IMG/VR virus record: IMGVR_UViG_3300049491_001102 | Span: 32,001 to 96,000 of that record | Reading direction: 5' to 3' (one strand) | Origin: a virus | DNA length: 64,000 bases | Shown: positions 1-64,000 of the stretch, one piece after another | How the letters are laid out: every line of letters starts with the position of its first letter | Position numbering within the stretch: the stretch's first letter is position 1 | Notes under the pieces: generated by a model | The model's input: the letters and a program-made list of their open reading frames with translations, nothing else | Database searches by the model: none | Told to the model about the DNA's origin: nothing | Program-made: the position numbers and the translations under genes

Positions 1-375
1 GCCGGTAACGAGCCGCATGACACCACGCGTCCGCTCGGCACACGTCCAAACCGCCTCTTGCTGGTAATCGCGAAGCCAACCAAGGTCGGCCGACCTGTCG
101 ACCCAACCGTGCCGCACGCGATGATCTTCAACGGAAATAGAAAACCCACGCTTTTCGCCTTGAACCACCACAAGCGAAGCCAACCCCGTCGGGAAGGACT
201 TCGACGATTGGTTGAACATGTGGCGCAACGTGTTGAAATCATACTTCAACACGCCGTCCACCATCTTGTACGCATTCGTCGTGTCCTTGAATGCGCAAAA
301 GTTGATCAGCCAATCCATCTCTTCTTGCGAATCGAAGTCCACAAACGTGTGATGGTTTTCAAGACAAAGCCTCAT
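1..375 (-). CDS. SF2 (UvsW/DEAD-like) helicase, 5' part; runs off the window
   Basis: Own translation from ATG 375 (ATGA overlap with 372..620): MRLCLENHH...FPTGL...WLRDYQQEAVWTCAERTRGVMRLVTG; Q-motif LRDYQxEAV leading into Walker A at the window edge; absent from the ORF track. Confidence 0.8.
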   Translation of the reverse strand, partial: MRLCLENHHTFVDFDSQEEMDWLINFCAFKDTTNAYKMVDGVLKYDFNTLRHMFNQSSKSFPTGLASLVVVQGEKRGFSISVEDHRVRHGWVDRSADLGWLRDYQQEAVWTCAERTRGVMRLVTG

Positions 376-620
376 AGCTCTAGCAACTTGGCCATTTCTG
401 GCCCGAGATGGGTTTTGACTGAATCGTATTGAATGAAAATGGTTTGGCCGAGCTTTTCCGTTTTGACGTGGGCTTCCTCGACCCACTTGTAGATCGCAGA
501 AGTGGACAACATCACCTTGTCCGCCACGTCCTGAACGGTCCAATACCCCTTCGCCCGCATCCGTGCGACGAGCTGCTCGCGTCGAGTTGCTGCCCGATGG
601 GCGCGCACAGAATCCGTCAT
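372..620 (-). CDS. Excisionase-like/MerR-type HTH DNA-binding protein
   Basis: YWTVQDVADKVMLSTSAIYKWVEEAHV...KLGQTIFI pattern of HTH_17-like proteins; ATGA-coupled to neighbours. Confidence 0.7.
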   Translation of the reverse strand: MTDSVRAHRAATRREQLVARMRAKGYWTVQDVADKVMLSTSAIYKWVEEAHVKTEKLGQTIFIQYDSVKTHLGPEMAKLLEL

Positions 621-1198
621 TGAAGCAACTCCTCACGAACCATCGTCAAAAATGTACGCCGGCAACTCCACAGATACCGACGGTTGTGCCCTTGTTGTGT
701 GAGTTCATGGATGACATCTTTCCGCTCAACACCCATCATTTCTTCTCGGACAATCTGGGCTCCGATTGCACATTTCGGGTATTCACCAGCTAAACGTGCA
801 ATGACGCGGTCTGCTGCCAACGATATTTCTTTCGTTAGGAAGGCGTCTTCGACGTTGTCCACCGTGGTGGTTGTAGGGTCCAGAACCTTAGTTTGTTCAT
901 TCAAAGTGCAGTCCGCCCACTCATGTCGATTTTTGTAGATATTGACGTTTCGAATCGCCATAAGTTGGGTGTAGACCACTCGATACAGATACGTTTCTGG
1001 ATAATCCGGTGAAAATCCTTCTGCGAGCTTCATGAGCACCCGCATCCAACCGTGTTGGATAAGATCAGGCTCATCCACAAAGCTCAGCAACCACTCGTTC
1101 TTTCGGCGAAAACTATAGACAGCCTTGAGAATGCAAGATTCTACGGCCTCATGGCTTAGATAGACGTCTGTTCCTGAAATTCTGTATTGCGTACTCAT
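617..1198 (-). CDS. Sigma-70 family-like factor (region 2-like), divergent
   Basis: DEPDLIQHGWMRVL...PETYLYRVV resembles sigma region 2; ECF-like size; region 4 only weakly recognisable. Confidence 0.5.
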   Translation of the reverse strand: MSTQYRISGTDVYLSHEAVESCILKAVYSFRRKNEWLLSFVDEPDLIQHGWMRVLMKLAEGFSPDYPETYLYRVVYTQLMAIRNVNIYKNRHEWADCTLNEQTKVLDPTTTTVDNVEDAFLTKEISLAADRVIARLAGEYPKCAIGAQIVREEMMGVERKDVIHELTQQGHNRRYLWSCRRTFLTMVREELLQ

Positions 1199-2094
1199 GC
1201 TACACCTCCGAACACTGCAATGACTTCGGTAGCACCAACTGTGTCTTTCTGTGCTTCGATTGTTGCTCGCATAGATTTCAGACGATCTTGCAACGCGTCC
1301 AAGTTTCGGTCGACTGCACCAGCATAAAGCGCAATCTTGTCTTTCATCCCGTCGAGCTTTTTCAATCGCGTTGCAGCCGCGCGTGGTGCCGGTTTGTCGT
1401 TGGTGTTCTGTTCCTGAACGAACTCGACCATGTCATCCATCATGGCCGTGCACTCCTGCATCAGCGCATCGATCACTGCATCGGCAGCACTGGTCACTTT
1501 GAGCGCTGGAATTCGGTACACGCGATGCTTGCTCACCAAGCCCAGAGCATCAGCTAACATGTTCCAATCGGCCTGCTTGGGCTGCGGGACAAAATAGACC
1601 CCGCCAGCTCCACGCATTCGCACGGCCTGATGTCGCTCGGCCGACCAGGTCAGCCACTGGCTCACGTCTTCGGACGTGAAAACGTCCCGCATAGCGACGA
1701 AGGAGTCGATGATCCGCGATCCAAAGTTGATGTTGTCGCGGAGCACCTTCACCGCGTCTTGCCCGTCGGCGGTCTCCGTGAGGCAAAAGATGGCGGCGGA
1801 GCTGAGGTGCAGAGACTCTTCAGTGGTTTTGTCCGCGTCCTCACCGATGACGTGGACCATCGCGCCTTTGCTGCGCACCACGTACCGGTTGCCACCAGCA
1901 TGCCGACATGCCCGGATGAGCAAGTTCTGGGTGCTGGGGGCCATGGGAGCATGGCGCTCCTCGATGCCAACTGCCGCCAAGGCATCGATCAACTTGCCAC
2001 GTTCAATGTGTTGTCCCCCATGGAGGGTCCAATAGGTGATGGCCCCGAGTGCGTCGCCGCCCGCTTGCGGCACGGCAATGTATTGGCTTGACAT
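1195..2094 (-). CDS. DUF6744/DUF3150-like phage protein with C-terminal coiled coil
   Basis: GAITYWTL and VRMRGAGGVYFVP motifs; this type of protein commonly sits near AAA/vWA genes. Confidence 0.5.
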   Translation of the reverse strand: MSSQYIAVPQAGGDALGAITYWTLHGGQHIERGKLIDALAAVGIEERHAPMAPSTQNLLIRACRHAGGNRYVVRSKGAMVHVIGEDADKTTEESLHLSSAAIFCLTETADGQDAVKVLRDNINFGSRIIDSFVAMRDVFTSEDVSQWLTWSAERHQAVRMRGAGGVYFVPQPKQADWNMLADALGLVSKHRVYRIPALKVTSAADAVIDALMQECTAMMDDMVEFVQEQNTNDKPAPRAAATRLKKLDGMKDKIALYAGAVDRNLDALQDRLKSMRATIEAQKDTVGATEVIAVFGGVA

Positions 2095-2139
2095 AGTCAA
2101 CTTATTACACCTTTTTCACTGGTTACACCAGTTGTGCGT

Positions 2140-2168
2140 AAAAAAAGCGAGAGGAGTCCTCTCGCTTT
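2140..2168 (-). terminator. Intrinsic terminator after 2197..2739
   Basis: Minus strand AAAGCGAGAGG-ACT-CCTCTCGCTTT-TTTT. Confidence 0.85.
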
Positions 2169-2196
2169 CGCGCTTAACCGGCGCGCTTGACGCTTA

Positions 2197-2739
2197 TTAC
2201 GCGCTCTTGCTCCGCGTGCGTCGGCCTGCTTTCGCCCCCGTGCCAGCCGGCTTCACCTTGGGAGGATCCGTGGGGCGGCGGAAATGCGAGACCATACCAA
2301 CACCAGAAGCTCCGGTATTGGTGCGCCAACTTACGCTTTGCTTGTCCACGGCAAGAACTTCGAATTCCTGACCGGCAAACGCAGCGTAGGTGGCAGGTGC
2401 CGTATCTCGCAACACAAGCTTCTCGCCCGGCTGAAACACCGTAAGCGTGCGCTTTCGCGAAAGCGGGAAAAATGAGCGTGGCAAGCTTTCCAGGTCTTTG
2501 GCCAAGCCAGCAATCCATGCGGTCGTTTCGGCGATGTCAGACAAGAACTTCGGCTTGTCCACCGAGTTTTTCTCCGCAACTTTCTGTTCAATTCGCTCGA
2601 ACTCCTGTTGGACCTGTTCGACTTCATTCTTAGCCCGTTCCAGGCGCTTGGCCAAACGGATGACCCACGTGACCTTGCGGGCGCGTTTCACTGGGGTGGC
2701 GGTAGTATCGGTGGTGACGGCAGCGGTAGCGGTAGTCAT
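2197..2739 (-). CDS. Hypothetical protein: coiled coil + SH3/KOW-like domain + basic tail
   Basis: ATG 2739 with SD AGAGGAG; LAKRLERAKNEVEQVQQEFERIEQK coiled coil; FQPGEKLVL...EFEVLAVD. Confidence 0.7.
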   Translation of the reverse strand: MTTATAAVTTDTTATPVKRARKVTWVIRLAKRLERAKNEVEQVQQEFERIEQKVAEKNSVDKPKFLSDIAETTAWIAGLAKDLESLPRSFFPLSRKRTLTVFQPGEKLVLRDTAPATYAAFAGQEFEVLAVDKQSVSWRTNTGASGVGMVSHFRRPTDPPKVKPAGTGAKAGRRTRSKSA

Positions 2740-2760
2740 TGATCTCTCCTCTGTCCAAGG

Positions 2761-2788
2761 ACTATAAACAAACTTCCCGCTTGTACAA
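2761..2788 (-). promoter_or_regulatory. Sigma70-like promoter for 2197..2739
   Basis: TTGTAC-16nt-TATAGT on the minus strand in the divergent intergenic region. Confidence 0.5.
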
Positions 2789-2865
2789 GTACGAACCGCG
2801 CACTTACGTGAAAAAGGTTCATCTGCTTTTACAAACTTTTCACTCGTTTCACTATTATAGCGCAT

Positions 2866-4122
2866 ATGGACAGTGAGATTCTCCGAGCCACTCTCTTGAC
2901 TCCAGGCCCTTTTGGACGTTGGGGCCTCCCCATCCTTAACTGGGGTCCTCCCGCTGTCGCTAAGACTGCGGAGGTCAACGCCGTTGCCGAGAATATCGGT
3001 TTGCGAGTCGAGACCCTCTTAGGGTCGACACGTCAAGTCGAGGACTTCCTCGGCAATCCCTACTTCCAAGACGTTCAAATCACTGATGGGCATGGACAAG
3101 TTCGTACAGTGAAAGCAACGTCTCATGCGATGCCTGATTGGGCTGTGCGGGCATTTGCTGACCCCTACACGTTGATTCACTTGGACGAGGTCTCGTTGAC
3201 TTCGCAGGAAACACAAAAGGGTTTGCTGCGCTTGGTTCATGAAGGTGTAACGGGCGAAACAGAACTCCCGAAGGTTACGCGTTTTATGGCCAGCGCCAAT
3301 CCAGCGTCAATGGCCAACGGAACATTCGACATGTCGCCGCCGCTTGTTGCTCGTTGGGGCCACGCCATGACCGGTGTGGACAGCCAACTGCAAAAAGTCG
3401 CACTCGATCAATCCTTCGTGCGGAACTGGGCGGATTGGGCGATGAGTTCTGGCGGTGATCGTCCTGCTGGATACGTGCCCGAACCACCAGACTCGCGGGC
3501 CGCCCGGGTCGAAGAAGCTCAGCAGTTCATCATGCAGACGTGGGATTCAGTCTACAAATCTGTACGTGTTGAAGTTTCGGCCTTTATGCTCTCTGCGGCC
3601 GGTGGTGTTGAAGCCTTGCACAACATGCCACCACCAGATGTAATTCGCCCTGGCGTCGCGTGGAATAACCCCAGAATGTGGGAATACGCCATGCGAGCGA
3701 TGGCATGTGCACAGATCCTCAATCTGACTGAAATGCAGCAACACATTTGGGCGGGCATGTTCGTCGGCGAAGGCATGATTGCCAAGTTCAATGCTTTCAA
3801 AAAGGACTTGAACTTACCAACACCGGAGGCATTCCTCACACGACAAGTGAGTTATTCGCACGACCCAATGAAGCTGGACCGCACAATGGCGCTTTTGCTG
3901 TCTTGCTCCAACCACATTTGCGACCCGCAGTGCACCCAAAGCCAAGTCAAGGAAGACACATTCTGGTCGTTCGTGGCAACGCTGGCAAACTCTTGCGGTG
4001 ATATTTGTGCGCCAGCAATCCGCCTGATGGTGAACAAGGGGAAAACGCACAATAAACAAGCAGCATCTGTTCTCGTTCAATTCGCAACGATGTTGCGCGC
4101 CGCCGGTGTTATGAAGATCTAA
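2866..4122 (+). CDS. MoxR-like AAA+ ATPase
   Basis: Walker A WGPPAVAKT, Walker B LIHLDEV, FMASANP sensor 1, PPLVARW arginine finger, NPRMWE sensor-2 region. Confidence 0.85.
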   Translation: MDSEILRATLLTPGPFGRWGLPILNWGPPAVAKTAEVNAVAENIGLRVETLLGSTRQVEDFLGNPYFQDVQITDGHGQVRTVKATSHAMPDWAVRAFADPYTLIHLDEVSLTSQETQKGLLRLVHEGVTGETELPKVTRFMASANPASMANGTFDMSPPLVARWGHAMTGVDSQLQKVALDQSFVRNWADWAMSSGGDRPAGYVPEPPDSRAARVEEAQQFIMQTWDSVYKSVRVEVSAFMLSAAGGVEALHNMPPPDVIRPGVAWNNPRMWEYAMRAMACAQILNLTEMQQHIWAGMFVGEGMIAKFNAFKKDLNLPTPEAFLTRQVSYSHDPMKLDRTMALLLSCSNHICDPQCTQSQVKEDTFWSFVATLANSCGDICAPAIRLMVNKGKTHNKQAASVLVQFATMLRAAGVMKI

Positions 4123-4142
4123 CTGACGGTACCGTGGGATTT

Positions 4143-5033
4143 ATGCGTAAAAAGAATCTAACTGGGATCGCACATCTCACGGTACCGACTGCCTGCTATT
4201 TTTCAAAAACTGGGACTCACACGATCCGGTTAGCAGTGCAGGCGGTTCAGTACACATTCGATAAGAAAAACAAGAGTTCTCATCTTGTAGTGCGATGTTT
4301 AGACATTCCCTGTGCCAAAGATATAGGAGTGGCCAGAGATGTCATTTTCACACTTGAAAAGGTTTCGAACATCAAAACATGTCGAGACCCCGCCTTGAGC
4401 GCACTCATTAACGCTTTGCGCCATGTCCTAGTCGAAGTGGCTGCTAATAAAGGCTTGCTCTCAATACCGCTTGCAACCGATTCGATACCCAAGATTCGTC
4501 AAGAGAACCGGACACAAAGTGTTGGGACTCGATTTGACGCATTGGTCTCGCGTTTGGACCAAGTTTGGATAAAACTCGGTGATTGCTATGGACTCAAGTT
4601 TGCCTCAGGGACAATCCGCTACTCGCCTGGATTGAACCGGATTGTCTTACACTCATCCATCGGTATTATTGCTAAATACGAAGGTAAGCGGTGGGTTTGG
4701 TGCCTAAATCAAGCCCAAAAGTACCACGACTTCATCCATGAGTTGGGAGTCAAGCACGTATGTCTTGCCTGTGATTGTATGTGTAAGAAATCCACGCATA
4801 GTGGAACGAGAAAGCATTTTGAAGCTGTTAAGAGAACAACAATTGACATGCTCAATATGATCTTTCCAATCATACAGCAAGAACGTGGATGTGAGCCTGG
4901 TCCGCTATTTAGTATAGGCGGTAAAAGTATCTTCTTATCTCAAGGCACGCTGTTCGACTACCGGGCACTTAAAGACAGCATCAATAAAAAGGTGCGGGAC
5001 ATTCTCATCGCATCGACTGTACCGAAGACTTGA
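4143..5033 (+). CDS. Hypothetical basic protein with possible Zn finger
   Basis: Long ORF; CLACDCMCKKSTHSGTRKH motif. Confidence 0.55.
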   Translation: MRKKNLTGIAHLTVPTACYFSKTGTHTIRLAVQAVQYTFDKKNKSSHLVVRCLDIPCAKDIGVARDVIFTLEKVSNIKTCRDPALSALINALRHVLVEVAANKGLLSIPLATDSIPKIRQENRTQSVGTRFDALVSRLDQVWIKLGDCYGLKFASGTIRYSPGLNRIVLHSSIGIIAKYEGKRWVWCLNQAQKYHDFIHELGVKHVCLACDCMCKKSTHSGTRKHFEAVKRTTIDMLNMIFPIIQQERGCEPGPLFSIGGKSIFLSQGTLFDYRALKDSINKKVRDILIASTVPKT

Positions 5034-5499
5034 GAATAGCTAACGCTTGCGCTTCGGGTCGTCCTGGCCAAACAAGGTATCCCAAGTCAAAAGCACCTTT
5101 TGGATGCGCGCACGCAAGAATAGGGTGCGCATCCATCTTCTGTTTAAACTGTCGTACTTCCTGCGCGATCAAGCGTGTGAAGCCATGAACTGCGCCGGAT
5201 ACGTATCCTTGGCCGATTTCGTTTGGCTTAACGACTCGTCCGGCTTGCTCCCATGCGAGTAAGCGGTCGAAAATAACCTCAGCAACTTCGTCGGCAGCCC
5301 AGTTCCGGGGCATCAAGGCTGCGTATCGCGTGTTTGCTACCGTTTCACCTGAGCAGAGCCAAAATAGGCAATCACAGGCGATTGCATCCTGCATGTGCGG
5401 TTCCCAGGCGCGGCGGACTTGGCCGATGTAGAAGTCGCATACGTCTTGGTGCGTCGATAATATGCGCCTACCTCTAACGATTTTGTTTTTGAACGTCAT
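5005..5499 (-). CDS. Hypothetical protein
   Basis: 164-aa ORF filling the gap between + strand genes. Confidence 0.5.
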   Translation of the reverse strand: MTFKNKIVRGRRILSTHQDVCDFYIGQVRRAWEPHMQDAIACDCLFWLCSGETVANTRYAALMPRNWAADEVAEVIFDRLLAWEQAGRVVKPNEIGQGYVSGAVHGFTRLIAQEVRQFKQKMDAHPILACAHPKGAFDLGYLVWPGRPEAQALAILKSSVQSMR

Positions 5500-5595
5500 A
5501 CGCTTTGTTTGACATCTAGACGTTTTGTTAGCAACAAGCGCCGTATTCGCATTCTCTCACCCCCTGTTCAAACTTTATCCGTCCAACGCTATTAA

Positions 5596-6990
5596 ATGAC
5601 CATGAACGTCCCAGCGTTAAACCTCACGGTCAGCGGGGTGATGGCTGCTGCCCGCTACAAGGCTTGCAGCATTGCTCCCTATTTTGCGGACGGCTTGCTC
5701 GCCTTGATCCCAATGCCATGCCCCGGTTTTGGGACGTTCGCGGTGTCCGAGCACGGACACCTCATTTACGATCCCGACGTGGTGCTGGCCTGGGGTGTCG
5801 ATGTGGTCTGCACGGTTTACCTCCACGAGTTGCAGCACGTCTTGCGCAACCATGCTCAGCGCGCGCGGTCGCAAGGAGTCAGCGCGGCAACGGCCGATGC
5901 TTGGGGACAAGCCGTGGACGCGGAGATCAACGACGACCTGGTCGCGATGAAGCTTCCATTTCCCGATGGTCGCTGCGTTTTGCCCAGCACGCTGTCCAAG
6001 ACCGCGCCTGATGGTCTCTCGGCCGAAGAATATTACCTGCTCCTGCCGATCGACAATCAAGGATGTCGGCAGCCAAACGGTAAGCCAGGCGTCAACGGTT
6101 CCGGCGGCACCGGCATTCCGCTGCCCCAAGAACCGGACACTTCCGGACCAAATGCTGTCCCGGGCCGAACCCCCGCGGACATGCAGCTCATCCGCAACCA
6201 GTGCGCGGACAAGCTGCAAAAAGCCAAAAATATGGGAAACAATGGGTCTATACCCGGTGGATTCCTGCGTTGGGCTGAAGAGGTATTGGCACCACCTCCT
6301 TACGACTGGAAACAGCACCTGGAAACACGGGCAAACAACGTTTGCGCGTTCGTGCGTGGCAAAAAGAGTCGCACCTACAGCCAGCAATCGCGACGCCAAG
6401 GCATCTATGGCTATGGCTCCGGTGTGCCCGTGGTCGCAGCTCGGCGCAGCCCCATCGTCACAAGTGCCATCATGCTCGATACGAGCGGGTCGATGGATGA
6501 CGACGACATCGCTATGGGTCTCGGCATCATCGGCAAAGTGCTGCAGCACTCCACCGATCGCACGATGTTCCTAAGCTGTGATGCGGCAGTCAACACGCTT
6601 GCGAATGTTCGGTCGCTTGCAGACGTCAAAAAACTAGTTGTCGGTGGTGGTGGTACGGATTTTCGCCCAGGCTTCGCCGCGCTTGCCAAAGATCCACCTG
6701 CGGTGCTCTTCGTGCTCACAGACGGTGATGGTCCAGCACCAGCGCTCAATCACCTCCACACCACAGAAATCGTATGGGTCCTCATCGGGGACCATGCCGT
6801 GATTCCATTCTGCGACAACGCTCGACGGTCCACTGTTCCCTACGGCGAAATCGTGTGGGCTTCCGACGAAGCCCGCAAACGCAATCGCGATGCCGAAGGC
6901 AATCGCAAACGAGTGCTCCCCGAAGTGGCCGACGATGGCGATGGCCAGGATGATGACGACGATGACGATAGTGCTAACGCTACCCCCTAA
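5596..6990 (+). CDS. HExxH metallopeptidase-like (DUF2201-type) + vWA domain protein
   Basis: YLHELQHVLRNH, DAEIND, SAEEYY; MIDAS LDTSGSM, GGGGTDFRP, VLTDGDG. Confidence 0.88.
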   Translation: MTMNVPALNLTVSGVMAAARYKACSIAPYFADGLLALIPMPCPGFGTFAVSEHGHLIYDPDVVLAWGVDVVCTVYLHELQHVLRNHAQRARSQGVSAATADAWGQAVDAEINDDLVAMKLPFPDGRCVLPSTLSKTAPDGLSAEEYYLLLPIDNQGCRQPNGKPGVNGSGGTGIPLPQEPDTSGPNAVPGRTPADMQLIRNQCADKLQKAKNMGNNGSIPGGFLRWAEEVLAPPPYDWKQHLETRANNVCAFVRGKKSRTYSQQSRRQGIYGYGSGVPVVAARRSPIVTSAIMLDTSGSMDDDDIAMGLGIIGKVLQHSTDRTMFLSCDAAVNTLANVRSLADVKKLVVGGGGTDFRPGFAALAKDPPAVLFVLTDGDGPAPALNHLHTTEIVWVLIGDHAVIPFCDNARRSTVPYGEIVWASDEARKRNRDAEGNRKRVLPEVADDGDGQDDDDDDDSANATP

Positions 6991-7162
6991 CCTTCGTGTG
7001 CTGGTGGAGTTCCTCGATCGCAACGAAGCCCATCTTCCTCGCGACGAGAGAACTGCAATCGATGTTAAGGAGATGGACTATCATGACTACCTCGCCCTCC
7101 CCTTGGACAAAATGGCCAATTGTCGGATTGCAAAAACTCTCAGCGATGCTGAGCGCGGCTAA
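6971..7162 (+). CDS. Small hypothetical protein
   Basis: GTG 6971 start within track ORF 6890..7162; fills the gap before the endolysin. Confidence 0.4.
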   Translation: MLTLPPNLRVLVEFLDRNEAHLPRDERTAIDVKEMDYHDYLALPLDKMANCRIAKTLSDAERG

Positions 7163-7928
7163 AGCCGCCGTCGTGCCCACGCGTGAAGTTTCATTGCGCT
7201 CTGACCCTGAGCCCTCCATGGTGATGCCGCCTGCTCCTGCATTCATCACCCAAGAGCCCTACGTTCTAGGTTTCGACATTTCACATCATCAAGTTGTCGT
7301 CGAGTTTGAGGCGATGTTTGAGCAGGGCTATCGGTTCTGCTTTCTGAAGGCGACGGAGGGCAACACGTTCCGCGACAAAATGTTCGCCAATCATGCGCAT
7401 CGAGCCCATCAGGCCGGTTTGCACATCGGCGCCTACCATTTCGCCCGTGTGCGTCGAGATGATGATGTGTCTTTTCTCGACCAAGGGATTCGACAAGCTC
7501 GTTTTTGTGCGAAGACCGTCCGCGAATCCGTGCCCAAAGGATGCGCAATTCTTCCCATCGTTCTTGACGTCGAGTGGCATGACTCTTTGAAGACCGGCAA
7601 AATCTTGCCGCCGGAACTCATCACGTTCATTTCTGCTTTCAACCTCGAAATTGAACGACTTGGGTTTAGCGAAATCATCGTCTATACCGGACCGAGCTTC
7701 TATAAGCAGTACATCAAGCGGCCATTGACCTACAAACTTTGGCTTGTTTCAGGGTACAACCGAAAGTTCAAGCCGACGAAGGTCATTCCTGACTGGAATG
7801 CCAATTTTTACCAGTTCTACAACAAGCAACCGGTTCCGCACCGCAACACGGACCGCGGGCTGAACATCGACGTCAACGTCTTCTACGGCACAGAGACAGA
7901 TCTTGCCGGACTTTTACGGCAAGTTTAG
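7146..7928 (+). CDS. GH25 muramidase (endolysin)
   Basis: GFDISHHQ, FLKATEG, GAYHF, LDVE catalytic DxE, IVYT, FYQF, IDVNVF. Confidence 0.92.
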   Translation: MLSAAKAAVVPTREVSLRSDPEPSMVMPPAPAFITQEPYVLGFDISHHQVVVEFEAMFEQGYRFCFLKATEGNTFRDKMFANHAHRAHQAGLHIGAYHFARVRRDDDVSFLDQGIRQARFCAKTVRESVPKGCAILPIVLDVEWHDSLKTGKILPPELITFISAFNLEIERLGFSEIIVYTGPSFYKQYIKRPLTYKLWLVSGYNRKFKPTKVIPDWNANFYQFYNKQPVPHRNTDRGLNIDVNVFYGTETDLAGLLRQV

Positions 7929-7990
7929 TCATGTGCGGTTTACCTTTTCATCTCCTCGATTGCCTCCCAATCCTTGATACCGTGTTCACC

Positions 7991-8437
7991 ATGCGTTCTG
8001 CACTTCGATCCCTCCCACTCCTCGCTATCTTCTTGTCCTCATGCACGGCGTTGCCGGAGACCGTCGAACCGGATTCTGCACTTGTGCACGCCGTGGTGTC
8101 GGGGATTCACGACGTGGTCGCCACAGCGCATCAAGTTTGGTCGGCACAGCTCAACCTCCGTGTTGATACCTGCCGCAAGCAGTTGCCGCCGGAAACCACA
8201 ACGCGTGAGCAGTTCATCGAATGCCTCAAACCGTTCGATAAGAACGACGTCATCGTCGCCCACCTCAACCGTCTCGTCGAAGTGCAAAAAGCCCTCCGAA
8301 CGGCGGCACTTACCGCGCAAGAGATCCGAGCCAAAGCTCTCGAAGCATTGGCGACCGCACGATTTCTCCTTGATTTGCTGCAAGCCAATCAAGGCGATTA
8401 CGCCCAAATTCAGCGCCTCGAAGCGCTGCTCAAGTGA
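7991..8437 (+). CDS. Lipoprotein, possible outer-membrane spanin component
   Basis: Signal peptide with lipobox MRSALRSLPLLAIFLSS|C; helical body; directly follows the endolysin. Confidence 0.55.
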   Translation: MRSALRSLPLLAIFLSSCTALPETVEPDSALVHAVVSGIHDVVATAHQVWSAQLNLRVDTCRKQLPPETTTREQFIECLKPFDKNDVIVAHLNRLVEVQKALRTAALTAQEIRAKALEALATARFLLDLLQANQGDYAQIQRLEALLK

Positions 8438-8442
8438 ACTCC

Positions 8443-8694
8443 ATGTCGAACGAAGAGACAAAACAACCCGAGCACCCACAAACTAACGAGCAGAACCTCC
8501 AGGACAAAGTCGATTCCCTGCGGGAAACCGCGAAGAATATGACCCCTGAGAGGCTCGACCGCGCGCTGAAACATGTCATCAGTGCTCTCGCAGACGCACC
8601 AGACAACGAGGCAGAACTTGACCAAGCAAAACGAGATTCTGAACGCATCGATCAGGTATCCAGCGAATACCCGAGCAAAGCTGATAGCGATTGA
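8443..8694 (+). CDS. Small hydrophilic helical protein
   Basis: ORF between lipoprotein and dTMP kinase. Confidence 0.45.
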   Translation: MSNEETKQPEHPQTNEQNLQDKVDSLRETAKNMTPERLDRALKHVISALADAPDNEAELDQAKRDSERIDQVSSEYPSKADSD

Positions 8695-9268
8695 AGGCCC
8701 CGATGGCGCCGGCAAGACAACGGCGTGCGAACTCCTTGCGGCAACGTTAAGTACCGAGCACCGTGAGCTACGCGGCCGCACCATCTTTACACATCAGCCG
8801 GGAACTGTCCTGGGGCCCTATGTGAAGAAGATCGTCACTGAAGGCAAAACAACGGCGGTGGAGGAAGCCACGATGTTTGCCGCCCTCCAAACCATGGTTT
8901 GGTTCGAGTGCGTGCAGCCACCGTCGGACAAATTCTTTGTAACGGACCGTTACTCCATGTCGACGTTTTGCTACCAGTCGGCGCGCCACGACGGGGAGTT
9001 GAACGACATCTTGCGCATCGTTCAAACCGTGCCCCATCCGGATCTCACGATTGTGCTGAGTCCTGATTTCGAAACATGCCAACAACGGATTGCTCAGCGT
9101 GGGCACGGAAACAACTTTGATCGTGATGTAGAGTTGCAGCGTAAAGTTCATCGTCTTTACGAGTTCACGGTCACCGCTCCTGCAGGTGTCTTCGGCGACG
9201 TCGTTTATTGCTTGACCGCTGATGAAGCTGTTGAGCACTTTCTGCGCTATGTCCAATCCGTGGCATAG
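8618..9268 (+). CDS. tmk: Thymidylate (dTMP) kinase
   Basis: IAIEGPDGAGKTT P-loop, THQPG, VTDRYSMSTFCYQ, PHPDLTIVL; TTG 8618 has GAGG SD (ATG 8573 is an alternative start). Confidence 0.88.
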   Translation: MTKQNEILNASIRYPANTRAKLIAIEGPDGAGKTTACELLAATLSTEHRELRGRTIFTHQPGTVLGPYVKKIVTEGKTTAVEEATMFAALQTMVWFECVQPPSDKFFVTDRYSMSTFCYQSARHDGELNDILRIVQTVPHPDLTIVLSPDFETCQQRIAQRGHGNNFDRDVELQRKVHRLYEFTVTAPAGVFGDVVYCLTADEAVEHFLRYVQSVA

Positions 9269-9935
9269 CCTCATCTTTGGGTTTGACCCCGGCACGAAGT
9301 TCGGATGGAGCGTGTTCGTCAATGGCGAACTCGTTGCGTCAGGGACTTTTTTGACGTTTCGGTCAGGCGACCACATTGGTCTGCGCTACAGCAACTTAGT
9401 TTCGTTTCTAACCGAGTTGTTTCATCTCTATGTCATCGATCCTCTCGACACGCTCGTTGGGTACGAAGACATTGATTTCAACATCTTCAAGTCGAAGGAT
9501 AACCTTCGTGTCTACGCTGGCTTGGTGGCAATCATGGAGATGGTGTGCGCGAACTTTGGCCTGAAAGAGATCCGCGGCGTCAACCCTACAACGTTGAAAA
9601 AGCATTCCACCGGTGACGAGAAGGCGACCAAGCAACAAATGCTGCTGGAAGCAATTAGTCGCTTTGATATCCGCGCCCAGTCGGATGACCACGCGGATGC
9701 GTGCCTGATCGGCGCTTACTTTAAGGATTTCCCATGTCCAACAATGGAACCCGCCGTGCAAACTCGTTTCGCAAACAAACAAAAAAAGCGCGAGAGGAAA
9801 GCACGGAAAGCCGCCAAGACAGCGGCAGCGTTACCAAAATTTACGCCTTCGTCACCGATCACGCTGCCTCCCATCCCCTCACCCAAGAAAAGGGCTACGA
9901 GGCAACCGCGGTCACTGAAACTGGTGAAGTCGTAA
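9249..9935 (+). CDS. RuvC-like Holliday junction resolvase with basic C-terminal tail
   Basis: IFGFDPGTKFGWS, VGYED, NPTTLKKHSTG..KATKQQM, DDHADA. Confidence 0.85.
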   Translation: MSNPWHSLIFGFDPGTKFGWSVFVNGELVASGTFLTFRSGDHIGLRYSNLVSFLTELFHLYVIDPLDTLVGYEDIDFNIFKSKDNLRVYAGLVAIMEMVCANFGLKEIRGVNPTTLKKHSTGDEKATKQQMLLEAISRFDIRAQSDDHADACLIGAYFKDFPCPTMEPAVQTRFANKQKKRERKARKAAKTAAALPKFTPSSPITLPPIPSPKKRATRQPRSLKLVKS

Positions 9936-10288
9936 CGACCTTTTTAAGCAACAACGTCTTGGGGCTCAAAGCTGAAGTCAGCGGATTTCCGTTCGGGAAG
10001 ACATACCCAGGCGTTAAAGTCCTTTGGGTCGAAACGCCTGAAGACCATCCCATCGTTTCCGGTTTACTGGAGAAAATTTCAGGCTCTCCGGAGGACGAAG
10101 AAGAAGAACCCGAAGAAGTGGACGAAACAGGGGATACAACCCCAATTGACGTACTTCGGGCACAGGCACATGGGTGCTTTAGTTGTGCACACAAAAACGT
10201 GTGTGCCATCGCTACCAACCCCCTTTTAGAGATCCACAAAATCGTGATCTCAGCTTGTCAAGCGCACGTTTCCGCTGGGGACGATTAA
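9734..10288 (+). CDS. Hypothetical protein with acidic linker and Cys cluster
   Basis: SD TAAGGA before ATG 9734; CFSCAHKNVC...SAC; stop overlaps the Dam ATG. Confidence 0.6.
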   Translation: MSNNGTRRANSFRKQTKKAREESTESRQDSGSVTKIYAFVTDHAASHPLTQEKGYEATAVTETGEVVTTFLSNNVLGLKAEVSGFPFGKTYPGVKVLWVETPEDHPIVSGLLEKISGSPEDEEEEPEEVDETGDTTPIDVLRAQAHGCFSCAHKNVCAIATNPLLEIHKIVISACQAHVSAGDD

Positions 10289-10965
10289 TGGCTTACATCG
10301 ATCAATCCAAACGCGTGGACTGGCTCACGCCTCAACACGTGTTCACCGATTGGGTTTATCCCATTCTCGGCTTCGTCAACCTTGATCCTTGTGGCAATCC
10401 CAAGTCATGCCTTGATGCGGACCATCATTGCTTTGGTGAAACCGCAGGTGACGACGGTATGGCCCTAGATTGGCACCGTGTGGGCGCTGGCAACATCTTC
10501 ATCAATCCGACCTACGGCGAGCGTAAACCAAAGCCGGATCCGCGCCCCTACGTCCCCAAACTTCCGAACTTCTATCCGCTATCCGAGTGGATGGCGAAGT
10601 GCGTCGACGAATGGCGGCTCGGTGCGACTATCTTTGCGGTTTTGCCTGCGGCAACCGATCGCGTATGGTTTCACGATTTGGTGGTTCCTACCGCATCGTT
10701 TTGCCTTTTACGGAAGCGTCTTAAGTTCCGACTGCCCGAAATGGCGCCAGAGGACAACACACAACCTTGCGGCGCCAACACGTTGGTGCTCTGGGCGCAC
10801 AAAGCGGAGCAACACGAACTTTTTAACGAACTACTCAAGAAACACGGATACGTTCACGCTATTAAAAGAAAGGAAGAAAAAGACAATGCAAGTGCAACAA
10901 CACAAATTGACGATCTCACTGAACGGGGTGGAGATCCATTTGATGGATCTCCAACTACTGCCTGA
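10288..10965 (+). CDS. Phage Dam-type DNA N6-adenine methyltransferase
   Basis: DWLTP, NLDPC, GMALDW, IFINPTYG (NPPY variant), LPAATDRVWFH, RLKF. Confidence 0.85.
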   Translation: MAYIDQSKRVDWLTPQHVFTDWVYPILGFVNLDPCGNPKSCLDADHHCFGETAGDDGMALDWHRVGAGNIFINPTYGERKPKPDPRPYVPKLPNFYPLSEWMAKCVDEWRLGATIFAVLPAATDRVWFHDLVVPTASFCLLRKRLKFRLPEMAPEDNTQPCGANTLVLWAHKAEQHELFNELLKKHGYVHAIKRKEEKDNASATTQIDDLTERGGDPFDGSPTTA

Positions 10966-11143
10966 CGTGTTTGGGACAGAAAAGGACAAGATTCGATTTG
11001 TCAGCCAAACAATCACACAAATGGCAAACGACATCGCCCAGCAAGTGTGGGCGATTGGAACTGAAGATGGGTTCTTGGAGGAAGAGCAAAAGAGCATCCT
11101 TGCCGCATTCGATGCTGGTCAGCTTGTAGCCGAAGGATCGTAA
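10886..11143 (+). CDS. Hypothetical protein
   Basis: ATG 10886 with AAGGA-type SD; 3' part of track ORF 10478..11143. Confidence 0.55.
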   Translation: MQVQQHKLTISLNGVEIHLMDLQLLPDVFGTEKDKIRFVSQTITQMANDIAQQVWAIGTEDGFLEEEQKSILAAFDAGQLVAEGS

Positions 11144-11179
11144 GCTAGTTAACGCCTGTAATAAGCTCGTGAGAGCTAC

Positions 11180-11283
11180 GCTGGGGTCGTTTAGCTTGGA
11201 AAGACGAAAGTGTGCGCTTTCCCATTCGCCAATTCTTCATCAGAGCGTCCGCTTTCACGCTGGTTCGATTCCTGCCCCCAGCT
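11180..11283 (+). ncRNA. tRNA-like RNA with extended, non-canonical anticodon arm
   Basis: Acceptor GCTGGGG/CCCCAGC, D-arm GTTT-AGCTTGGAA-AGAC, T-arm GCTGG-TTCGATT-CCTGC; anticodon region is a ~50-nt two-helix hairpin with a 21-nt loop. Confidence 0.7.
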
Positions 11284-11287
11284 CTAC

Positions 11288-11464
11288 ATGACTGTTAGAC
11301 CAATATTTGCCTGGTACGACCTATGGGTCGGTGTGTTCATCGATAAGCCGAAGAGACGAATTTATGTCTTCCCCATCCCAACAATCGGAATCATCATCGA
11401 GTACGGACGAACAAGCCGTCGAGAAGGCGACGGTCAATCCAGACAAGCTAGCCGAATGCCCTGA
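11288..11464 (+). CDS. Small conserved-type phage protein
   Basis: FAWYDLWVGVFID...IYVFPIPTIGII motif typical of small phage ORFs. Confidence 0.6.
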   Translation: MTVRPIFAWYDLWVGVFIDKPKRRIYVFPIPTIGIIIEYGRTSRREGDGQSRQASRMP

Positions 11465-11801
11465 TGCAAACTTAGCATTGCTAGTTTACTCCCACGGCAA
11501 CGATTGCTTCTGCATTGACGTGTCTTCACACCATTCGCTTGAAGAGTTCGACATCGGTGTTTATGACATAGCTAAGGGTGATTCTGGCGAAATAGACGAC
11601 TTGCGACTTCCTCGGGGGTACTGGGTCGTGTTCTACAATGCGCAATATGTCCCTGCCCATGATTCAGACCAGTGGGTCCTTGTACGTGGGGACTTCATCG
11701 CTACACGACTCGCTACGCTGGAGGAGATTAAAAAGGTCTTCAAAGGTCTTGAACTTGAATTGTTCTACGAAGTTAATCTTCGCGCAGAGGTACCATTTTA
11801 A
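11364..11801 (+). CDS. Hypothetical acidic protein
   Basis: ORF coupled (TAATG) to the next gene; start uncertain. Confidence 0.5.
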   Translation: MSSPSQQSESSSSTDEQAVEKATVNPDKLAECPDANLALLVYSHGNDCFCIDVSSHHSLEEFDIGVYDIAKGDSGEIDDLRLPRGYWVVFYNAQYVPAHDSDQWVLVRGDFIATRLATLEEIKKVFKGLELELFYEVNLRAEVPF

Positions 11802-12106
11802 TGGATGACCAACTACTTCAAGCACTCTTCACTGAGGTTTTGAAAGTAAAGCCACGACCAATATTAGCCACAATCGGGGAAGCAGTTTCCTGTTGTAGTA
11901 GTGATTTTCGCCAGTTAGACAAAGAGCGTCAAATATGGGCTGAGTTAGCACTCGCCGCATTACGGCACCTTGTGCGTGACGAGAACGCTGGTGATCGCCC
12001 GGACCAAGAAGATATCGATGAGTCCGTCGCTATGCTAAAGCACGTTATTCAACGGGCTAAATCGCGTGCTGAACACAAACCGCTATTTCAACCGGGCACA
12101 CGCTAG
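11801..12106 (+). CDS. Hypothetical protein
   Basis: Coupled start/stop with both neighbours. Confidence 0.55.
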   Translation: MDDQLLQALFTEVLKVKPRPILATIGEAVSCCSSDFRQLDKERQIWAELALAALRHLVRDENAGDRPDQEDIDESVAMLKHVIQRAKSRAEHKPLFQPGTR

Positions 12107-12763
12107 ATGACCACGACAATTGAACGGTCCGCACCTGTCGCTGGTCAACGTTGGAAGCACTACAAAGGCACGGTATACACGGTCGTGTGCATCGCTCAAT
12201 CTACCGCGGATTTAGAAAAGAAACTCGTCATCTACCGTGATGGTGACAAGTCTTACGCGAGACCAATCGAAGAGTTCATGGAGTATGTAGCCGCAATCCA
12301 GAAACCTAGATTCAAACAAGTTTCAGCCGGTGCCCATATCCCATCAAACGTTGACAACCCGCCAATCTGTCCCTACTGCCAAAATGCTGCGCAACTTGTG
12401 CTCGGTGGCCGCATCTATCCCCACCGGTACGACCTTGCAGAGTTGCAAATGTGGCTTTGTTCCCGATGCAACGCTTGGGTTGGCTGCCACAAACCGAGTG
12501 CACATAGCGACGGCACCGTCCCATTTGGCCGACTTGCCAACGCAGAGCTGCGTGGACTCAAGACGCAAGCCCACGCCGCATTCGATCCGCTTTGGAAAAA
12601 TCATGGCATCACGCGAGATGACGCCTACGCATGGCTTGCCGAAGAGCTCGGGTTAGCCAAAGATCTCACGCACATTGGTATGTTTGACGAAGACACGTGT
12701 CGCCGTGTTATCGAACTCTGTATAACCACGGACCCAAGGAAAATTCGTGCTCTCGCAAAATAA
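12107..12763 (+). CDS. DUF1653-like + DUF3268-like zinc-finger fusion protein
   Basis: N-term WKHYKGTVYTV...LVIYR...YARPIEEF...PRF; C-term CPYC...YPHRYDL...WLCSRCNAWVGCH...GRLANAELR...AHAAFDPLW...AYAWLA...HIGMFD. Confidence 0.75.
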   Translation: MTTTIERSAPVAGQRWKHYKGTVYTVVCIAQSTADLEKKLVIYRDGDKSYARPIEEFMEYVAAIQKPRFKQVSAGAHIPSNVDNPPICPYCQNAAQLVLGGRIYPHRYDLAELQMWLCSRCNAWVGCHKPSAHSDGTVPFGRLANAELRGLKTQAHAAFDPLWKNHGITRDDAYAWLAEELGLAKDLTHIGMFDEDTCRRVIELCITTDPRKIRALAK

Positions 12764-12965
12764 GCCAAGCATCTTTTCGGCCGTCGTTGCGGTCACGCTA
12801 ATAGTTGTGCTCGCTTTAGGCATCTATTCAGATTGCTCATTCTCAAAACGATGCGAAGCTGTCGGCGGCATCGTGGCCAAAAGTCACGTTGGAAGCCATT
12901 GTATCGATCGCCGTGTTCTCATTGATGACCAGGTCATGCCCCCACCGCGGGCGCAAGGACCATGA
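12747..12965 (+). CDS. Small membrane protein
   Basis: One TM segment followed by CEAVGG...C motif. Confidence 0.55.
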   Translation: MLSQNKPSIFSAVVAVTLIVVLALGIYSDCSFSKRCEAVGGIVAKSHVGSHCIDRRVLIDDQVMPPPRAQGP

Positions 12966-13141
12966 ACAACAAGAAGCAATCAGGGATGAACGGCTACGGA
13001 CGAAAAATTTGGATGTGCCGCAAAGGATGCTGTTGCAGCATCCCCCACTGGCGCCAAGGCAAGAAGCAGGGTCGGCGCAAAAGCAAAGAAGCAGTGCGAG
13101 ACCAACTAGTCTCCTCTGATCAAAGCCAAGTCACGGAGTAA
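12962..13141 (+). CDS. 59-aa basic Cys-rich peptide
   Basis: Own translation from ATGA-coupled start: MNNKKQSGMNGYGRKIWMCRKGCCCSIPHWRQGKKQGRRKSKEAVRDQLVSSDQSQVTE; below the track length cut-off. Confidence 0.55.
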   Translation: MNNKKQSGMNGYGRKIWMCRKGCCCSIPHWRQGKKQGRRKSKEAVRDQLVSSDQSQVTE

Positions 13142-14166
13142 GGATCTCCCCAAGCAGCTCGGGTGCCACGATGGTTGCTATCCGAACCTAATGCGATCTG
13201 TGTGATCCCTGCCGCGTCCGCAATCCAGCGACGCACGGGTTCCCCGTCTCGCCATTGCTCCCAAACAACCCGCCAAGTGGGTACCTCGACTTGGAAAAGT
13301 TGGGTTGAACTGCGTTCGTCTTCGGCAACATGACGGACGCCAACTTCTTCAATCACATGAAGAGACCATCGTTTTCCCCCACCGGGCGACATTGAGAAGG
13401 CTGCAAACGTATGTTCTCCCGGGATAAGCATTTTTTCGTGAAGTGCTAACCCACGAGATTCAATACCGGGAGCTTGTCGTGTTAGGCCCAGAGTGCATAA
13501 AGCAACTTCTATGCCACTCTCCCAAAAATGAGTCGTTTCTGGAGAAGTCGCAACAACTTCATTTTCCAAACGGTCAAGGAGTGCTAACGCGTTTGTTAGG
13601 GCTTCTGTTGTTTTAGGGTTTGGATCTTTGACACTTGGGTCTTTAATATGTGCTCGGACAACACTCGCAACGTAATCGCGGGCCAACGCTGTAATTGTCG
13701 GATGCATGTCCGTTGCACACCATTGGGACAAGTCATCTTTCGACCCATAGTGGAAGTCGCGACCATCGAAAACGCCGTAGTAAACCTCACCACGCGAAGG
13801 CGCTATCCAAAAGATCGAAGGGCCTTTAACGTGCCAGAGATAATCGGGTCCGCCGCCGACTCGCCCTGCGTCACCAAAAGCATAGTGTCCGCAAGCTAAT
13901 TCCGTGGCGTCACCAAAGATGAGAACACATCCACCACTAGCACCACGAATGTACGATGTCTTTGTGTTGCAGCGCCATAAAACACCACTTTGACCCCGAT
14001 CCTTTGTGATGATCACTCGACCGTCCAAACCAGTGATGAACCCGCAATTGTTGGGGTCAATGTTTGGTCCGCCAGTACCGATTTTGACGAGTGTGCGGCC
14101 GCGACCCGCTTCGCCGAGTTCAAGTGGGAGGGTCAGGGATTGAGTGTTGTTGCTGAGGAGTCTCAC
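13120..14166 (-). CDS. Hypothetical 348-aa protein, downstream gene of the XRE-controlled unit
   Basis: GTG with AAGG SD; motifs LGEAGRGR and AFGDAGRVGGGPDYL. Confidence 0.7.
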   Translation of the reverse strand: MRLLSNNTQSLTLPLELGEAGRGRTLVKIGTGGPNIDPNNCGFITGLDGRVIITKDRGQSGVLWRCNTKTSYIRGASGGCVLIFGDATELACGHYAFGDAGRVGGGPDYLWHVKGPSIFWIAPSRGEVYYGVFDGRDFHYGSKDDLSQWCATDMHPTITALARDYVASVVRAHIKDPSVKDPNPKTTEALTNALALLDRLENEVVATSPETTHFWESGIEVALCTLGLTRQAPGIESRGLALHEKMLIPGEHTFAAFSMSPGGGKRWSLHVIEEVGVRHVAEDERSSTQLFQVEVPTWRVVWEQWRDGEPVRRWIADAAGITQIALGSDSNHRGTRAAWGDPYSVTWL

Positions 14167-14232
14167 AACGCCTTAACCGGCCCTTGGTGCTGTATCAACA
14201 CCAGGAATCCGGCGAATGCAGTCCGAGAAGAA

Positions 14233-14523
14233 CTACGGGTATTTGTTAGGATTTCGCGCGACGCTAGCGTTGGCGTGAAAGACAGCGGTCTCCACCCCTC
14301 GAATAGCGAGCGTCAAGTCGGCAGACGCTGGGCAGTTGTTCACAAGGAGAAGCGCGAACGCTTTTGCGGCTTCGCGAATGCGATCATAGACTTCCGCCTG
14401 TGACGGCTTTGGTGGGTGATACGTAAAGACGTCGTTCAGGCTTTGTCCTGCGAGAATTGGAGCCGTGGTGGTGGTCGATGGCTGGCCAAAGACGTTGACG
14501 GTAGTTTCGGTGGTGACGGTCAT
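14233..14523 (-). CDS. Acb2/Tad1-like helical-hairpin protein (candidate signalling-nucleotide sponge)
   Basis: FTYHPPKPSQAEVYDRIREAAKAFALLLVNNCPASADLTLAIRGVETAVFHANASVARN matches the FxYHxP...Y..IR..AK.....CP.S....LA....E.A...ANA..AR pattern, recalled for the Acb2/Tad1 hairpin family. Confidence 0.6.
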   Translation of the reverse strand: MTVTTETTVNVFGQPSTTTTAPILAGQSLNDVFTYHPPKPSQAEVYDRIREAAKAFALLLVNNCPASADLTLAIRGVETAVFHANASVARNPNKYP

Positions 14524-14564
14524 GGGAGTCTCTTCTCGGTGTCGTCGAATCCGGCGACTACAGG

Positions 14565-14593
14565 AATATAGGTCAGCAACCTATAGTCCGCAA
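14565..14593 (-). promoter_or_regulatory. Sigma70-like promoter with embedded palindromic operator
   Basis: TTGCGG-17nt-TATATT; inverted repeat TATAGG-N7-CCTATA at 14567..14585. Confidence 0.75.
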
Positions 14594-14597
14594 GCCC

Positions 14598-14882
14598 TCA
14601 GCGCGCGGGCCGAAGTTTTTCCGCGAAATCCGCGCCCAACTCTTTGCGCATTCGCTCCAACGTCGGCAAAAAGAAACCTGGGTCAACGTTTAGGGCAGCG
14701 CTGAGTCGCGCCAACATCCGACACGATGCATTCATCGTGCCCCGCTCTAAATCGCTGATATGCGATTGTGGAACGCCGGTGGCCTCCGCCAATTCACGTT
14801 GGCTCAGGTCTGCCAGCGTGCGCGCAGCAGTGAGCTTGCGGCCGATTAGAACTGCGAGAGGATCGGGGTCGCGCGAAGGCAC
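14598..14882 (-). CDS. XRE-family HTH transcriptional regulator
   Basis: IGRKLTAARTLADLSQRELAEATGVPQSHISDLERG...LARLSAALNV. Confidence 0.92.
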   Translation of the reverse strand: MPSRDPDPLAVLIGRKLTAARTLADLSQRELAEATGVPQSHISDLERGTMNASCRMLARLSAALNVDPGFFLPTLERMRKELGADFAEKLRPAR

Positions 14883-14887
14883 ACCAT

Positions 14888-14909
14888 ATAATAGGGCATC
14901 AACCTATTA
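14888..14909 (-). promoter_or_regulatory. Operator overlapping the -10 of the XRE gene (autoregulation, leaderless start)
   Basis: TAATAGG-N7-CCTATTA at 14889..14909; -10 TATTAT lies 5 nt upstream of GTG 14882. Confidence 0.7.
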
Positions 14910-14911
14910 GG

Positions 14912-15106
14912 TCAGCGTGCCGCGGGGAAAATTCGAAAGCTCGCGTCGGTGCCGATTGCTTGTTGGCGCAGTTCGGCGACCCGGCGCAAGGCTTCGTCCT
15001 CATCTTCGAATGTGCTGGCGTCGAGCGTTTCAAAAGCAGGGCGCCAGCTTGCTGTCCGCCCACCCCAGGTGCCATGCACCTGTAGCAGGTAGACGACGTC
15101 GTTCAC
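14912..15106 (-). CDS. Small hypothetical protein, end of the late operon
   Basis: GTGA-coupled to the holin candidate. Confidence 0.5.
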   Translation of the reverse strand: MNDVVYLLQVHGTWGGRTASWRPAFETLDASTFEDEDEALRRVAELRQQAIGTDASFRIFPAAR

Positions 15107-15336
15107 GCTTGGTCCTTGTGACCTTGACCCGGCGGGAGCATCACCGCCTTCGCGGCGTCGGAAAGCGAGATGCCTCCGATCGCGGTAGCGGCCAAGATCG
15201 TCACTTGCTCGGCAAGCTTTTCAGCTACGCCATCTTCAAGTCCAAGTCCTAGACGGACAGCAATTAAGCTGATGCCACTTCCGACGAGAACAACGAAGCG
15301 TTTGCTTTTGAGAAGGTCAACAATTGCTTGGATCAT
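15103..15336 (-). CDS. Putative holin (2 TM)
   Basis: 77 aa; KSKRF followed by two hydrophobic segments; at the end of the virion operon. Confidence 0.55.
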   Translation of the reverse strand: MIQAIVDLLKSKRFVVLVGSGISLIAVRLGLGLEDGVAEKLAEQVTILAATAIGGISLSDAAKAVMLPPGQGHKDQA

Positions 15337-15923
15337 TTTCTGGACTTTACGAGATCATCTAGGAAGATCTCAGCTTTGATGTGTTCAGCATTCTTTTCTG
15401 GATAAGGGCGACTCTTGTTCCTACTCCAGGTAACGATGCGATGCTGGTATTCATCGTCAAATTTACTGACAGCCGCTCTAGCCTGTTGAATCTGCTGCTG
15501 GTGCTTATCCAGTTCAACTAACATAGTTACGCTCTGTTGAAGCGCATTTATGTTTTTACCGTTGGTATTAAGCACGTCAATGATTGGTTGCAGCTTAGCG
15601 TCGAGCTTTTCTTCTGTAACGATAGCCTGACTCCACAGAACAAAAGCACCTCCCAATGAAAATGCTAACGCGATCAGCGATAGTATGTTCTTTGGATTAA
15701 GCATAGCTTTTAGCCATGATTCAGGTTTAGACGCTTTTTTGCGCTCTTGGTCGAATACTTCGCCGACCATCGTTGTTATCTTGGGCATCATGTTGTCCAC
15801 GATAAACCCAAGCTGCGCACGAACGCGTGCGTCATCGTTGTCTGTACTAGGTTCTTGTTGAGGTACAGGCATGGTGATCACCCGAAATCGCTTATTTTCT
15901 CCGCGAATCATTGGCATCCCCAC
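15333..15923 (-). CDS. Single-TM coiled-coil membrane protein (lysis-associated?)
   Basis: ILSLIALAFSLGGAFVLW TM followed by coiled coil; adjacent to the holin candidate. Confidence 0.5.
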   Translation of the reverse strand: MGMPMIRGENKRFRVITMPVPQQEPSTDNDDARVRAQLGFIVDNMMPKITTMVGEVFDQERKKASKPESWLKAMLNPKNILSLIALAFSLGGAFVLWSQAIVTEEKLDAKLQPIIDVLNTNGKNINALQQSVTMLVELDKHQQQIQQARAAVSKFDDEYQHRIVTWSRNKSRPYPEKNAEHIKAEIFLDDLVKSRK

Positions 15924-15975
15924 ACCTAATGATTAACACGGAACAGTCAATCAGTTTGAACAGTATTAGGCCGAA

Positions 15976-16713
15976 CTATGGTGAATTACGAACCAATCCG
16001 CTGGGCGGAATCTGGTCGGCTTTGAGACGCTTCAGGAGTTTATTCAACTTCCGCTGCACCTCATCTACTTCTACTTTGCTAATCGACAATTCTGCTTCTG
16101 CAAGAATTTTTCGATCGTCAGCGGAAAATAGATGGCTTCTCTTGTTAGCCAAAGCTTTCAACTGTTGAGTTTTAGCCACATTCTGCGAGAAGTCGTCTAG
16201 TTTCCGATTGCGAATTGTCGTCGCGTCTTCGGCATCTTTTCGGACTTTCTCTGCGGATCGGATAGCCCCAATCGCTTGTTTCTCCGCTCGCACAGCAGGT
16301 GACAATGCGCGAAGCAATGCTTCTCGTTCTGCTTTATCCCCAAGAAATGTTCTCTTGTTGGCGGCAGCTTGTTTTCTGGCTTTTGTACCAAGATCGTCAA
16401 TTTTGTTCTTCTTATAGAACTTCTTGAGTTTGTTCTTGATGTCTGCCTCGGGCGGTGTAACGAACTGGTCCTTTTTTGCAAGACATCCAACAAGGATACC
16501 CATGAGATTGGGTTCAATGGAGTCATCATCTGCAAAGTGCAGCGGAGCAAAACCTTGAATAGATGAGGAACAATGAGCGCATGACCCAACGACGACAGTG
16601 TTGCATTCGGCACCACTTAGTCGAATAACATCTAGCCGCACTGTGGTTTCTTCATGACAAGCTTGGCATGAGAAAGTCACTGTTCCAGCGTCTTCATTGA
16701 TTTCTGTGATCAT
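15976..16713 (-). CDS. Zn-ribbon (CxxC x2) protein with basic helical C-terminus
   Basis: CQAC...CAHC; Lys/Arg-rich coiled region. Confidence 0.6.
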   Translation of the reverse strand: MITEINEDAGTVTFSCQACHEETTVRLDVIRLSGAECNTVVVGSCAHCSSSIQGFAPLHFADDDSIEPNLMGILVGCLAKKDQFVTPPEADIKNKLKKFYKKNKIDDLGTKARKQAAANKRTFLGDKAEREALLRALSPAVRAEKQAIGAIRSAEKVRKDAEDATTIRNRKLDDFSQNVAKTQQLKALANKRSHLFSADDRKILAEAELSISKVEVDEVQRKLNKLLKRLKADQIPPSGLVRNSP

Positions 16714-16720
16714 ATAATCC

Positions 16721-18379
16721 TTACGGGGTCACAACAACGCGCCCAACGTAGTAACTTGTACCAACACCTGCCCGAGTTGCACCGATAACAGCCCCTTTAG
16801 TGTTTGCAGCGATCAATGCAACACTTGAAATGTTGCTAGTTGCGTCAGCCGTAAATGTGAACGTAGTCGGTGTACTGCCAAAGTTACCGGGGAAGATCAC
16901 GGGGATCGCATAATTTGAGCTACTACCGCTGTCGAGGTCACCACCAGCAACCGCACAGTCATAGCGACGCGATGGTTGTCCGCTTGGAGTGACATCGAAG
17001 TTGAACCCAACAGGATCGCTCGACGTAGACCCCGTTCCCAATCGAATGAGGTTTCCATTCGAATAAGGAGAACGAATGCTGAATATGAACCCACCAGTCA
17101 GACCGCTGCTGAAAGCATCATCATCGAAATATTCCGATGCGGCTGATTCTTGAGCGATCATGGCGAAAATAGAACCCTGGTTCGTATTTCCACCATCGAT
17201 ACTGTGCTTTAAGTTACCGAAGCGGAAATTCTCTTTTCCACCGGCTGTATCAGTCATATTCCACTTACTAGTAGTGGTATTCCAAAACTGATTGATCGTA
17301 AAGCACCAACCGTAATCATCATGCGTGTAGATGCGAATACCCTGATTGCTCGTCGTTGGGCGACGAAACAATGGTCGATACGCAGCGCCTGAAGTTGTCG
17401 TTTGATAGATTGGTGCAACACTCTCGTCGATCTGCTCTTTCGTGACAAACTTCTGCACGATTTCATCGAAAGCTTGTTGAACCGTCCCACCATCGAAAAA
17501 GCTATTGAGTGGCAACAACGGGGAAATACCCGTGATGGTCACTTCTTGCGTTTCAATAATATCCGCTCCGGACTCGCGAACATCCGTTGTCAGCCCACCG
17601 ATAGCTTCAGACATGTTGGCTCCCGCCAACAAATTCGTCCACGCCATTGAATCTGGAACGATGTCGTTGTCGATCGCGGTGCCCGGATGCACACCCGTTG
17701 TACCGGCGATGTGGGCGTTTAGCTGGTCCAACGTGAATTGCATGGCCGTGGGTAAACGACCCGTGCGGACCATCGCCGGTGAAGATGCCGCGAGGTTGAA
17801 GATGTACTGGAAGCGTGAATTCGGTTTGCTTATGACATCCGCCGATTCGATCATCGCGTTTAGGATCTGAGTGGTCCCAAAGCTAAGTTTGACGTCGCCG
17901 ATGAGCAACGCATCGCTGCGCAAAGCTGGGCGTGTGGCCAAGCCTGCAGTGGCCTCAGCTCCTTGGGTGACGATGAACTGGTACCCCTCGTCGTTCACGT
18001 ACAGCACCGGGAGGCCGTTGCCATCAAAACGCTGATCGGTTTGCACTCGCGTGAACTGCACAAAGATCGAGACCCACTTTTCGTTCCCGCTCGACACCAC
18101 GGTCGTCGGCAAGCCGTTGCTGTCCGTGCTCATGTTGAGCGTGACAGAACTCGACATCGCGACGCGGCGTCCTAGTTGGTCGTAACCAATGCCGGGCCCA
18201 CCGATGTCGACGGTCAGGTTGGGGACCGGTGCATGCTGAACGACCGAGTACCCGGTGGTGACCCCGAAGTAGGCTTGGTCCGTCATGATGCGCTGCATGG
18301 CCTCTTCAGCATTCGACTGAAGCTGATCCATGTCGCTCTCACCAACCAACTGCTCAAAATAAAAGTCTAGCCGCTTCAT
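16721..18379 (-). CDS. Baseplate-attached tail fibre-type structural protein
   Basis: Follows the baseplate wedge gene; N-term RLDFYFEQLV...PVPNLTVDI...YDQLGRR; beta-rich C-terminus. Confidence 0.6.
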   Translation of the reverse strand: MKRLDFYFEQLVGESDMDQLQSNAEEAMQRIMTDQAYFGVTTGYSVVQHAPVPNLTVDIGGPGIGYDQLGRRVAMSSSVTLNMSTDSNGLPTTVVSSGNEKWVSIFVQFTRVQTDQRFDGNGLPVLYVNDEGYQFIVTQGAEATAGLATRPALRSDALLIGDVKLSFGTTQILNAMIESADVISKPNSRFQYIFNLAASSPAMVRTGRLPTAMQFTLDQLNAHIAGTTGVHPGTAIDNDIVPDSMAWTNLLAGANMSEAIGGLTTDVRESGADIIETQEVTITGISPLLPLNSFFDGGTVQQAFDEIVQKFVTKEQIDESVAPIYQTTTSGAAYRPLFRRPTTSNQGIRIYTHDDYGWCFTINQFWNTTTSKWNMTDTAGGKENFRFGNLKHSIDGGNTNQGSIFAMIAQESAASEYFDDDAFSSGLTGGFIFSIRSPYSNGNLIRLGTGSTSSDPVGFNFDVTPSGQPSRRYDCAVAGGDLDSGSSSNYAIPVIFPGNFGSTPTTFTFTADATSNISSVALIAANTKGAVIGATRAGVGTSYYVGRVVVTP

Positions 18380-20541
18380 GTGGTCAAAATCGTTTCTGTG
18401 CCCAACAGATGGACACCAATGCGCCAGTACGTCTTCGTTCCCGGACCATCATCTCCAGGCGTGCCATTAGGCTCGCGAATACCAACGATATGTTCGTGAG
18501 CACACTTCATGTAGTCCGCGATCTTGAACATAATGTCTCGTTGTTCATCCGTTAAAATCGTCGTTGAGACGATGAAGAATGAATACCACAACGGAGACCC
18601 AATACCAGGACCAATGATTGTGTTGACATTTAGGTTATGAATTCCTATTTGCCAGAAATCACGGTAGTTAAAGATGTCCAATGTGACCTCTACACCAGTG
18701 AAAAAGCGAATAGCGTTTATAACGCCTTCAGCCGTTCCCTTCTGTTTGTAGATAGGGACTAAAATTCTCCCCAATTTTCTCTTCTGAGTCAAAGAGAGGT
18801 CTACGAACAGAAATGGATTCCCGAGGTCAGTTAATATCGCATCAACGAACTGCTCAGGTGCGATGTCAAGGTCTATAATGTCTGTCCAATGGTCTATTTC
18901 ACATAGTAGAAGGTCAACGACATCTTGTAGACATAAAATGAACTTCCGAAGTGGTTGGTCCACCGACGAATCATCATCACGTCGATTCATCTGCGGGATT
19001 TTTTCCCACAAGTTCAATGACCGCCCAGCAGGCGCTATACATCGATATGCTGAGAAATCTGCGAAGTTGGCCGATGCGTTGATAACATTTTCTTGCAGAT
19101 CGTAAGCGTTGTGAACGGTAACGCGATACGTTGCTGCCATTGTCATCTCAATGTCGAGCGCAACGTCTACAGTGTAGCTATTGATGACCGTAACTCCAAT
19201 TGCTTGGAGTGGGACTGCTGGCACTGTTTGGGCTGAGAATGAATAGTATGAAGGGTCATTGATTGACTCAATGACCATAGCTTCACTAAAGAAAACACGG
19301 ACAGTTTTTAGGTCTCTAGCTTGTGCGGACAGAACTGTTGGGTTCTGAACATCCGCCATGTAAAAAACCCAAGTTGTCTCACACTGGGTTATACCCGCTG
19401 TTCCAGAGTTAACGATGACTTCGATTGGCTGTTCTGAAACAAATGGGGCAATAACGTCTAACGGCACAGTGAACAGCAAATCATGAGCATCAGTATCTGG
19501 AACTGTAATGCTGCCGCCCACAAACGGTGCCACCCATGAACCCATGTTATAGGCTATTTGTCCATTAACAATCACTGTTGTGATTGTCAGGTCAATTGGA
19601 ATACCGGATGTGTTTACGATCTCAAATTGAAAGTCCGGACGAGAATGCGGGACTGCAATCTCATTCGGCGGCGGCAACCTATTTCCAATGAAAACTGCAC
19701 TTGGGATTGTATCGAGCTCAATAAAATCGAGATAAATCCCCGGGAGTTCAACAGGTCCTGGTCGTGCAACCGTAACCGCTTGCGCATCAAGTTGAAGCCC
19801 AAGACGAAGCTTCACAGGATCGGGGAGTGTGGTGATGTTGAGCACCACATCATCCAAAGTCGTCGTGTACTTGGTCCCACCATAAAGCAAGTTCTGGTCG
19901 GGAACGGACGGACCCATCGTGTCATCGTCAGCGAAGAATCTCCAGTAGAAGAAGTTTGTTGGTAGCGATGGGGGATACCCACTCTTTAACCGTGGCCAAC
20001 GCGCCTCTCCATGCACACGAACAACTTTGGCGTTGTTCCGCGGTGCTTCCTGATACGTGATTATTCTGTCACCGTAATGCAGGAACGGCCATATTTCGTT
20101 TTTCCTGTCATTACCAAGAACGAACGAATAGTGACCTTGCGTTCCGCTAACTTTGGTCCCCGGAAAATTGAACTTGTATTGAGCCAAACCGCCGACGATT
20201 TGGATGGAAGCCAAAAGTCCGGTTTTAACTGTTGTCAGCCTAACAGCGTTGTTATCCTCGACAGCGATAAGTTCTGGAACTTCAGCTCCGATTACAGCCG
20301 CCACTTCGATCGGGGAAGCAGATGTGATGTCAACGAAATCTATGCTGTCGAACGTCACCGATACAGCATCTGCGCCATTAACACGCAACAGCAGCGTATC
20401 ACCGTCAACAAGTGCATAGTTTCCATCAGACCCAGTAACGACCGTAGCGGGCTGCGGTAGGTCATCCTCAGAGATCACGTGATTTTGCGGGTGAACGCGC
20501 CCTTGGTCGAGACCAAAGCGATAGTCGTACGGTGTTCGCAT
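18376..20541 (-). CDS. Baseplate wedge / P2 gpI-like tail protein with N-terminal accessory domains
   Basis: C-term DLDIAPEQFVDAILTDLG...KRKL...IYKQKGTAEGVINAIRFFTG; Ig-like middle region. Confidence 0.75.
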   Translation of the reverse strand: MRTPYDYRFGLDQGRVHPQNHVISEDDLPQPATVVTGSDGNYALVDGDTLLLRVNGADAVSVTFDSIDFVDITSASPIEVAAVIGAEVPELIAVEDNNAVRLTTVKTGLLASIQIVGGLAQYKFNFPGTKVSGTQGHYSFVLGNDRKNEIWPFLHYGDRIITYQEAPRNNAKVVRVHGEARWPRLKSGYPPSLPTNFFYWRFFADDDTMGPSVPDQNLLYGGTKYTTTLDDVVLNITTLPDPVKLRLGLQLDAQAVTVARPGPVELPGIYLDFIELDTIPSAVFIGNRLPPPNEIAVPHSRPDFQFEIVNTSGIPIDLTITTVIVNGQIAYNMGSWVAPFVGGSITVPDTDAHDLLFTVPLDVIAPFVSEQPIEVIVNSGTAGITQCETTWVFYMADVQNPTVLSAQARDLKTVRVFFSEAMVIESINDPSYYSFSAQTVPAVPLQAIGVTVINSYTVDVALDIEMTMAATYRVTVHNAYDLQENVINASANFADFSAYRCIAPAGRSLNLWEKIPQMNRRDDDSSVDQPLRKFILCLQDVVDLLLCEIDHWTDIIDLDIAPEQFVDAILTDLGNPFLFVDLSLTQKRKLGRILVPIYKQKGTAEGVINAIRFFTGVEVTLDIFNYRDFWQIGIHNLNVNTIIGPGIGSPLWYSFFIVSTTILTDEQRDIMFKIADYMKCAHEHIVGIREPNGTPGDDGPGTKTYWRIGVHLLGTETILTT

Positions 20542-20542
20542 A

Positions 20543-21274
20543 CTAAGAGGGTGGAACGAATGGTGTTGCCGTCTTTGCGATAGTAATGTGGTCTACTGCG
20601 CCCACAACACCTGGAACAGCGGAATAGAATCCATATCCAGCTCTACCTCCTCCGGTAAGTCCGGGAGTTCCAGAGTTTACACCGAGGGAATCGTCGTTAT
20701 ACGACGCCATTCCGGGGATTGCAGTCCAAACTGGCGCAGTCACTGGATTGACAGCTAGATTGTTCTGATAGCAGTTCAGAATGACGTCACCTGAGGGATT
20801 TACGATGCAATCCAACCGCAGATGAACCCACTCATTGAGCCCAATTTGGGCAGTTGATCGGCGCAGAACACCTGAACTACCCGGAGTGTCATCAGGCAAA
20901 CCGCCAATGATCGTCCCTTTGCGTAGCATGATGTACCCTGGGTCCCCCGCGGATAAACCGATCATGTAGGCAGTGGCGGTAAGAGCATCGTTCGACTGGC
21001 ACTGAATAGCCAAGAACGTGCTCATATTTGCCTCATCACCGATGTAGCGCATGACTGCACCCGTGATTTGTCCACCTTCGCCAGAATCAATTGGGTCAAA
21101 CCCTGCGATTGCACAATAGTTGGCTGTTACTCCAACAACTCCGGAGTTCAAAGCTCTCCAGCCAAAAATATGGCTTGCGCCACCATTTGGCAGTGGCAAA
21201 CCAGCAGTCACTCCACGAGCGACTGAAGCAAGGTCTAAGGAGTTTACGAACTCAAACCAGTCGTCTGCTGCCAT
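20543..21274 (-). CDS. Virion protein, lectin/beta-sandwich-like
   Basis: Position in the baseplate/fibre cluster; EWVHLRLDCIVNPSGDV strand motif. Confidence 0.55.
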   Translation of the reverse strand: MAADDWFEFVNSLDLASVARGVTAGLPLPNGGASHIFGWRALNSGVVGVTANYCAIAGFDPIDSGEGGQITGAVMRYIGDEANMSTFLAIQCQSNDALTATAYMIGLSAGDPGYIMLRKGTIIGGLPDDTPGSSGVLRRSTAQIGLNEWVHLRLDCIVNPSGDVILNCYQNNLAVNPVTAPVWTAIPGMASYNDDSLGVNSGTPGLTGGGRAGYGFYSAVPGVVGAVDHITIAKTATPFVPPS

Positions 21275-21275
21275 A

Positions 21276-23360
21276 TTACACCAAAGATGGGTTCCAGTAT
21301 TTGCCAGGCCACTTGTACGATGGCATGACGAAATGATCTTCTACTATACTTATCTCAGACGGGTTCGTCCCGTCAATTTCTACTGTCATTGGTGTTCCCG
21401 GCACTTCTTGCAGTAACACCACGTGGAAAGCAAACTGATACGCTGATGTTTGAACAGTGTTTCCATTGTTTATGTTGGAAACAAGTTCTTGTGCAATAAT
21501 AAACTCTGTGTCGCCCATTTGAGCAACATAAGAGAATCTAATGCCATCTATTGTTACAGAATAAATGTTTCCTACCGTACAAGCGTTGATCAGAATATCG
21601 GTGTGTTCAGGATTAGCAGGACTAAATGTCTCCACTATTCCCGGCTGTGAAAAATCACAGTAATGAAGTTCACGTTCTGGTCCAAGGTCGTCAATGTCGT
21701 AGATATCTCGTTCATTGCCCATAGACGGGATACTCGTCTTGAACCCCCATTCCGTGTTGAACGTCTCTTCTTCAAGTGTATCGCTATTAAACATGGCGAT
21801 AACTTCGTTGAAGGGATCGCCGAGCCACGTAAGAGTCAAACGGACATCCCAGTCCACGACATCGTAATAGTTCGAAGGGTACGGACCTATATTGTACCTG
21901 TAACCATTACCAAATGTCTCCACAACACCTGTAGTGTCAGGATACGTTGTCGTATTAAAAACAACAGCTATAGTTGCCGTTATATCTGTATAAAACGGGA
22001 ACCAGTCCATTGTTTCCCATAGAAACGGCCCATCACCACTCAATCCCCAGAATGCACCTGTGACCGTACTCCCCGAAATATCGCTGGCATCAGTGAACGC
22101 ATCAGGATCGGTACTCGCAGGCCAACCTTTGGCGAACATCTCGTAGGCGGAAGGGAACAGCGAAGGTCCGCTTTCTGCGAATTCAGCCAACTCCCAGCCT
22201 TGCGACAACACCTCCATTGACCACAAACGGGCATACCCGGGGTCGGACTGGCCGCGTGAAATAACGTTGGTGGGAAACCCAAACACCACATTGGCCGCGC
22301 CGCCGATCACTTCGATTGTCGCGATGTCCCCCTGAAGCTGAGGGAACGTCGTCAATACCAGGTAAAAACCGTCCATCACTGCGGTTAGCCCCGTGTTTGC
22401 GGCTTCCAACGCGGCCGATATCTCCGATGCCTGAACATCGTCCATGTCGGCAATCAGGTCGGTACCATCGACGGGAAGAGCAAATGCAAACAAGGCGGCT
22501 GCTGACCCGCCGGAGATCACAACCGTGGACGTGGTGCCATACGATGCGCTGACAATGGACACCGAATCCCCGGGGCCCACAACCGAGAGTGATTGCGTGG
22601 TCGCTGTGTTCACTGCGATCACGACCTCTGCGGCACTGACTGCGGTGATGTCTTGCACGTTGCCCACGCCCGCGGTGGTGGACGCAGTGGTAAATGCACT
22701 GGCTCCTGTTCCACCCAAAATTTGAATGCTCGCCGAATCCCCGAGCAAGTCGGTGACCAACTCAATGCTGCTAGGACCCGTCGGCGCAACCGAGACACCG
22801 AGCAGCGCGAGGCTCAGAACTGCGGCGACTTCAGACTGCGTAGCTGCGGAAATATCCGCAAAGTCCTCTTCGCGGAAAACAACCGTCTTGGACGGGCTTG
22901 TGTTAACTTTAACGATCAACGTTGCACCGTGGTACAGCGCGTACGTTGGGCCAGATGATGAATCTAGAACGAGCTCGTACGCTGTTCCTTGAACCCATTG
23001 GACAGATGTCGTCGGTAAGCCATCAAATGACACATCTAGAGTGTCACTGCCACCAGACATGTCAAATGGACCTGATACACCAGAATTGACGTACCCATGA
23101 GTTCCTGGGTAGAACGCAACGTTGTGCTCAACACCGTTAACAACGATCCTGAGGTTGTACCCGATGCCTAAAGCGTACGGCGACGTATTATTCGCATGTA
23201 ACGTCGGGTACGTGCCTTTTGGTTCTTCAAACGATAAATTGCCGAAACCTGTTGATCCCCCACCACCACCGACGATTGCAGTTCCGGATCCAGAACCTGG
23301 ACCCAACGACCCGAATGCGCCAGAACCGTGGCCATGTGTGATGACAAGAGTGGCAACCAT
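21276..23360 (-). CDS. Virion protein with a triply nested repeat domain
   Basis: Acidic, Gly-rich; three copies of a domain shared with the sheath and with 18376..20541. Confidence 0.65.
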   Translation of the reverse strand: MVATLVITHGHGSGAFGSLGPGSGSGTAIVGGGGGSTGFGNLSFEEPKGTYPTLHANNTSPYALGIGYNLRIVVNGVEHNVAFYPGTHGYVNSGVSGPFDMSGGSDTLDVSFDGLPTTSVQWVQGTAYELVLDSSSGPTYALYHGATLIVKVNTSPSKTVVFREEDFADISAATQSEVAAVLSLALLGVSVAPTGPSSIELVTDLLGDSASIQILGGTGASAFTTASTTAGVGNVQDITAVSAAEVVIAVNTATTQSLSVVGPGDSVSIVSASYGTTSTVVISGGSAAALFAFALPVDGTDLIADMDDVQASEISAALEAANTGLTAVMDGFYLVLTTFPQLQGDIATIEVIGGAANVVFGFPTNVISRGQSDPGYARLWSMEVLSQGWELAEFAESGPSLFPSAYEMFAKGWPASTDPDAFTDASDISGSTVTGAFWGLSGDGPFLWETMDWFPFYTDITATIAVVFNTTTYPDTTGVVETFGNGYRYNIGPYPSNYYDVVDWDVRLTLTWLGDPFNEVIAMFNSDTLEEETFNTEWGFKTSIPSMGNERDIYDIDDLGPERELHYCDFSQPGIVETFSPANPEHTDILINACTVGNIYSVTIDGIRFSYVAQMGDTEFIIAQELVSNINNGNTVQTSAYQFAFHVVLLQEVPGTPMTVEIDGTNPSEISIVEDHFVMPSYKWPGKYWNPSLV

Positions 23361-24103
23361 TATCCAATCCTAAAGTAACCGCGAGTGTAGTTGATAGCCG
23401 CAGCAGAGGACACAATTTCGTCAACGTTGAATGGTTCAGTATTCAATAAATACGGCCCATCAGCCCCATACGTCATCGATACCTCCGTAATCGTCAATGC
23501 CCCCCGTATATCAAACGATGGTGAATTGTACGTGTTAAGCCACCATGACGATGTTGCCGGGAAAAATCCTGGAGAACGATATTGGGCTGTTAATATTTGA
23601 ATGTCACTCAGTGACATCGTAATGTTTGACTTGAATGGATGGGCTATGCGTCCATTAAAGTAGTTAGAACCACCTGCAACGCTTTGTCCAATCCTGGCAA
23701 CACCAGCAGGTGCAATAGCTCCTAAACTTGGCGGTGAAACTGTCTCAACAATTGCTGTTCCTGGACCCTGACCAACCCCAACGTACAAGTTTGTTCCGTT
23801 GTAGGAGACAACAATTGTATTCCATGTGTTTGCTACAAGCGTTGCAGAAACCGTCGTAGAATCAACTAGGTTGCCCCCGACCCAGTCGATAACTACTCGA
23901 ACTTTAAGTGAACTTTTGCAGATGATGTTTAGAGCGGAAACATTCGTCCCCAAAGCACCGTGACTGTAGATATACGCATTGGACTGTTGAGATGCATCTG
24001 GATAAACAAAAAACTGCATCAACCACCCAGTACCAGGGAGGTCTAAAGCAGCATTGTCCGCAATGGATAGGTATGTTCCTGACCCAGTGAAAAGAGCGGA
24101 CAT
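23360..24103 (-). CDS. LamG/concanavalin A-like domain protein
   Basis: LVANTWNTIVVSYNGTNLYVGV...RIGQ...YFNGRIA pattern. Confidence 0.7.
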   Translation of the reverse strand: MSALFTGSGTYLSIADNAALDLPGTGWLMQFFVYPDASQQSNAYIYSHGALGTNVSALNIICKSSLKVRVVIDWVGGNLVDSTTVSATLVANTWNTIVVSYNGTNLYVGVGQGPGTAIVETVSPPSLGAIAPAGVARIGQSVAGGSNYFNGRIAHPFKSNITMSLSDIQILTAQYRSPGFFPATSSWWLNTYNSPSFDIRGALTITEVSMTYGADGPYLLNTEPFNVDEIVSSAAAINYTRGYFRIG

Positions 24104-24595
24104 TTACACCTCCACAAGAGCTGCATTCATCAGATAGGCAAGTCCAACCATTGTATCCCCGACATTGGCACCTGTGCGCCCAACACGTATACGAAATCTG
24201 TCACCAGCAGCAATGCTGCTGATATTTGCCGGTGTCAGCGTTCCAAATGACGTAACGCGTGTTGATGACAGTGTAGACCCAGGCGTATCCGTTATCGGAA
24301 GTAACGTGCCCATCGTCAGTGTATCTGTTCGGTTACCGTTATGAGCCATACGTTCGAACTCGGCAGTCCAACGGCAATTACCGGTAGTTACCGTCCAACT
24401 TGCCCAATAAAGGTATAGAAGGACATTACCCCCTCCGTACCCGTTTGGCATCACACCAGTAAAAATCTGCGTCCAGTCAGCAGCATCTGAAAACGCAGCG
24501 CTCTTGTGTCCTGTTGTCGTTTGAACAACTGGGTAGGAGTTAGATTGGAAAAATGTAGCTGCGTGTCCGTCTGCGGACCAGAGTAGTTTTGCCAT
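24104..24595 (-). CDS. Beta-sandwich virion/fibre-associated protein
   Basis: FTGVMPNGYGGG...IAAGDRFRIRVGR; position next to the tail fibre. Confidence 0.55.
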   Translation of the reverse strand: MAKLLWSADGHAATFFQSNSYPVVQTTTGHKSAAFSDAADWTQIFTGVMPNGYGGGNVLLYLYWASWTVTTGNCRWTAEFERMAHNGNRTDTLTMGTLLPITDTPGSTLSSTRVTSFGTLTPANISSIAAGDRFRIRVGRTGANVGDTMVGLAYLMNAALVEV

Positions 24596-24600
24596 GTGAT

Positions 24601-24927
24601 TTATCCGATGATCTCTTCATTGGAGACTACAACACCGACACCGCGTTCAACTCGAACTGAGGAGTCCGCTTCTTTCAAAGCTTGTTCCTCGGTTTTCTCC
24701 ACCATCTGCAGCATCGACGATAGAAGCTTCGTAAGATATGGGTACGGCATATCTTTGAGTTTTCCTTCTGGGTCACACAATGCACGAACATCGAGGGCTA
24801 AAGCATTGTTGGCAAAAACACGAAGCTCTTCTTGCAGCTCCGGTTTTGTCATCTCCACTGGAAGTGGAACGTTATTGGCGGCCAAGTAGGCAGTAACTCG
24901 CTTGTAGAGTTCGAGATGGTATTCCAT
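24601..24927 (-). CDS. Hypothetical protein downstream of the tail fibre
   Basis: ATG with purine-rich upstream sequence; co-oriented in the operon. Confidence 0.5.
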   Translation of the reverse strand: MEYHLELYKRVTAYLAANNVPLPVEMTKPELQEELRVFANNALALDVRALCDPEGKLKDMPYPYLTKLLSSMLQMVEKTEEQALKEADSSVRVERGVGVVVSNEEIIG

Positions 24928-24934
24928 GACTTCC

Positions 24935-27900
24935 CTATGTGATCCTTAGACTTCCGTAGGCTTCAATCTCAAGACCAGCCCATACTGTGTCTGAACCGAT
25001 TGTCTCGACGCTTATAATGTCACCAGCGACAAGAGGTGTTGTTACAAGGTTTGCAGTGATAGTTGTGTTGCCCGAAGTTATAATCGGCAACGAACCGCTG
25101 ATGATTGAAGTTCCATTGGCTTTGATGTCAATGGTCAAGTTTGCGCCAGCAGCCGTGTTCAATCGTGCGCGCATGGTCGCCGGGACCCAGTTCGTCACCG
25201 CTGGGGCGATCGTTTGGCGTGGCGCAGCCGATACCCCGGCACCCGAGTTGTAGTTTGCGGGAACCGAGAAGCAAAAAGTCCCGGGGATGCCTTTGTAAGC
25301 AAGTGCCGTAGCACCAGCGTTCACAAACGGCGCCATACCAGCGCTTCCAGCCTTCGAACTAGGAACGTCCGAAAGCTGGTTAAACGTGCGGATCCAATTC
25401 GATGGTGTTGCCCGCCAGCGCGACGATGCAATGTCGTAGAGCAGGATAACTGCCTCGTTTGGTGCGACGGCCAAATCCTGGCTGTTCGGGCAGAGAATCC
25501 GGTTGATCCCCGACGACGTGACTTCATTCGCGAGTGTAATGATCGATGAACCAACGTTGATGAAGAGTTTGAGGATTGTTCCCGCGGTCGAAGACAGCGC
25601 GCCAAATCCTGTGATGGTTTGGGCCCCCGTGGCTGCTTGGCGGATCACATCCGCAATCGACCAATCCGTGGGTGTGTAGTTATCCGCTTGAGCAGCAAGT
25701 GCCGTGGGTGTGATCGTGTATTGGCCTTGTCCGGCGATTCGATTCCCGCCTAACGCCAACGTGCCCGTCATTGTTCGCGACCCGTCGAGTGGCAACAAGG
25801 CGATGCCACTAATCGACAAAATATTTGATGCTAGCGATTCCCCAATTCCATTGGTCCCGAGAATCTTAGCAAACGGAAGATCGAATCCGTTCTTAGCAAG
25901 GGCAATACCGGTCCCGGAAGCACCGGCATTCGAAGTCGTGTTGACCTCCCCCATCAAGGGGAATGCACGCCACTTCGTCGACGTTGAGTCATAGGATAAC
26001 AACACCGCTCCGCCGGGCCCGACAACAAGATCTGTTCCTCCGGGACATAAGACTTGATTGGCAGTCGCTGACCCACCATTATTGTTGTTGATCGTGAACG
26101 AATCACTCGCATCGGTATTGATGAGGATCTTCCGTGTCGTCAGCAGTCCCGTTGCCAAAAAACCGGTAAACGCTTGGCTTCCCGTGAAGCTAAACCGAAT
26201 AATGTCAGCCTTGTCGAAGTCGGTAGCCGTGTAGTCGTGCTGCGTTGCCGTTATTGTCGCTGGCGATATGAGGTTGTAACCAAGTCTCTTCAACGCGAAC
26301 GCGCCCATGTCCAACTCTGCCGTCATGGCGCGGGAGCCATCACGTGGCAGTAGTGCAGTTGCGTCGAGATTGACTAGCGTGTTCGCAGGAAAACTCCCCG
26401 GGTTGGCAATCGTCAAGCCGCCAAGACCCGCAAGTGTGCGCAGCTCAAAGTCAACGCCTGTCTTTTGGTGGTACAGCCCCACACCAGCGCCGACGTTGCT
26501 CATTGTATTGAACTCGCCAGCCGCCCCGGCACCACCGCCCGCAAGTTGCGATCCAAATTTACCCGCAGGGTAAAACTCCGCTTGGGCCGTGTTGTTCAAC
26601 GCTGTTGCGTTGCCGATAAGGACGAGGCGTGCGCAAAGGACTGCGCCACTTAAAATAGTTGGTACTGCAAACGTATCAGCAGCAATGCCCGCGATGGCAG
26701 CCGCCTTAGTGGTGTAGATCTTCTGACCATAGACCACGCGATACTCCGGGTTGATGCCCCCAGGTACCAAATAAATCCATTGGGTCGTCCATTCCGCTGC
26801 CGCAACAGATTGCAGAGTTCCCGACCCGTTGTCCCACGACCCCGGTGCAATCGAAGTCGCTGCTGCCGTGATGGTGTAGCCCGAGGGAGAACTGGGATTC
26901 CGGTAGACGTAGCGGAACGACGCTGCCGTGGCGGATGCGTCCGTGGTGATCGAAGGATATTCGCGCGCGGTCGAGTAGTTGGCACCCGCCAGCCAACTGG
27001 AACCTGCGGTTTTGTTCAACTGCAGGTTGGCACCATTCGCCGACCAAACATTTCCGCTTAGATTTACAGGACCAAAAATCTCGAAGAATGACGCAAGGTC
27101 AAATCCTTTATTGTAGGCAAGCTGCGTTACCGGTGTGATGTTGTCAATCGACGTATTATTTACGTGACTGATCTTCGCCAACGGCACAATAACGCGTCGT
27201 TGTGCTAAAGTGAACGGTGTCGCTTGTTGCACTATAGATGAGGCTGTGTCTATCCCAATCCATGTTTGTGCATTCGTTGCCAATCCACTAAGCGTTTGTG
27301 AATTGGCCATCCCCCAAGAAATCGGCTGAATAGACGGAGGATTAAGCGTGTGGTCTACGATTTGACCAAAACCGGCAGACACGTCGAAACGTGACGTGAT
27401 AGCGTCAATAGTGACAACTCCACCCGAAATAAGTCCTGTATCTTGGATGACTTGTACATCAAATGGTGAGGATGCTAGCATCAGCATCCACGTATCAATG
27501 GATTTGATGTAACGAAAACGAATTGTACTGTTACGCCTAATAAACTCGGGCCGGTAATTGAAGTTTATAGAAGACGAGAATGTGATGTCAGTGATTTGAC
27601 CTGCTGACTCAATTTCGCACTCGTCACCGTCTTGAAGGCTCGCGCTTACGCTTGGTAAGTTTATTGTGAACGTGGAAATAGACCCGTCATTTGTATTAAC
27701 GACGCGTCCTCCCCTTGGTGATGGAAATGTGTAGCTACCAGCATTAGTAAAAAAAACGTATTCTTGAACGGACCAAAGTGTCCGATACGTTCCGCCGTCA
27801 TTTAACATCAGTTGATTCATATCGGTTGCCCAGTAACGGGCACCATCAATTGATGCGGCTGGAATACTCGCCAGCAAACCGGATGTCAGAAGCTGACCAT

Positions 27901-29668
27901 TGTATTGGCGCCAGTCCGTACCATCCGTAACTTCACCTTGGAGGGTGGACGTGTTGAAATACGTCGACCCAATCGGCAACGAGTTAGCTGCAGGTCGTGC
28001 ACCCGTTGTTCCAAACAGTGGCGTGTATGCGAAAATCTTCCAACCGGTGTTAACCGTGTTGGTTGTTTTCACATAGACCATCAAACGCTCGTTCGCCGCC
28101 GCGTAGTCAAGGCACAAGGACCCCTTGTCCGCTGCGAGCACACCTTCTGGGGTGCCATTGTTGGAGTAGAAGCGCACGTTCCCCGACGTGCCAATCTTCA
28201 ACCCACCATTTTGAGCGATCATCGTCGCCCATTGGTCAGACGACGTTGCTTTGGCCGAAAAGACATCAGTAGCGCCAAAAGCTACGCGGAACAGATCAGC
28301 GGAGAACTCAATCAACTGGTCCGAAATTTCCCATGCATCGGTGGTCGCCAATGTGGCAGCCGGCTGCGTGGATTTTATGGTCAGGAGTTGCGTTGCGTGC
28401 ACCGCTTTGGTGACATGGTTCGCAAACGAGCAACCGATGAGCTTCAACGCTTCCGACTTTGCACACCAAATCCCGTAGCTGTTCGCATCGAACACCACGG
28501 TGTCGCAGGTCAAGTTCATCAACGAGTCGAGAACATCGTTGTCCGTAAAAATACCGCGGGAGTTCCCCGCGATGCGGCAATTCGAAACGCGGTTAGCGAG
28601 TGAAGCTACAGCCGCAAACGTGATGCGCTGGAACTGAACACCACCGCCGGTGAGCGCACCAACGTTTCCGTTGTTCAGGATTTCCGAGTCGAGAAGTTCA
28701 ATGTTGTGCGAGTCGTTGAAGATCAAGCCTGTAGGGAAATCTGAAACTTTGCACGATTGAAACGAGGTCAACGTGTTGTCGAGCGATGGTGACCCCGCAA
28801 TCCTTCCCCGGTACCCCACTGCGGTGCCGGTGTTTTGGCCCCCACCTTTGAGTGCGAGCGCACGGAAATATGTGCCCGCCATGGTGGTGCTGGGCGACAC
28901 ATAGGAGAGAAAGTCCCCCGTGGTCTTTGCGTACCGCAAGATCGACACGGCCGAGCCGGCGCCAACAAAGGCTTCGGTACCCGACAATGTGAGCTCGTTC
29001 GAATACCACTCACCCGGTGGAATGAAGATCGGCAAGCCAGTCGAATTGCTCGCCGCGATTGCGGCTTGAATGGCAATCGTGTTGGCTGTGGCATAGCTGC
29101 CAGACCCTGCCACAGCGCCGAACTTGCGAATGTCGATGATGACCGCGTTGGCGCCACCGACCGCCATGACAAGCTCGTGCCACGACCGAAACCAACCCGT
29201 GTAATCGTAAGTTCCGATTGTTCCGGGGCTCCCGGCGACGAATTCATTATCTTCTGATGCTGCAACAAAAGCAGGACCTGAATTGATAAGAGAGGCTAAA
29301 GGATCAGCCACCTCGTTAAATGCCGGTATGGCTAATCCTGCCGGTGTGCGAACACGGAATAGTCTGGTCGTTACCTCGGACTCATCAGGCAATCCAACAT
29401 TTGTAACGAGACGAATACGGTACGTTCCGGGGCATCCGGCGGTCGGTGTAAACGTCCATACTAATGGATTTCCTGTTACTGCAAGAGTTGGAACAGCGGT
29501 TGTGTCACCGATAGGAATCCAAAGCAAAGAAAACGTTGCAGTGGTTGCGCCAGGATTTGTTGCGGTCAAAGTGACCACAGCACCAGTAGCCAGACCATCA
29601 GATCGCGTCCGGCCGTTTGTTCCGGCAGGAAGGCCAACCTGGTCAATTCGCATTTCCGCAACTGCCAT
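24935..29668 (-). CDS. Large tail fibre/tailspike with pectate-lyase-like beta-helix
   Basis: IDIRKFGAV...NTIAIQAAIAA...IFIPPGEW start of a right-handed beta-helix; multi-module fibre; follows baseplate J. Confidence 0.8.
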   Translation of the reverse strand: MAVAEMRIDQVGLPAGTNGRTRSDGLATGAVVTLTATNPGATTATFSLLWIPIGDTTAVPTLAVTGNPLVWTFTPTAGCPGTYRIRLVTNVGLPDESEVTTRLFRVRTPAGLAIPAFNEVADPLASLINSGPAFVAASEDNEFVAGSPGTIGTYDYTGWFRSWHELVMAVGGANAVIIDIRKFGAVAGSGSYATANTIAIQAAIAASNSTGLPIFIPPGEWYSNELTLSGTEAFVGAGSAVSILRYAKTTGDFLSYVSPSTTMAGTYFRALALKGGGQNTGTAVGYRGRIAGSPSLDNTLTSFQSCKVSDFPTGLIFNDSHNIELLDSEILNNGNVGALTGGGVQFQRITFAAVASLANRVSNCRIAGNSRGIFTDNDVLDSLMNLTCDTVVFDANSYGIWCAKSEALKLIGCSFANHVTKAVHATQLLTIKSTQPAATLATTDAWEISDQLIEFSADLFRVAFGATDVFSAKATSSDQWATMIAQNGGLKIGTSGNVRFYSNNGTPEGVLAADKGSLCLDYAAANERLMVYVKTTNTVNTGWKIFAYTPLFGTTGARPAANSLPIGSTYFNTSTLQGEVTDGTDWRQYNGQLLTSGLLASIPAASIDGARYWATDMNQLMLNDGGTYRTLWSVQEYVFFTNAGSYTFPSPRGGRVVNTNDGSISTFTINLPSVSASLQDGDECEIESAGQITDITFSSSINFNYRPEFIRRNSTIRFRYIKSIDTWMLMLASSPFDVQVIQDTGLISGGVVTIDAITSRFDVSAGFGQIVDHTLNPPSIQPISWGMANSQTLSGLATNAQTWIGIDTASSIVQQATPFTLAQRRVIVPLAKISHVNNTSIDNITPVTQLAYNKGFDLASFFEIFGPVNLSGNVWSANGANLQLNKTAGSSWLAGANYSTAREYPSITTDASATAASFRYVYRNPSSPSGYTITAAATSIAPGSWDNGSGTLQSVAAAEWTTQWIYLVPGGINPEYRVVYGQKIYTTKAAAIAGIAADTFAVPTILSGAVLCARLVLIGNATALNNTAQAEFYPAGKFGSQLAGGGAGAAGEFNTMSNVGAGVGLYHQKTGVDFELRTLAGLGGLTIANPGSFPANTLVNLDATALLPRDGSRAMTAELDMGAFALKRLGYNLISPATITATQHDYTATDFDKADIIRFSFTGSQAFTGFLATGLLTTRKILINTDASDSFTINNNNGGSATANQVLCPGGTDLVVGPGGAVLLSYDSTSTKWRAFPLMGEVNTTSNAGASGTGIALAKNGFDLPFAKILGTNGIGESLASNILSISGIALLPLDGSRTMTGTLALGGNRIAGQGQYTITPTALAAQADNYTPTDWSIADVIRQAATGAQTITGFGALSSTAGTILKLFINVGSSIITLANEVTSSGINRILCPNSQDLAVAPNEAVILLYDIASSRWRATPSNWIRTFNQLSDVPSSKAGSAGMAPFVNAGATALAYKGIPGTFCFSVPANYNSGAGVSAAPRQTIAPAVTNWVPATMRARLNTAAGANLTIDIKANGTSIISGSLPIITSGNTTITANLVTTPLVAGDIISVETIGSDTVWAGLEIEAYGSLRIT
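25409..26518 (-). repeat. Diverged tandem duplication (~189 aa unit) in the tail fibre
   Basis: GEFNTMSNVG...LLPRDGSRAMT...ADIIR...VLCPGGTDL...YDSTSTKWRA versus GEVNTTSNAG...LLPLDGSRTMT...ADVIR...ILCPNSQDL...YDIASSRWRA; unit starts 26518 and 25951 (567 nt apart). Confidence 0.85.
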
Positions 29669-29703
29669 GCCCGGAATGTACCAGGCTTCATGGCCGCGAG
29701 CGA

Positions 29704-31221
29704 CTACATCGGAAGACCTGTTTCACCATCCGTCAACGTTACAGTGCCCAAAACAGGGAACTCAAAGAGTTGCAACTGCAAATCTTCGTGTTCTCCATTC
29801 AGCATGTAATGATGAGGCGAGTCGCCGATTTTGAGCACACCAGTTGATGACTTGATGATATCAGCGATCAACGGGCCTAATAGTGGTATCTCCAAAGACG
29901 GACTTCCATCTGATTTTAAGTCCGCAAAGCCAAACCCAATCTTTGTGTTTGGAGTCCCATCCGGGTTTTTTAATGCGAAGTACGAGTCAAGTGTAGTCCG
30001 AATGGCGTTGCCAACGATAGACGCGATTGTTCCGTATCGACGGAATATCGTGGCATCCACGTTAACTATCTTGTAGACGGGGTCTTCAACGCTTAGCCGA
30101 AATGTGATGGTATGCTTCTTCGTAACAGATACAGCCGTGTAAACAGCATCTTTTAGCGTTTGAGTTGGCAGTCCACCACCATCGGGTACGATGTATAAAA
30201 ACCCGCGATTCTCCGCAACCCCAGGCGCCTGGTCGGACGTCAGCATCAATGCGCGAGCAACCCCAGGAACAAGCTCAGCCTCGATCTCATAATCCTCGCG
30301 CGCGACTACCCGATCGGAAACCCGCAAAGACCTGGGCGCTTGCTCCTTGATTTGCGCCACGGACATGCGGTCTTCGCCGCCGCTCGCTTGCAGTGGATTG
30401 TTAACGCTGACCTGAACGGGGCTCCCCAGCACGTCGGTGAACGTGCCGGGGATGACTTTGATGGTGTTGGCGTCCACGTTCCCCGCCGCACCGCCGCCAA
30501 TCTTGTACCGAGCCACGATGGTGCCCGCAGGAATTTGCCCATTAACGCCATCGCCGAATACAACGCGTGCACGATCGTTTTGGTCCACCACGATGTAGAA
30601 ATCCCGATCGATCGCCGACGAATCCAAGAGGTTGTCCACCTCGGTATATGCGCCGTTGGCTGCCGTGAGGATGATCGAGCCGTCAAGGTAGGGGATCCCC
30701 GCTAGGAAGAATGACTGGTCCGCTAAATTGCTGGAAACGAACGCTTCGTCGTAGTTGGTGGAGTTCTCGACATCCACCATGGCTTGAGGCGGATTAGTGC
30801 CGCCGGGGATCGTCACGTCCGTCAAAATCTGAAACGTCACTGGGTCGGTGACGTCCTGCGTGCGCACAACTTGCTCTGCGGGAATGATGACGTCGTTAAC
30901 TGGAACATCCGCGAGCGTGAGTGTGACCGTTGCTGAAGCTGCGGCCGCACCAGGTACAGAGAAACCAAGCATCTTTGCTAATGCAAGAACGTTGGATCTC
31001 ATTCTCGCATCTGTAAGGCGCGACTCAGCAGCTTGATTATCCATGTAGAAGGATAAAATATCCCCTACGTAGCTCATCAAGCCTTTCAGGATGTTACCGA
31101 AATTGGCAACTGTGTCATTGGACCAATCTGGGAACACACTCTGCGTCAGCAAAGTTAGCCGTGCATAAATGGAGTCATAATCCTTGTCAGTGTAATCAAG
31201 GTTCTGGGGTAAAACTGTCAT
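29704..31221 (-). CDS. Baseplate J/gp47 (T4 gp6-like) wedge protein
   Basis: DYTDKDYDSI...FPDWS...FYMDNQAAE; FGDGVNGQIP; GGAAGNV; ASGGED; RVVAREDYE. Confidence 0.92.
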   Translation of the reverse strand: MTVLPQNLDYTDKDYDSIYARLTLLTQSVFPDWSNDTVANFGNILKGLMSYVGDILSFYMDNQAAESRLTDARMRSNVLALAKMLGFSVPGAAAASATVTLTLADVPVNDVIIPAEQVVRTQDVTDPVTFQILTDVTIPGGTNPPQAMVDVENSTNYDEAFVSSNLADQSFFLAGIPYLDGSIILTAANGAYTEVDNLLDSSAIDRDFYIVVDQNDRARVVFGDGVNGQIPAGTIVARYKIGGGAAGNVDANTIKVIPGTFTDVLGSPVQVSVNNPLQASGGEDRMSVAQIKEQAPRSLRVSDRVVAREDYEIEAELVPGVARALMLTSDQAPGVAENRGFLYIVPDGGGLPTQTLKDAVYTAVSVTKKHTITFRLSVEDPVYKIVNVDATIFRRYGTIASIVGNAIRTTLDSYFALKNPDGTPNTKIGFGFADLKSDGSPSLEIPLLGPLIADIIKSSTGVLKIGDSPHHYMLNGEHEDLQLQLFEFPVLGTVTLTDGETGLPM

Positions 31222-32033
31222 TGGATTGTTCCACTTACGTTAGAGACGATTACACCGCCATCTTTGGCATTAAGCACGTCGTACGTCAGATGTATCTGCA
31301 ATGCATAGCGACCATCCGCATCGAGAGCATATTCGCACTTTGCCGTGAGAATTTTCACCCGCGGCTCATAGTTTCGCAGGGCATCAACAACACGAAGACG
31401 GGCGAGCGCAAGGGTGGCTTCGGTTGCCGGCGCATGCCGAATGCGATCTAAAAGCGAGCCGAACTCTGGCATCCACTCCAACTCGCCGTATCCCTGGCCC
31501 GAACTGCAAATGGTCCCCAGGATTTGTCGAATATTGGCGCCAATTAGCCGGGTTCCTCCCGCATGAGCAAAGTCCCCTTTGCCATCGCGACCGAAGGGCA
31601 AAAGCAAACCCTCGCGCAACTCTTGGGCGACAACCGATGAGCCTATCGTTGCGCCGCGCAGGCTTGATTCGGGAAACGATGTCAGGGGTTTTTGGCCCGC
31701 GAAGGTTGACCATTTCAGGTCCTGCTCGACGATATTCACCCCCGCATCGATCGCCAACACGCGGAGCATCGGAGCTTCCGGCCATTTGCCTGCGCGGAGA
31801 ACTCGAAACCGGTATCCGTTGGTGATTGCGGAAAGCGTGGAGTTTGCCAAGTAGCGCGCCGCAAAAGCGCTGCCGTCGTAAACGACTTCTTGATCTCCAG
31901 ACGAGTAAATTGCGTTTACTGCAATACGAACAAGGTTGTTGTCCGCGTCTGTTACAGAGAACTGTAAAATAGTGTTCTCTGAGACAGCACTGTCAACATT
32001 CGGCAGTACGTCGTCTACGACTGGAAAAGCCAT
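31218..32033 (-). CDS. gp25/GPW-like baseplate protein with N-terminal extension
   Basis: IRQILGT...GELEWMPEFGSLL...ALRNYEPRV. Confidence 0.85.
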   Translation of the reverse strand: MAFPVVDDVLPNVDSAVSENTILQFSVTDADNNLVRIAVNAIYSSGDQEVVYDGSAFAARYLANSTLSAITNGYRFRVLRAGKWPEAPMLRVLAIDAGVNIVEQDLKWSTFAGQKPLTSFPESSLRGATIGSSVVAQELREGLLLPFGRDGKGDFAHAGGTRLIGANIRQILGTICSSGQGYGELEWMPEFGSLLDRIRHAPATEATLALARLRVVDALRNYEPRVKILTAKCEYALDADGRYALQIHLTYDVLNAKDGGVIVSNVSGTIQ

Positions 32034-32770
32034 TAGCACTCGTTAGAAGCTTTAGGCAGCTTCGGTATTGGGATAGTAATGACCGACGCCAAAAAAGACA
32101 AGAAATCCGATAGTTCCCGCATGTAAGCTAAAAAGCCCTCTGATAAATTTGGAGTTGAGAACGATGGTATGCAGGGCAACCCCAGCAGTTTTAAGAAAGC
32201 ATTGATGAGATTGATAAGTTGCTCGATGGGAGCAACTTGCTTTCCCTTGTGTGCAAGCTCTATTTCCAGATTTTTCTGCGCACAATCAATGATGACAGCG
32301 ATGTCCACGTTGTACTTGGCCGCCCGATTCGTCGCCAGTCTAATCCGTAATTGGTACTCAATCATCGCAGTTAAGTCTTCAATGAATCCTTGAAGGAATG
32401 CAATCATTGCTAGCACGAAATCGCGAATCATTAAGGGCAATGACAACTGTGGTATTAGCTTTATTAGAGCATCAACTGCTTGTGCCAAGTCTGGGATACA
32501 TGCAGCTATTTTTGACGGATTTAGCGTTGCAACTGCTTTTATGCAGTCAAACACTGCTATAACCGCATCAATTATGTTGAACACCGGCTGAAGCGGTGCC
32601 AAAGCCGTATTGAGTTGGCCGATCAACGCGGCAACGAGCTGCGTTTGTGGAATCGGTACGGGCGATGGAATGGACGCGCAGATCTCCACACCACCTGGCA
32701 TGGTGATGCACAACCCATCCGGCGTTGCTATGGATGGAACGCAGGTTTGTGTGAATCCAAATATAGGCAT
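32033..32770 (-). CDS. Hydrophobic helical protein following the spike
   Basis: Amphipathic/hydrophobic helices, 8 Cys; coupled to the spike gene. Confidence 0.6.
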   Translation of the reverse strand: MPIFGFTQTCVPSIATPDGLCITMPGGVEICASIPSPVPIPQTQLVAALIGQLNTALAPLQPVFNIIDAVIAVFDCIKAVATLNPSKIAACIPDLAQAVDALIKLIPQLSLPLMIRDFVLAMIAFLQGFIEDLTAMIEYQLRIRLATNRAAKYNVDIAVIIDCAQKNLEIELAHKGKQVAPIEQLINLINAFLKLLGLPCIPSFSTPNLSEGFLAYMRELSDFLSFLASVITIPIPKLPKASNEC

Positions 32771-33369
32771 TAGATCGCCGCCTTTGTCGCTTGAGAAACA
32801 ACACGCCCGTTAATTTCTACGAGCGGCGCTTTTATCGATATTTTGGCTGAAGACTGGATTGAGACACCACCAATTCCAGACAGGGATACAACAGCTTGTT
32901 CACGGTCAAGTTCAATCATCAACGCCTCTCCCTCTAAGTCTTCACCCATCTCTTTGGCATTTATAAACATCCGTCTTTTCCCTGGTCGCTCGTCCACGAC
33001 AATATGGAACTCTTTTGTCTCCCAAACCTTAACTTGTAGCGATGCTGCTATCTTACCTTCAGGTGTCGTGGCCTCCTCGCGTGCCTTTTGAACTGCCGTA
33101 GGATGCTCACCACGCCCCCAATGCCCGGTGAAGTACCGTGGCTTGTCGGGGTCACCGCCCAAGAACATCACGTAAACCTCAGCTTGGATTTCAGGCACGT
33201 CCCAGATTCCACGCTGTGCAGTTCCTCCGCCTGGTGATCCTACGGGGTAGGCCCAATCGCTACCCTCTTCCGGCAAAAGATTCGGAACACACACTCGAAC
33301 GCGGCCAAGACCTTCAGGGTCTTTGTTATCGACCACGTACCCTTCCCATAAGCCAAGGTACTCGCTCAT
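32770..33369 (-). CDS. Baseplate spike (gpV/gp5 OB-fold)
   Basis: GYVVDNKDPEGLGRVRVCVP...SDWA...VPEIQAEVYVMFLGGDPDKP. Confidence 0.9.
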   Translation of the reverse strand: MSEYLGLWEGYVVDNKDPEGLGRVRVCVPNLLPEEGSDWAYPVGSPGGGTAQRGIWDVPEIQAEVYVMFLGGDPDKPRYFTGHWGRGEHPTAVQKAREEATTPEGKIAASLQVKVWETKEFHIVVDERPGKRRMFINAKEMGEDLEGEALMIELDREQAVVSLSGIGGVSIQSSAKISIKAPLVEINGRVVSQATKAAI

Positions 33370-34940
33370 TTTGCTCTCGTCTGGGTAATTTCGCCGTCGA
33401 AGTATCCGCGGCCGTCATAAGCTGACGTGAAGTTGGTGCGGACTTCCAGCGTCTCTTCGTCGATGTAGAGACGCTGATCTAGCTCATTCGGATCAGCAAC
33501 GTCTTTGTCATTCGGCCGGCCTTGCGCTGCATTGTCTGGGTCCAAACATGGACTGAGAAGTGCGTAAGATTGTGTCAATGATTTCTCGGCTGTGAGCGCT
33601 GGAACGTTGGTTGATAATCCCATTTTCTGGAATCTCTTCAACGCGTGAACGACGGCAAATGTCTTGTTCATGGCATTCCTGACGTTCACTGGATTGTTAG
33701 AGCTAACAGCTTCTCGAATAGACTTTGTTACAGTTGTAACAGATTTTTGGAGCTCCGCATGTGGGATACTTTTTGCGGCGGATTCCGCATCGTCTAAGAA
33801 AGCGTACACACTTGTGTCCATCGTACACTTTTTTGGCGTTGACTTCCGGAATCCATCCGTCGCAACTTTTACTGTCATATCGTAACCGGAAGTGAGCTCG
33901 TGTGTTACCTCTTTGACGTAGTATTTCCCGGATATTCTTGTTCCAAGCCCGCTAACCTTAACTACTGTTTTAGCCAGAAGAATTGGGTTTCCAATACAAT
34001 TCAATGTCATTTTTACGGCACTTAGTGTCGTAAGTCGAAACTTCTTCGTCGCCTCCGTCTGGACAGCACCAGGCGTTTGCTCCGAACTTGGCATTGACTC
34101 ATCCTGCGGAATACCACCGAGTGGTACGTCTTTTTGTGTAACAGCAAGCGTTTCCTCGTCAATGTCCAGACGAAACTCAGTTAAAGCTTTCTCCGGTTGA
34201 AGAATGCTTCGATTTCCGTCTGTATCATTGTCAGCCTTTCCCTCGATTGTGACTTTCTCCAGAGGATCCCGTGACTTCGTCTTAATGCGACCAGGCATCC
34301 GCGTAATGTCATTTTCAATGTTGTACGTGTATATAGAGCCTTTATCTTTGTCCGTAAAATAAACTAGCTCTAGAATAGGAGCTTGCTGCAAATCACGCGT
34401 ATGCCAGTGCAAGCCATCGAAACTCACCCAGAATGAACATCCTTGGAGATCCGCCAACTTTCGCAACATCATGGCATCGGTGATGTTGTGTTGCGTTATC
34501 TGACCGAAAACTTCGGATGTATCCTCAATAATAGCTGTTGGACCAGAATAACCGTATCTCTCTGCAATCTCACGTACAACTTCAGACCGTGTTTTATTCC
34601 TATACGCTTTACGAACCTTCTTTGTGTCCATCAGCACAGATTTGGCGTTAGCCTCAACTGTTACTTGGTCACCACCAGAAACTTTGCGTATTACGCATTC
34701 ATACGTTGGTGACATTACGCCATCAGTGTACCCAAAAGAAAACTGGATTATGTTACCGTGGGCAACTAATGGGTTGTCATAAATAACAGCCTCGTAATTG
34801 TCCATTACAAGCGTAAGCTTGTCAGCTTTGGCTTCTGAATCAATAAAAGACAAGCTCAGAACACTGTCTGACATGTCAACGAAATCAGAGTTGCTGCCAC
34901 TCTTCTTAAATTTTACGACCCATCGAGGGGCTTGATTCAT
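33366..34940 (-). CDS. Baseplate hub / late control D (gp27-like)
   Basis: DSEAKADKLTL, SEVVREIAERYG, QHNITDAMMLRKLA, IGNPILLAKTVVKVSGLGTRISGKYYVKEVTH. Confidence 0.88.
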   Translation of the reverse strand: MNQAPRWVVKFKKSGSNSDFVDMSDSVLSLSFIDSEAKADKLTLVMDNYEAVIYDNPLVAHGNIIQFSFGYTDGVMSPTYECVIRKVSGGDQVTVEANAKSVLMDTKKVRKAYRNKTRSEVVREIAERYGYSGPTAIIEDTSEVFGQITQHNITDAMMLRKLADLQGCSFWVSFDGLHWHTRDLQQAPILELVYFTDKDKGSIYTYNIENDITRMPGRIKTKSRDPLEKVTIEGKADNDTDGNRSILQPEKALTEFRLDIDEETLAVTQKDVPLGGIPQDESMPSSEQTPGAVQTEATKKFRLTTLSAVKMTLNCIGNPILLAKTVVKVSGLGTRISGKYYVKEVTHELTSGYDMTVKVATDGFRKSTPKKCTMDTSVYAFLDDAESAAKSIPHAELQKSVTTVTKSIREAVSSNNPVNVRNAMNKTFAVVHALKRFQKMGLSTNVPALTAEKSLTQSYALLSPCLDPDNAAQGRPNDKDVADPNELDQRLYIDEETLEVRTNFTSAYDGRGYFDGEITQTRAK

Positions 34941-35302
34941 AACCCCAGTCTAGCGCGTTCGCTGGGATTCAGAATAGTCCCCAATACCGTATCAAGAGCC
35001 GGAATAACCACAGACGAGCCAGGTATGAGTGCGATTGTAGGATCGTGCACCGGGTCAGGTTGAAAATCAGCAATGACCCACCATAGTTGTGCGGCTGAAA
35101 ATGCGCCAACCTTCGTCAGGCCAGCATAATACTTGGATGCTAACCGATGAAACGTATCTCCAACAACTACGATATGAATGATGTTGTTGTCCAATTTCTT
35201 GTATGGGAACCGAACACGGTCAGTCAAAATCGTAGTGGAGTCGGTTCGACCAGACGACAACATAGTTGTAGTTGTATGCCTGCTATACAAACGAGGGGGC
35301 AT
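34937..35302 (-). CDS. LysM-like/tail X (gp53-like) baseplate protein
   Basis: HIVVVGDTFHRLASKYY...LWWVIADF...LIPGSSVVIP. Confidence 0.85.
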   Translation of the reverse strand: MPPRLYSRHTTTTMLSSGRTDSTTILTDRVRFPYKKLDNNIIHIVVVGDTFHRLASKYYAGLTKVGAFSAAQLWWVIADFQPDPVHDPTIALIPGSSVVIPALDTVLGTILNPSERARLGL

Positions 35303-35820
35303 TATCGGTTACCATTTCGTAAGAAGCCTTGTTGAATCTGGTCCTCATACGTCCAGCGGAAGTCACGACACTCCTCAATCGTGCAGGACACGACTTGCTG
35401 AACAGCAGCCAAATCACGCTGTCTGAAGCGTACGAATCGTGTGTTTATCGTCGTCACACGAGTGGTGAGCGATAGCGTATTCGGCCAAATAAACAGTAGC
35501 CGAGGCGGTGACCCAGTTCGAACCGAGTTCGCGCTCTTAAACGGGTACAAAAATCCATGAATGAAATTTAAGAACTTCAGGTTGAAATCATGATTTTCAG
35601 CAGTTTGTGTCAACAAAAAGAACTCAAGATTTATGACAGGGTTATCCGTCCCGCTATACTGCAAGTTGGCGTGTGGATGTCCAATAGGCCGCTTTCGTTC
35701 GTAGGCGGCCGCAACTTGCGTTTCAAATTCTGTGGGGTTGAAAAACGGCGACATCTCTTTCGCCGTCTCCACGCACATGCACACGCACTTCGTGATCACT
35801 CGATTGGGTGTGAGGCTCAT
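35302..35820 (-). CDS. Tail tube initiator (CIS tube-like) protein
   Basis: FNPTEF...LQYSGT...PPRLLFIW pattern; follows the tape measure. Confidence 0.75.
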   Translation of the reverse strand: MSLTPNRVITKCVCMCVETAKEMSPFFNPTEFETQVAAAYERKRPIGHPHANLQYSGTDNPVINLEFFLLTQTAENHDFNLKFLNFIHGFLYPFKSANSVRTGSPPRLLFIWPNTLSLTTRVTTINTRFVRFRQRDLAAVQQVVSCTIEECRDFRWTYEDQIQQGFLRNGNR

Positions 35821-38495
35821 CCTTCTCCCCATTCTCCCTCAGCGAAGGAGTTCGCGGCACGATTTCTTTCACGCCCGCGCACAAGCTGTCCAACCTTCTC
35901 GCCGTCGAGGAGCACGGCGACACTTTCCGGTTTCTTTGGGTTGTTTCGTGCATGAGCTGCCCAAGCGTTCTGCATCGCTATTTGCACGTCCTCGCGTGAC
36001 AACCCTTGCTTTTGCGCTTTCGGGACAGGAACTGCCAACTGTGGCGCCTCATAGGCCAGGTTGTTGTTGGTCACATACGCTGGTGGCAACCCAGTCGTGT
36101 TGGGAACTCCCCTGTTCCCACCAACTGTAGGGAGATATGTATCCGCGTTCGCAGCTACAATCGTTCGCGGCGACTGAACAGTATTCGCTTCAACTTTAGC
36201 GATTATATCACCAGAAAACAGCTTTTTCAGGTCACCAATCTTACCGGCGACGTTATCGTATATTCCGCGAACTTTGTCCCAAACACCTGACACTTTCTCT
36301 GCAAACGTTTCCCACTTCAGGATGAGGGAATCAACAACGCTCATTGCTTTTTCTTTAATGCCTTTGAAAAAGTCAACAACTGAGTTCCAAGCGTTTGATG
36401 TGATGTCTTGAACCTTCTTGAACATTGACGAGAAAAAGTCAACAACTTTGTCTACACCCATTGATATTGCTGAAGTGACAATGTTGAACGCCATCTTCAA
36501 CCAGTTCCAGGCGGCGGACACCCCATCAACGAGGTCTACAAAGCCATCAACAATCCTCGTGTAGGCCCAAACGATACCATCGACAATCATGCTGATGAAC
36601 GACCATGCCGTGAGAAAACTTTGTGTCGTCATGTTGAACAACCACGCCAATGTACCAATAGCCCAAATTGTTCCCTCCACAACCTTTCCTACGAACATTC
36701 CGATGGCAAACCCCACCTTACGCCATTTATCACTGGAACCAATAGAGTCTGCAGCTTCCTTACTAAAGATTCCAAGGTACTCACCGAGGTTCTCAAATGC
36801 ACTCATTAAAAAGTCGAATGCAGGACCCATTGTGTCAACAGCAGCCATAAATCCTTCTCCAACACCAGAGAAGAATCTTTTCAACCGGAAGATATAGCCG
36901 ACGACAGTGCGGACAAATCCTAGTATCCCTTCGTTTTCCTTCTTGGCGAGTTCTTTCGCAACCGAACCCCGGATGAACCCATGCTGTAAGAACTGAGCTA
37001 TTCCTTGGAACGCCAGTTTAACGTTGTTGAATATTTTCATCGCCCTATCGGCGAATCCACCAATATTCTGGTCAAACGCACGCTTAGTCGCAATGAACAC
37101 GAGCGCCAATCCGGCCACAATGAGAAGAACGGGCCACGCGGCAACAAGGAGTCCTTTAAGGGCCGCGATCGCGACTGGAACCATGGGGGCGAGAACGGCG
37201 ATCGCACCCCCAACAAACAGCAGGGCAGACCCAAGAATGAGGATGCCGGATGTTGCGTACACACCAACCGCGATCATTTGTTTCACAGGTTCTGGTAACG
37301 CTTCAAATTTTTCGGTGAGTCTTGCAACGAACTCAATGAGTCTCTCTACTCCAGGTCGTAAAAATCTGGCGAATGCGTCACCGACAACGATAGTGAATGT
37401 ACTGAACGCACCACTCAGTAGTGACATCTGTCCTGGTAAAGAGTTCAAAAATGCGTCTTTGAACTGTTTAGTGGTCCCAGTGGCGTTACCGATCTGATCC
37501 CGCAGGTATTTAACAGCATCAGCTCCCTTAACAAGTTGACCAGTTGCTGTCTCAATACCTTCTGATAGCTGGGTTGTAATCGCTGTAAACGCTGTTAGAC
37601 CAAATCTTCCAGACAAGTCCTCAATTAAAGATACCCGCTTTGTTGGGCTCTCGATCTTCTCCAGTGCTTTGGCAGCTTCCATCACGATGTCGAGGAACGG
37701 CCGAAACTTCCCCGCGCCGTCCTCAACTGCAACCCCGAGTTTGGACTTCAACTTGTCGCTGTTTTTTGTGAGCTCTAACAACGCAGTCGACACCGAACTT
37801 GCGGCAACCGTGGCGTCCACACCGGTGTTTTTAACCATACCCATCGACACCAGCATCTCGTCGAGACTCTGGCGTGTGATGCTGGCGCCTCGGCTCACGG
37901 TACCCAACATCACTTCAAGGTCATGGGCTTCAACCGCGGTCGAAATGGTGAGTTTCATCAGCTTATCGCTGACCGCAACCGCGTCTTCGGCTTTTAGGCT
38001 GAAAACCTTGATAGCTGCAGCCAAAGTCGAGGCTGATCGCGCTCCCGTCAGCTCCGCTGCTGAGGCAAAATCCAATGTGCCCGTGAGTGCGCGCAGTGAC
38101 TGCGAAGCGCTCAAACCTTGCTGAGCAAGTTGTTTTAGCGTCTCGACAGCTTCGATAGGGGTGAACTGTGTCGTAGTCCCAGCTTTGAGCGCGGCGGCTC
38201 GCAGTTTTTTGAGCTCTTCGGCCGTGGCGCTGGCGGAGACGCCCAACAAATTGACGCGTTGCTCGAACTGTCCGCTCGCGTTGGCGACGAACCACACTCC
38301 ATCCAACAGCTTTTTGCTGGCAGCCAAACTTGCCATCGATGCGACCATCGCGGCGGTTCCTGCCTGCATGACCTTTTGGGCTATTGTATTGGCCCTCTCC
38401 AAGCGTGTAACCGACTTCGATATGTTGTCTATCGTTCGCGACGCATGATCTTTTGCCGAAAAGATAAAACCAAGGCCAAGATTATTTAGCGCCAT
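35817..38495 (-). CDS. Tail tape measure protein
   Basis: TP901-type core (TTQFTPIEAVE...), TM stretch, Trp/Phe-periodic helical repeats. Confidence 0.93.
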   Translation of the reverse strand: MALNNLGLGFIFSAKDHASRTIDNISKSVTRLERANTIAQKVMQAGTAAMVASMASLAASKKLLDGVWFVANASGQFEQRVNLLGVSASATAEELKKLRAAALKAGTTTQFTPIEAVETLKQLAQQGLSASQSLRALTGTLDFASAAELTGARSASTLAAAIKVFSLKAEDAVAVSDKLMKLTISTAVEAHDLEVMLGTVSRGASITRQSLDEMLVSMGMVKNTGVDATVAASSVSTALLELTKNSDKLKSKLGVAVEDGAGKFRPFLDIVMEAAKALEKIESPTKRVSLIEDLSGRFGLTAFTAITTQLSEGIETATGQLVKGADAVKYLRDQIGNATGTTKQFKDAFLNSLPGQMSLLSGAFSTFTIVVGDAFARFLRPGVERLIEFVARLTEKFEALPEPVKQMIAVGVYATSGILILGSALLFVGGAIAVLAPMVPVAIAALKGLLVAAWPVLLIVAGLALVFIATKRAFDQNIGGFADRAMKIFNNVKLAFQGIAQFLQHGFIRGSVAKELAKKENEGILGFVRTVVGYIFRLKRFFSGVGEGFMAAVDTMGPAFDFLMSAFENLGEYLGIFSKEAADSIGSSDKWRKVGFAIGMFVGKVVEGTIWAIGTLAWLFNMTTQSFLTAWSFISMIVDGIVWAYTRIVDGFVDLVDGVSAAWNWLKMAFNIVTSAISMGVDKVVDFFSSMFKKVQDITSNAWNSVVDFFKGIKEKAMSVVDSLILKWETFAEKVSGVWDKVRGIYDNVAGKIGDLKKLFSGDIIAKVEANTVQSPRTIVAANADTYLPTVGGNRGVPNTTGLPPAYVTNNNLAYEAPQLAVPVPKAQKQGLSREDVQIAMQNAWAAHARNNPKKPESVAVLLDGEKVGQLVRGRERNRAANSFAEGEWGEG

Positions 38496-38507
38496 GAACT
38501 GACTCCA

Positions 38508-38774
38508 TCATTCTTCTTCAGGGTCTTCGTATTTTTTGTGTTCAGAAGACACTAAATCGTGCTGCTTGTTTACGTACCAAACTAAATCGTCAAGTTCTAG
38601 GTTCATAGCTTCTGAATACGTAAAATTCAAACCGGAACCTTGAACATTGCGAATCAATGCGGTTACGTAACTGCGTACAATACCGCGATCGAATAGGCTG
38701 AGGAGGGTGATCAACCCGGGCTCTGTCGAATCACCCTCTTGTTTTTGGAAGAAGAGGGCGGCGTTTTTATCCAA
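38508..38774 (-). CDS. Tail chaperone downstream ORF (gpT/E'-like, -1 frame)
   Basis: Overlaps the chaperone 3' end in the -1 frame; FTYSEAMNL...WY motif; directly precedes the tape measure. Confidence 0.65.
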   Translation of the reverse strand: MDKNAALFFQKQEGDSTEPGLITLLSLFDRGIVRSYVTALIRNVQGSGLNFTYSEAMNLELDDLVWYVNKQHDLVSSEHKKYEDPEEE

Positions 38775-39508
38775 AATCCCTCGTCGAAAGGGATGTTCAC
38801 GTGCATTTCGTTACTGCAAAACGGGCAGTAAATTTCGAGTTGTGTCTCGTACCCGCCGTCGACGGCGTCCATTTCGCTTACAAGCTCCATAGACTCTGGT
38901 ACGCTAAGCGAGCGAACCCACTCAGCAATCAAATAGTAGTCAGTGAACTCTTTACCGTTGCTGATAACTCGACTAATTCGACGTGCTAGTCCAGTAGTTA
39001 CGCGCGCTCGGAAGTTCTTTTCAATGTGGTTCGCAAGCTCTCGCTCGTCTTTGCCCCGAATTAAACGGAAGAAGAACTGGTCACCATTCGCGAGCTGAGC
39101 ACGGAACGGAGCGTCTTCTAATGCATTCGTTATCGATGCTTCGGGCAATTGATACTGGGGAAGAACATTAAGGTCCAATCCCCATTCGAAGTGCTTATCG
39201 CACTTGTCGTCAGAACATTTGACTCTGAAGCTATAGTCTGACCCGTGCGTTGCAATGCGTGTTGCAAGCAATGTTGAGAATCTGTCGCAAACAAGGACTT
39301 TGTCCCAAAATCCTTCTTCGTCAAACTTCAATCCGTCATACAGAGGGCCGTAGTCTTCTACGGCGACAGTGCACGCAGATAGTATCCGATTGGATATCAT
39401 CTTGGACGCCACTTCTTGCTTGTTGGCGAACAAATCCATTTCGGATGCTTTGAGACCGCGAACGACTAACTTCAGACCTGATGGGCAGATTGTGGTGTGC
39501 TCGGACAT
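38711..39508 (-). CDS. Tail assembly chaperone (T4 gp26/gp51-like, Zn-binding)
   Basis: Between tube and tape measure; DRFSTLLATRIATHG, CSDDKC and CPFC; SD GAGG before ATG 39508. Confidence 0.75.
   Translation of the reverse strand: MSEHTTICPSGLKLVVRGLKASEMDLFANKQEVASKMISNRILSACTVAVEDYGPLYDGLKFDEEGFWDKVLVCDRFSTLLATRIATHGSDYSFRVKCSDDKCDKHFEWGLDLNVLPQYQLPEASITNALEDAPFRAQLANGDQFFFRLIRGKDERELANHIEKNFRARVTTGLARRISRVISNGKEFTDYYLIAEWVRSLSVPESMELVSEMDAVDGGYETQLEIYCPFCSNEMHVNIPFDEGFWIKTPPSSSKNKRVIRQSPG
38786..38792 (-). other. Programmed -1 frameshift slippery heptamer C CCT TTC
   Basis: Perfect X XXY YYZ in the chaperone frame; the -1 frame is open to 38508. Confidence 0.7.
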
Positions 39509-39543
39509 GGTGCCTCTCGTCAGTGGCACTATTTAAGTACACC

Positions 39544-39579
39544 AAAAACAAAACCACGGCAAACGCATGTTTACCGTGG
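39544..39579 (-). terminator. Intrinsic terminator after the tail tube gene
   Basis: CCACGGTAAAC-ATGC-GTTTGCCGTGG-TTTTGTTTTT. Confidence 0.75.
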
Positions 39580-39598
39580 CTAAGCTTAAAAATGAAAA

Positions 39599-40108
39599 CT
39601 AGCGTCCGCTCGGGCGTCCAGTTCCATTTGCCGGAATGCGCTCAAAGCCATTAATCGATAGCTCAACGCTTTCCATCGTCTTTTCAGACGTTCCATTATC
39701 CCACTCGCCTGCTTTGAACTTCTTCGGCCACGCTTCGTAGATGCGCCACCGCTTGATCACAGCTTTACGGTTGTTCCGGCACACAATGTCCATGGTCCGT
39801 TTGTAACTCCCATCAGGACCTGCGGCTTCAAGGCCAAGGTCTGAGACCAAGTTCGTCACGGTTTGTACCCAGTCATAAAGGTCGGAATCCGACGCAACCG
39901 CAGCGCGTTCAATGGTGAGATCGGAGAAATCGACAAGACCAGCATCCTTGGTCGTTGGCCGAATATCTCCTCCTTCACGATACTTGACTTCTTCAATCTC
40001 TGCTTCAAGAGCAGAGCACTTGTTGAAGCCCATATGGACTACACCATCGATTTCGACGGTGAAGCGGAATTTATCCTCAAACAGTCTTGGTGCTCCTGCT
40101 ACTGCCAT
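39599..40108 (-). CDS. Tail tube protein (T4 gp19-like)
   Basis: FRFTVEIDG...FNKCSALE...YREGG...LTIER...LYDW...WPKKFKAGEWD. Confidence 0.93.
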   Translation of the reverse strand: MAVAGAPRLFEDKFRFTVEIDGVVHMGFNKCSALEAEIEEVKYREGGDIRPTTKDAGLVDFSDLTIERAAVASDSDLYDWVQTVTNLVSDLGLEAAGPDGSYKRTMDIVCRNNRKAVIKRWRIYEAWPKKFKAGEWDNGTSEKTMESVELSINGFERIPANGTGRPSGR

Positions 40109-40145
40109 AATACTCCTTTTAGACTTTAGAATGTCTTAACTCGGC

Positions 40146-42398
40146 TTATCCGTTAGCCAAGAGCTGTTCTAGGGCCCGTGTATCCTTTGTGAAGTCGAGG
40201 ACAACCCATTCGACGGTATCGTTGGTGTTGAGGCCAACACGAGCTTTCAGTTGGCCAGAAGCCACGACATCAGGTGTGTTGAGGCCAATTCCTTGGACGT
40301 CAACATCGACATAGAACGCAGTGGCCGGGTTCTTCGTCTTGAACGCGCCAACTTTCATCTGGGCGAGCAAGAAGTTGGTGATCGTACGCTCCACCTCAGC
40401 ACGGAGTTCTTCCGTGTTGTTCCGGTGGCGTGCGAAGTCGGTTCCGAGCTTGATGCTTTGCTCGATGAAGATCACGCCGCGGCGAGCCGCAATGTTGGTG
40501 AAGTTTCCCCCCGACCTTAGAGTTCGGGTCCCATCGAGATTAAGCGCACCTCCCTGCGTGTCGATCGGATTGATAAGCGCCGGGTAGACGTAGTCGCGCA
40601 CCTCTTCTTTGAGGACTTGGTGCCGAACATTTCCATCCGGGTCATCTTCCAGGCCAACAATCGTTGGCATACGTCCATTTTCGATGCCGCAAGGAGCAAT
40701 GTAGATCCCGCCTGGCCGCGCATTGTCTTGGCGCGCGCACATACCTGCGATGAGCCCGGTGTTCGGGATCGTGATGCTGTCGGCTGCGCCAAACACCGCC
40801 TTATTCGGGTTCAAAACCTTGACCCGAGGCCAAGCGATGAAGCCGAACTCGGTCGTGTTGAATAGCCCCGTCGTGACCTTGACGTAGTTCACGATGGCGA
40901 GAGCATTCATGCCCGCGGGACATTCGATGAGCGGGAAGATCGACTTGTTACGCGTGATTTCGCAGTACGAAACCATCGCATTGGCCACGGCGGCCGTGGC
41001 TCGCTGCGGAATCGCGAGCAACGTCGCATCATTCACCGTATCCAGTGAGCGGATACCCGTTTCAGAAGCCGAGTTGCCCACGAAGTCGATGTCTGCAAGG
41101 CCAACCAGCCCGTCATCACCACCAGTCGGGGTGTACGTGCCATTCTGTGGCCTTTCACTTCCCCCTGCATCTTGGTCTTCAGCCAAGATCAATGCGGACC
41201 CGATACCGGGCGCAGCCAGTGCTGTTTCCACATATCGTGCGTCGGCGTCATCCATCGAGCAGTTCGGGAACTGCTCCACGATCAGGCCATTGCGCCGAAT
41301 GATGAGGTTGAAGTGGTCGGGATCCAAGTCTGTGGCATCGGCAACTTCGATCGTTAGATCGTTTGCGTACGCACCCGGAGTCTTGCCCCGGAAAATCAAC
41401 GTCGCTACTGGCGATCCCGCGGTACCGTTCACGGGTCCTGATGCCCAGCCAACTGCAGTTTGAACCCCTGCAGACGCCGTGATTTCGAGTTCTGACGAAA
41501 CACCTGTCGTGTCGGACACGATATCCGGGATTCCAGACCCCGAAGGTGATTGCTCGACAACCGACAGACCCGCGAGCGCGCCCACGATAGAGATGACCTC
41601 GGCTAACGTCACCGCAGCCAAGTTCGCGACGTTGCCGGTACCGGCAACCGCTGCACCAAAGCCCAGGGCGGCAGCCGCAGTTCCGCCGGTGACATTGACC
41701 AGCGACGCAGTTCCTTTTTTGTCGCTGCGTAGCGTCACTGCGCTTACGGTGGAGGTCGCAGACACTCCCACCAAAATCGCGTTGAGCTTGGCCGCAACTT
41801 CGGCCGGCGTGGCAGCGCCAATCGAAATGAAGTCCGCGGTCAAGAACGTCACGGTTTGCGTCGCGCCGCCGTCTACCTGCACGGTCAGGTTCAAGCCGTT
41901 GGACAGCACATAGGGCGCCGACGCGCTGGTCACCGAACTCGACGCCGTGCCATTGAACGTAGCCGTGACGGGAGAACCGCCATCAACCGCGATCGACACA
42001 TTGTCCCCATGCGCGAGCGCGTAGGGAGCAGCATTGACGCCGGGAAGTTTGGCCGCCGTGGCGGCGATGGTGTTGGCCGTGACCTCGGCCGTATCTGCCG
42101 TCAAACTCAGAGCATCGGTGATGTCGGAATAGTGGGCAGTCCGCGTGAACCAGAGGTATTGACCTCCGGCGTCAAAATACGCACTGACCGAGTTCCACGT
42201 GTCGGCACAGTCCGCAGTGACATCGCCGTAGTCGCGCCGCCATGCGTCCCATGAAAAGTAAAACTGAGCGACACCAATAGGACCACGCTGCGTAACACCG
42301 ACCATCGCCAACACTGCGGTAATCAGCGATGGGATAGTACGAATGCCCGAAGTGCTCTCCGTGATGATAGTTTTTGAAGAAAGCAATGCGTTAGACAT
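40146..42398 (-). CDS. Contractile tail sheath protein
   Basis: VGVTQRGPIG, YFDAGG, WPRVKV, GLIAGMCARQD, INPI, GTRTL, RR..IFIEQSI. Confidence 0.93.
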   Translation of the reverse strand: MSNALLSSKTIITESTSGIRTIPSLITAVLAMVGVTQRGPIGVAQFYFSWDAWRRDYGDVTADCADTWNSVSAYFDAGGQYLWFTRTAHYSDITDALSLTADTAEVTANTIAATAAKLPGVNAAPYALAHGDNVSIAVDGGSPVTATFNGTASSSVTSASAPYVLSNGLNLTVQVDGGATQTVTFLTADFISIGAATPAEVAAKLNAILVGVSATSTVSAVTLRSDKKGTASLVNVTGGTAAAALGFGAAVAGTGNVANLAAVTLAEVISIVGALAGLSVVEQSPSGSGIPDIVSDTTGVSSELEITASAGVQTAVGWASGPVNGTAGSPVATLIFRGKTPGAYANDLTIEVADATDLDPDHFNLIIRRNGLIVEQFPNCSMDDADARYVETALAAPGIGSALILAEDQDAGGSERPQNGTYTPTGGDDGLVGLADIDFVGNSASETGIRSLDTVNDATLLAIPQRATAAVANAMVSYCEITRNKSIFPLIECPAGMNALAIVNYVKVTTGLFNTTEFGFIAWPRVKVLNPNKAVFGAADSITIPNTGLIAGMCARQDNARPGGIYIAPCGIENGRMPTIVGLEDDPDGNVRHQVLKEEVRDYVYPALINPIDTQGGALNLDGTRTLRSGGNFTNIAARRGVIFIEQSIKLGTDFARHRNNTEELRAEVERTITNFLLAQMKVGAFKTKNPATAFYVDVDVQGIGLNTPDVVASGQLKARVGLNTNDTVEWVVLDFTKDTRALEQLLANG

Positions 42399-42401
42399 GG
42401 A

Positions 42402-42704
42402 CTAAACTTCTCGCTCCTCAGCGACGACGAGAACCTTTTGCACACTAACTAGCGAACGAATTTGCGGGATCTTCAGTACAGCATGAGGCAGCGGTTCGCT
42501 AACCCCACCAGCCTGAATCGTCACCGATGGTGGTGTATTGACCACAACGTCGCGAAAGCGCGGTTGTCCGGATGCGGGATCAATTTCACTGATCAATCGC
42601 GGGACCTTCACCCCATGAAGATGAGGCAAAGCGCCGTCTTCCGACGAGCTTAACTGCAAAGTGACCGGGGTACGCCCCCGATTGCGAAGAATTACGCAGC
42701 GCAT
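42402..42704 (-). CDS. Small hypothetical protein upstream of the sheath
   Basis: Position; co-oriented in the operon. Confidence 0.55.
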   Translation of the reverse strand: MRCVILRNRGRTPVTLQLSSSEDGALPHLHGVKVPRLISEIDPASGQPRFRDVVVNTPPSVTIQAGGVSEPLPHAVLKIPQIRSLVSVQKVLVVAEEREV

Positions 42705-42709
42705 GATGG

Positions 42710-43726
42710 TTACGGGGTTTTGGGTTGCAGCCTGTCAACAACGAGTTCGGTCGACCGAACCGTGTCGAGCAGGACCTCCTCGACTTCGGCAGTGTACCCT
42801 TTCGCCGCATCGAATGCGACGCCAGGAATGCCAACGAGCACAAGGTCTCGGATTCGCAGCAGCATCGTGAAATAGTGGACGTTGCTATTCATTGCAGGGC
42901 CATATTCACGGCCCGCAGTTCCATCGCCACCAATTTCAAGTTCAATCTCATGCTCAGAATATCCCTTTGACAAATCAAGTGGATCTAATGGGATGCTTAT
43001 TCGACCTGTTCGCTCAACCCATTGATTGAACAAAACCAACAGATTCATCGAGTCTGCTGGGTTATTAGCATACCCAGTGACCTCAAATAGAACATGGACT
43101 ATTTTTGGGCTTTGGATAACGTAGGATTCTGACGAGTTGAAAGGAACTGTAGTATCAACGTTAAAATCTGGATTAGTGCTTCGCTCAAAACTTGGACCAA
43201 GTAGGCTTATACCTGGAGTTGATGCCACTACAGTGTACGGTTCAGAGTCCTCGTCGCCGTAATCCGACGACTGAGTTAAAACTACATTGTCAACAACGGC
43301 TGATTTTAAGCGCCCTATTAACTCACGGGTTAATAGTGTCAAGCTGCTTGAATTTTCAGAACTTAAATCCGGCCGATAGAACGTGACGGCATCAAGGCTT
43401 GTAACTGTCTCTGTTGGGATTAGAACACCAGAATCATCAATGTTTTCAACCGTAACATCACTGAGAACACTAGATTGTGGCTGCTCGTCCGCATCCAGCA
43501 GGCTTATAAACGGAGAGATAATCAATAGCCGTGTTGCGGACAAAACAATGGTTTTTTCCGCCGGAGTCGTACCAAAAAGCACACGAACGGATTGAGGTCG
43601 TGGCGGAACGACGCCCGTCGGTGGCGGCGGTGTCGGTAGACGGAACCCAGTCCCCACGATTTGCACCGGAGTTCCTCCCATGGATGGAACAGATATGGGA
43701 CTTACGGTTGAAATCGTGGGGATCAT
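42710..43726 (-). CDS. IPT/TIG-domain protein, likely tail terminator
   Basis: PTISTVSP...GGTPVQIVGTGF IPT/TIG start; position between tail completion and sheath; ATGA coupling. Confidence 0.65.
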   Translation of the reverse strand: MIPTISTVSPISVPSMGGTPVQIVGTGFRLPTPPPPTGVVPPRPQSVRVLFGTTPAEKTIVLSATRLLIISPFISLLDADEQPQSSVLSDVTVENIDDSGVLIPTETVTSLDAVTFYRPDLSSENSSSLTLLTRELIGRLKSAVVDNVVLTQSSDYGDEDSEPYTVVASTPGISLLGPSFERSTNPDFNVDTTVPFNSSESYVIQSPKIVHVLFEVTGYANNPADSMNLLVLFNQWVERTGRISIPLDPLDLSKGYSEHEIELEIGGDGTAGREYGPAMNSNVHYFTMLLRIRDLVLVGIPGVAFDAAKGYTAEVEEVLLDTVRSTELVVDRLQPKTP

Positions 43727-44349
43727 GGGGTTCCTGGATTCTTTTGTCCTGGTTGCCAACCCATTTTTTGGGCGACAAAGTTCATCATTCGGGCTTCTAC
43801 ATCACCAGGCTTAAAGTGGGCTTTGAATGTTTCCCGTAAGAAACTTCTCTCCGGAATACGTATTACAAGCGTACTCCCTGGACGGAGCTTATTAGCTGAT
43901 GATTTCTTTCCGGTTGGGCCATACTTCCTAAGCAACCCCATAATGTATTTGAACTGCTTAGAGGTGACTTGCATTGTTATTACATGTCCATACTCATGCA
44001 CAGCCCCAATGCGTGTCATTTTCTCCCCATTATCTGACCTCGCATTGTTCGGAATGCCTACAAAGTACGTGGATTCCTGAACCGGTATCACAATGATGGA
44101 GCCATAAAGGTCGCCTTTATCGATTAACGGCTTACTCGACTTTTTTCGTTTTATCGTCCACGGTTCGTTACGTTGCCAAGGCTTCCCATTGCTTCGTCCC
44201 GAAGTTCTAAATGCCTTTAGAACATCATTGCGAAATTTCTGGGCTTCGCGTTTGACCGCCGTATCCATTGCACGACCAAAGCGTTGTTCCATCCCTTTGG
44301 TGATGCTCAAAGCCGCCGCCCAGTCCCCAACTTTTACAACTTGGATCAT
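43723..44349 (-). CDS. Virion morphogenesis / tail completion protein
   Basis: W...TIKRKKSSKPLIDKGDL...VHEYG...IPERSFL. Confidence 0.8.
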   Translation of the reverse strand: MIQVVKVGDWAAALSITKGMEQRFGRAMDTAVKREAQKFRNDVLKAFRTSGRSNGKPWQRNEPWTIKRKKSSKPLIDKGDLYGSIIVIPVQESTYFVGIPNNARSDNGEKMTRIGAVHEYGHVITMQVTSKQFKYIMGLLRKYGPTGKKSSANKLRPGSTLVIRIPERSFLRETFKAHFKPGDVEARMMNFVAQKMGWQPGQKNPGTP

Positions 44350-44846
44350 ACGGTCGCCTTTGTGTCCCGTCTAAACGATACCAGCAACAAGTTGCGGAAA
44401 CCACCGGATAGACCGTAACTCCGGGGTTGCGGTTGCATAGACACTAGATTCATCGCTTCGTAGTCGTCAAGAAGTGAATAATGTTGGTCGAATATTCTCA
44501 ACAGCTTGGACCCTTTTGGCATGACGGCTTTACCGTTGCTATCTACGAATCCGTTATCTTCGAGGTCCTGAAAGTGAAAGCAGAGTTTTATCTCTGTTGT
44601 GTTTTCATCGCCGAGATTCTTTACATCCAACATTTCAGTCGGGTCGTACTCGGTTTCAACTTGGCATTCGAGTTGAATCGGGGCCATGTACTGGGTTGTC
44701 TCAACACCAGTTGCACGTGAACGTGGAGTTCGAAGAATGTTGTCGTAGCCACCAGTAAATGGCGCAACTGGACCACGTGTTGCCGTTACATCCAACCTAG
44801 CTATATCCGCATACATTGGGAATATTAATCGGCCTCTGTATCCCAT
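44346..44846 (-). CDS. Head closure / head-tail joining protein
   Basis: Position after the adaptor; beta-rich. Confidence 0.55.
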   Translation of the reverse strand: MGYRGRLIFPMYADIARLDVTATRGPVAPFTGGYDNILRTPRSRATGVETTQYMAPIQLECQVETEYDPTEMLDVKNLGDENTTEIKLCFHFQDLEDNGFVDSNGKAVMPKGSKLLRIFDQHYSLLDDYEAMNLVSMQPQPRSYGLSGGFRNLLLVSFRRDTKATV

Positions 44847-45934
44847 TATGCAGCTCCTAACCGCATTGGTGCCATAAATCTGGATAGGATTTGGTCAATA
44901 GTCGGATCGCCAGTTATTCCGGCTTTGAATGACGCGTCAACACCAGTCTCATACCAAACAGTTTGGTCTCTCGTTCGCTCTTGAATCAAGTTTCCGTGAG
45001 ATCCGCTCCCAGAACTACTGCCAAAGTTTTTCCATGCCGGACGTACAGATTGCATGGCCATCAGAATACACACGTACGAAATGAGATCCGGAGTTTTTCC
45101 TAACGGTGAGCCATCAGGGTCTGTATAGCCAAACCATCCAGTCATTCGAACATTTTGCTGCCCAACAGCGAATCTCGTTTGGTACGCACCTTCGCGATAG
45201 CGTGTGAATTCCTCACCTGTGTACGAATCCATCCCATAAAGGGCGTAACAATTGATGAACTCTATTTTTGGGTTTGCACGGTCATCCGGGTTTATGAGAC
45301 CACGCATATGTCGATTGTAGATTCGTAGATTCTCAAGAGCGACTGGTATTTCAGAAGGTGACACTGAATCAAATACGTAGTCGATGTCGCAAATACCAAT
45401 GATTGGGTCCTCTAACAAAATCATTGGACCACCGACACCGTCGACATCAATCGTCTTAAAACGTGGCTCAAAGAATCTTCGCGTTATGTTCTCAATTCTT
45501 CGGCTTGCAATCTCAATAGCCATCTTCAACCGAGCGTCGTTGAAGGCAACTGGAACACCTTCATCACGCATTTGAGCAATAGAGGCATAGCCATCTGGTA
45601 TGAGTGACCCAACAGCAAGGAGAGGAAAAACCGTTTTCCACGTTTCTTCGTCCGCAGTATTGGTCAACTCTGCAAACCAATTTACCGTGTAGTTTCCAAG
45701 TGGGTCACCAACCAAGAATGCGATGGTCGGTGCATAGCCACAATTAACCGCTTCAGTCGTCAGGTTGACGGCCGTGCGCGCAACCTTAACAGTGCCATCT
45801 GGGTATAGCACCTCGTACTCAAGCGAATACGGGGTAGCCATGCGGCCACCACCTGTTGGATCGCTTTTAACGTAAGCGAAGTAGATTTTCGGGTTGGTTA
45901 CCGACGAAGTTTCGCCCCGTACGAGTGCGAGCAT
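44846..45934 (-). CDS. Head-tail adaptor (gp6/gp15-like) with N-terminal Ig-like domain
   Basis: YASIAQMRDEG...IEIASRRIENITRRFF...FGYT...TGDPTIDQILSRF. Confidence 0.75.
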   Translation of the reverse strand: MLALVRGETSSVTNPKIYFAYVKSDPTGGGRMATPYSLEYEVLYPDGTVKVARTAVNLTTEAVNCGYAPTIAFLVGDPLGNYTVNWFAELTNTADEETWKTVFPLLAVGSLIPDGYASIAQMRDEGVPVAFNDARLKMAIEIASRRIENITRRFFEPRFKTIDVDGVGGPMILLEDPIIGICDIDYVFDSVSPSEIPVALENLRIYNRHMRGLINPDDRANPKIEFINCYALYGMDSYTGEEFTRYREGAYQTRFAVGQQNVRMTGWFGYTDPDGSPLGKTPDLISYVCILMAMQSVRPAWKNFGSSSGSGSHGNLIQERTRDQTVWYETGVDASFKAGITGDPTIDQILSRFMAPMRLGAA

Positions 45935-46035
45935 GGGCCCATCATAGCCCAAAAAGAAGGCGTTGAATGAGAGAGCAAGCTCCCCCAAACAACGCCAGCA
46001 GCCAGACGAGTTGGCCGAGTCGATCCTAACCCAAC

Positions 46036-46749
46036 TTAGAGCTGATCACCACGGCGACGAGGTTGCCGAGCCGGTTCGGCCGAAGTGGTGGCCGTAGGGT
46101 TACCCGCTGGTGGCGGCGAACTTTGGTCTTCGCCCGAAGTTTGGCTTCCAGGGTCTTGATCGTTCTCGCCATCCTCCGGGGTCGCATCCGCAAGCTCTTG
46201 CGCTGCCCGTTTGTCCGTTTGAGGCGTGCGAACCCGTTGCTCTTCCTCCACTTTCGCCCATGCCTTGTCATCCTCAGTTTGAACCGGTGTGCGAGGTGCC
46301 ACACTCGGTTTTGACCGAACAACCGGAGGGGACAAGGGCGGAGTCGAAACGCTATTTTCCAGGTACCCGGCCGGAAGATCCGGCACGGATTCCGCATCGG
46401 GGTCATAGCGCCAAAGCGGTGCTTCTGGTTGATTAACACGACTTTCTACGGGCGCGTAAACCCGCTTATAGAGCTCAGTATCCTTCACGCGAGACGCGGA
46501 CTGATTAGCGAACGGATTCCCCTCTTGGATATCGATAGCACGAGCTTGCTCTTCAGTTACAACATCGAAGATGCGTTTCCCGACTTCATTGCGCTGAAGA
46601 GCTAACAACTGACCGAGTTGGTCAGAAACACTGTACCAGAGGCTCTTCCCTTGAGAAGAGTACCCTTCCACGAACACTTTCCCACCAAAGGTGTAGCGGC
46701 GACTCGTACGGCCATGACGGGGGGAATGAGGTTTGATGCGCGCGAACAT
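46036..46749 (-). CDS. Hypothetical protein with low-complexity C-terminus
   Basis: ORF in the head module; P/E/Q-rich tail. Confidence 0.6.
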   Translation of the reverse strand: MFARIKPHSPRHGRTSRRYTFGGKVFVEGYSSQGKSLWYSVSDQLGQLLALQRNEVGKRIFDVVTEEQARAIDIQEGNPFANQSASRVKDTELYKRVYAPVESRVNQPEAPLWRYDPDAESVPDLPAGYLENSVSTPPLSPPVVRSKPSVAPRTPVQTEDDKAWAKVEEEQRVRTPQTDKRAAQELADATPEDGENDQDPGSQTSGEDQSSPPPAGNPTATTSAEPARQPRRRGDQL

Positions 46750-46776
46750 AAAAAACCGGCAGGGTGTCTGCCGGTT
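46750..46776 (-). terminator. Intrinsic terminator after the capsid/decoration genes
   Basis: AACCGGCAG-ACACC-CTGCCGGTT-TTTT. Confidence 0.8.
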
Positions 46777-46777
46777 C

Positions 46778-46805
46778 ACTGTAACCTGTCTCGAAAGTGT
46801 GTCAA
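46778..46805 (-). promoter_or_regulatory. Sigma70-like promoter abutting the terminator
   Basis: TTGACA-16nt-TACAGT. Confidence 0.6.
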
Positions 46806-46829
46806 TACTGGTCAGTTTCCTGACCCAGA

Positions 46830-47174
46830 TTAGTTCGCTTCGACGTACAGGTGCAAAGTCGACGTGCTCAAGTTCGCGTCCGCTTGAGCAGCGCCGGCGG
46901 CGATCGTGTTCAAGAAGATCGCTTTCGTGGACGGTTTGTAACGCACCAGGTGAGTGATCGCCGTGGGAGCTGCCGTAAGCACTCCATAACCGTGCACGTA
47001 GTTCACGTTCACGGCATGACCAACAACCTTTCGAACAACCGTCTCAATCTCCGAGCCATCTGCAGCGGTATACGCCGCGTCGCCGGGGATAGTGATGTAG
47101 ATCCGAAAAGTCGGGCGCATGGTCGTCTGACCATCTTCACCCTGTACAACTCCAGAAGCTGGGATAAGTGCCAT
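46830..47174 (-). CDS. Putative capsid decoration protein
   Basis: Small beta-rich protein right after the MCP with SD GGAG. Confidence 0.55.
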   Translation of the reverse strand: MALIPASGVVQGEDGQTTMRPTFRIYITIPGDAAYTAADGSEIETVVRKVVGHAVNVNYVHGYGVLTAAPTAITHLVRYKPSTKAIFLNTIAAGAAQADANLSTSTLHLYVEAN

Positions 47175-47239
47175 TGTTTGTTCTCCGGTACAAAAGTTGA
47201 ACTTTGCCCGCTAAGCGGGCACGAGCTGCCTAGTTTAGG

Positions 47240-48187
47240 CTACCCAACCTTGATGCCAGTTGCCTTCACAACGGCGGGTTCGTGGGCGTATTTGACGTCA
47301 AAGCGAACCGACGTCACAATGATGAGCTCACTAGCGGTGATATCCTTGTCGGTTTCCATCGTGATCTTGCGTTGAAAGCCGAGCACGATGTTCTTGGGGT
47401 CCAGCAAGAGCGCGTAGGACTCATCATTCCCGGAACCAAGGTTCTCCGGGAACATCGGCACGTCGATGACCTTCATGCCGTTGTAGTTGATGTTGTTCAG
47501 CGAAGCTGCGTAAGCACCCAAAGCTTGGTCGCCCACATCGGTAGCGCGATTGGCCACTGAATCGCGATAGTCGATTTCTGCCTGGTTCGACACCAAGTAG
47601 AGCATCCGCGATCGGTCCATGAACTCGCTCGGCATCGTCTTCTGCATGTCGCGAAGCGTGTTCTTGTCGAGCGACACACCGCCGGCAGCCACAACGTTGG
47701 ACGCAGCCTGCTTAACGATGCCATCCAACTCTGCAAGGTCCGGGTCCGCCGAAGTGGTGTCACCCTGGATGACGATCTCATCCATGTCCCGTGCGACCGC
47801 GCCGGAAGCCGTCTCCATGACCGTGTTGACCAAGCCACCGCGCTCGATTTGGTCCTCCAACACTTCATTGCCAAGGCGAATCTCCGCCTTGAACAAATGA
47901 GTGGTCAAGGTGACCTTCCCCAGCGTGGGTTTGGCCCGCTGATTGCTCGACAACGCAACTTGGGGTTTCGCCGCGTGCAAGATGCGGGTCGGGAAATAGA
48001 GCTTGTCGATTTCCGCCGTCGGGCCCGACATCGTCTGCACGGAAATCAATGGCAAAACTTTTGCCTGCTTGATCGTAATGCGCAAAAAGTTTGCTGCTTG
48101 CTGTGCAACGAGCAAACCGCCGGAAGTCAAATCAGACAGTGCAAGGTCTGCTTTTTCAAGGAGAGCTTTATTCTGGAGAGTGGCCAT
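47240..48187 (-). CDS. Major capsid protein (HK97 fold, P2/XkdG-like)
   Basis: GGLLVAQQAANF, EVLEDQIE, ARDMDEIVIQGDT, LDGIVK, LDPKNIVLG; SD AAGGA. Confidence 0.93.
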   Translation of the reverse strand: MATLQNKALLEKADLALSDLTSGGLLVAQQAANFLRITIKQAKVLPLISVQTMSGPTAEIDKLYFPTRILHAAKPQVALSSNQRAKPTLGKVTLTTHLFKAEIRLGNEVLEDQIERGGLVNTVMETASGAVARDMDEIVIQGDTTSADPDLAELDGIVKQAASNVVAAGGVSLDKNTLRDMQKTMPSEFMDRSRMLYLVSNQAEIDYRDSVANRATDVGDQALGAYAASLNNINYNGMKVIDVPMFPENLGSGNDESYALLLDPKNIVLGFQRKITMETDKDITASELIIVTSVRFDVKYAHEPAVVKATGIKVG

Positions 48188-48230
48188 GTGTTGTCCTTAG
48201 TATGAACGGAACTGTGACTTTTGTTGACGA

Positions 48231-48809
48231 TTACAGGCTCGACTTGCGGTCAAATTCCGCCCATGGATCTTTCGTTGCTTCCCCAGTAGCGGCCTGCTCA
48301 TCCTTAGCAACGTTAGAAGTTGCTGTACTGGGTGTGACATGCATTTTTGCAACTTGAGCCAATGTTTCAAGTGCAGCGGTAATCTGTTGAGTTGGGACCA
48401 CGTTCGATGCTTTCGTCACCACTAAAGCACCCAAACCGGCACCCTTAGCAACATCTTCCATTGGAGGAGTAACGGCTGGTTCCTGCGGTGGTGTTTGTGC
48501 TGCCGGAGGTTCAGCAGCCGCGGGAGTTGGCGCTTCATCCCCATCCTTCAGCAGGAGGTTCAAAATAGCCGTTTTTTCCCGCAAGGCTTTCAAGCCTTCA
48601 GGAGTAGACGCGTCGAGTTTTTGGAGCTCGGCGACTACCACTGCAATACCTTCTGCTGATTCTTTGCCCTTCAATAGTTTTCCGCGCATATCTGCCTTTA
48701 CAACCAAGAATTCGCGCTTGTTCGCGGCGGCCGTCACCAGCGACACCTCATGAACCGTTAGGTCCTCAAGTCGATGTGTGGCATCAGCATTTCCCTTGGC
48801 CGTTTTCAT
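48231..48809 (-). CDS. Scaffold-like protein with protease-type EVSLV..AN motif
   Basis: RLEDLTVHEVSLVTAAANKREFLVVK followed by Pro/Ala-rich linker; directly upstream of the MCP. Confidence 0.7.
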   Translation of the reverse strand: MKTAKGNADATHRLEDLTVHEVSLVTAAANKREFLVVKADMRGKLLKGKESAEGIAVVVAELQKLDASTPEGLKALREKTAILNLLLKDGDEAPTPAAAEPPAAQTPPQEPAVTPPMEDVAKGAGLGALVVTKASNVVPTQQITAALETLAQVAKMHVTPSTATSNVAKDEQAATGEATKDPWAEFDRKSSL

Positions 48810-48842
48810 ATACCTCAAAGGTAGAGCAACTAGTGCGGCCAA

Positions 48843-50774
48843 TCAATTCTTTTCGATAGCGACTCGTTCAGCATACCCACCGAACGAGAACCCAGTAATG
48901 GCCCCGGACTTCACCGCAAGCCACAGATCATCGTCGAGAACACGCACGGCCATTAGCCACGATCCTTTTTTGACGTAACCGGCATCGCCGGGCGCACCCT
49001 CGTCAACTTTTGCAATGTAGGATTCGACGATCTTAACTTGAGAATTGATGAACTGCTTATGTTGCAGTCCGATATTCCGGAAGTCTTCTAGAAACCCATA
49101 AGCTGCTTTCTTCACTTCAGCAGCACTCTGGGTATCACCCTGGGTATCGGTTTCTTCCGGCTCGGCGACTACTCCCAACACGTATCGCTCGTCATTTTCC
49201 GCTTTTAGGACAACACGAACTTTTTCGGTCGCCTTATTCATCCTGTTCAGGACTGGATTCTCGGCCGGTGTTGGAACTGCCAGAATACCAAGCCGCGATT
49301 TAGCGATAGGAGTTGCACTCTCTTGATAAACGGGGAGCAAAACCTCGTGACCGAAATCAACGTTTGTAGCGAATAACCGATCGAATGCTCCGGCATCGTT
49401 AATCTTGAACAATCGCCCGATGCTACCAAGTGAAGCACGATTTTCGGCTGAATCATCAGCACCAATCACAAACTTTGATTTGGCCACAACAGCACAAACA
49501 TCCGCCAGCTCATCTTGACTGGGGACATCCATCAACATCAACACATTGGATTTGCGGAAGATCGCTGCTTCTGCCCGCCAATCTTCTTCTGCAAATGGGC
49601 TCACAACCGGGATGTCTCGTGGCAGGCAATCGGTGAGTTTAGAAATCCAGGTTGGAATCCCAGCCGATGTGGTCTCATCCGGTAGAAACTCGTAAACAGC
49701 TTTGTCTACGGTAACAAGTACGAGCTCCTTACCAACAGGTTGGAAACCCATTTCCTCGTTTGTCGCGAACCCGCTCTCGACGAGCCAATCAAGTGCCTTT
49801 TGTGCTCGCTCGCGATCTTCCATCTCCCAGTAGCGAACGGCCACTGGAATCTGTTTTTCTACGCCGAATGGCAATCCGGAGATTCCTTTTGGGGGGACCC
49901 GATTCTTGGTGCAGAGGGCAAGAGGAGTGGACAAAGCAACTTTGCACACCCAGCCTGCAGCCGTTGGCGTCAACTCCAATCGTTGGGTAAAAACCTCGGA
50001 CTCAGCGAAGAGCTCGACTCGATCTGGTGTCACCACACCAGCGGACAAAGAGCACTTGCTCACCAAGGTGCCAACCCCCGGCGCCGCTTTCCCCACTGGG
50101 ATTGGTCCTGCGCAAAACACCTCAGGCGTCCATGATGCCACCGCCTTTTGGAGGTCGACTTTGCCTTCAAAGTCTTTTTTCACTACCGCGGCAAGCGTGA
50201 GCGACGAATCACCAAAATCGAAATGCAGTCCTTCTTTGCTGAGTCGCAGCTCGCAAGTCCGCCCGCTCTTCGTGATCGCGGCGAGGACCGAAGCCGGCGG
50301 CGACTTAGCCTCAGCATCTTCGGTTGCAGTTTCGAACATAAGCTCATAGATGTCTTTCGACGTTAATGAGCGAAGTATTTCTCCATTGTACACAAGCGTG
50401 TGCGAATGGACGCCGTCAAAAGCGGTTGACGTTGGCTGCGGTTGATGCCCATGAGTGCCATCAACCGATGTCCATTGCGTTGTCCCGTCTGGATACGTAA
50501 CTTTGTGCGTGTGCTCGCCGCTCCACCAGATGTAAAATTCGGAACTGTAGTTATCGAGCCAATGCTGGTGCTCGCCACCCTCTTCTGTGACGATCACTGT
50601 ACCGTCGGGTAGTTGGAATTTGTGCGTGTGGGCACCATCCTTTTGCGTTTTACCGGCTTCCACGTCCAACAAGTGGACATGAATGCCATCTTCAGCAGTA
50701 CCCGACGGAAGTGACTTAGCTAGCTTTTGGCTCACGGTTGAAGTCTCCTGTACCCCAGGGATCTTTACCATCAT
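48843..50774 (-). CDS. XkdF-like prohead protease with long N-terminal extension (His-rich repeats)
   Basis: C-term YVLGVVAEPEETDTQGD...KAAYGF...GLQH...IVESY...KGSWL...W..VKSGAITGFSFGG. Confidence 0.85.
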   Translation of the reverse strand: MMVKIPGVQETSTVSQKLAKSLPSGTAEDGIHVHLLDVEAGKTQKDGAHTHKFQLPDGTVIVTEEGGEHQHWLDNYSSEFYIWWSGEHTHKVTYPDGTTQWTSVDGTHGHQPQPTSTAFDGVHSHTLVYNGEILRSLTSKDIYELMFETATEDAEAKSPPASVLAAITKSGRTCELRLSKEGLHFDFGDSSLTLAAVVKKDFEGKVDLQKAVASWTPEVFCAGPIPVGKAAPGVGTLVSKCSLSAGVVTPDRVELFAESEVFTQRLELTPTAAGWVCKVALSTPLALCTKNRVPPKGISGLPFGVEKQIPVAVRYWEMEDRERAQKALDWLVESGFATNEEMGFQPVGKELVLVTVDKAVYEFLPDETTSAGIPTWISKLTDCLPRDIPVVSPFAEEDWRAEAAIFRKSNVLMLMDVPSQDELADVCAVVAKSKFVIGADDSAENRASLGSIGRLFKINDAGAFDRLFATNVDFGHEVLLPVYQESATPIAKSRLGILAVPTPAENPVLNRMNKATEKVRVVLKAENDERYVLGVVAEPEETDTQGDTQSAAEVKKAAYGFLEDFRNIGLQHKQFINSQVKIVESYIAKVDEGAPGDAGYVKKGSWLMAVRVLDDDLWLAVKSGAITGFSFGGYAERVAIEKN

Positions 50775-51144
50775 TTTTGACGACTGGCAGATTGTCGCTG
50801 AAGTTCGTCACTGGCGTAGCGCTGCGAGCTTCAATGACCTTGCGGGTCATTGACGACCATGCGGTCATCGATTCTACGGACATTGGCCCGGTCAACATGG
50901 GGAAGCGGAAGGAGGAATTGTCGCTCCACGACCCGCTATCCGCGAGAAGTTTGGTGACCTCGACGACTTCGCGAATCGCCTTGAGCTGCACGATTTGGTC
51001 GCGGGTCATCATCTTTTCGGTTTCGACCAAAGCAGCTTTCAAGGTGGATTCGAACCCATCTGGCGTGAGCTCTTTCGTCAGCCCGTCGGTGAGCTGGGTA
51101 ACATGAGTATCGATTTTTTGGAGGGTGCTGACGTAGTCAATCAT
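50716..51144 (-). CDS. Hypothetical protein
   Basis: Co-oriented ORF in the head module. Confidence 0.55.
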   Translation of the reverse strand: MIDYVSTLQKIDTHVTQLTDGLTKELTPDGFESTLKAALVETEKMMTRDQIVQLKAIREVVEVTKLLADSGSWSDNSSFRFPMLTGPMSVESMTAWSSMTRKVIEARSATPVTNFSDNLPVVKNDGKDPWGTGDFNREPKAS

Positions 51145-51148
51145 AATT

Positions 51149-51460
51149 TCACCGTGCAAACCAACCGTTACGTTTTGACACTTGGTGTTCCAACTTGTCC
51201 AAAGCAGCTTTTAAGACTTCGAACATTTGGTCACAAGCTCTTTGGAAACTGAACCCGTGGTCATTTCTCAGACGCTTAAACGCCATATAGCAGATATTCG
51301 TGCGCCGCTTGTGCTCCGCTGCCGTTTGATGCCGCATTGGATGCGTCTCAAATGACTCGGTGACGTCGCGAGCAATAGCGGCGATCAAAATCTTCTGCTT
51401 GGTGCCATCGGACATGTCGACGGTCGACGATGGGACAAGGACTGACGGGGTACCGGTCAT
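51149..51460 (-). CDS. Hypothetical protein
   Basis: Co-oriented ORF in the head module. Confidence 0.55.
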   Translation of the reverse strand: MTGTPSVLVPSSTVDMSDGTKQKILIAAIARDVTESFETHPMRHQTAAEHKRRTNICYMAFKRLRNDHGFSFQRACDQMFEVLKAALDKLEHQVSKRNGWFAR

Positions 51461-51483
51461 TTATGACCCCGAGAATAGCGCGC

Positions 51484-52641
51484 CTAGAAGTCAACCTCAA
51501 CCGTACTGCGACAGAACCCGTGAAGGGGCGGCATCATAATGCCGGCAGACGCTAGAGAAGCGGATGACGCCAATTTTACGTAATCACCAGCGTCATCGAT
51601 GTTCCCAACACCTGATCGTCCAATAACACCAACTTGGAACTCACTTCCGTCCAGGTACTTAACATACATTTCAGTTGTACCATCTGCCAAAGGTCTATTT
51701 CTAACCCATGGTAAGATGTCTTTTACCGCATCATGCGTGTACCCAGACGCCATATCCACTTGATTAAACTTCTGGAGAGCGACACTAACTTCCCAGACTT
51801 TCCCGTGGAGCGCACGACATATATCAGTCGTCCTCTCATCCATTACTGCTACAAAGCGATAGTGAGTGAACCCTGCCTCTTTGAACGTTACTAATTGAGT
51901 ATTTGTCCGCGCACGATTCATCGTGGCGTAAGAGTATATTCCCCAGTAAGACTTTGGTTTATCTATGCCCGCCAACGTAGCGGCTTTAACCAAGTCTTCT
52001 GTAATATACTCTGCGCGCAAACCGGACTGAAGTCCATCAGCTACTATTTTACGCGCTGTAGAGGAAAACGCAGTAGAATGGCGTTTATACTCATCCGTTA
52101 CATAAATAGACTGCGAACGCAAAATGTTGTTTGCGATCCCAGGATGCTGAGCATCAAAACTCGCGGTCACCCCAGCGCCCGGTGTGCCGAACAATCCCCC
52201 GAGCACACCGCCGCCACCTGACGATCCTCCGCCACCAAATCCAAGAACTCCTGGTGTTGAGGGTAAGCGATCACTCGTAGCCTGGGCAGTTCCATTGATG
52301 AGGTCCGCCAACGAAGCAGCCGTTGGCGCACGCACAAGGTCAGCTACCTCAACACCTGCAGCCGTAAAAAGCTTGGACACCGCAAGAATCACGGCCGCAA
52401 CTTGGTCCAACGACATGTTGGTCCAGTTCACATCAAGCATTTGCACCGCGCGGTCGACCGTACGCTGATCGATAGGCGCTGATGCTTCGCTCAAATCCTC
52501 AGCGAACTGTTCTGCGACCAGAACAAAATCGTCGGGTTTTGTGGGGTCGTCGGCTTTCCCAACTTTCCCATAAGCTCGCAAGATTCGAGCAGCTCCTTTT
52601 GCTGTTCGGTGTGCGTGCGTGCAACTACAGCTCGGATTCAT
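51484..52641 (-). CDS. Head morphogenesis protein (SPP1 gp7/MuF)
   Basis: YRFVAVMDERTTDICRALHGK and C-terminal PPLHGFCRS. Confidence 0.88.
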   Translation of the reverse strand: MNPSCSCTHAHRTAKGAARILRAYGKVGKADDPTKPDDFVLVAEQFAEDLSEASAPIDQRTVDRAVQMLDVNWTNMSLDQVAAVILAVSKLFTAAGVEVADLVRAPTAASLADLINGTAQATSDRLPSTPGVLGFGGGGSSGGGGVLGGLFGTPGAGVTASFDAQHPGIANNILRSQSIYVTDEYKRHSTAFSSTARKIVADGLQSGLRAEYITEDLVKAATLAGIDKPKSYWGIYSYATMNRARTNTQLVTFKEAGFTHYRFVAVMDERTTDICRALHGKVWEVSVALQKFNQVDMASGYTHDAVKDILPWVRNRPLADGTTEMYVKYLDGSEFQVGVIGRSGVGNIDDAGDYVKLASSASLASAGIMMPPLHGFCRSTVEVDF

Positions 52642-54610
52642 TGGCAGTTTCCTTGCGTGATGCAAAAACACCTCCCGCAAGTTTGACTGCCCGCGCTCGG
52701 CTATGCGTTTCAACCTGTTCTAGCAGATCGAAAAACTTGGTAAACGCCGCTTTATTGACGTCCATCATTTCTTCCGACTCCGGTGTCGCTTCTTCCTGTG
52801 GGTCTTTGGACGGCGGCAACACTCCTTGGGCTTGGTCATTGGCCCCACCCGTTGCCGCCTTGCGCGAGTTCATGCGCAACACCTCCAAGGGGATGTCGAG
52901 GTTCTCCTCGGTGTCCGGTTTTTGGAACGTGGTCTGGAACACATCCTCGGACAACCGACGCAGTTCGGGAATCGTCAAGAAGCCGCGAGCGGCTGCATGG
53001 TCGATGAAAGTCGACATCAACTCTTTGTTGGTGTTCTTCGGCGCAAGCGTTTTGAACGAGTAGAAGCGAACACCCATCGCCTCGAACAAGACATCGTTCA
53101 TGAACCAATCAAAGTCCTCCCGCATCGGGCTGTAGACTTGGTTGTCGGCAATCTGCATCGCTGCGTCCGCCGTCGCGCGATTGAAGTCTTGCGTGTTTGC
53201 TCGGGCAATTCGCGGGTTGCGAAATACGGAGCCGATGCCATCGTCGTTGCGCTCCATGTACTTCATAAATTGCCCGTCGTCTGGGATGTAGTGCTGCAAC
53301 GGCTTGATCTCGATGGTGACCTTGCCGTTGGTGATTCCCATGGGGTTGGATGATTCAGCCTCCAAAATCAGCACTTTGTGGAAGTTCCGTTTTCCCCGAA
53401 CTTCGTTTCGGATGAAATCGCGAAGGCGGTCAACGTCACCCGTCGCCAAGCGTCCTCCCGACACCAAGATGGCCATGGGCGGAATGGATTTGTTCTCGAA
53501 GAACGCGAGGTTGATCTCCTCGGCGTATCGATTCCCAAGGACGGCCAAGAGTTCCGATATCCAGCGAGGAATACCGTATGGTGTCGTCGCAGACTTAATC
53601 CGAAAGTGATAGACCTCCGTAGCGACAAGTGATGGATTTTTGCTCTTATTATCCTTCTCGATGGTTTCGAGCTCTTCAACGCTTTTGTACGGTCGTCCGG
53701 TAACTGACGATATAACCCTGGGGTCTCCGAACTCTTTGAAGTAGCACTTCTTCCCCTTGAGTATCTGAATGTACGTCCGAAATTTTCGCGTTCTTGTAAC
53801 TGTAATTGAGTTCAAAGGGTCAATTCGCATAACCTGCTGAATCGGTATTTCTTCCTTTGATAACTCACATAGACGCATTGTCTGCGCCTGCATGTAACGA
53901 ATCTCGTTTGGGACATTGTTTCCGTTACGCAATATCTCCCAATACGCGTTTCCTACAGCTTCTAAATCACGCGTTCTTTCTTTACGTAGTGACTTGAACG
54001 AATCAGTAAGTGAACAATACCGAATAAATAGATCTATGTTTTGTTTCTCGATCACCATCAATTGCCGCAGAGAATCGATGGTTGACAGAATGTCATCTTC
54101 GGTAACTCCAAACTCACTACTAATGGCAAGAGCCTCGGTTAGATCAGTGTCTTCCTCGTCTTGCTTCTCTTCTGCCTTCTTTAGCAGCGTCTGCGCCGTT
54201 TTCTTGAGCCTAGATGTCAAAGCTTCAATAGACTCAGTTTTAAGTCTCTCACGAAGTTTTTGAGCCACAATAGCGGTGGCAACCCGTGATTTAACATCCG
54301 GCTTATTGAGGTCAATAATTGGCTGTAGAACGTAATCGCCGCCATCGATATTCTGCTCATAGATATCGATGTTCGTTCGCAGCGAACCGCTCATATCGTA
54401 AAGACCAAACAAGCTAGTTTGGTCAAATGGTGGTTCCAGTGCTTTCGCATCTGCAAAAAGCTTCGCCAACTCCGGGTCATCACGGACAGATCGTGTCTCG
54501 TTAAACCCAAAGTCGATAAAATGTGTCTTTATGACTGGAACGTGGTCTCTGGCTTCTTTCTTGGTTGGGGCGGCGTATGTGATCTCTTCTTCATTATTCG
54601 TGGTCGCCAA
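52625..54610 (-). CDS. Portal protein (PBSX-like)
   Basis: LEPPFD, DLEAVGNAYWEILRN, YFKEFGD, EVYHF, YGIPRW, FFENKSIP, FNRATA. Confidence 0.9.
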   Translation of the reverse strand: MATTNNEEEITYAAPTKKEARDHVPVIKTHFIDFGFNETRSVRDDPELAKLFADAKALEPPFDQTSLFGLYDMSGSLRTNIDIYEQNIDGGDYVLQPIIDLNKPDVKSRVATAIVAQKLRERLKTESIEALTSRLKKTAQTLLKKAEEKQDEEDTDLTEALAISSEFGVTEDDILSTIDSLRQLMVIEKQNIDLFIRYCSLTDSFKSLRKERTRDLEAVGNAYWEILRNGNNVPNEIRYMQAQTMRLCELSKEEIPIQQVMRIDPLNSITVTRTRKFRTYIQILKGKKCYFKEFGDPRVISSVTGRPYKSVEELETIEKDNKSKNPSLVATEVYHFRIKSATTPYGIPRWISELLAVLGNRYAEEINLAFFENKSIPPMAILVSGGRLATGDVDRLRDFIRNEVRGKRNFHKVLILEAESSNPMGITNGKVTIEIKPLQHYIPDDGQFMKYMERNDDGIGSVFRNPRIARANTQDFNRATADAAMQIADNQVYSPMREDFDWFMNDVLFEAMGVRFYSFKTLAPKNTNKELMSTFIDHAAARGFLTIPELRRLSEDVFQTTFQKPDTEENLDIPLEVLRMNSRKAATGGANDQAQGVLPPSKDPQEEATPESEEMMDVNKAAFTKFFDLLEQVETHSRARAVKLAGGVFASRKETANESEL

Positions 54611-54920
54611 CTGTGTACCCTCCCAATGCGGCCTGCATTAAGTTTGCGGCTCCAGCAGTTCCTACTACAAGGCGCATGGCTCTCCAGAACTCAGGAACCT
54701 CCACAATCGTTGCCGAGGTGACCGCAGAACCAATGTTCACGAAATTCGTACCATCGACGGTGCCTTGCAAGGTCACACTCCAACCCACAAATGTTCCCGA
54801 GAACTGAACGCGTTTTGAAGTGATATGCGAAGTCCGCTTTGCCGGGCCATTCCCCGTGGTTGGTGCACCACCGGAAAGGGGGACTTCGAATTTCATGGAG
54901 TTTTTCAATAATTCGCGCAT
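54594..54920 (-). CDS. Small beta-sandwich protein
   Basis: VQFSGTF...VTLQGTVDGTNF pattern common in small virion proteins. Confidence 0.55.
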   Translation of the reverse strand: MRELLKNSMKFEVPLSGGAPTTGNGPAKRTSHITSKRVQFSGTFVGWSVTLQGTVDGTNFVNIGSAVTSATIVEVPEFWRAMRLVVGTAGAANLMQAALGGYTVGDHE

Positions 54921-55204
54921 TACGTAGCCTTTCCCGTAACATAGACATTAATGCCACTCGGTGTCATATTAGCCGACCGAATGGTATAACCCATGTTCAT
55001 AACTTTGGACTTCGCTTCAGCCAGCGCTTTATCAGCCCCAATACAAGTTACAGAAAACCGTGTGAAGGCTTTTAGTGCGCTTTTGTTGTCTTTCTGTGAC
55101 AATATTCGGCGCGCAACTTCTTGGGGAGTAGAGTTTGGAGCGAGAAATACAGACACTGGATAGCTGGTTTCTCGTGCTGCAGACACTGTTTTGAAGCTAC
55201 TCAT
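54920..55204 (-). CDS. Hypothetical protein
   Basis: ATG 55204 with AAGGA SD. Confidence 0.55.
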   Translation of the reverse strand: MSSFKTVSAARETSYPVSVFLAPNSTPQEVARRILSQKDNKSALKAFTRFSVTCIGADKALAEAKSKVMNMGYTIRSANMTPSGINVYVTGKAT

Positions 55205-55769
55205 CTGATGTGTCCTTCCGCATTTTCCGGATAATACGTTCGAAGTCAACGGGCTGAAATCGTGGTGGCTTCCTGAAACTACCACGTTCATCCACGTACG
55301 GCCTGTTATTGTTTTCCTTCAACAGTCCGTACTGGGGATCGACCTTCGTCATATTTGCTTGGTGGAGAACGCCCCAAAGTTCGTTAATCTGCGCAGCCGT
55401 CATCCCCGTCCGCAGTAAGCCTTGGATAGCCACATAGATCATGTCCAAGAACTCATTGCACACGTTTGCCAAGTCACCACGGTTAAGACCCATAATGACT
55501 TCACGCTGCTCGCTCTTCAACAACAGTAGAACAAGAGCTGTAGCTTTCGGATCTAGTTTTATCGACGTTGGGATCTCCGTCCCCCCAACGCGATGGAATT
55601 CTGCAACGTCTTCGACCATTCCCATGATGTTAAGATCCGAAAATTTCTTGTTAAACGTTGTCCGGCTAATACCGAGACTCTTGGCGGCTATAGACTTGTT
55701 ACCCCCGTTCAGGAGGTATGCCGCTGTCATGAACACCCGTGTTACTGCATCCAGCGATAGGTTTACCAT
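55197..55769 (-). CDS. Fis-type HTH fused to MazG/PRA-PH-like nucleotide pyrophosphatase
   Basis: GGNKSIAAKSLGISRTTFNKK; SEQREV...NEFLDMIYV...LHQANMTK...KPPRFQP. Confidence 0.65.
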   Translation of the reverse strand: MVNLSLDAVTRVFMTAAYLLNGGNKSIAAKSLGISRTTFNKKFSDLNIMGMVEDVAEFHRVGGTEIPTSIKLDPKATALVLLLLKSEQREVIMGLNRGDLANVCNEFLDMIYVAIQGLLRTGMTAAQINELWGVLHQANMTKVDPQYGLLKENNNRPYVDERGSFRKPPRFQPVDFERIIRKMRKDTSDE

Positions 55770-56109
55770 TTTTCTTTAACGGGGCAGCTACGCCCGGTAG
55801 ATACACGAAACTAGTTAGAACCGCGATTTTACGAGCAGCATTTTCACCGAGGTCGATACAGTTAACGTATCCACCTGTTAGCTCTTGTAGCTTAACAGAT
55901 GTCTTTACTGCCCAGCATATGTTGAGTCCACCGACAACGACACCATGAGAGATGTAAACAAACCCGGGGATAAACCCGAGCAATAGACAAAGATCTTCAA
56001 ATTCTGCGTGGTCAGCATGACTTGGCACTGCCCTACATCTGAAGTCCAAATCATCAATGTGGACAGATAATACTTTGGAACTCATCGACGAAACCTTTCT
56101 GGTAGCCAT
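55699..56109 (-). CDS. Hypothetical protein, possibly a degenerate ParB-like domain
   Basis: Co-oriented ORF between the ParB-like and HTH-MazG genes; start uncertain. Confidence 0.35.
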   Translation of the reverse strand: MATRKVSSMSSKVLSVHIDDLDFRCRAVPSHADHAEFEDLCLLLGFIPGFVYISHGVVVGGLNICWAVKTSVKLQELTGGYVNCIDLGENAARKIAVLTSFVYLPGVAAPLKKNGKPIAGCSNTGVHDSGIPPERG

Positions 56110-56564
56110 TTCACATAATCCTCTGTTTGTTTTGGACTTCTCACACTGTCACCGAGCAACCCACTTAGTTCGTAGTCCGACCATCCTGGAATTGAACTGA
56201 ACTTAGATTGTGCCCTATGTATTAAGGTCTCAATGTGTCGGTTGCTATACGACGACATCCGTCCTATTTGATTGTCCGCAAGAATCATCGATGCCGCTGT
56301 TTCTTCGTCGACATCTGCGAAAATGCACGCGATCGTATCATACGACGCCCGTTGCATCGCCACGAACAGACCCGTACCCAGAATGATCACTCGGGTTGAA
56401 GTTCGCGCAACAACTGGTCGGTACTGCCCAAACATAGAAATCGAAGCTTGCAGGGCCGCGATTGACCGGTTGGTGTGTAAAACTGGGGTATTTTCATTGA
56501 TCCGCAGGCTTGCGACGGGCACCCCCAGCCCGCGAAGTGCCGCCAGGATGTGCAGGTCCCCCAC
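56082..56564 (-). CDS. ParB/Srx-like N-terminal domain protein
   Basis: VPVASLR...LQASISMFGQYRPVV...IILGTG...MILADN; GTG 56564 lies 6 nt after -10 TACGTT (with TTGCGG -35 at 17 nt). Confidence 0.7.
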   Translation of the reverse strand: MGDLHILAALRGLGVPVASLRINENTPVLHTNRSIAALQASISMFGQYRPVVARTSTRVIILGTGLFVAMQRASYDTIACIFADVDEETAASMILADNQIGRMSSYSNRHIETLIHRAQSKFSSIPGWSDYELSGLLGDSVRSPKQTEDYVKWLPERFRR

Positions 56565-56612
56565 GCCAAAAACGTACAGTTTCTGGACACTTTCCGCAAG
56601 CCTGGCGGCAAT

Positions 56613-56637
56613 AAAAAAGGCACCAATTGGTGCCTTT
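56613..56637 (-). terminator. Intrinsic terminator
   Basis: AAAGGCACC-AATT-GGTGCCTTT-TTT. Confidence 0.85.
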
Positions 56638-56659
56638 ACCGCTTGCAAACGGTATGTCT

Positions 56660-57121
56660 TTAACCTTGATTAAAGATGCGCCAAACAGTTCCTACTAGCC
56701 GGAACAAAGCATAACCTCGCCCATTACTCGTACCACCGATGGTGGTGGACGCCCCGGCGGCTCCAACCTCAGCAAACCCAGAATACGCTTCAATAGTCGT
56801 TCCTGCACCAGCTGTGATTGTAAGCAAGTTTGCACTATCTGCAATGTTCTTAAACATGATTACATCACCGCTAGTGGCTGTAGGAAGGGTTACCCCGATC
56901 GCACCGCCAGTAGTGTCCACGATGTAGGTATTCCCCACCGCGGGTGTGAACGTAGCCGTGTGAGCAGTCGCCGACTCCAACGGGGGGCCGCCGAGGGCGG
57001 CAAGGCCAACCAACTCGGTGCGGAGGTCATTGAGAATCGATGCGAGCGCAGCCGCGTCCTTTTCAGTCAGATGCGCGCCGCCAGAGAAATAGTCGGATTT
57101 GAGCGGGAATGAAGTTGCCAT
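56660..57121 (-). CDS. Head-fibre-like structural protein
   Basis: Short coiled coil then TFTPAVGNTYIVDTTGGAIGVTLP..TSGDVIMFK (T4 gp9/gp10-like fibre module). Confidence 0.55.
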   Translation of the reverse strand: MATSFPLKSDYFSGGAHLTEKDAAALASILNDLRTELVGLAALGGPPLESATAHTATFTPAVGNTYIVDTTGGAIGVTLPTATSGDVIMFKNIADSANLLTITAGAGTTIEAYSGFAEVGAAGASTTIGGTSNGRGYALFRLVGTVWRIFNQG

Positions 57122-57143
57122 GGTGTACCTAACGGATCTCGGG

Positions 57144-57761
57144 TTAACGACTCAAAGTTAGCGCCTGCTCGGGAGTATACCCGCGACGTCGGCGGCCTTC
57201 ATACGTTGAACGAGGTATTTGTAACACGCGAAGCCAATAACTTGTAGCGCGAGTTTCACCGTTCAATGTGATCAATCTTGTTGTCCTTCTGTTTTCAGCT
57301 TGCTGTTGCTTCGTGGCCCAGCGACAGTTTGTAGGAGAATAATTCCCATTATTGTCTACTCTTTCAATAGAATAGCCAGTATCTGGTTTTCTTCCCATAT
57401 CTGCTAAAAAATTTGAGTAAACGAGCCAGGACTCACAGATTTTTATTCCTCGCCCTCCGTACCGCGGATAATCTCTAGATGAAGGGTTATTACACCTGTC
57501 AAGTATATGCGACCACGATCGGTATTCACTCGTATGTTTACCCTTGCGGCTATCCCCGTGGGTTAACAACTTATTCCCACAAAGTTCACTGTGTTTGCAT
57601 CCACAGCTTCTTGTGTTCCCCGTTGTTAAACTAGACCTTCTGATATTCAGTACACGACCGCAAGCACAAACACACTTGCAAGCCTTACGACCGTCATTGC
57701 TTGGCGCTTCATTTTCAAGAACCGTGAAAAACCCAAAAGTTTGCCCGACCAAATCACGCAT
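57144..57761 (-). CDS. Free-standing HNH homing endonuclease
   Basis: DLVGQTFG...CVCACG...SCGC...RC.NP...YGGRGIKIC...SIERVDNNGNYSPTNCRWAT..QQAEN. Confidence 0.88.
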   Translation of the reverse strand: MRDLVGQTFGFFTVLENEAPSNDGRKACKCVCACGRVLNIRRSSLTTGNTRSCGCKHSELCGNKLLTHGDSRKGKHTSEYRSWSHILDRCNNPSSRDYPRYGGRGIKICESWLVYSNFLADMGRKPDTGYSIERVDNNGNYSPTNCRWATKQQQAENRRTTRLITLNGETRATSYWLRVLQIPRSTYEGRRRRGYTPEQALTLSR

Positions 57762-57767
57762 ACGATG

Positions 57768-57795
57768 AGGTTACTGTCCTATGGCTTTTTGTCAA
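57768..57795 (-). promoter_or_regulatory. Sigma70-like promoter, leaderless, for the HNH gene
   Basis: TTGACA-16nt-TAACCT-6nt-ATG. Confidence 0.65.
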
Positions 57796-57797
57796 GG

Positions 57798-60395
57798 TCA
57801 GATGATAGTCAACCGACTTGGCTGTCTGCTCTTGGCCCGTTCTAACCTTGAGGCACCAAGTTGTGCCAACCATAGAGCGATTAGCCGGTCACCAGTGTGC
57901 TGGCGTCCTTCTGGAGAATAAGCCAACATTTCATCAATCAACTCAGCTACTGAGTCTTGGTGCGGCTTTAATCCTTTAGAAGGAATAATCCATTTCTTAT
58001 TTGCAAACTCAGCGGCCAAGACTTCAATGCCTGTGAGTGGGTCTGCTTTCCCATTTCCAGTCGTGTACGGATAGACTGGTATTGCGGTATGCCCTTGCAA
58101 AAGCTGAACAATGTAGTCTTGACCGCCATTGTTCTCGACCATGAACAATCCACCGTACCGAGAGTGTACGTCGCGGATGTTCTTTACTATGTCATCTACT
58201 TGCCACAAACCGCCCTGAATGTTTAATAGGAACCGCTTGAAGGTTTTCCTATTAACTGCGACAGTTGCAAGTTGTGTTGTGTCTGTTGCTTTTCCTGTTG
58301 AAAGGTCAACACCGGTGATGACATCGTACCCTAGCTGTGGTGAATACTCTGCCCCTGTTATAGCTATACGAACTAATTCCGCAAGCTCCTCCATGGGCAT
58401 GTCTTCGCAATCCCAGCCCATGAACTCCACCATTGAGCTGCAGTACGGAACGAAGTCGCCGGAACGCAATGCTGTGTCAATCCAGGATTGGCGGAATGAT
58501 GACATAGAGTCATCACGAACCGTGCAGTAAAGCTGCCGAGCACATTCGTACGGGTGCTGTGCATCCAAGTCCGCTTTTTTCGTGGCGATGCGGGCTTCGG
58601 TGTAAACCTCTGGCCAACTAAGATCACCGACTCTTCGACCCCACCCGCCGCGACTTACCGGCTTTCGAATCTCGGGGAACGTCGCGATCATCTCTTTGGT
58701 GATCTTCACGGGGAAGCGATACGTGGGCCAACCGCCTCGTTCGAGGCGGTGGTAAAGGTCGTCATTGTGCCAAGCATTGCCGAGGAAGTAGACCCACGCC
58801 TCTTCGGTAAGCCGCGAGATCAACTCCTGGTGAAACCACTCGTCCGCCTCGTCGCGCTTCTTCTTGGTGTTGGTGTTCACCGAGTCCAGAAAGTCGTCGA
58901 GAATGATGCCGTCCAGGCGCGCGCCCGAAACCGCCTTGCGGAACCCCACCGCTTGAACGGAGGGCTCCACAATCTCGCCGTCACGCTCCACGGAGAATCC
59001 AAATTTCTCTGACCACAAGTTCCCTGGGCGCAAACCGGGAAACACCGCTGGCACATCTTGGGACCGGGCAATGTAGCCCATTTGCGTGCGCACGATCTTC
59101 ACGGCCTGCTCGTGCGTTTTACTCACGATGGCCATGCGCATTCGTGGGTTCTTTCCCAACTCGTGGAGAGGAACCCCTACGGAAAACTGCTGCGTGTTGT
59201 GGGTAACCACGTAGTTTCGGCCCGCCAAATACGAATGCGTGGGCGCGTCAACGGTGATGCAGCGAACTGACGTTGGTTCCGCAGCGGTAATTCGCGTGAT
59301 AACCCGAACTTCCGGACCAATAGGTTCGAAGTCTTTGCGGAATAGGTTTTTCTTCGCCTTACATTGGAATGGGTTTTTCTCAACTTTATAAGACAAAACG
59401 CATTTTCCAGCGAAACGTCCTTCATTCGGTTGTGTCATCACAACAAGATGACCCAACGATCGAATGAGCTCTAACATTGGCCAGGCTAAATCTGGAGTCA
59501 ATGGAAGGTGGACTTTATTCACACCCCCCACAAAATCTATTGACCCCATCGAATCGCATAACCCATTAAGTAGGTCTTCGCGCTGGTCTACACTGGAAAT
59601 GCAATATCTCTCCGGAACATTCTTGCGCCCGAGTATTCCTAGGTCTCTCAACCTTGTATTTAGCTTTTCTTTACCGATAGCAGCTACAAACTGTGATTTA
59701 ATCGTTGAATCAGATATAGATATCTTGCTTACGCTACCATCCAAATCGCAAGCTTTAGAAAGCATGTCAGATTGAGATAACGGACATGTGAATACAGCCC
59801 CGTCTTTATTGCCACAACCCAACCAAACACCTAAAGTGTACGGATGAATCGGCAAATCAATCGGGGCATACGCAACCGCACCACCAACTGGGATGGACCA
59901 TCTACTCGGATCAAATCCTGCGACCAAATCGGCAGTTGTTAACGTTTGAAGCTCGTCGTCAAAACCGTCGTGTACCAGCCAACGATGGTCAGCATCTGCT
60001 TCAATTTCTGTCCTATCGTGGAATTGAACACGATAGACTAGTTTATCGTGTTCAATTGGGCTCAGTGCTGTTACATGGCACTGAGCCCCAAACATATCGA
60101 ATACTACGTCTCCAATATTCAGTTCGCGAAGAATCGTCCAACCTACAGATGTCGGAATCTGCGTCGTCAGTGGCAACGCTTTGCCGGCCTCAACATGGCC
60201 GATGATCACTGCTCGTTTATGTCGCCGCCGAATTTCTGTCCACAGCTCGTGCGCCATCCCTTGTTGGATTGGCTTACCCGTTCGCTGATCCTTGAGAATG
60301 AATTCCGCAAATTCGTTGTAGTCTGTCTGCGCTAGCGCAATCTTGCTTTGGCGAATCCTGGCCGCTTCCGCAATGATGTCTTCTGCCGAGCTCAC
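57798..60395 (-). CDS. terL: Terminase large subunit (intein-containing)
   Basis: Spliced Walker A GHVEAGK|T, SGARLDGIILDD Walker B, GNAWHNDDL, nuclease ITGVDLS, VENNGGQ, HTGDRLIA. Confidence 0.93.
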   Translation of the reverse strand: MSSAEDIIAEAARIRQSKIALAQTDYNEFAEFILKDQRTGKPIQQGMAHELWTEIRRRHKRAVIIGHVEAGKALPLTTQIPTSVGWTILRELNIGDVVFDMFGAQCHVTALSPIEHDKLVYRVQFHDRTEIEADADHRWLVHDGFDDELQTLTTADLVAGFDPSRWSIPVGGAVAYAPIDLPIHPYTLGVWLGCGNKDGAVFTCPLSQSDMLSKACDLDGSVSKISISDSTIKSQFVAAIGKEKLNTRLRDLGILGRKNVPERYCISSVDQREDLLNGLCDSMGSIDFVGGVNKVHLPLTPDLAWPMLELIRSLGHLVVMTQPNEGRFAGKCVLSYKVEKNPFQCKAKKNLFRKDFEPIGPEVRVITRITAAEPTSVRCITVDAPTHSYLAGRNYVVTHNTQQFSVGVPLHELGKNPRMRMAIVSKTHEQAVKIVRTQMGYIARSQDVPAVFPGLRPGNLWSEKFGFSVERDGEIVEPSVQAVGFRKAVSGARLDGIILDDFLDSVNTNTKKKRDEADEWFHQELISRLTEEAWVYFLGNAWHNDDLYHRLERGGWPTYRFPVKITKEMIATFPEIRKPVSRGGWGRRVGDLSWPEVYTEARIATKKADLDAQHPYECARQLYCTVRDDSMSSFRQSWIDTALRSGDFVPYCSSMVEFMGWDCEDMPMEELAELVRIAITGAEYSPQLGYDVITGVDLSTGKATDTTQLATVAVNRKTFKRFLLNIQGGLWQVDDIVKNIRDVHSRYGGLFMVENNGGQDYIVQLLQGHTAIPVYPYTTGNGKADPLTGIEVLAAEFANKKWIIPSKGLKPHQDSVAELIDEMLAYSPEGRQHTGDRLIALWLAQLGASRLERAKSRQPSRLTII
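59196..60179 (-). mobile_element. Intein (328 aa, class-3-like) in the terminase P-loop
   Basis: ALPLTTQIPT start, ADADHRW block B, VRCITV block F, VVTHN|T end; LAGLIDADG-like remnants. Confidence 0.92.
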
Positions 60396-60422
60396 CGCAG
60401 AACTGTACCATAGTTGGTCAGT

Positions 60423-60662
60423 TCATTCGGCCCACTCGAATACCACGTGCCCTTTATACCGGAGAACAAGAGGTCCTGCTGTTTCAATCCACACTGCAGG
60501 GTCTGCACTCGGGTCGGATATAACTTGAGACGGCCCGTTAATTGAAACGGCATCTCCTAAGCTAACACGACCATCGTCATCTGTTACGGTAACAGTCGGA
60601 AGATGAAGTCCAGACCGTTTGTTGTTCTCAATGGCGGCTCTGAGCACGTGTACTCGAATCAT
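60423..60662 (-). CDS. Small conserved-type phage protein
   Basis: RVHV...N.R.G...PTVTV...VSINGPS...VWIET motif. Confidence 0.65.
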   Translation of the reverse strand: MIRVHVLRAAIENNKRSGLHLPTVTVTDDDGRVSLGDAVSINGPSQVISDPSADPAVWIETAGPLVLRYKGHVVFEWAE

Positions 60663-60892
60663 GTCCTTTGTCCTCGTCGGATCGCCGTGGCCTTTGATTC
60701 TAGGTCTCCGGCAATCGTGAGTGAAACTTCTCTAGCGCTTCCACAATCTGGAGAGCACACCGACTCCCATTCTCTGGGATGATTATCGTCGGTTACTTTC
60801 CACATGTCATTTCCAGCACTGATGACTGAGAAGCATGATTTGCAGAGGCCGAAGCTTTCACATGTGAATGGTCCACTAATCTCGATTGCCAT
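60659..60892 (-). CDS. Small Zn-finger protein
   Basis: CKSC...CSPDC; SD AAGAGGG. Confidence 0.55.
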   Translation of the reverse strand: MAIEISGPFTCESFGLCKSCFSVISAGNDMWKVTDDNHPREWESVCSPDCGSAREVSLTIAGDLESKATAIRRGQRT

Positions 60893-60939
60893 GTCTGTAT
60901 TCCCTCTTAGTCCCGTTCAACATTACACAGACATTACAC

Positions 60940-61848
60940 TTAACTATGTTCTATCGCTGTATCTGGCTCTTCCAATTCATGGAGATCCGCAATTTCTTTT
61001 GCTTCCAAAACGCGCGGTGCAAGCTTGGCCAGGATTGACGCTACCACTTCGGGCGGTGTGGTGGCCTGCGCCGTCGCGGGTAACCATTGGTCCACAAGAA
61101 TGCGGCGCAGGTAACCCATTTCCAGACGGTTGAACTTACCACCATACATCGATGGGTGATTGTCCATAAACGCGGCACATGCCGTGGGTGCTACGGTTTC
61201 GGCGAGGGCGAACAATGTGTGAGCGTACTCACGGATCTCTTTGAGTGCAGCTTGGTCTCGTCGTAACCCACAAAAATGCAAAAAGTTGTGTAGATCAATT
61301 TTCCACACAAAATTCGTGTAGAGGTTAACGGGCAAGCAAATCCTTGCTTGTTCGCGCGTCATCCCATTCGCTAAAGCTTCTTGATACAACTCGTAGGCAA
61401 GTTGTGAGAAGGCTAAATACTTCTGCCGATACATCTTGTTCATATCTACAGGAAGTGGGTCACCACTTCCTTGTCGATTAACAATCGATTGCACGCGGAA
61501 CTCGTCTGGAATGAAGAAGTCGTCGGGTAACTCTGAGTAACGGCCGCTCAACTCGTTGATACTCGCCGTACGGTGTCGAAACCACTCCCGAACGACGAAA
61601 AGTGGTGCAGACACGAAGAACTTCAACTCTACCATCTCAAACGGGGATGTGTGCCGATCCTCGTACAAGCGCCGCGTCAACCTCTCATCTGATGATTTCT
61701 TGGTTGTTCCTTTCTGGTACGACCTCCGGGCATCCCCGGCTACCGTTGCATCGTTGCCCATGTAATCGACGAGAGCAACAAAACCCTTGTCTAATACTCT
61801 GTACCGTCTATTTAGAATTTTCTCGGCTGCTGGTGCTTCTGGTCTCAT
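60940..61848 (-). CDS. thyX: FAD-dependent thymidylate synthase
   Basis: HTSPFEMV, REWFRHRTASINELSGRY signature, REQAR..LP, DLHNFLHF..LR, EIR. Confidence 0.96.
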   Translation of the reverse strand: MRPEAPAAEKILNRRYRVLDKGFVALVDYMGNDATVAGDARRSYQKGTTKKSSDERLTRRLYEDRHTSPFEMVELKFFVSAPLFVVREWFRHRTASINELSGRYSELPDDFFIPDEFRVQSIVNRQGSGDPLPVDMNKMYRQKYLAFSQLAYELYQEALANGMTREQARICLPVNLYTNFVWKIDLHNFLHFCGLRRDQAALKEIREYAHTLFALAETVAPTACAAFMDNHPSMYGGKFNRLEMGYLRRILVDQWLPATAQATTPPEVVASILAKLAPRVLEAKEIADLHELEEPDTAIEHS

Positions 61849-62038
61849 AACATGCCTTACAAATAGCTTTATGCTCGTAGTCTGTGTGGTGGAAGTAAAA
61901 ATCAACAAACTCGTCTGCACCACATACTTCGCATTTCCGCATCCCATACAGTTTTGCCACAACTGCAGGAATTGGAACCGGACCAGCTAGAATAACTGGC
62001 CGCGCAAAGTACATAGTTGACGAAGAGGTTCGGCACAT
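61808..62038 (-). CDS. Small Zn-finger protein
   Basis: CEVC...HHTDY...CKAC. Confidence 0.5.
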   Translation of the reverse strand: MCRTSSSTMYFARPVILAGPVPIPAVVAKLYGMRKCEVCGADEFVDFYFHHTDYEHKAICKACYETRSTSSRENSK

Positions 62039-62047
62039 GCGCCCAAG

Positions 62048-62509
62048 TTAGCCGCGGCGCAAACGAAGGTCAAAAGAGGAAGAATCCGTAATGTACCGGT
62101 AGACCCAAGGTTTGGCGCTAATGATTGTCGCTTGCACTGGGTCGAGACCGCCGGAAGTTACACGCAAACAACTCCATTGTTGCGTGTCCATTTCAGTGAC
62201 ATACCCAGACACTCGGCGACTCCAAACGGCGATTGTCGTGCCTTCATCGATGAAGGCGCTCAAACAACACTTTCTGTGGTATACGCCGGGTGGCCCCCAC
62301 TGACCTTCGTATTTGACACAGAGAGTCAGTGGGACGAGTTGGTGTGCGACTAGATCAATCGTGTACGATATCTCTTCGTAACCATTTCCTAGTGCATTAA
62401 GTGTTCTCAGGCGTATTGGGAGAACAATACCGATGTTCGTCGCCTGAAGTTTGATCCCTGGGAATGTCCGAACTTGGCGCTTTTTTGTCGATGGCATCAA
62501 TCTTATCAA
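62048..62509 (-). CDS. Hypothetical protein
   Basis: Co-oriented ORF; start uncertain. Confidence 0.45.
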   Translation of the reverse strand: MIRLMPSTKKRQVRTFPGIKLQATNIGIVLPIRLRTLNALGNGYEEISYTIDLVAHQLVPLTLCVKYEGQWGPPGVYHRKCCLSAFIDEGTTIAVWSRRVSGYVTEMDTQQWSCLRVTSGGLDPVQATIISAKPWVYRYITDSSSFDLRLRRG

Positions 62510-62660
62510 TCCAAGTGATTAAACTTGCCTCAAAATTGCACAGTTCACGAACACGCCCTTCTTGTTGTTCTATTAAAGCATTCCCCGCTGTTATGGCCGT
62601 GCGGGTTTGGGCGAGGACTGAGTTAAGATGATCCAGTGTGATTGTTTTTGGGTCAAACAT
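62397..62660 (-). CDS. Hypothetical coiled-coil protein
   Basis: TAATG-coupled to the upstream ORF. Confidence 0.5.
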   Translation of the reverse strand: MFDPKTITLDHLNSVLAQTRTAITAGNALIEQQEGRVRELCNFEASLITWIDKIDAIDKKAPSSDIPRDQTSGDEHRYCSPNTPENT

Positions 62661-62866
62661 TATGCACGTACTTCTTTCGGATAACGGCCAAAATCGATAG
62701 GTTCTGAAGTTGTGGTCAATATCTTCCCGTTACGATTGACCCGGATGTTCGTCAACGTAATGGGGTTTTCGACGATAAACATCGTCTTAGTAGCCCTGAT
62801 TATCCTGTAGAAAACACCAGAACTATCAACGAGAAACTTTGCACCCTCCGTGGGTCCACGACTCAT
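62660..62866 (-). CDS. Small hypothetical protein
   Basis: IIRATKTMFIV beta-barrel-like motif; coupled. Confidence 0.5.
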   Translation of the reverse strand: MSRGPTEGAKFLVDSSGVFYRIIRATKTMFIVENPITLTNIRVNRNGKILTTTSEPIDFGRYPKEVRA

Positions 62867-63113
62867 TTAGTGCTTCCCGCAAACCTTCTCGTATCAAACG
62901 ACTCTTTTTTGACGTGTCAACTAAGGCCACTGACAATCGAGCACCAATAGCACAATGCACACTATTGTTGCACCAAAACATACATTGGTCATATGTTTCT
63001 TTCTGAAAATTCGCAATGCAAATACGTTTTGGTCTTTTGCATTGCTCATAATTCTCGTCTGGGTTGCCCTTAGTTAGCAAGACAATAAACGATAGTAACC
63101 GAATAAAACCCAC
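62826..63113 (-). CDS. Small Cys-rich protein with hydrophobic N-terminus
   Basis: GTG overlapping the upstream stop; 6 Cys. Confidence 0.4.
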   Translation of the reverse strand: MGFIRLLSFIVLLTKGNPDENYEQCKRPKRICIANFQKETYDQCMFWCNNSVHCAIGARLSVALVDTSKKSRLIREGLREALNESWTHGGCKVSR

Positions 63114-63385
63114 TATTCGCTGTCCTCTTCTCCTTCTTCGTCCTCGTCTTCGTCATCGTCATCGTCATCGTCTTCGTCGTCTCCTTCATCTTCAGCGTCC
63201 CCTTCCTCCTCGTCCTCCTCGCCTTCTTCTTCTCCTTCTTCTTCTCCTTCTTCTTCTCCTTCTTCGTCCTCATCCTCGTCCGCTGCCTCCGCGACCACTT
63301 CTCCCGTTGTTTCGGCGAGGTCCCCATTGCTGGTGACTGGGCTAGTAGATGCGTTATCGATTTTGTTTGATGTAGAGATGTGCAT
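63113..63385 (-). CDS. Extremely acidic small protein
   Basis: SD GAGGA; C-terminal ~55 residues almost entirely D/E/G, encoded by GAN microsatellite-like repeats. Confidence 0.75.
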   Translation of the reverse strand: MHISTSNKIDNASTSPVTSNGDLAETTGEVVAEAADEDEDEEGEEEGEEEGEEEGEEDEEEGDAEDEGDDEDDDDDDDEDEDEEGEEDSE

Positions 63386-63525
63386 GGTTCGTTCCTCTGG
63401 ATCAGTGCGTGTGTACCTATTTTATAGTGTTAGAACAAAAAAGTTCTCGAAAATTAAAGCGTGAATAACGCAAACCCTCGGCTACAACACCAAACTTTTA
63501 TCGCTAAACGCTATAATAGGGAAAG

Positions 63526-64000
63526 ATGGAGAGCACAAGGACAATAAAGGTCGTTGAGCACCGTGTCGTTAAAAGGCAAGGATACCGCCCAAAATCGACA
63601 ATAACGCGATCGTACGCAGTTGATCCTGACACGGGAATGACGACCCCATTAGGGGCAGACCCTACCCGCGAACTCAACGGCCTGGGTGTGGGGACTACTT
63701 CATGTTCCACTGCCAAAATTGTTCCACCTGGAACGATAATTCTGCAGGAGAAGTTTACAGGGGAGCTACAGCGCCCACAACGTGTAGATTACAGCTTACA
63801 CGTTTCTGATGGCAGTACGTTCCGGTTTATTGATTACCCAGATGAGTGCGACCCATCCAGTTTACATGTGGTACATCAAGGATTGCACCTATATTTCACG
63901 GTCGGACCATGCACGGCTGATGTCCGAATCAAGCGCATGGCGAAGAAAAACGGGTTCACTGTGTTTGTGGACCATACTATTGGAAGCGAATACGAGCACA
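63526..64000 (+). CDS. Hypothetical protein, partial (runs off the window)
   Basis: Own translation MESTRTIKVVEHRVVKRQGY... open to the window end; TATAAT at 63512..63517. Confidence 0.6.
   Translation, partial: MESTRTIKVVEHRVVKRQGYRPKSTITRSYAVDPDTGMTTPLGADPTRELNGLGVGTTSCSTAKIVPPGTIILQEKFTGELQRPQRVDYSLHVSDGSTFRFIDYPDECDPSSLHVVHQGLHLYFTVGPCTADVRIKRMAKKNGFTVFVDHTIGSEYEH

Follow-up and report, generated by a model that had tools for sequence, protein, structure and literature searches.

A tRNA-like element without an anticodon loop in a phage genome: a candidate mRNA punctuation signal in front of a small conserved gene

What is the role of a tRNA-shaped sequence that lies between two genes of a phage and carries a long hairpin in the place of its anticodon arm? 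The question was raised by a locus in the IMG/VR virus record IMGVR_UViG_3300049491_001102, a linear sequence of 111,463 bp with a G+C content of 52% that is estimated to be complete. The window analyzed here is the stretch of 64,000 nucleotides that corresponds to bases 32001-96000 of this record, and positions refer to the window unless they are said to be genome positions. The record contains genes for a tail sheath, a portal protein, and a large terminase, as well as endolysin-like and thymidylate-kinase-like genes, and the capsid protein has a distant likeness to the capsids of Stenotrophomonas and Vibrio phages. An archaeal host was considered unlikely on the basis of the median protein pI of 7.1 and the endolysin matches, which point to a bacterial host. 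The features of the locus are as follows.

10943-11143, plus strand: upstream ORF P0006, a probable gene for 66 amino acids, with its stop 20 nt before the leader hairpin
11164-11177, plus strand: leader hairpin of 5 bp with the tetraloop GTGA; 2 nt separate it from the acceptor stem
11180-11283, plus strand: tRNA-like element, identified by direct reading, folding, and the intron mode of ARAGORN
11180-11186/11276-11282, plus strand: acceptor stem, 7 of 7 pairs Watson-Crick
11189-11205, plus strand: D-arm with a 4-bp stem (one G.U pair) and a loop that contains A14, G15, G18, G19, and A21
11206-11256, plus strand: long arm that replaces the anticodon arm, a helix of 7+7 bp with a 21-nt loop at its tip
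11206-11212/11250-11256, plus strand: helix 1 of the long arm, 7 bp with one G.U pair
11214-11220/11242-11248, plus strand: helix 2 of the long arm, 7 bp with two G.U pairs
11221-11241, plus strand: loop of the long arm, 21 nt
11259-11275, plus strand: T-arm with the loop TTCGATT and one U.U mismatch (51.63) in the stem
11288-11464, plus strand: P0007, a gene for 58 amino acids, with its ATG 4 nt after the discriminator
11478-11801, plus strand: likely true extent of the next gene, with a predicted TTG start at 11478

An earlier note on this DNA had listed the acceptor stem, the GG of the D-arm, and the TTCGATT loop of the T-arm, all of which were read exactly as described. The coordinates that it gave for the two helices and the 21-nt loop were confirmed, as was its GTGA hairpin 2 nt upstream, and the minimum-free-energy fold (RNAfold) agrees with this reading in that it gives a cloverleaf with a long arm, in which a 1x1 T.C mismatch separates the two helices. 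The core tertiary nucleotides are all present (U8, A14, G15:C48, G18, G19, T54, T55, C56, A58, and G53:C61), and the core contacts of a tRNA are kept, namely U8-A14, G15-C48, G18/G19 with the T-loop, and T54-A58. The T-arm matches the consensus GGTTCRANYCC. Direct reading also bore out 3 absences reported previously: there is no 7-nt anticodon loop, no G3.U70 pair, since pair 3:70 is U:A, and no encoded CCA, the discriminator T11283 being followed by CTA. A 5-bp anticodon stem with a 7-nt loop is lacking altogether, and the element contains no 7-nt window with U33 and R37 that a stem could close. The U.U mismatch in the T-stem and the variable region of only 3 nt are details that the previous description did not include.

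With default settings, ARAGORN made no call and Rfam gave no match at the gathering thresholds, which is what had been expected of standard settings, and the element scored 8.9 bits with the tRNA model RF00005, as compared with a gathering threshold of 29 bits. In intron mode, ARAGORN reported a tRNA-Thr(cgt) with a 32-nt intron at 11214-11245, the sole ARAGORN call in the 111-kb record, while the same mode produced 1 call in 30 shuffled 111-kb genomes (3.3 Mb), or about 0.03 per genome. Furthermore, the long arm folded alone with an energy of -14.1 kcal/mol (z = -3.84), and none of 200 shuffled sequences folded as well. Taken together, the cloverleaf fold, the z-score of the long arm, the rarity of calls in shuffled genomes, and the low RF00005 score indicate that the element is clearly derived from a tRNA and clearly not a decoding tRNA. 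It shares the acceptor stem, the D-arm, the T-arm, and the tertiary core with canonical tRNAs, and the CCA is unencoded as in many phage tRNAs, but it cannot decode. The tmRNA mode of ARAGORN (-m) gave no call, and there was neither a tag ORF nor a pseudoknot. A hammerhead ribozyme on the minus strand, for which a CUGAUGA...GAAA pattern was noted, was rejected because stems II and III fail to form and Rfam finds nothing. A remnant of a phage attachment site (attP) is also unlikely, given that the virus record contains no tyrosine integrase.

The ARAGORN call corresponds to an intron-bearing tRNA-Thr(CGU) that would be functional once the 32-nt intron had been removed, and an unusual intron was among the suggestions made previously. 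The pairs G1:C72 and C2:G71 agree with the acceptor rules of bacterial ThrRS. However, G32 and C37 would be left in the spliced loop whatever cut point is chosen, and the arm does not form a bulge-helix-bulge, since its helix is continuous apart from one 1x1 mismatch and lacks 3-nt bulges. The phage record has no matches to PF01974, PF01139, or PF09414 (EndA, RtcB, and RNA ligase), and the splicing of such introns is not known from bacteria. A group I intron fares no better, since the catalytic core (P3-P9) of these introns comprises about 200 nt or more, so that an insert of 32 to 37 nt is an order of magnitude too short, and no Rfam intron model matched at E values up to 10. An intron-bearing tRNA was accordingly judged to be very improbable.

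A second explanation is that the element is a decaying tRNA gene, the anticodon arm of which was wrecked by a duplication or an insertion and which is now without function. The score of 8.9 bits, the T-stem mismatch, and the short variable region are in line with decay, and so is a sign of local duplication noted by direct reading, namely that a unit of 15 to 16 nt at 11206-11221 returns at 11242-11256, where 12 of 15 positions agree. Yet decay would not be expected to spare all of the acceptor pairs and tertiary nucleotides while building a 14-bp helix. The surroundings of the element, described below, also bear on this explanation.

The ATG of P0007 follows almost directly upon the element. 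A search of 5.8 billion proteins identified 34 homologues with E values of 1e-16 to 3e-7, and the family alignment has an invariant FAW.DLW.G core, with an MTVR start in the same column as that of P0007 in 9 of the 20 aligned homologues. Judging from this conservation, the ORF at 11288-11464 represents a real gene of a conserved family of small proteins. It is not on record for the virus genome, for which the gene callers selected an overlapping ORF of 145 amino acids that starts at 11364. This ORF (11364-11801) overlaps P0007 out of frame and returned only itself in the search, and the gene called from 11364 probably starts only at the TTG at 11478. A Shine-Dalgarno sequence would not fit in front of the start codon of P0007, where the bases belong to the acceptor strand. 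In the Chryseobacterium phage MA9V-3, a terminator-like hairpin and an AT-rich stretch immediately precede the P0007 homologue, which looks like the first gene of a transcription unit; this would fit a role for the element in supplying a new 5' end for P0007 in the phage studied here. On the other side of the element, no family match was obtained for P0006, which is for this reason a putative coding sequence. The sequences of 2 ORFs downstream of the element had no informative look-alikes in the ESM Atlas.

The genome contains a second tRNA-like element, located outside the window between 2 genes on the same strand.

Genome positions 102611-102691, minus strand: second tRNA-like element, 20.2 bits with RF00005 at a relaxed threshold

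In this element, all 7 acceptor pairs are formed and the T-arm is perfect, the D region is degenerate, and the central part is an irregular hairpin with a UUCAUAG loop. Weak matches were obtained to the ends of the tmRNA model (15 bits) and to the T-arm of the mascRNA model RF01684 (13 bits). A 5-bp hairpin with a GATT loop ends 3 nt upstream of it, and an ATG located 2 nt past the discriminator opens an ORF for a hydrophobic protein of 38 amino acids, the stop of which lies 2 nt before the ATG of the next gene. As with P0007, the bases upstream of this ATG are those of the acceptor strand and there is no room for a Shine-Dalgarno sequence. A looser structural scan of the genome revealed no further convincing copy, leaving the second element as the only other one.

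The 2 loci thus have a common layout, in which a G+C-rich 5-bp hairpin with a tetraloop ends 2 to 3 nt upstream of the element and an ATG follows 2 to 4 nt after the discriminator; both elements are also followed by a similar short trailer. Hairpins of this kind have a background frequency of 1.0% at random genome positions, and the frequency is 3.8% for an ATG that lies within 0 to 5 nt and starts a frame of at least 38 codons. Each of the two elements has the hairpin as well as the ATG, although these statistics concern two loci of a single genome and were framed after the pattern had been seen. Among 418 matches to tRNAs or tRNA-like sequences at other phage loci, an ORF started within 5 nt in 3.1% of cases, which is the background rate, and an abutting ORF start is therefore not a general habit of phages.

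The shared layout weighs against decay, which does not account for the position of the hairpin (2 to 3 nt upstream) and of the ATG (2 to 4 nt downstream) at two separate loci, or for the real gene P0007, in which no other way of initiation is visible. In favor of decay, no homologues of the element were found in IMG/VR, in 50,697 phage records, in the JGI metagenomes, or in 185,579 species genomes. In these searches, the exact 5' half of the element had no match in IMG/VR, while a pattern for the 3' half retrieved 12 unrelated tRNAs and tRNA-like sequences. A blastn search against the 50,697 phage records yielded just T-arm matches to ordinary tRNAs. A pattern that combined the D-loop and the T-loop gave 71 matches, all of which were copies of an unrelated hairpin motif that precedes normal tRNAs. 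The acceptor stem and T-arm with a long gap between them retrieved, from the JGI metagenomes, only intron-bearing tRNAs on low-GC contigs of archaeal appearance, and a version of the element with normal length was found in one archaeal MAG among the 185,579 species genomes. On balance, we consider simple decay to be unlikely, and less likely than a function in the punctuation of mRNAs.

Relatives of the phage were also sought through its other genes. The Dam-like methylase has relatives at 41% to 65% identity, of which one in the group at 62% to 65% is located on a 109.5-kb contig; a search with the methylase alignment in three collections returned nothing. The capsid protein led to one 31-kb fragment with 50% identity and no tRNA-like sequence. 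The sheath protein matches phrog_15814 (E = 3e-163), and in the phage collection nothing exceeded 25% identity to it. A scan for the promoter-like motif described below identified only single, unrelated matches.

Several other viral sequences were noted during these searches. [quoted passage not shown] A 199-kb jumbo-phage contig from IMG/VR contains 4 tRNAs (ending at 3982, 6533, 6863, and 13818) with an ATG within 1 to 4 nt; these ATGs open frames of 66 to 83 codons, and two of them overlap the encoded CCA (CCATG). Three other IMG/VR contigs share a tRNA that is followed by CTATG and a frame of 252 to 264 codons. It was also noted that many unrelated-looking viral contigs in IMG/VR, many of them from sample 3300045988, have a conserved hairpin a few nucleotides upstream of ordinary tRNA genes, consisting of a GCTTG stem, a GAAAGA or GAATAGA loop, and a CAAGC stem, which may be a processing or promoter signal.

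If the element marks an mRNA boundary, it should lie within a longer transcript. The phage has a promoter-like motif of its own, AACTTT followed by 12 nt and a CTAT-rich box, of which there are 9 exact copies and a tenth with a relaxed -10-like box.

Genome positions 860, 9687, 12598, 27888, 34834, 37571, 95420, 95493, and 105494: exact copies of the motif
2834-2859, 5571-5596, 63420-63445, and 63493-63518: copies in the window
5571-5596, plus strand: nearest copy upstream of the element, where the polycistronic unit with the element presumably begins

Six of the 9 exact copies have a start codon 4 to 7 nt after the -10-like box, a spacing that implies leaderless or near-leaderless mRNAs, and leaderless expression thus looks routine in this phage. 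The element is on the same strand as its neighboring genes, and the nearest upstream copies of the motif on the same strand are about 5.6 kb away for this element and about 2.8 kb away for the second one. Between 5596 and the element, the plus strand contains no copy of the motif and no sigma-70-like site, and sigma-70-like promoters were absent from the region scanned; the only terminator-like matches in this interval are weak and lie inside genes. With no promoter and no convincing terminator in between, the element is probably co-transcribed with the genes upstream of it, and both tRNA-like elements are most likely internal to long transcripts.

We propose that the element is a punctuation signal in a polycistronic phage transcript and that RNase P and RNase Z cleave it in the manner of the t-elements of plant mitochondria and of the tRNAs in the mitochondrial punctuation model, and assign a probability of roughly 0.5 to this reading. 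RNase P and RNase Z both read the acceptor stem, the T-arm, and the elbow, and the discriminator is the normal RNase Z site in precursors without CCA. That these parts are intact while the decoding part is absent supports a signal for the two enzymes, and the start of P0007 only 4 nt after the discriminator, together with the repeated layout at the second locus, points to mRNAs as the products. According to this model, the RNase P of the host would cut at G11180, leaving the upstream mRNA with a 3' end that consists of the GTGA hairpin and 2 nt and should resist 3' exonucleases. A second cut would be made at or next to T11283, and we take the enzyme to be RNase Z because the CCA is not encoded. 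In the downstream mRNA freed by this cut, just 4 nt would separate the new 5' end from the AUG at 11288, so that the conserved 58-amino-acid protein would be translated from a near-leaderless mRNA; with its 4-nt leader, it would not be strictly leaderless. The same cuts at the second element would leave a hairpin and 3 nt at the end of the upstream mRNA and an AUG 2 nt from the 5' end of the downstream mRNA. Neither cleavage would need the anticodon arm, which could have been rebuilt into a long helix that forms by itself and maintains the folded L-shape. An RNA of about 104 nt would be released, either as a by-product or as a molecule with a further role.

A variant of this scheme is that RNase P alone cuts, and that the tRNA-like structure stays on the P0007 mRNA as a structured 5' cap that either shields it against 5'-end-dependent decay or promotes its translation in another way. 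The element directly abuts the start codon, and 5' structures are known to stabilize bacterial mRNAs. However, the 30S subunit would probably have poor access to an AUG that has no Shine-Dalgarno sequence and lies at a distance of 5 nt from a stable coaxial stack of 12 bp, and the missing CCA and the clean context of the discriminator suit RNase Z. We regard a retained cap as quite improbable.

Alternatively, the released RNA could itself be the product, a stable small RNA on a tRNA scaffold with a loop or arm that binds a host RNA or protein and acts as a sponge, a decoy, or a regulator. This explanation can coexist with punctuation, and mRNA processing would then be a side effect. It is favored by the stability of the long arm, which far exceeds that of the shuffled sequences, and by the retention of every nucleotide of the tertiary core. 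The loop provides no such support: the best duplex between the 21-nt loop and any phage transcript had an energy of -24.0 kcal/mol, within the range of -21 to -29 kcal/mol for shuffled loops, and the longest exact complement in the phage genome was 10 nt, so that an antisense role, as suggested in the earlier note, has no phage target above the shuffled level. Searches by blastn against the 50,697 phage records and in the JGI metagenomes gave no other occurrence of the loop or of the insert. Moreover, no gene for an RNA-binding partner was found near the element, and the middle part of the second element is quite different, so that no common effector surface is visible. A decoy for anticodon nucleases, which had also been proposed, finds little to recommend it in an element that offers no anticodon loop to cleave. 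The broader idea of a natural tRNA-scaffolded RNA stands insofar as the element is tRNA-shaped and non-decoding and its surroundings fit processing by RNase P and RNase Z, while the antisense, decoy, and intron roles gained no support. We consider a small RNA as the main product to be rather unlikely. The long arm is nevertheless longer and better paired than a processing signal needs, as its z-score illustrates, which hints at an extra role, and the excised long-armed RNA may have a second function alongside that of the punctuation signal.

A tie between the element and a gene for a DUF1653-DUF3268 fusion protein, which is located at 12107-12763 in the window and 820 nt downstream of the element, was treated as a coincidence. 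The idea came from odd tRNA-like genes upstream of DUF3268 genes in a single soil-phage family, and no tRNA was found near the DUF3268 gene in 2 phage records that were inspected out of the 672 that contain this domain. DUF3268 is a zinc-finger domain with no known function, and the 672 records represent phages of many hosts. In the soil-phage family from IMG/VR, irregular tRNA-like genes are arranged in rows on one strand (for example at 2201-3572 and 1790-3714 on two contigs). They include genes with anticodon loops of 6 and 9 nt, an 88-nt form, and a form of 104 to 128 nt in which a large insert separates the acceptor stem from the T-arm, and the rows stop 290 to 390 nt upstream of the DUF3268 gene.

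The proposed signal resembles systems in which tRNA-like structures define the ends of other RNAs. In plant mitochondria, t-elements are non-canonical cloverleaves that direct cleavage by RNase P and RNase Z and thereby form mRNA ends, and they are defined by an acceptor stem and a GGTTCRANYCC T-arm that are kept within the non-canonical cloverleaf (Forner et al. 2007, PMC1920247). Both the element and the second element have these two features. As in t-elements and in tRNA punctuation, a non-canonical cloverleaf with a retained acceptor stem and T-arm would be part of a polycistronic transcript, RNase P and RNase Z would form mRNA ends at its borders, and the mRNAs would be released without leaders, or nearly so, as in animal mitochondria. 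Unlike t-elements, the element belongs to a phage rather than an organelle; its anticodon arm has been lengthened to a 14-bp helix with a 21-nt loop instead of being lost; and it has a dedicated hairpin 2 nt upstream. The mascRNA module at the 3' end of MALAT1 (RF01684) is likewise a tRNA-like structure in a longer transcript, where cuts by RNase P and RNase Z define the flanking ends and release a small tRNA-like RNA. However, mascRNA is eukaryotic and nuclear with a short anticodon-like arm, and the two have no relation in sequence, with no Rfam match for the phage element. The tRNA-like domain of tmRNA and the YrlA module also mimic the acceptor stem and T-arm without decoding. In contrast to tmRNA, the phage element has no G3.U70 pair, tag reading frame, or pseudoknots, and in contrast to the phage element, YrlA, a bacterial Y RNA, is circularly permuted and ends in a Ro-binding stem.

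More generally, this phage could use tRNA-like elements without anticodons as punctuation marks, with excision by RNase P and RNase Z yielding upstream mRNAs capped by a hairpin and, for small genes without a ribosome binding site, near-leaderless mRNAs. The logic would be that of mitochondria, evolved independently in a virus with promoters that would likewise give rise to leaderless mRNAs. We put this forward tentatively, at somewhat less than even odds. If it is true, phages recruit the tRNA maturation enzymes of their hosts to shape their own mRNAs, and a tRNA gene can persist purely as a cleavage signal after the loss of its anticodon. It would also provide a testable role for some of the anticodon-less tRNA look-alikes in phages that are missed by tRNA finders and Rfam, and a post-transcriptional route to leaderless mRNAs in bacteria. 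For annotation, the locus represents a trap, in which a true gene for 58 amino acids was overlooked and an overlapping ORFan was called in its place. The compact module of a hairpin, a tRNA-like element, and an ATG could be used as a designable part to split the transcripts of operons.

Follow-up and report, generated by a model that had tools for sequence, protein, structure and literature searches.

A putative Aca-like autoregulated cassette joins an Acb2/Tad1-family gene to a candidate counter-defence family in an uncultured phage

In the 111,463-bp genome of an uncultured phage, we found a minus-strand cassette of three genes, which encode an XRE-family regulator, a 96-aa protein of the Acb2/Tad1 family and a 348-aa protein of an uncharacterised family. 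On balance, the reading that we favour is an anti-signalling cassette under Aca-like autoregulation, in which the 348-aa protein represents a candidate new counter-defence family. What carries this reading is the anatomy of the sequence, the family assignments of the encoded proteins, a pair of operators that is unique in the genome and the recurrent linkage of the 348-aa family to signal removers: in four of eight independent contexts, members of the family adjoin or are fused to an unrelated cyclic-nucleotide signal remover. All results were obtained in silico.

The cassette is located at the distal end of a long block of virion genes on the minus strand. No DNA match to the cassette region was found among GenBank phages, and the portal protein of the phage shares at most 33% identity with known phages. 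The coordinates of the three genes agree with those given in an earlier note on this DNA, which had proposed an XRE-autoregulated anti-defence module. The features are listed below by their position in the window, i.e. the whole 64-kb stretch of DNA that was analysed.

13022..13043, minus strand: perfect 8-bp hairpin GGATGCTG-CAA-CAGCATCC followed by TTT, read from the sequence
13120..14166, minus strand: gene of the 348-aa protein, uncharacterised family (open reading frame; family alignment)
14205..14215, minus strand: direct repeat TCGCCGGATTC (11 bp), copy 2, between the sponge gene and the 348-aa gene
14233..14523, minus strand: gene of the Acb2/Tad1-family protein, 96 aa, FTYHPP clade (PF24729, E 3.5e-14; phrog_1454, 4e-17)
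14547..14557, minus strand: direct repeat TCGCCGGATTC (11 bp), copy 1, in the 5' UTR of the sponge gene
14565..14593, minus strand: predicted promoter P2 of the sponge gene, TTGCGG-17-TATATT (sequence)
14567..14585, minus strand: candidate operator O2, TATAGG-TTGCTGA-CCTATA, 6-bp arms (sequence, motif scans)
14598..14882, minus strand: gene of the XRE-family HTH regulator, 94 aa (Pfam HTH_3, E 5.4e-14)
14888..14915, minus strand: predicted promoter P1 of the XRE gene, CTGACC-16-TATTAT (consensus scan)
14889..14909, minus strand: candidate operator O1, TAATAGG-TTGATGC-CCTATTA, 7-bp arms (sequence, motif scans)

The two near-identical palindromes that were reported to flank the XRE gene are present exactly as described, on the minus strand (14585..14567 and 14909..14889). 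They lie 323 bp apart, their arms are identical (ATAGG-N7-CCTAT) and they share 15 of 17 core positions; the spacer is not palindromic, and five of its seven bases agree when both sites are read in the same orientation. The genome-wide scan for ATAGG-N7-CCTAT that had been suggested returned O1 and O2 only, and within the window this is the case even with one mismatch allowed. By our own arithmetic from the base composition, chance would supply about 0.1 exact sites in a genome of this size, and pairs no more than 400 bp apart at about 3e-5.

Moreover, both palindromes occupy the positions claimed for them, one inside the TTGCGG-17-TATATT promoter and the other over the -10 of the XRE gene. 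O1 takes up the spacer of P1 and O2 that of P2, and each reaches into the -10 in the same register: the right arm ends in a TAT with which the -10 begins, TATTAT at P1 and TATATT at P2. P1 matches the consensus at 9/12 positions and P2 at 8/12, with a poor -35 (3/6) in P2, scored against a sigma-70-like consensus that may not be the promoter type of the host. P2 falls below the threshold of the consensus scan and is therefore not listed by it; it starts 4 nt past the XRE stop codon. The stop codon (14912-14914) of a 64-aa open reading frame upstream of XRE falls inside the -35 of P1.

A third, weaker operator had been suggested at 57766..57782 (TGAGG-TTACTGT-CCTAT), and we rejected it as a chance-level match. 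It has two mismatches in the arms, as do 17 other places in the genome, and with the spacer included it has three mismatches in 15, a degree of match that chance alone would produce at about 2.8 sites. The spacer also has the opposite orientation with respect to gene direction, and no credible -10 follows the site.

The XRE protein is the only HTH_3 match above the cut-off in the genome. Its GTG start codon lies 6 nt past the -10 of P1 and has no Shine-Dalgarno sequence, and the P1 mRNA is predicted to be leaderless. We regard XRE as a local regulator and not as a lysogeny repressor, because it is the sole HTH_3 match and no tyrosine or serine recombinase or integrase was found in a search of the whole phage genome; its operator also occurs nowhere else in the genome. 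The XRE gene and the anti-defence gene are in one unit, on the same strand and with no predicted terminator between the XRE gene and P2. A further trait of Aca operons, inverted repeats that overlap the operon promoter, is present in the form of the candidate binding sites O1 and O2.

The proposal of an Aca-like circuit is thus partly upheld. The regulator has the HTH domain, and its sole candidate sites in the genome lie over its own promoter and that of the sponge gene. However, the regulator gene comes first, and the nearest solved relatives of XRE are the restriction-modification controller proteins C.BclI (E 5.7e-7) and C.AhdI (E 3.2e-6). No named Aca is among its 18 solved-structure matches at E 0.01 or better, and no close relatives of XRE were found in viral contigs.

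These relatives lead to an alternative, in which XRE would behave like a restriction-modification controller, a concentration-dependent activator and then repressor, and the cassette would be switched on with a delay instead of early and transiently. Controller proteins can activate as well as repress, and C genes are commonly leaderless. The XRE gene resembles them in being first in its operon and predicted to be leaderless, with the regulator sitting over its own promoter. However, a single palindrome per promoter covers the whole spacer and the -10, which is a repressing position, whereas paired C-boxes (OL/OR), with activation from a site adjoining the -35, are not seen, and no restriction or methylase gene lies downstream. 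We therefore consider a controller-like mode quite improbable and retain the Aca-like reading for the regulator.

The 96-aa protein had been proposed to be Acb2/Tad1-like, and the profile searches confirm this. PF24729 is matched over profile positions 1-58 of 58 with 53.2 bits against a cut-off of 27, a match that was reproduced in a whole-genome search, and a profile of the protein matches the solved structures of Acb2_43 (9ptq, E 0.004) and Tad1 (E 0.006). AF2 predicts helices at residues 40-63 and 68-90 with pLDDT above 90 (a hairpin, residues 40-90), preceded by an N-terminal extension of about 32 aa that is modelled with low confidence. In the comparison by AlphaFold and Foldseek that had been suggested, Vs.4 (rank 1), CbTad1 (rank 2) and Acb2 (rank 4) are among the top matches of the model, but with E-values of 1.1-2.9 these matches are not significant.

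Four copies of the protein were predicted to self-associate via the hairpin, with a score of 0.70 against 0.01 for the best control, although this score may merely reproduce the solved Acb2/Tad1 oligomers; the 0.70 mark is reached by 20 of 30 proteins solved as one-chain pairs and by 1 of 23 single chains. The runs had a contact agreement of at least 79% and a partner pLDDT of at least 65. In place of the S-R-E-x-S motif of most of the FTYHPP clade, the protein carries A-S-A-D-L-T. Its homologues occur in 97 GenBank phage records, and the clade is listed among 4,204 Acb2 homologues (Hadary et al. 2025). Acb2 homologues differ in their ligand, e.g. cGAMP, cA3 or 3'cADPR.

The gene of the 348-aa protein has the same orientation as the sponge gene and follows it after a gap of 66 bp without a predicted terminator. 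Its GTG start codon stands 4 nt after AAGG and is aligned with the N-termini of the homologues. No Pfam, PHROG or PADLOC match was found for the protein. It consists of an N-terminal beta-domain (residues 1-142, motifs LGExGRGR and GDAGRxGxGPDxLWH), a helical linker (143-225) and a C-terminal beta-domain (240-345, motif GPGGGKR[YW]). The motifs LGEAGRGR and AFGDAGRVGG, which had been noticed in the single sequence, turned out to be the conserved motifs of the family in the alignment of the homologues; conserved Arg, His, Asp and Glu residues and glycine-rich loops are also seen in the alignment. The AF2 model has a pLDDT of 89.4 and has no fold match among solved or viral structures, and profiles of the family gave no match to a solved structure.

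The family is sparse, with 106 representative matches, about 30 of which are full length. Its N-domain is also found alone or in tandem, and the N-domain-only relatives (about 175 aa) are located among small accessory genes of phage contigs. In a tblastn search with the 348-aa protein, neither 50,697 phage records nor 72,556 plasmids yielded a match, and searches of viral contigs with single proteins found none either.

Two ideas about the protein itself were discarded. A protein atlas lead (score only 0.81) pointed to a trypsin-like serine peptidase; Ala replaces the catalytic Ser and there is no Trypsin Pfam match. The protein has G-D-A-G-R instead of GDSGG, the Ala is invariant in 23 aligned full-length members, and a motif count over about 110 family sequences found Ala in all variants except a single G-N-S-G-G. 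An internal duplication was rejected as well, the N- and C-domains having no detectable homology (hhalign probability 1.2%). An atlas search with the C-domain gave no match.

An indication of a function comes from the contexts of the family. The four linked signal removers are the Acb2/Tad1 protein of this phage, a split Csx3-AAA, a Csx15-like protein and a Crn4 fusion. They were recognised after the fact among only eight contexts, and most family members are on Logan contigs, e.g. a 62-kb contig (P0008). In the fusion protein (P0085), the N-domain of the family (E 9e-13) is joined to PADLOC Unk_01 (E 3.6e-24), which is the ring nuclease Crn4 (PMC12830947). In another genome (L024), Cas_csx3 (E 8.7e-23) and the AAA half of Csx3-AAA (E 2.6e-38) are encoded directly upstream of a family member; they are part of a GC-rich element, next to which are a tRNA and a serine recombinase. 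In a further context (L027), a Csx15-like protein (E 4.3e-9) is encoded directly upstream; Csx15 itself is CARF-like and a candidate for either a ring nuclease or a sponge (PMC12409355). As a background, Csx3 occurs in 12 of 401 genomes (3%) and Csx15 in 2 of 401 (0.5%) of the same phylum sample.

Fusion or adjacency to known sponges is a published route of discovery (10.1101/2025.07.12.664507), and anti-signalling genes cluster in hotspots (10.64898/2026.06.04.730250). The earlier suggestion that the 348-aa protein is a counter-defence candidate gains independent support from the family's links to Csx3-AAA, Csx15-like and Crn4 proteins elsewhere.

The conservation of the trio is a different matter. 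The earlier note had itself stated that its proposal would be contradicted if homologues of the three genes did not occur together, and this is what we found. At 20 loci with Acb2 homologues there is neither a homologue of the 348-aa protein nor a conserved XRE gene, and the suggested neighbourhood analysis showed seven other loci of the 348-aa family without an Acb2 or XRE partner. The combination of XRE, sponge and 348-aa protein is conserved in no other locus examined, and no Acb2 or Crn4 genes were found in the genomes or records of other family members.

One may therefore ask whether the linkage is incidental, with XRE controlling a moron cluster of unrelated functions in which the 348-aa protein serves, for instance, host takeover or metabolism. 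The lack of conservation of the trio would fit, as would a viral contig (L022) whose family member has ThyX on one side, the terminase on the other and no anti-defence gene beside it, and no fold or family match guides the function. Against this stand four unrelated families of signal removers in eight contexts, given how rare Csx3 and Csx15 are in the sampled phylum. We judge an incidental linkage to be unlikely.

A second alternative takes the 348-aa protein for a defence, exclusion or signal-responsive effector on phages and mobile elements, with the sponge or ring nuclease as its off-switch or self-limiter, the role that Crn4, Csx15/16/20 and Csx3 have when joined to CARF or SAVED effectors at type III CRISPR loci. 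In many cases, a ring nuclease is encoded next to, or fused with, the effector under its control (PMC12830947). On chromosomes of Patescibacteria, the family member is a lone GC-discordant gene with no anti-defence neighbour, and the family genes in cellular genomes have a GC content of 0.54-0.59 compared to 0.32-0.44 in their flanks; such islets are typical of acquired defence genes. Tight repression by XRE would also suit a toxic effector. On the other hand, no CARF, SAVED or known effector domain was found in the 348-aa protein, and neither it nor its full-length relatives have a PADLOC match. No Cas10 cyclase was found in the L024 assembly. Furthermore, no integrase was found in the phage that encodes the protein, its neighbour is a protein of a phage-type sponge family, and the N-domain-only relatives keep the company of small phage accessory genes. 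An effector role thus seems improbable, about to the same degree as an incidental linkage. A toxin-antitoxin reading was also thought unlikely, since the 348-aa gene stands alone in cellular genomes.

Returning to the Aca-like cassette, we infer from these features how it may work. The XRE protein, presumably as a dimer, would bind O1 and O2. P1 would drive the XRE gene itself and P2 the genes of the 96-aa and 348-aa proteins, so that P2 together with read-through from P1 would express the sponge and the 348-aa protein. Before the regulator builds up both promoters would fire, and later both would be shut by repression, as in Aca systems. The oligomeric sponge may sequester a cyclic-nucleotide or ADPR-derived signal of CBASS, Thoeris or a related system, and the 348-aa protein would act in the same arena by removing or neutralising nucleotide immune signalling. 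Several points speak against this reading: with 348 aa the protein is far above the size of known sponges, typically below 100 aa (10.1101/2025.07.12.664507), the -35 of P2 is poor, the regulator comes first and has restriction-modification controllers as its nearest solved relatives, the sponge is without the S-R-E-x-S motif, the trio is not conserved and the Patescibacteria genes stand alone.

The surroundings of the cassette add further details on its expression. The terminator scan found no terminator between the cassette and the upstream genes, so read-through may add to its expression. At the other end, the hairpin at 13022..13043 lies 77 nt past the stop codon of the 348-aa gene and faces convergent plus-strand genes; the 51-nt stretch around it has a local fold of -23.7 kcal/mol. 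It is missing from the terminator scan because its T run is short, and it is possibly a weak end of the transcription unit. No Rfam families were found in 12000-16000, and the mRNA of the intergenic stretch and the sponge gene shows nothing unusual in its folding (z -1.8). The TCGCCGGATTC repeat occurs in two copies only in the whole genome.

A bolder and more tentative proposal, which we hold with less confidence than the cassette itself, is that the 348-aa family and its N-domain-only relatives form an unrecognised structural class of counter-defence protein against nucleotide-signalling immunity. The family would then be the constant partner of interchangeable signal removers (Acb2/Tad1, Csx3-AAA, Csx15-like, Crn4). 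It could bind or cleave a signal that the partner leaves uncovered, or shield the mobile element from guards that sense depletion of the signal, e.g. Panoptes.

Counter-defence genes against CBASS, Thoeris, Pycsar and type III CRISPR have been found mainly as very short sponges, and structure-guided screens have omitted proteins above 200 aa; proteins of this size were also left out of the screen for fusion or adjacency to sponges (10.1101/2025.07.12.664507). Here, an unstudied family with a confident predicted structure that has no match is tied to four families of signal removers, on phages, on an integrated element and in a fusion protein. If its anti-signalling activity is true, the known repertoire would be widened in size and fold, and the family would provide a new marker gene for anti-defence loci. 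The cassette is also a clean, testable case of Aca-style autoregulation acting on a signal sponge instead of an anti-CRISPR. Moreover, the single-gene islets of the family are a starting point for work on the immune conflicts in which Patescibacteria (CPR) and their mobile elements take part.

Compared with known systems, the 96-aa protein shares with Acb2 (PaMx33 Acb2, T4 Vs.4, Acb2_43) and Tad1 the family HMM match, a predicted two-helix hairpin with predicted self-association, the phage origin and membership of a surveyed clade, while its N-terminal extension, the A-S-A-D-L-T motif and the non-significant Foldseek values set it apart. With the Aca autorepressors (PMC9410906, PMC6765145), the cassette has in common a small HTH protein in an anti-defence unit, inverted repeats over the promoter and the proposed logic of negative autoregulation. 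Unlike in acr-aca operons, the regulator gene precedes both cargo genes instead of coming last, two promoters lie in tandem with one operator each, and the cargo is a signal sponge and not an anti-CRISPR. C.BclI and C.AhdI are the best solved-structure sequence matches of XRE and are likewise small autoregulators encoded first in their operons, whereas here there are no paired C-boxes and no restriction-modification genes, and the operator position predicts repression only.

The 348-aa protein resembles Csx3/Crn3, Crn4 (Unk_01) and Csx15 in the kinds of residue that its family conserves (Arg, His, Asp, Glu) and in having glycine-rich loops, and these proteins are its recurrent neighbours or fusion partners on mobile elements; however, it is larger, with two beta-domains, and no sequence or fold similarity to them was detected. 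Sequestin, Lockin, Acb4, Acb5 and Tad2 are short homo-oligomers, whereas the profiles of the 348-aa family match no solved structure. Like the 348-aa protein, they came to light because they are fused to known sponges, adjoin them or lie in anti-defence hotspots.

Both palindromes described in the earlier note are present in the sequence as it stated. They lie at the two promoters of the following cassette (window coordinates):

14889..14909, minus strand, operator O1 at promoter P1, 5' of the XRE gene (CTGACC-16-TATTAT, detected by promoter scan)
14598..14882, minus strand, XRE regulator gene
14567..14585, minus strand, operator O2 at promoter P2, four nt past the XRE stop codon (TTGCGG-17-TATATT, 8/12, under the promoter scan threshold)
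14233..14523, minus strand, gene of the 96-aa sponge
13120..14166, minus strand, gene of the 348-aa protein

Scanning the window and the whole genome, we found the core ATAGG-N7-CCTAT only at 14568-14584 and 14891-14907, with about 0.1 exact sites per genome expected from base composition. Read in the same orientation, the operators agree at 15 of the 17 core positions, and these include most of the TTGnTGn spacer, which is not palindromic. Moreover, both start 2-3 nt past a -35-like hexamer and occupy the 16-17 nt spacer, where the last TAT of the palindrome is the first TAT of the -10. A dimer bound to O1 or O2 would occlude RNA polymerase. A weaker match at 57766..57782, proposed as a third operator, was rejected: it has 3 mismatches in 15, with about 2.8 such sites expected by chance, runs opposite to the gene direction and is not followed by a -10.

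The 94-aa regulator is an HTH_3/XRE protein (Pfam, E 5.4e-14) and gives the only HTH_3 match above cut-off in the genome. Since the motif is confined to P1 and P2, the XRE protein is, judged from sequence, a local autoregulator. Its GTG start codon at 14882, the sole possible start, lies 6 nt past the P1 -10, and a Shine-Dalgarno sequence is absent 5' of it. From this we infer that the P1 transcript is leaderless, and XRE is probably either poorly translated or translated from such leaderless mRNA. An ATG at 14885-14887, 3 nt 5' of the GTG, begins a 13-codon ORF in a different frame. The sponge ORF is bracketed by an 11-bp direct repeat, TCGCCGGATTC (minus strand, 14547-14557 and 14205-14215), one copy 23 nt 5' of its ATG and the other 17 nt 3' of its stop. 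No further copy occurs in the genome, and the two could be scars of cassette insertion or a 5'-UTR element common to both cargo genes.

The window covers bases 32001-96000 of an IMG/VR virus record of 111,463 bp, which CheckV rates complete. A single long minus-strand block of virion genes fills most of the window; it encodes the portal, an XkdF-type protease, a minor tail/tape-measure protein and large tail proteins, and the cassette lies at its distal end, immediately ahead of convergent plus-strand genes. A search of the whole genome detected neither tyrosine nor serine recombinases, and the portal shares no more than 33% identity with any GenBank phage; the phage is therefore novel and probably virulent. 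The convergent block (5596-7928 and 12107-12763) encodes a DUF2201 metallopeptidase/VWA-like protein, a GH25 muramidase, which is a probable endolysin, and a DUF1653 plus DUF3268 zinc-finger protein. Directly 5' of the cassette lie three small minus-strand ORFs that overlap one another (14912-15923; 196, 77 and 64 aa), the first of which weakly matches an Rz-like spanin (phrog_89, E 0.0013). The GC content of the region peaks in the 64-aa gene (0.62) and the XRE gene (0.60; genome 0.52).

The proposed Acb2/Tad1-like nature of the 96-aa protein was confirmed by a full-model match to Pfam Acb2_Tad1_hairpin (53 bits, cut-off 27); it also matches phrog_1454. The motif F-T-Y-H-P-P-K-P ... Y..IR is invariant among homologues from 20 viral contigs, and their profile matches solved Acb2_43 (E 0.004) and Tad1 (E 0.006). 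Many FTYHPP proteins, some with the A-D-x-T motif of the window's protein, are among the 4,204 Acb2 homologues in the supplement of Hadary et al. 2025. As Acb2 homologues vary in ligand, e.g. 3',3'-cGAMP versus 3'cADPR (Hadary et al. 2025), the ligand cannot be read from the sequence. In the AF2 model the hairpin (40-63, 68-90) has pLDDT above 90 and the 32-aa N-terminal extension is poorly defined. Foldseek ranked Vs.4 first, CbTad1 second and Acb2 fourth; the E-values are not significant, which is to be expected of a hairpin of 50 residues. Four copies were predicted to associate through the hairpin with a score of 0.70 (best control 0.01; contact agreement between runs at least 79%, partner pLDDT at least 65), a mark that 20 of 30 proteins solved as one-chain pairs and 1 of 23 solved as single chains attained. 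Because like complexes are already solved, this score shows likeness to them, not binding. Relatives, for the most part annotated as hypothetical, were detected in 97 GenBank phages, among them phages of Paenibacillus, Gordonia, Streptomyces and Bacillus.

The 348-aa protein has no match in Pfam, PHROG or PADLOC, and a word-index protein search gave almost nothing. An exhaustive representative search identified 106 proteins, about 30 of them full length at 30-37% identity; the ten that were examined all come from Logan assemblies. Other members are many proteins of about 175 aa that consist of the N-terminal beta-domain (N-domain, residues 1-142) alone, and proteins of 450-950 aa with two N-domains. 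The family shares the motifs LGExGRGR, AxGDAGRxGxGPDxLWH and GPGGGKR[YW] and the conserved polar residues E19, R22, R24, Y72, D108, H112, H213, R266 and D307. In a confident AF2 model (pLDDT 89.4), a helical linker connects the N beta-domain to a C beta-domain.

The XRE-sponge-348 trio appears unique to this phage, since none of 20 Acb2-homologue loci holds a 348-aa homologue or a conserved XRE. Of the eight independent family contexts that we read, four link to removers of cyclic-nucleotide immune signals, linkages recognised post hoc in a small sample:

Window: Acb2/Tad1 sponge as neighbour
P0085, a fusion protein: N-domain (E 9e-13) fused to PADLOC Unk_01 (E 3.6e-24)
L024, a small-genome MAG: Cas_csx3 (E 8.7e-23) and the AAA half of Csx3-AAA (E 2.6e-38) directly 5' of the family member
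L027, a metagenome contig: GC-rich 295-aa gene with a Csx15-like domain (E 4.3e-9) directly 5' of the family member

Unk_01 is the broad-spectrum ring nuclease Crn4, present also on phages and plasmids (PMC12830947), and Csx15 is a CARF-like candidate ring nuclease for which a role as cOA sponge has been suggested (PMC12409355). The L024 genes lie in a GC-rich block whose adjoining tRNA gene and large serine recombinase mark it as an integrated element; Cas10 was not found in that assembly. The L027 gene adjoins putative ParB-like and DNA-methylase genes, read from their N-termini only. Among 401 sampled Patescibacteria genomes, 12 have Csx3, 2 have Csx15 and 5 have a family member, a rarity that makes chance adjacency negligible. 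The other four contexts have no signal-remover neighbour: one is a viral contig with the member between ThyX and terminase, and the rest are lone genes in Patescibacteria/Saccharibacteria chromosomes. That the cargo genes are functionally unrelated remains an alternative, as does a family of effectors with the partner protein as their off-switch.

Full-length members in L023 and L025/L028 (L023 and L025 labelled Patescibacteria/Saccharibacteria) and in the unassigned metagenome contigs L026 and L027 form single-gene islets of 0.54-0.59 GC between flanks of 0.32-0.44, in small low-GC genomes or contigs; in L025/L028 the gene sits between housekeeping genes. This discordance indicates recent horizontal arrival. 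N-domain-only proteins are located among small accessory genes of large phage contigs. In two Patescibacteria genomes (L042:461-1908, L043:9011-10320), the gene of an N-domain-only protein (172-173 aa) and, after it, that of a conserved partner (266-311 aa) make up a GC-rich islet of two genes; the partners belong to no known family and match each other at E 7e-83. The L043 islet adjoins a sub-threshold DHH-phosphoesterase-like gene (PF01368, E 0.001, 19.9 bits, cut-off 28.1). In L024, two hammerhead-ribozyme-like motifs (CUGAUGAG...CGAAA; 6485-6525 and 9225-9279) flank the csx3-AAA-member block, both scoring under the Rfam Hammerhead_3 gathering score (21.3 and 34.1 bits, 48.5 required); the element also contains a promoter-like repeat, GTGGATAAyTG...TTGACA, in three copies, as well as two longer stretches of repeated intergenic sequence (5672-5904, 9612-9865). 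A further sampled Patescibacteria genome has a Csx3 and a Csx15 match within 2 kb of each other (G033 contig C7, 130997-132874); this pair may belong to a type III CRISPR accessory locus or to a further anti-signalling island.

An established way to discover new anti-signalling proteins is to look for genes fused or adjacent to those of known sponges (10.1101/2025.07.12.664507), and anti-signalling genes cluster in hotspots (10.64898/2026.06.04.730250). Overall, the sponge, regulator and operators of the original interpretation hold; its third site does not, and the trio is not conserved. For the 348-aa protein, the case as a candidate is now stronger and more specific than was possible in the earlier note. 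Its family may represent something new, and it can be tested directly. These features are most economically explained by a self-limiting, Aca-like cassette, which would deliver an early burst of an Acb2-family sponge together with a second factor, the 348-aa protein, in the same arena; this factor might bind or cleave a signal, block effectors, or give protection from systems that detect signal depletion. No protein named Aca was among the solved-structure matches of XRE, and no close relatives were found in viral contigs. As an alternative to a pure repressor, XRE may be a timer of the C-protein type; C.BclI and C.AhdI, both restriction-modification controller proteins, are its closest solved relatives.
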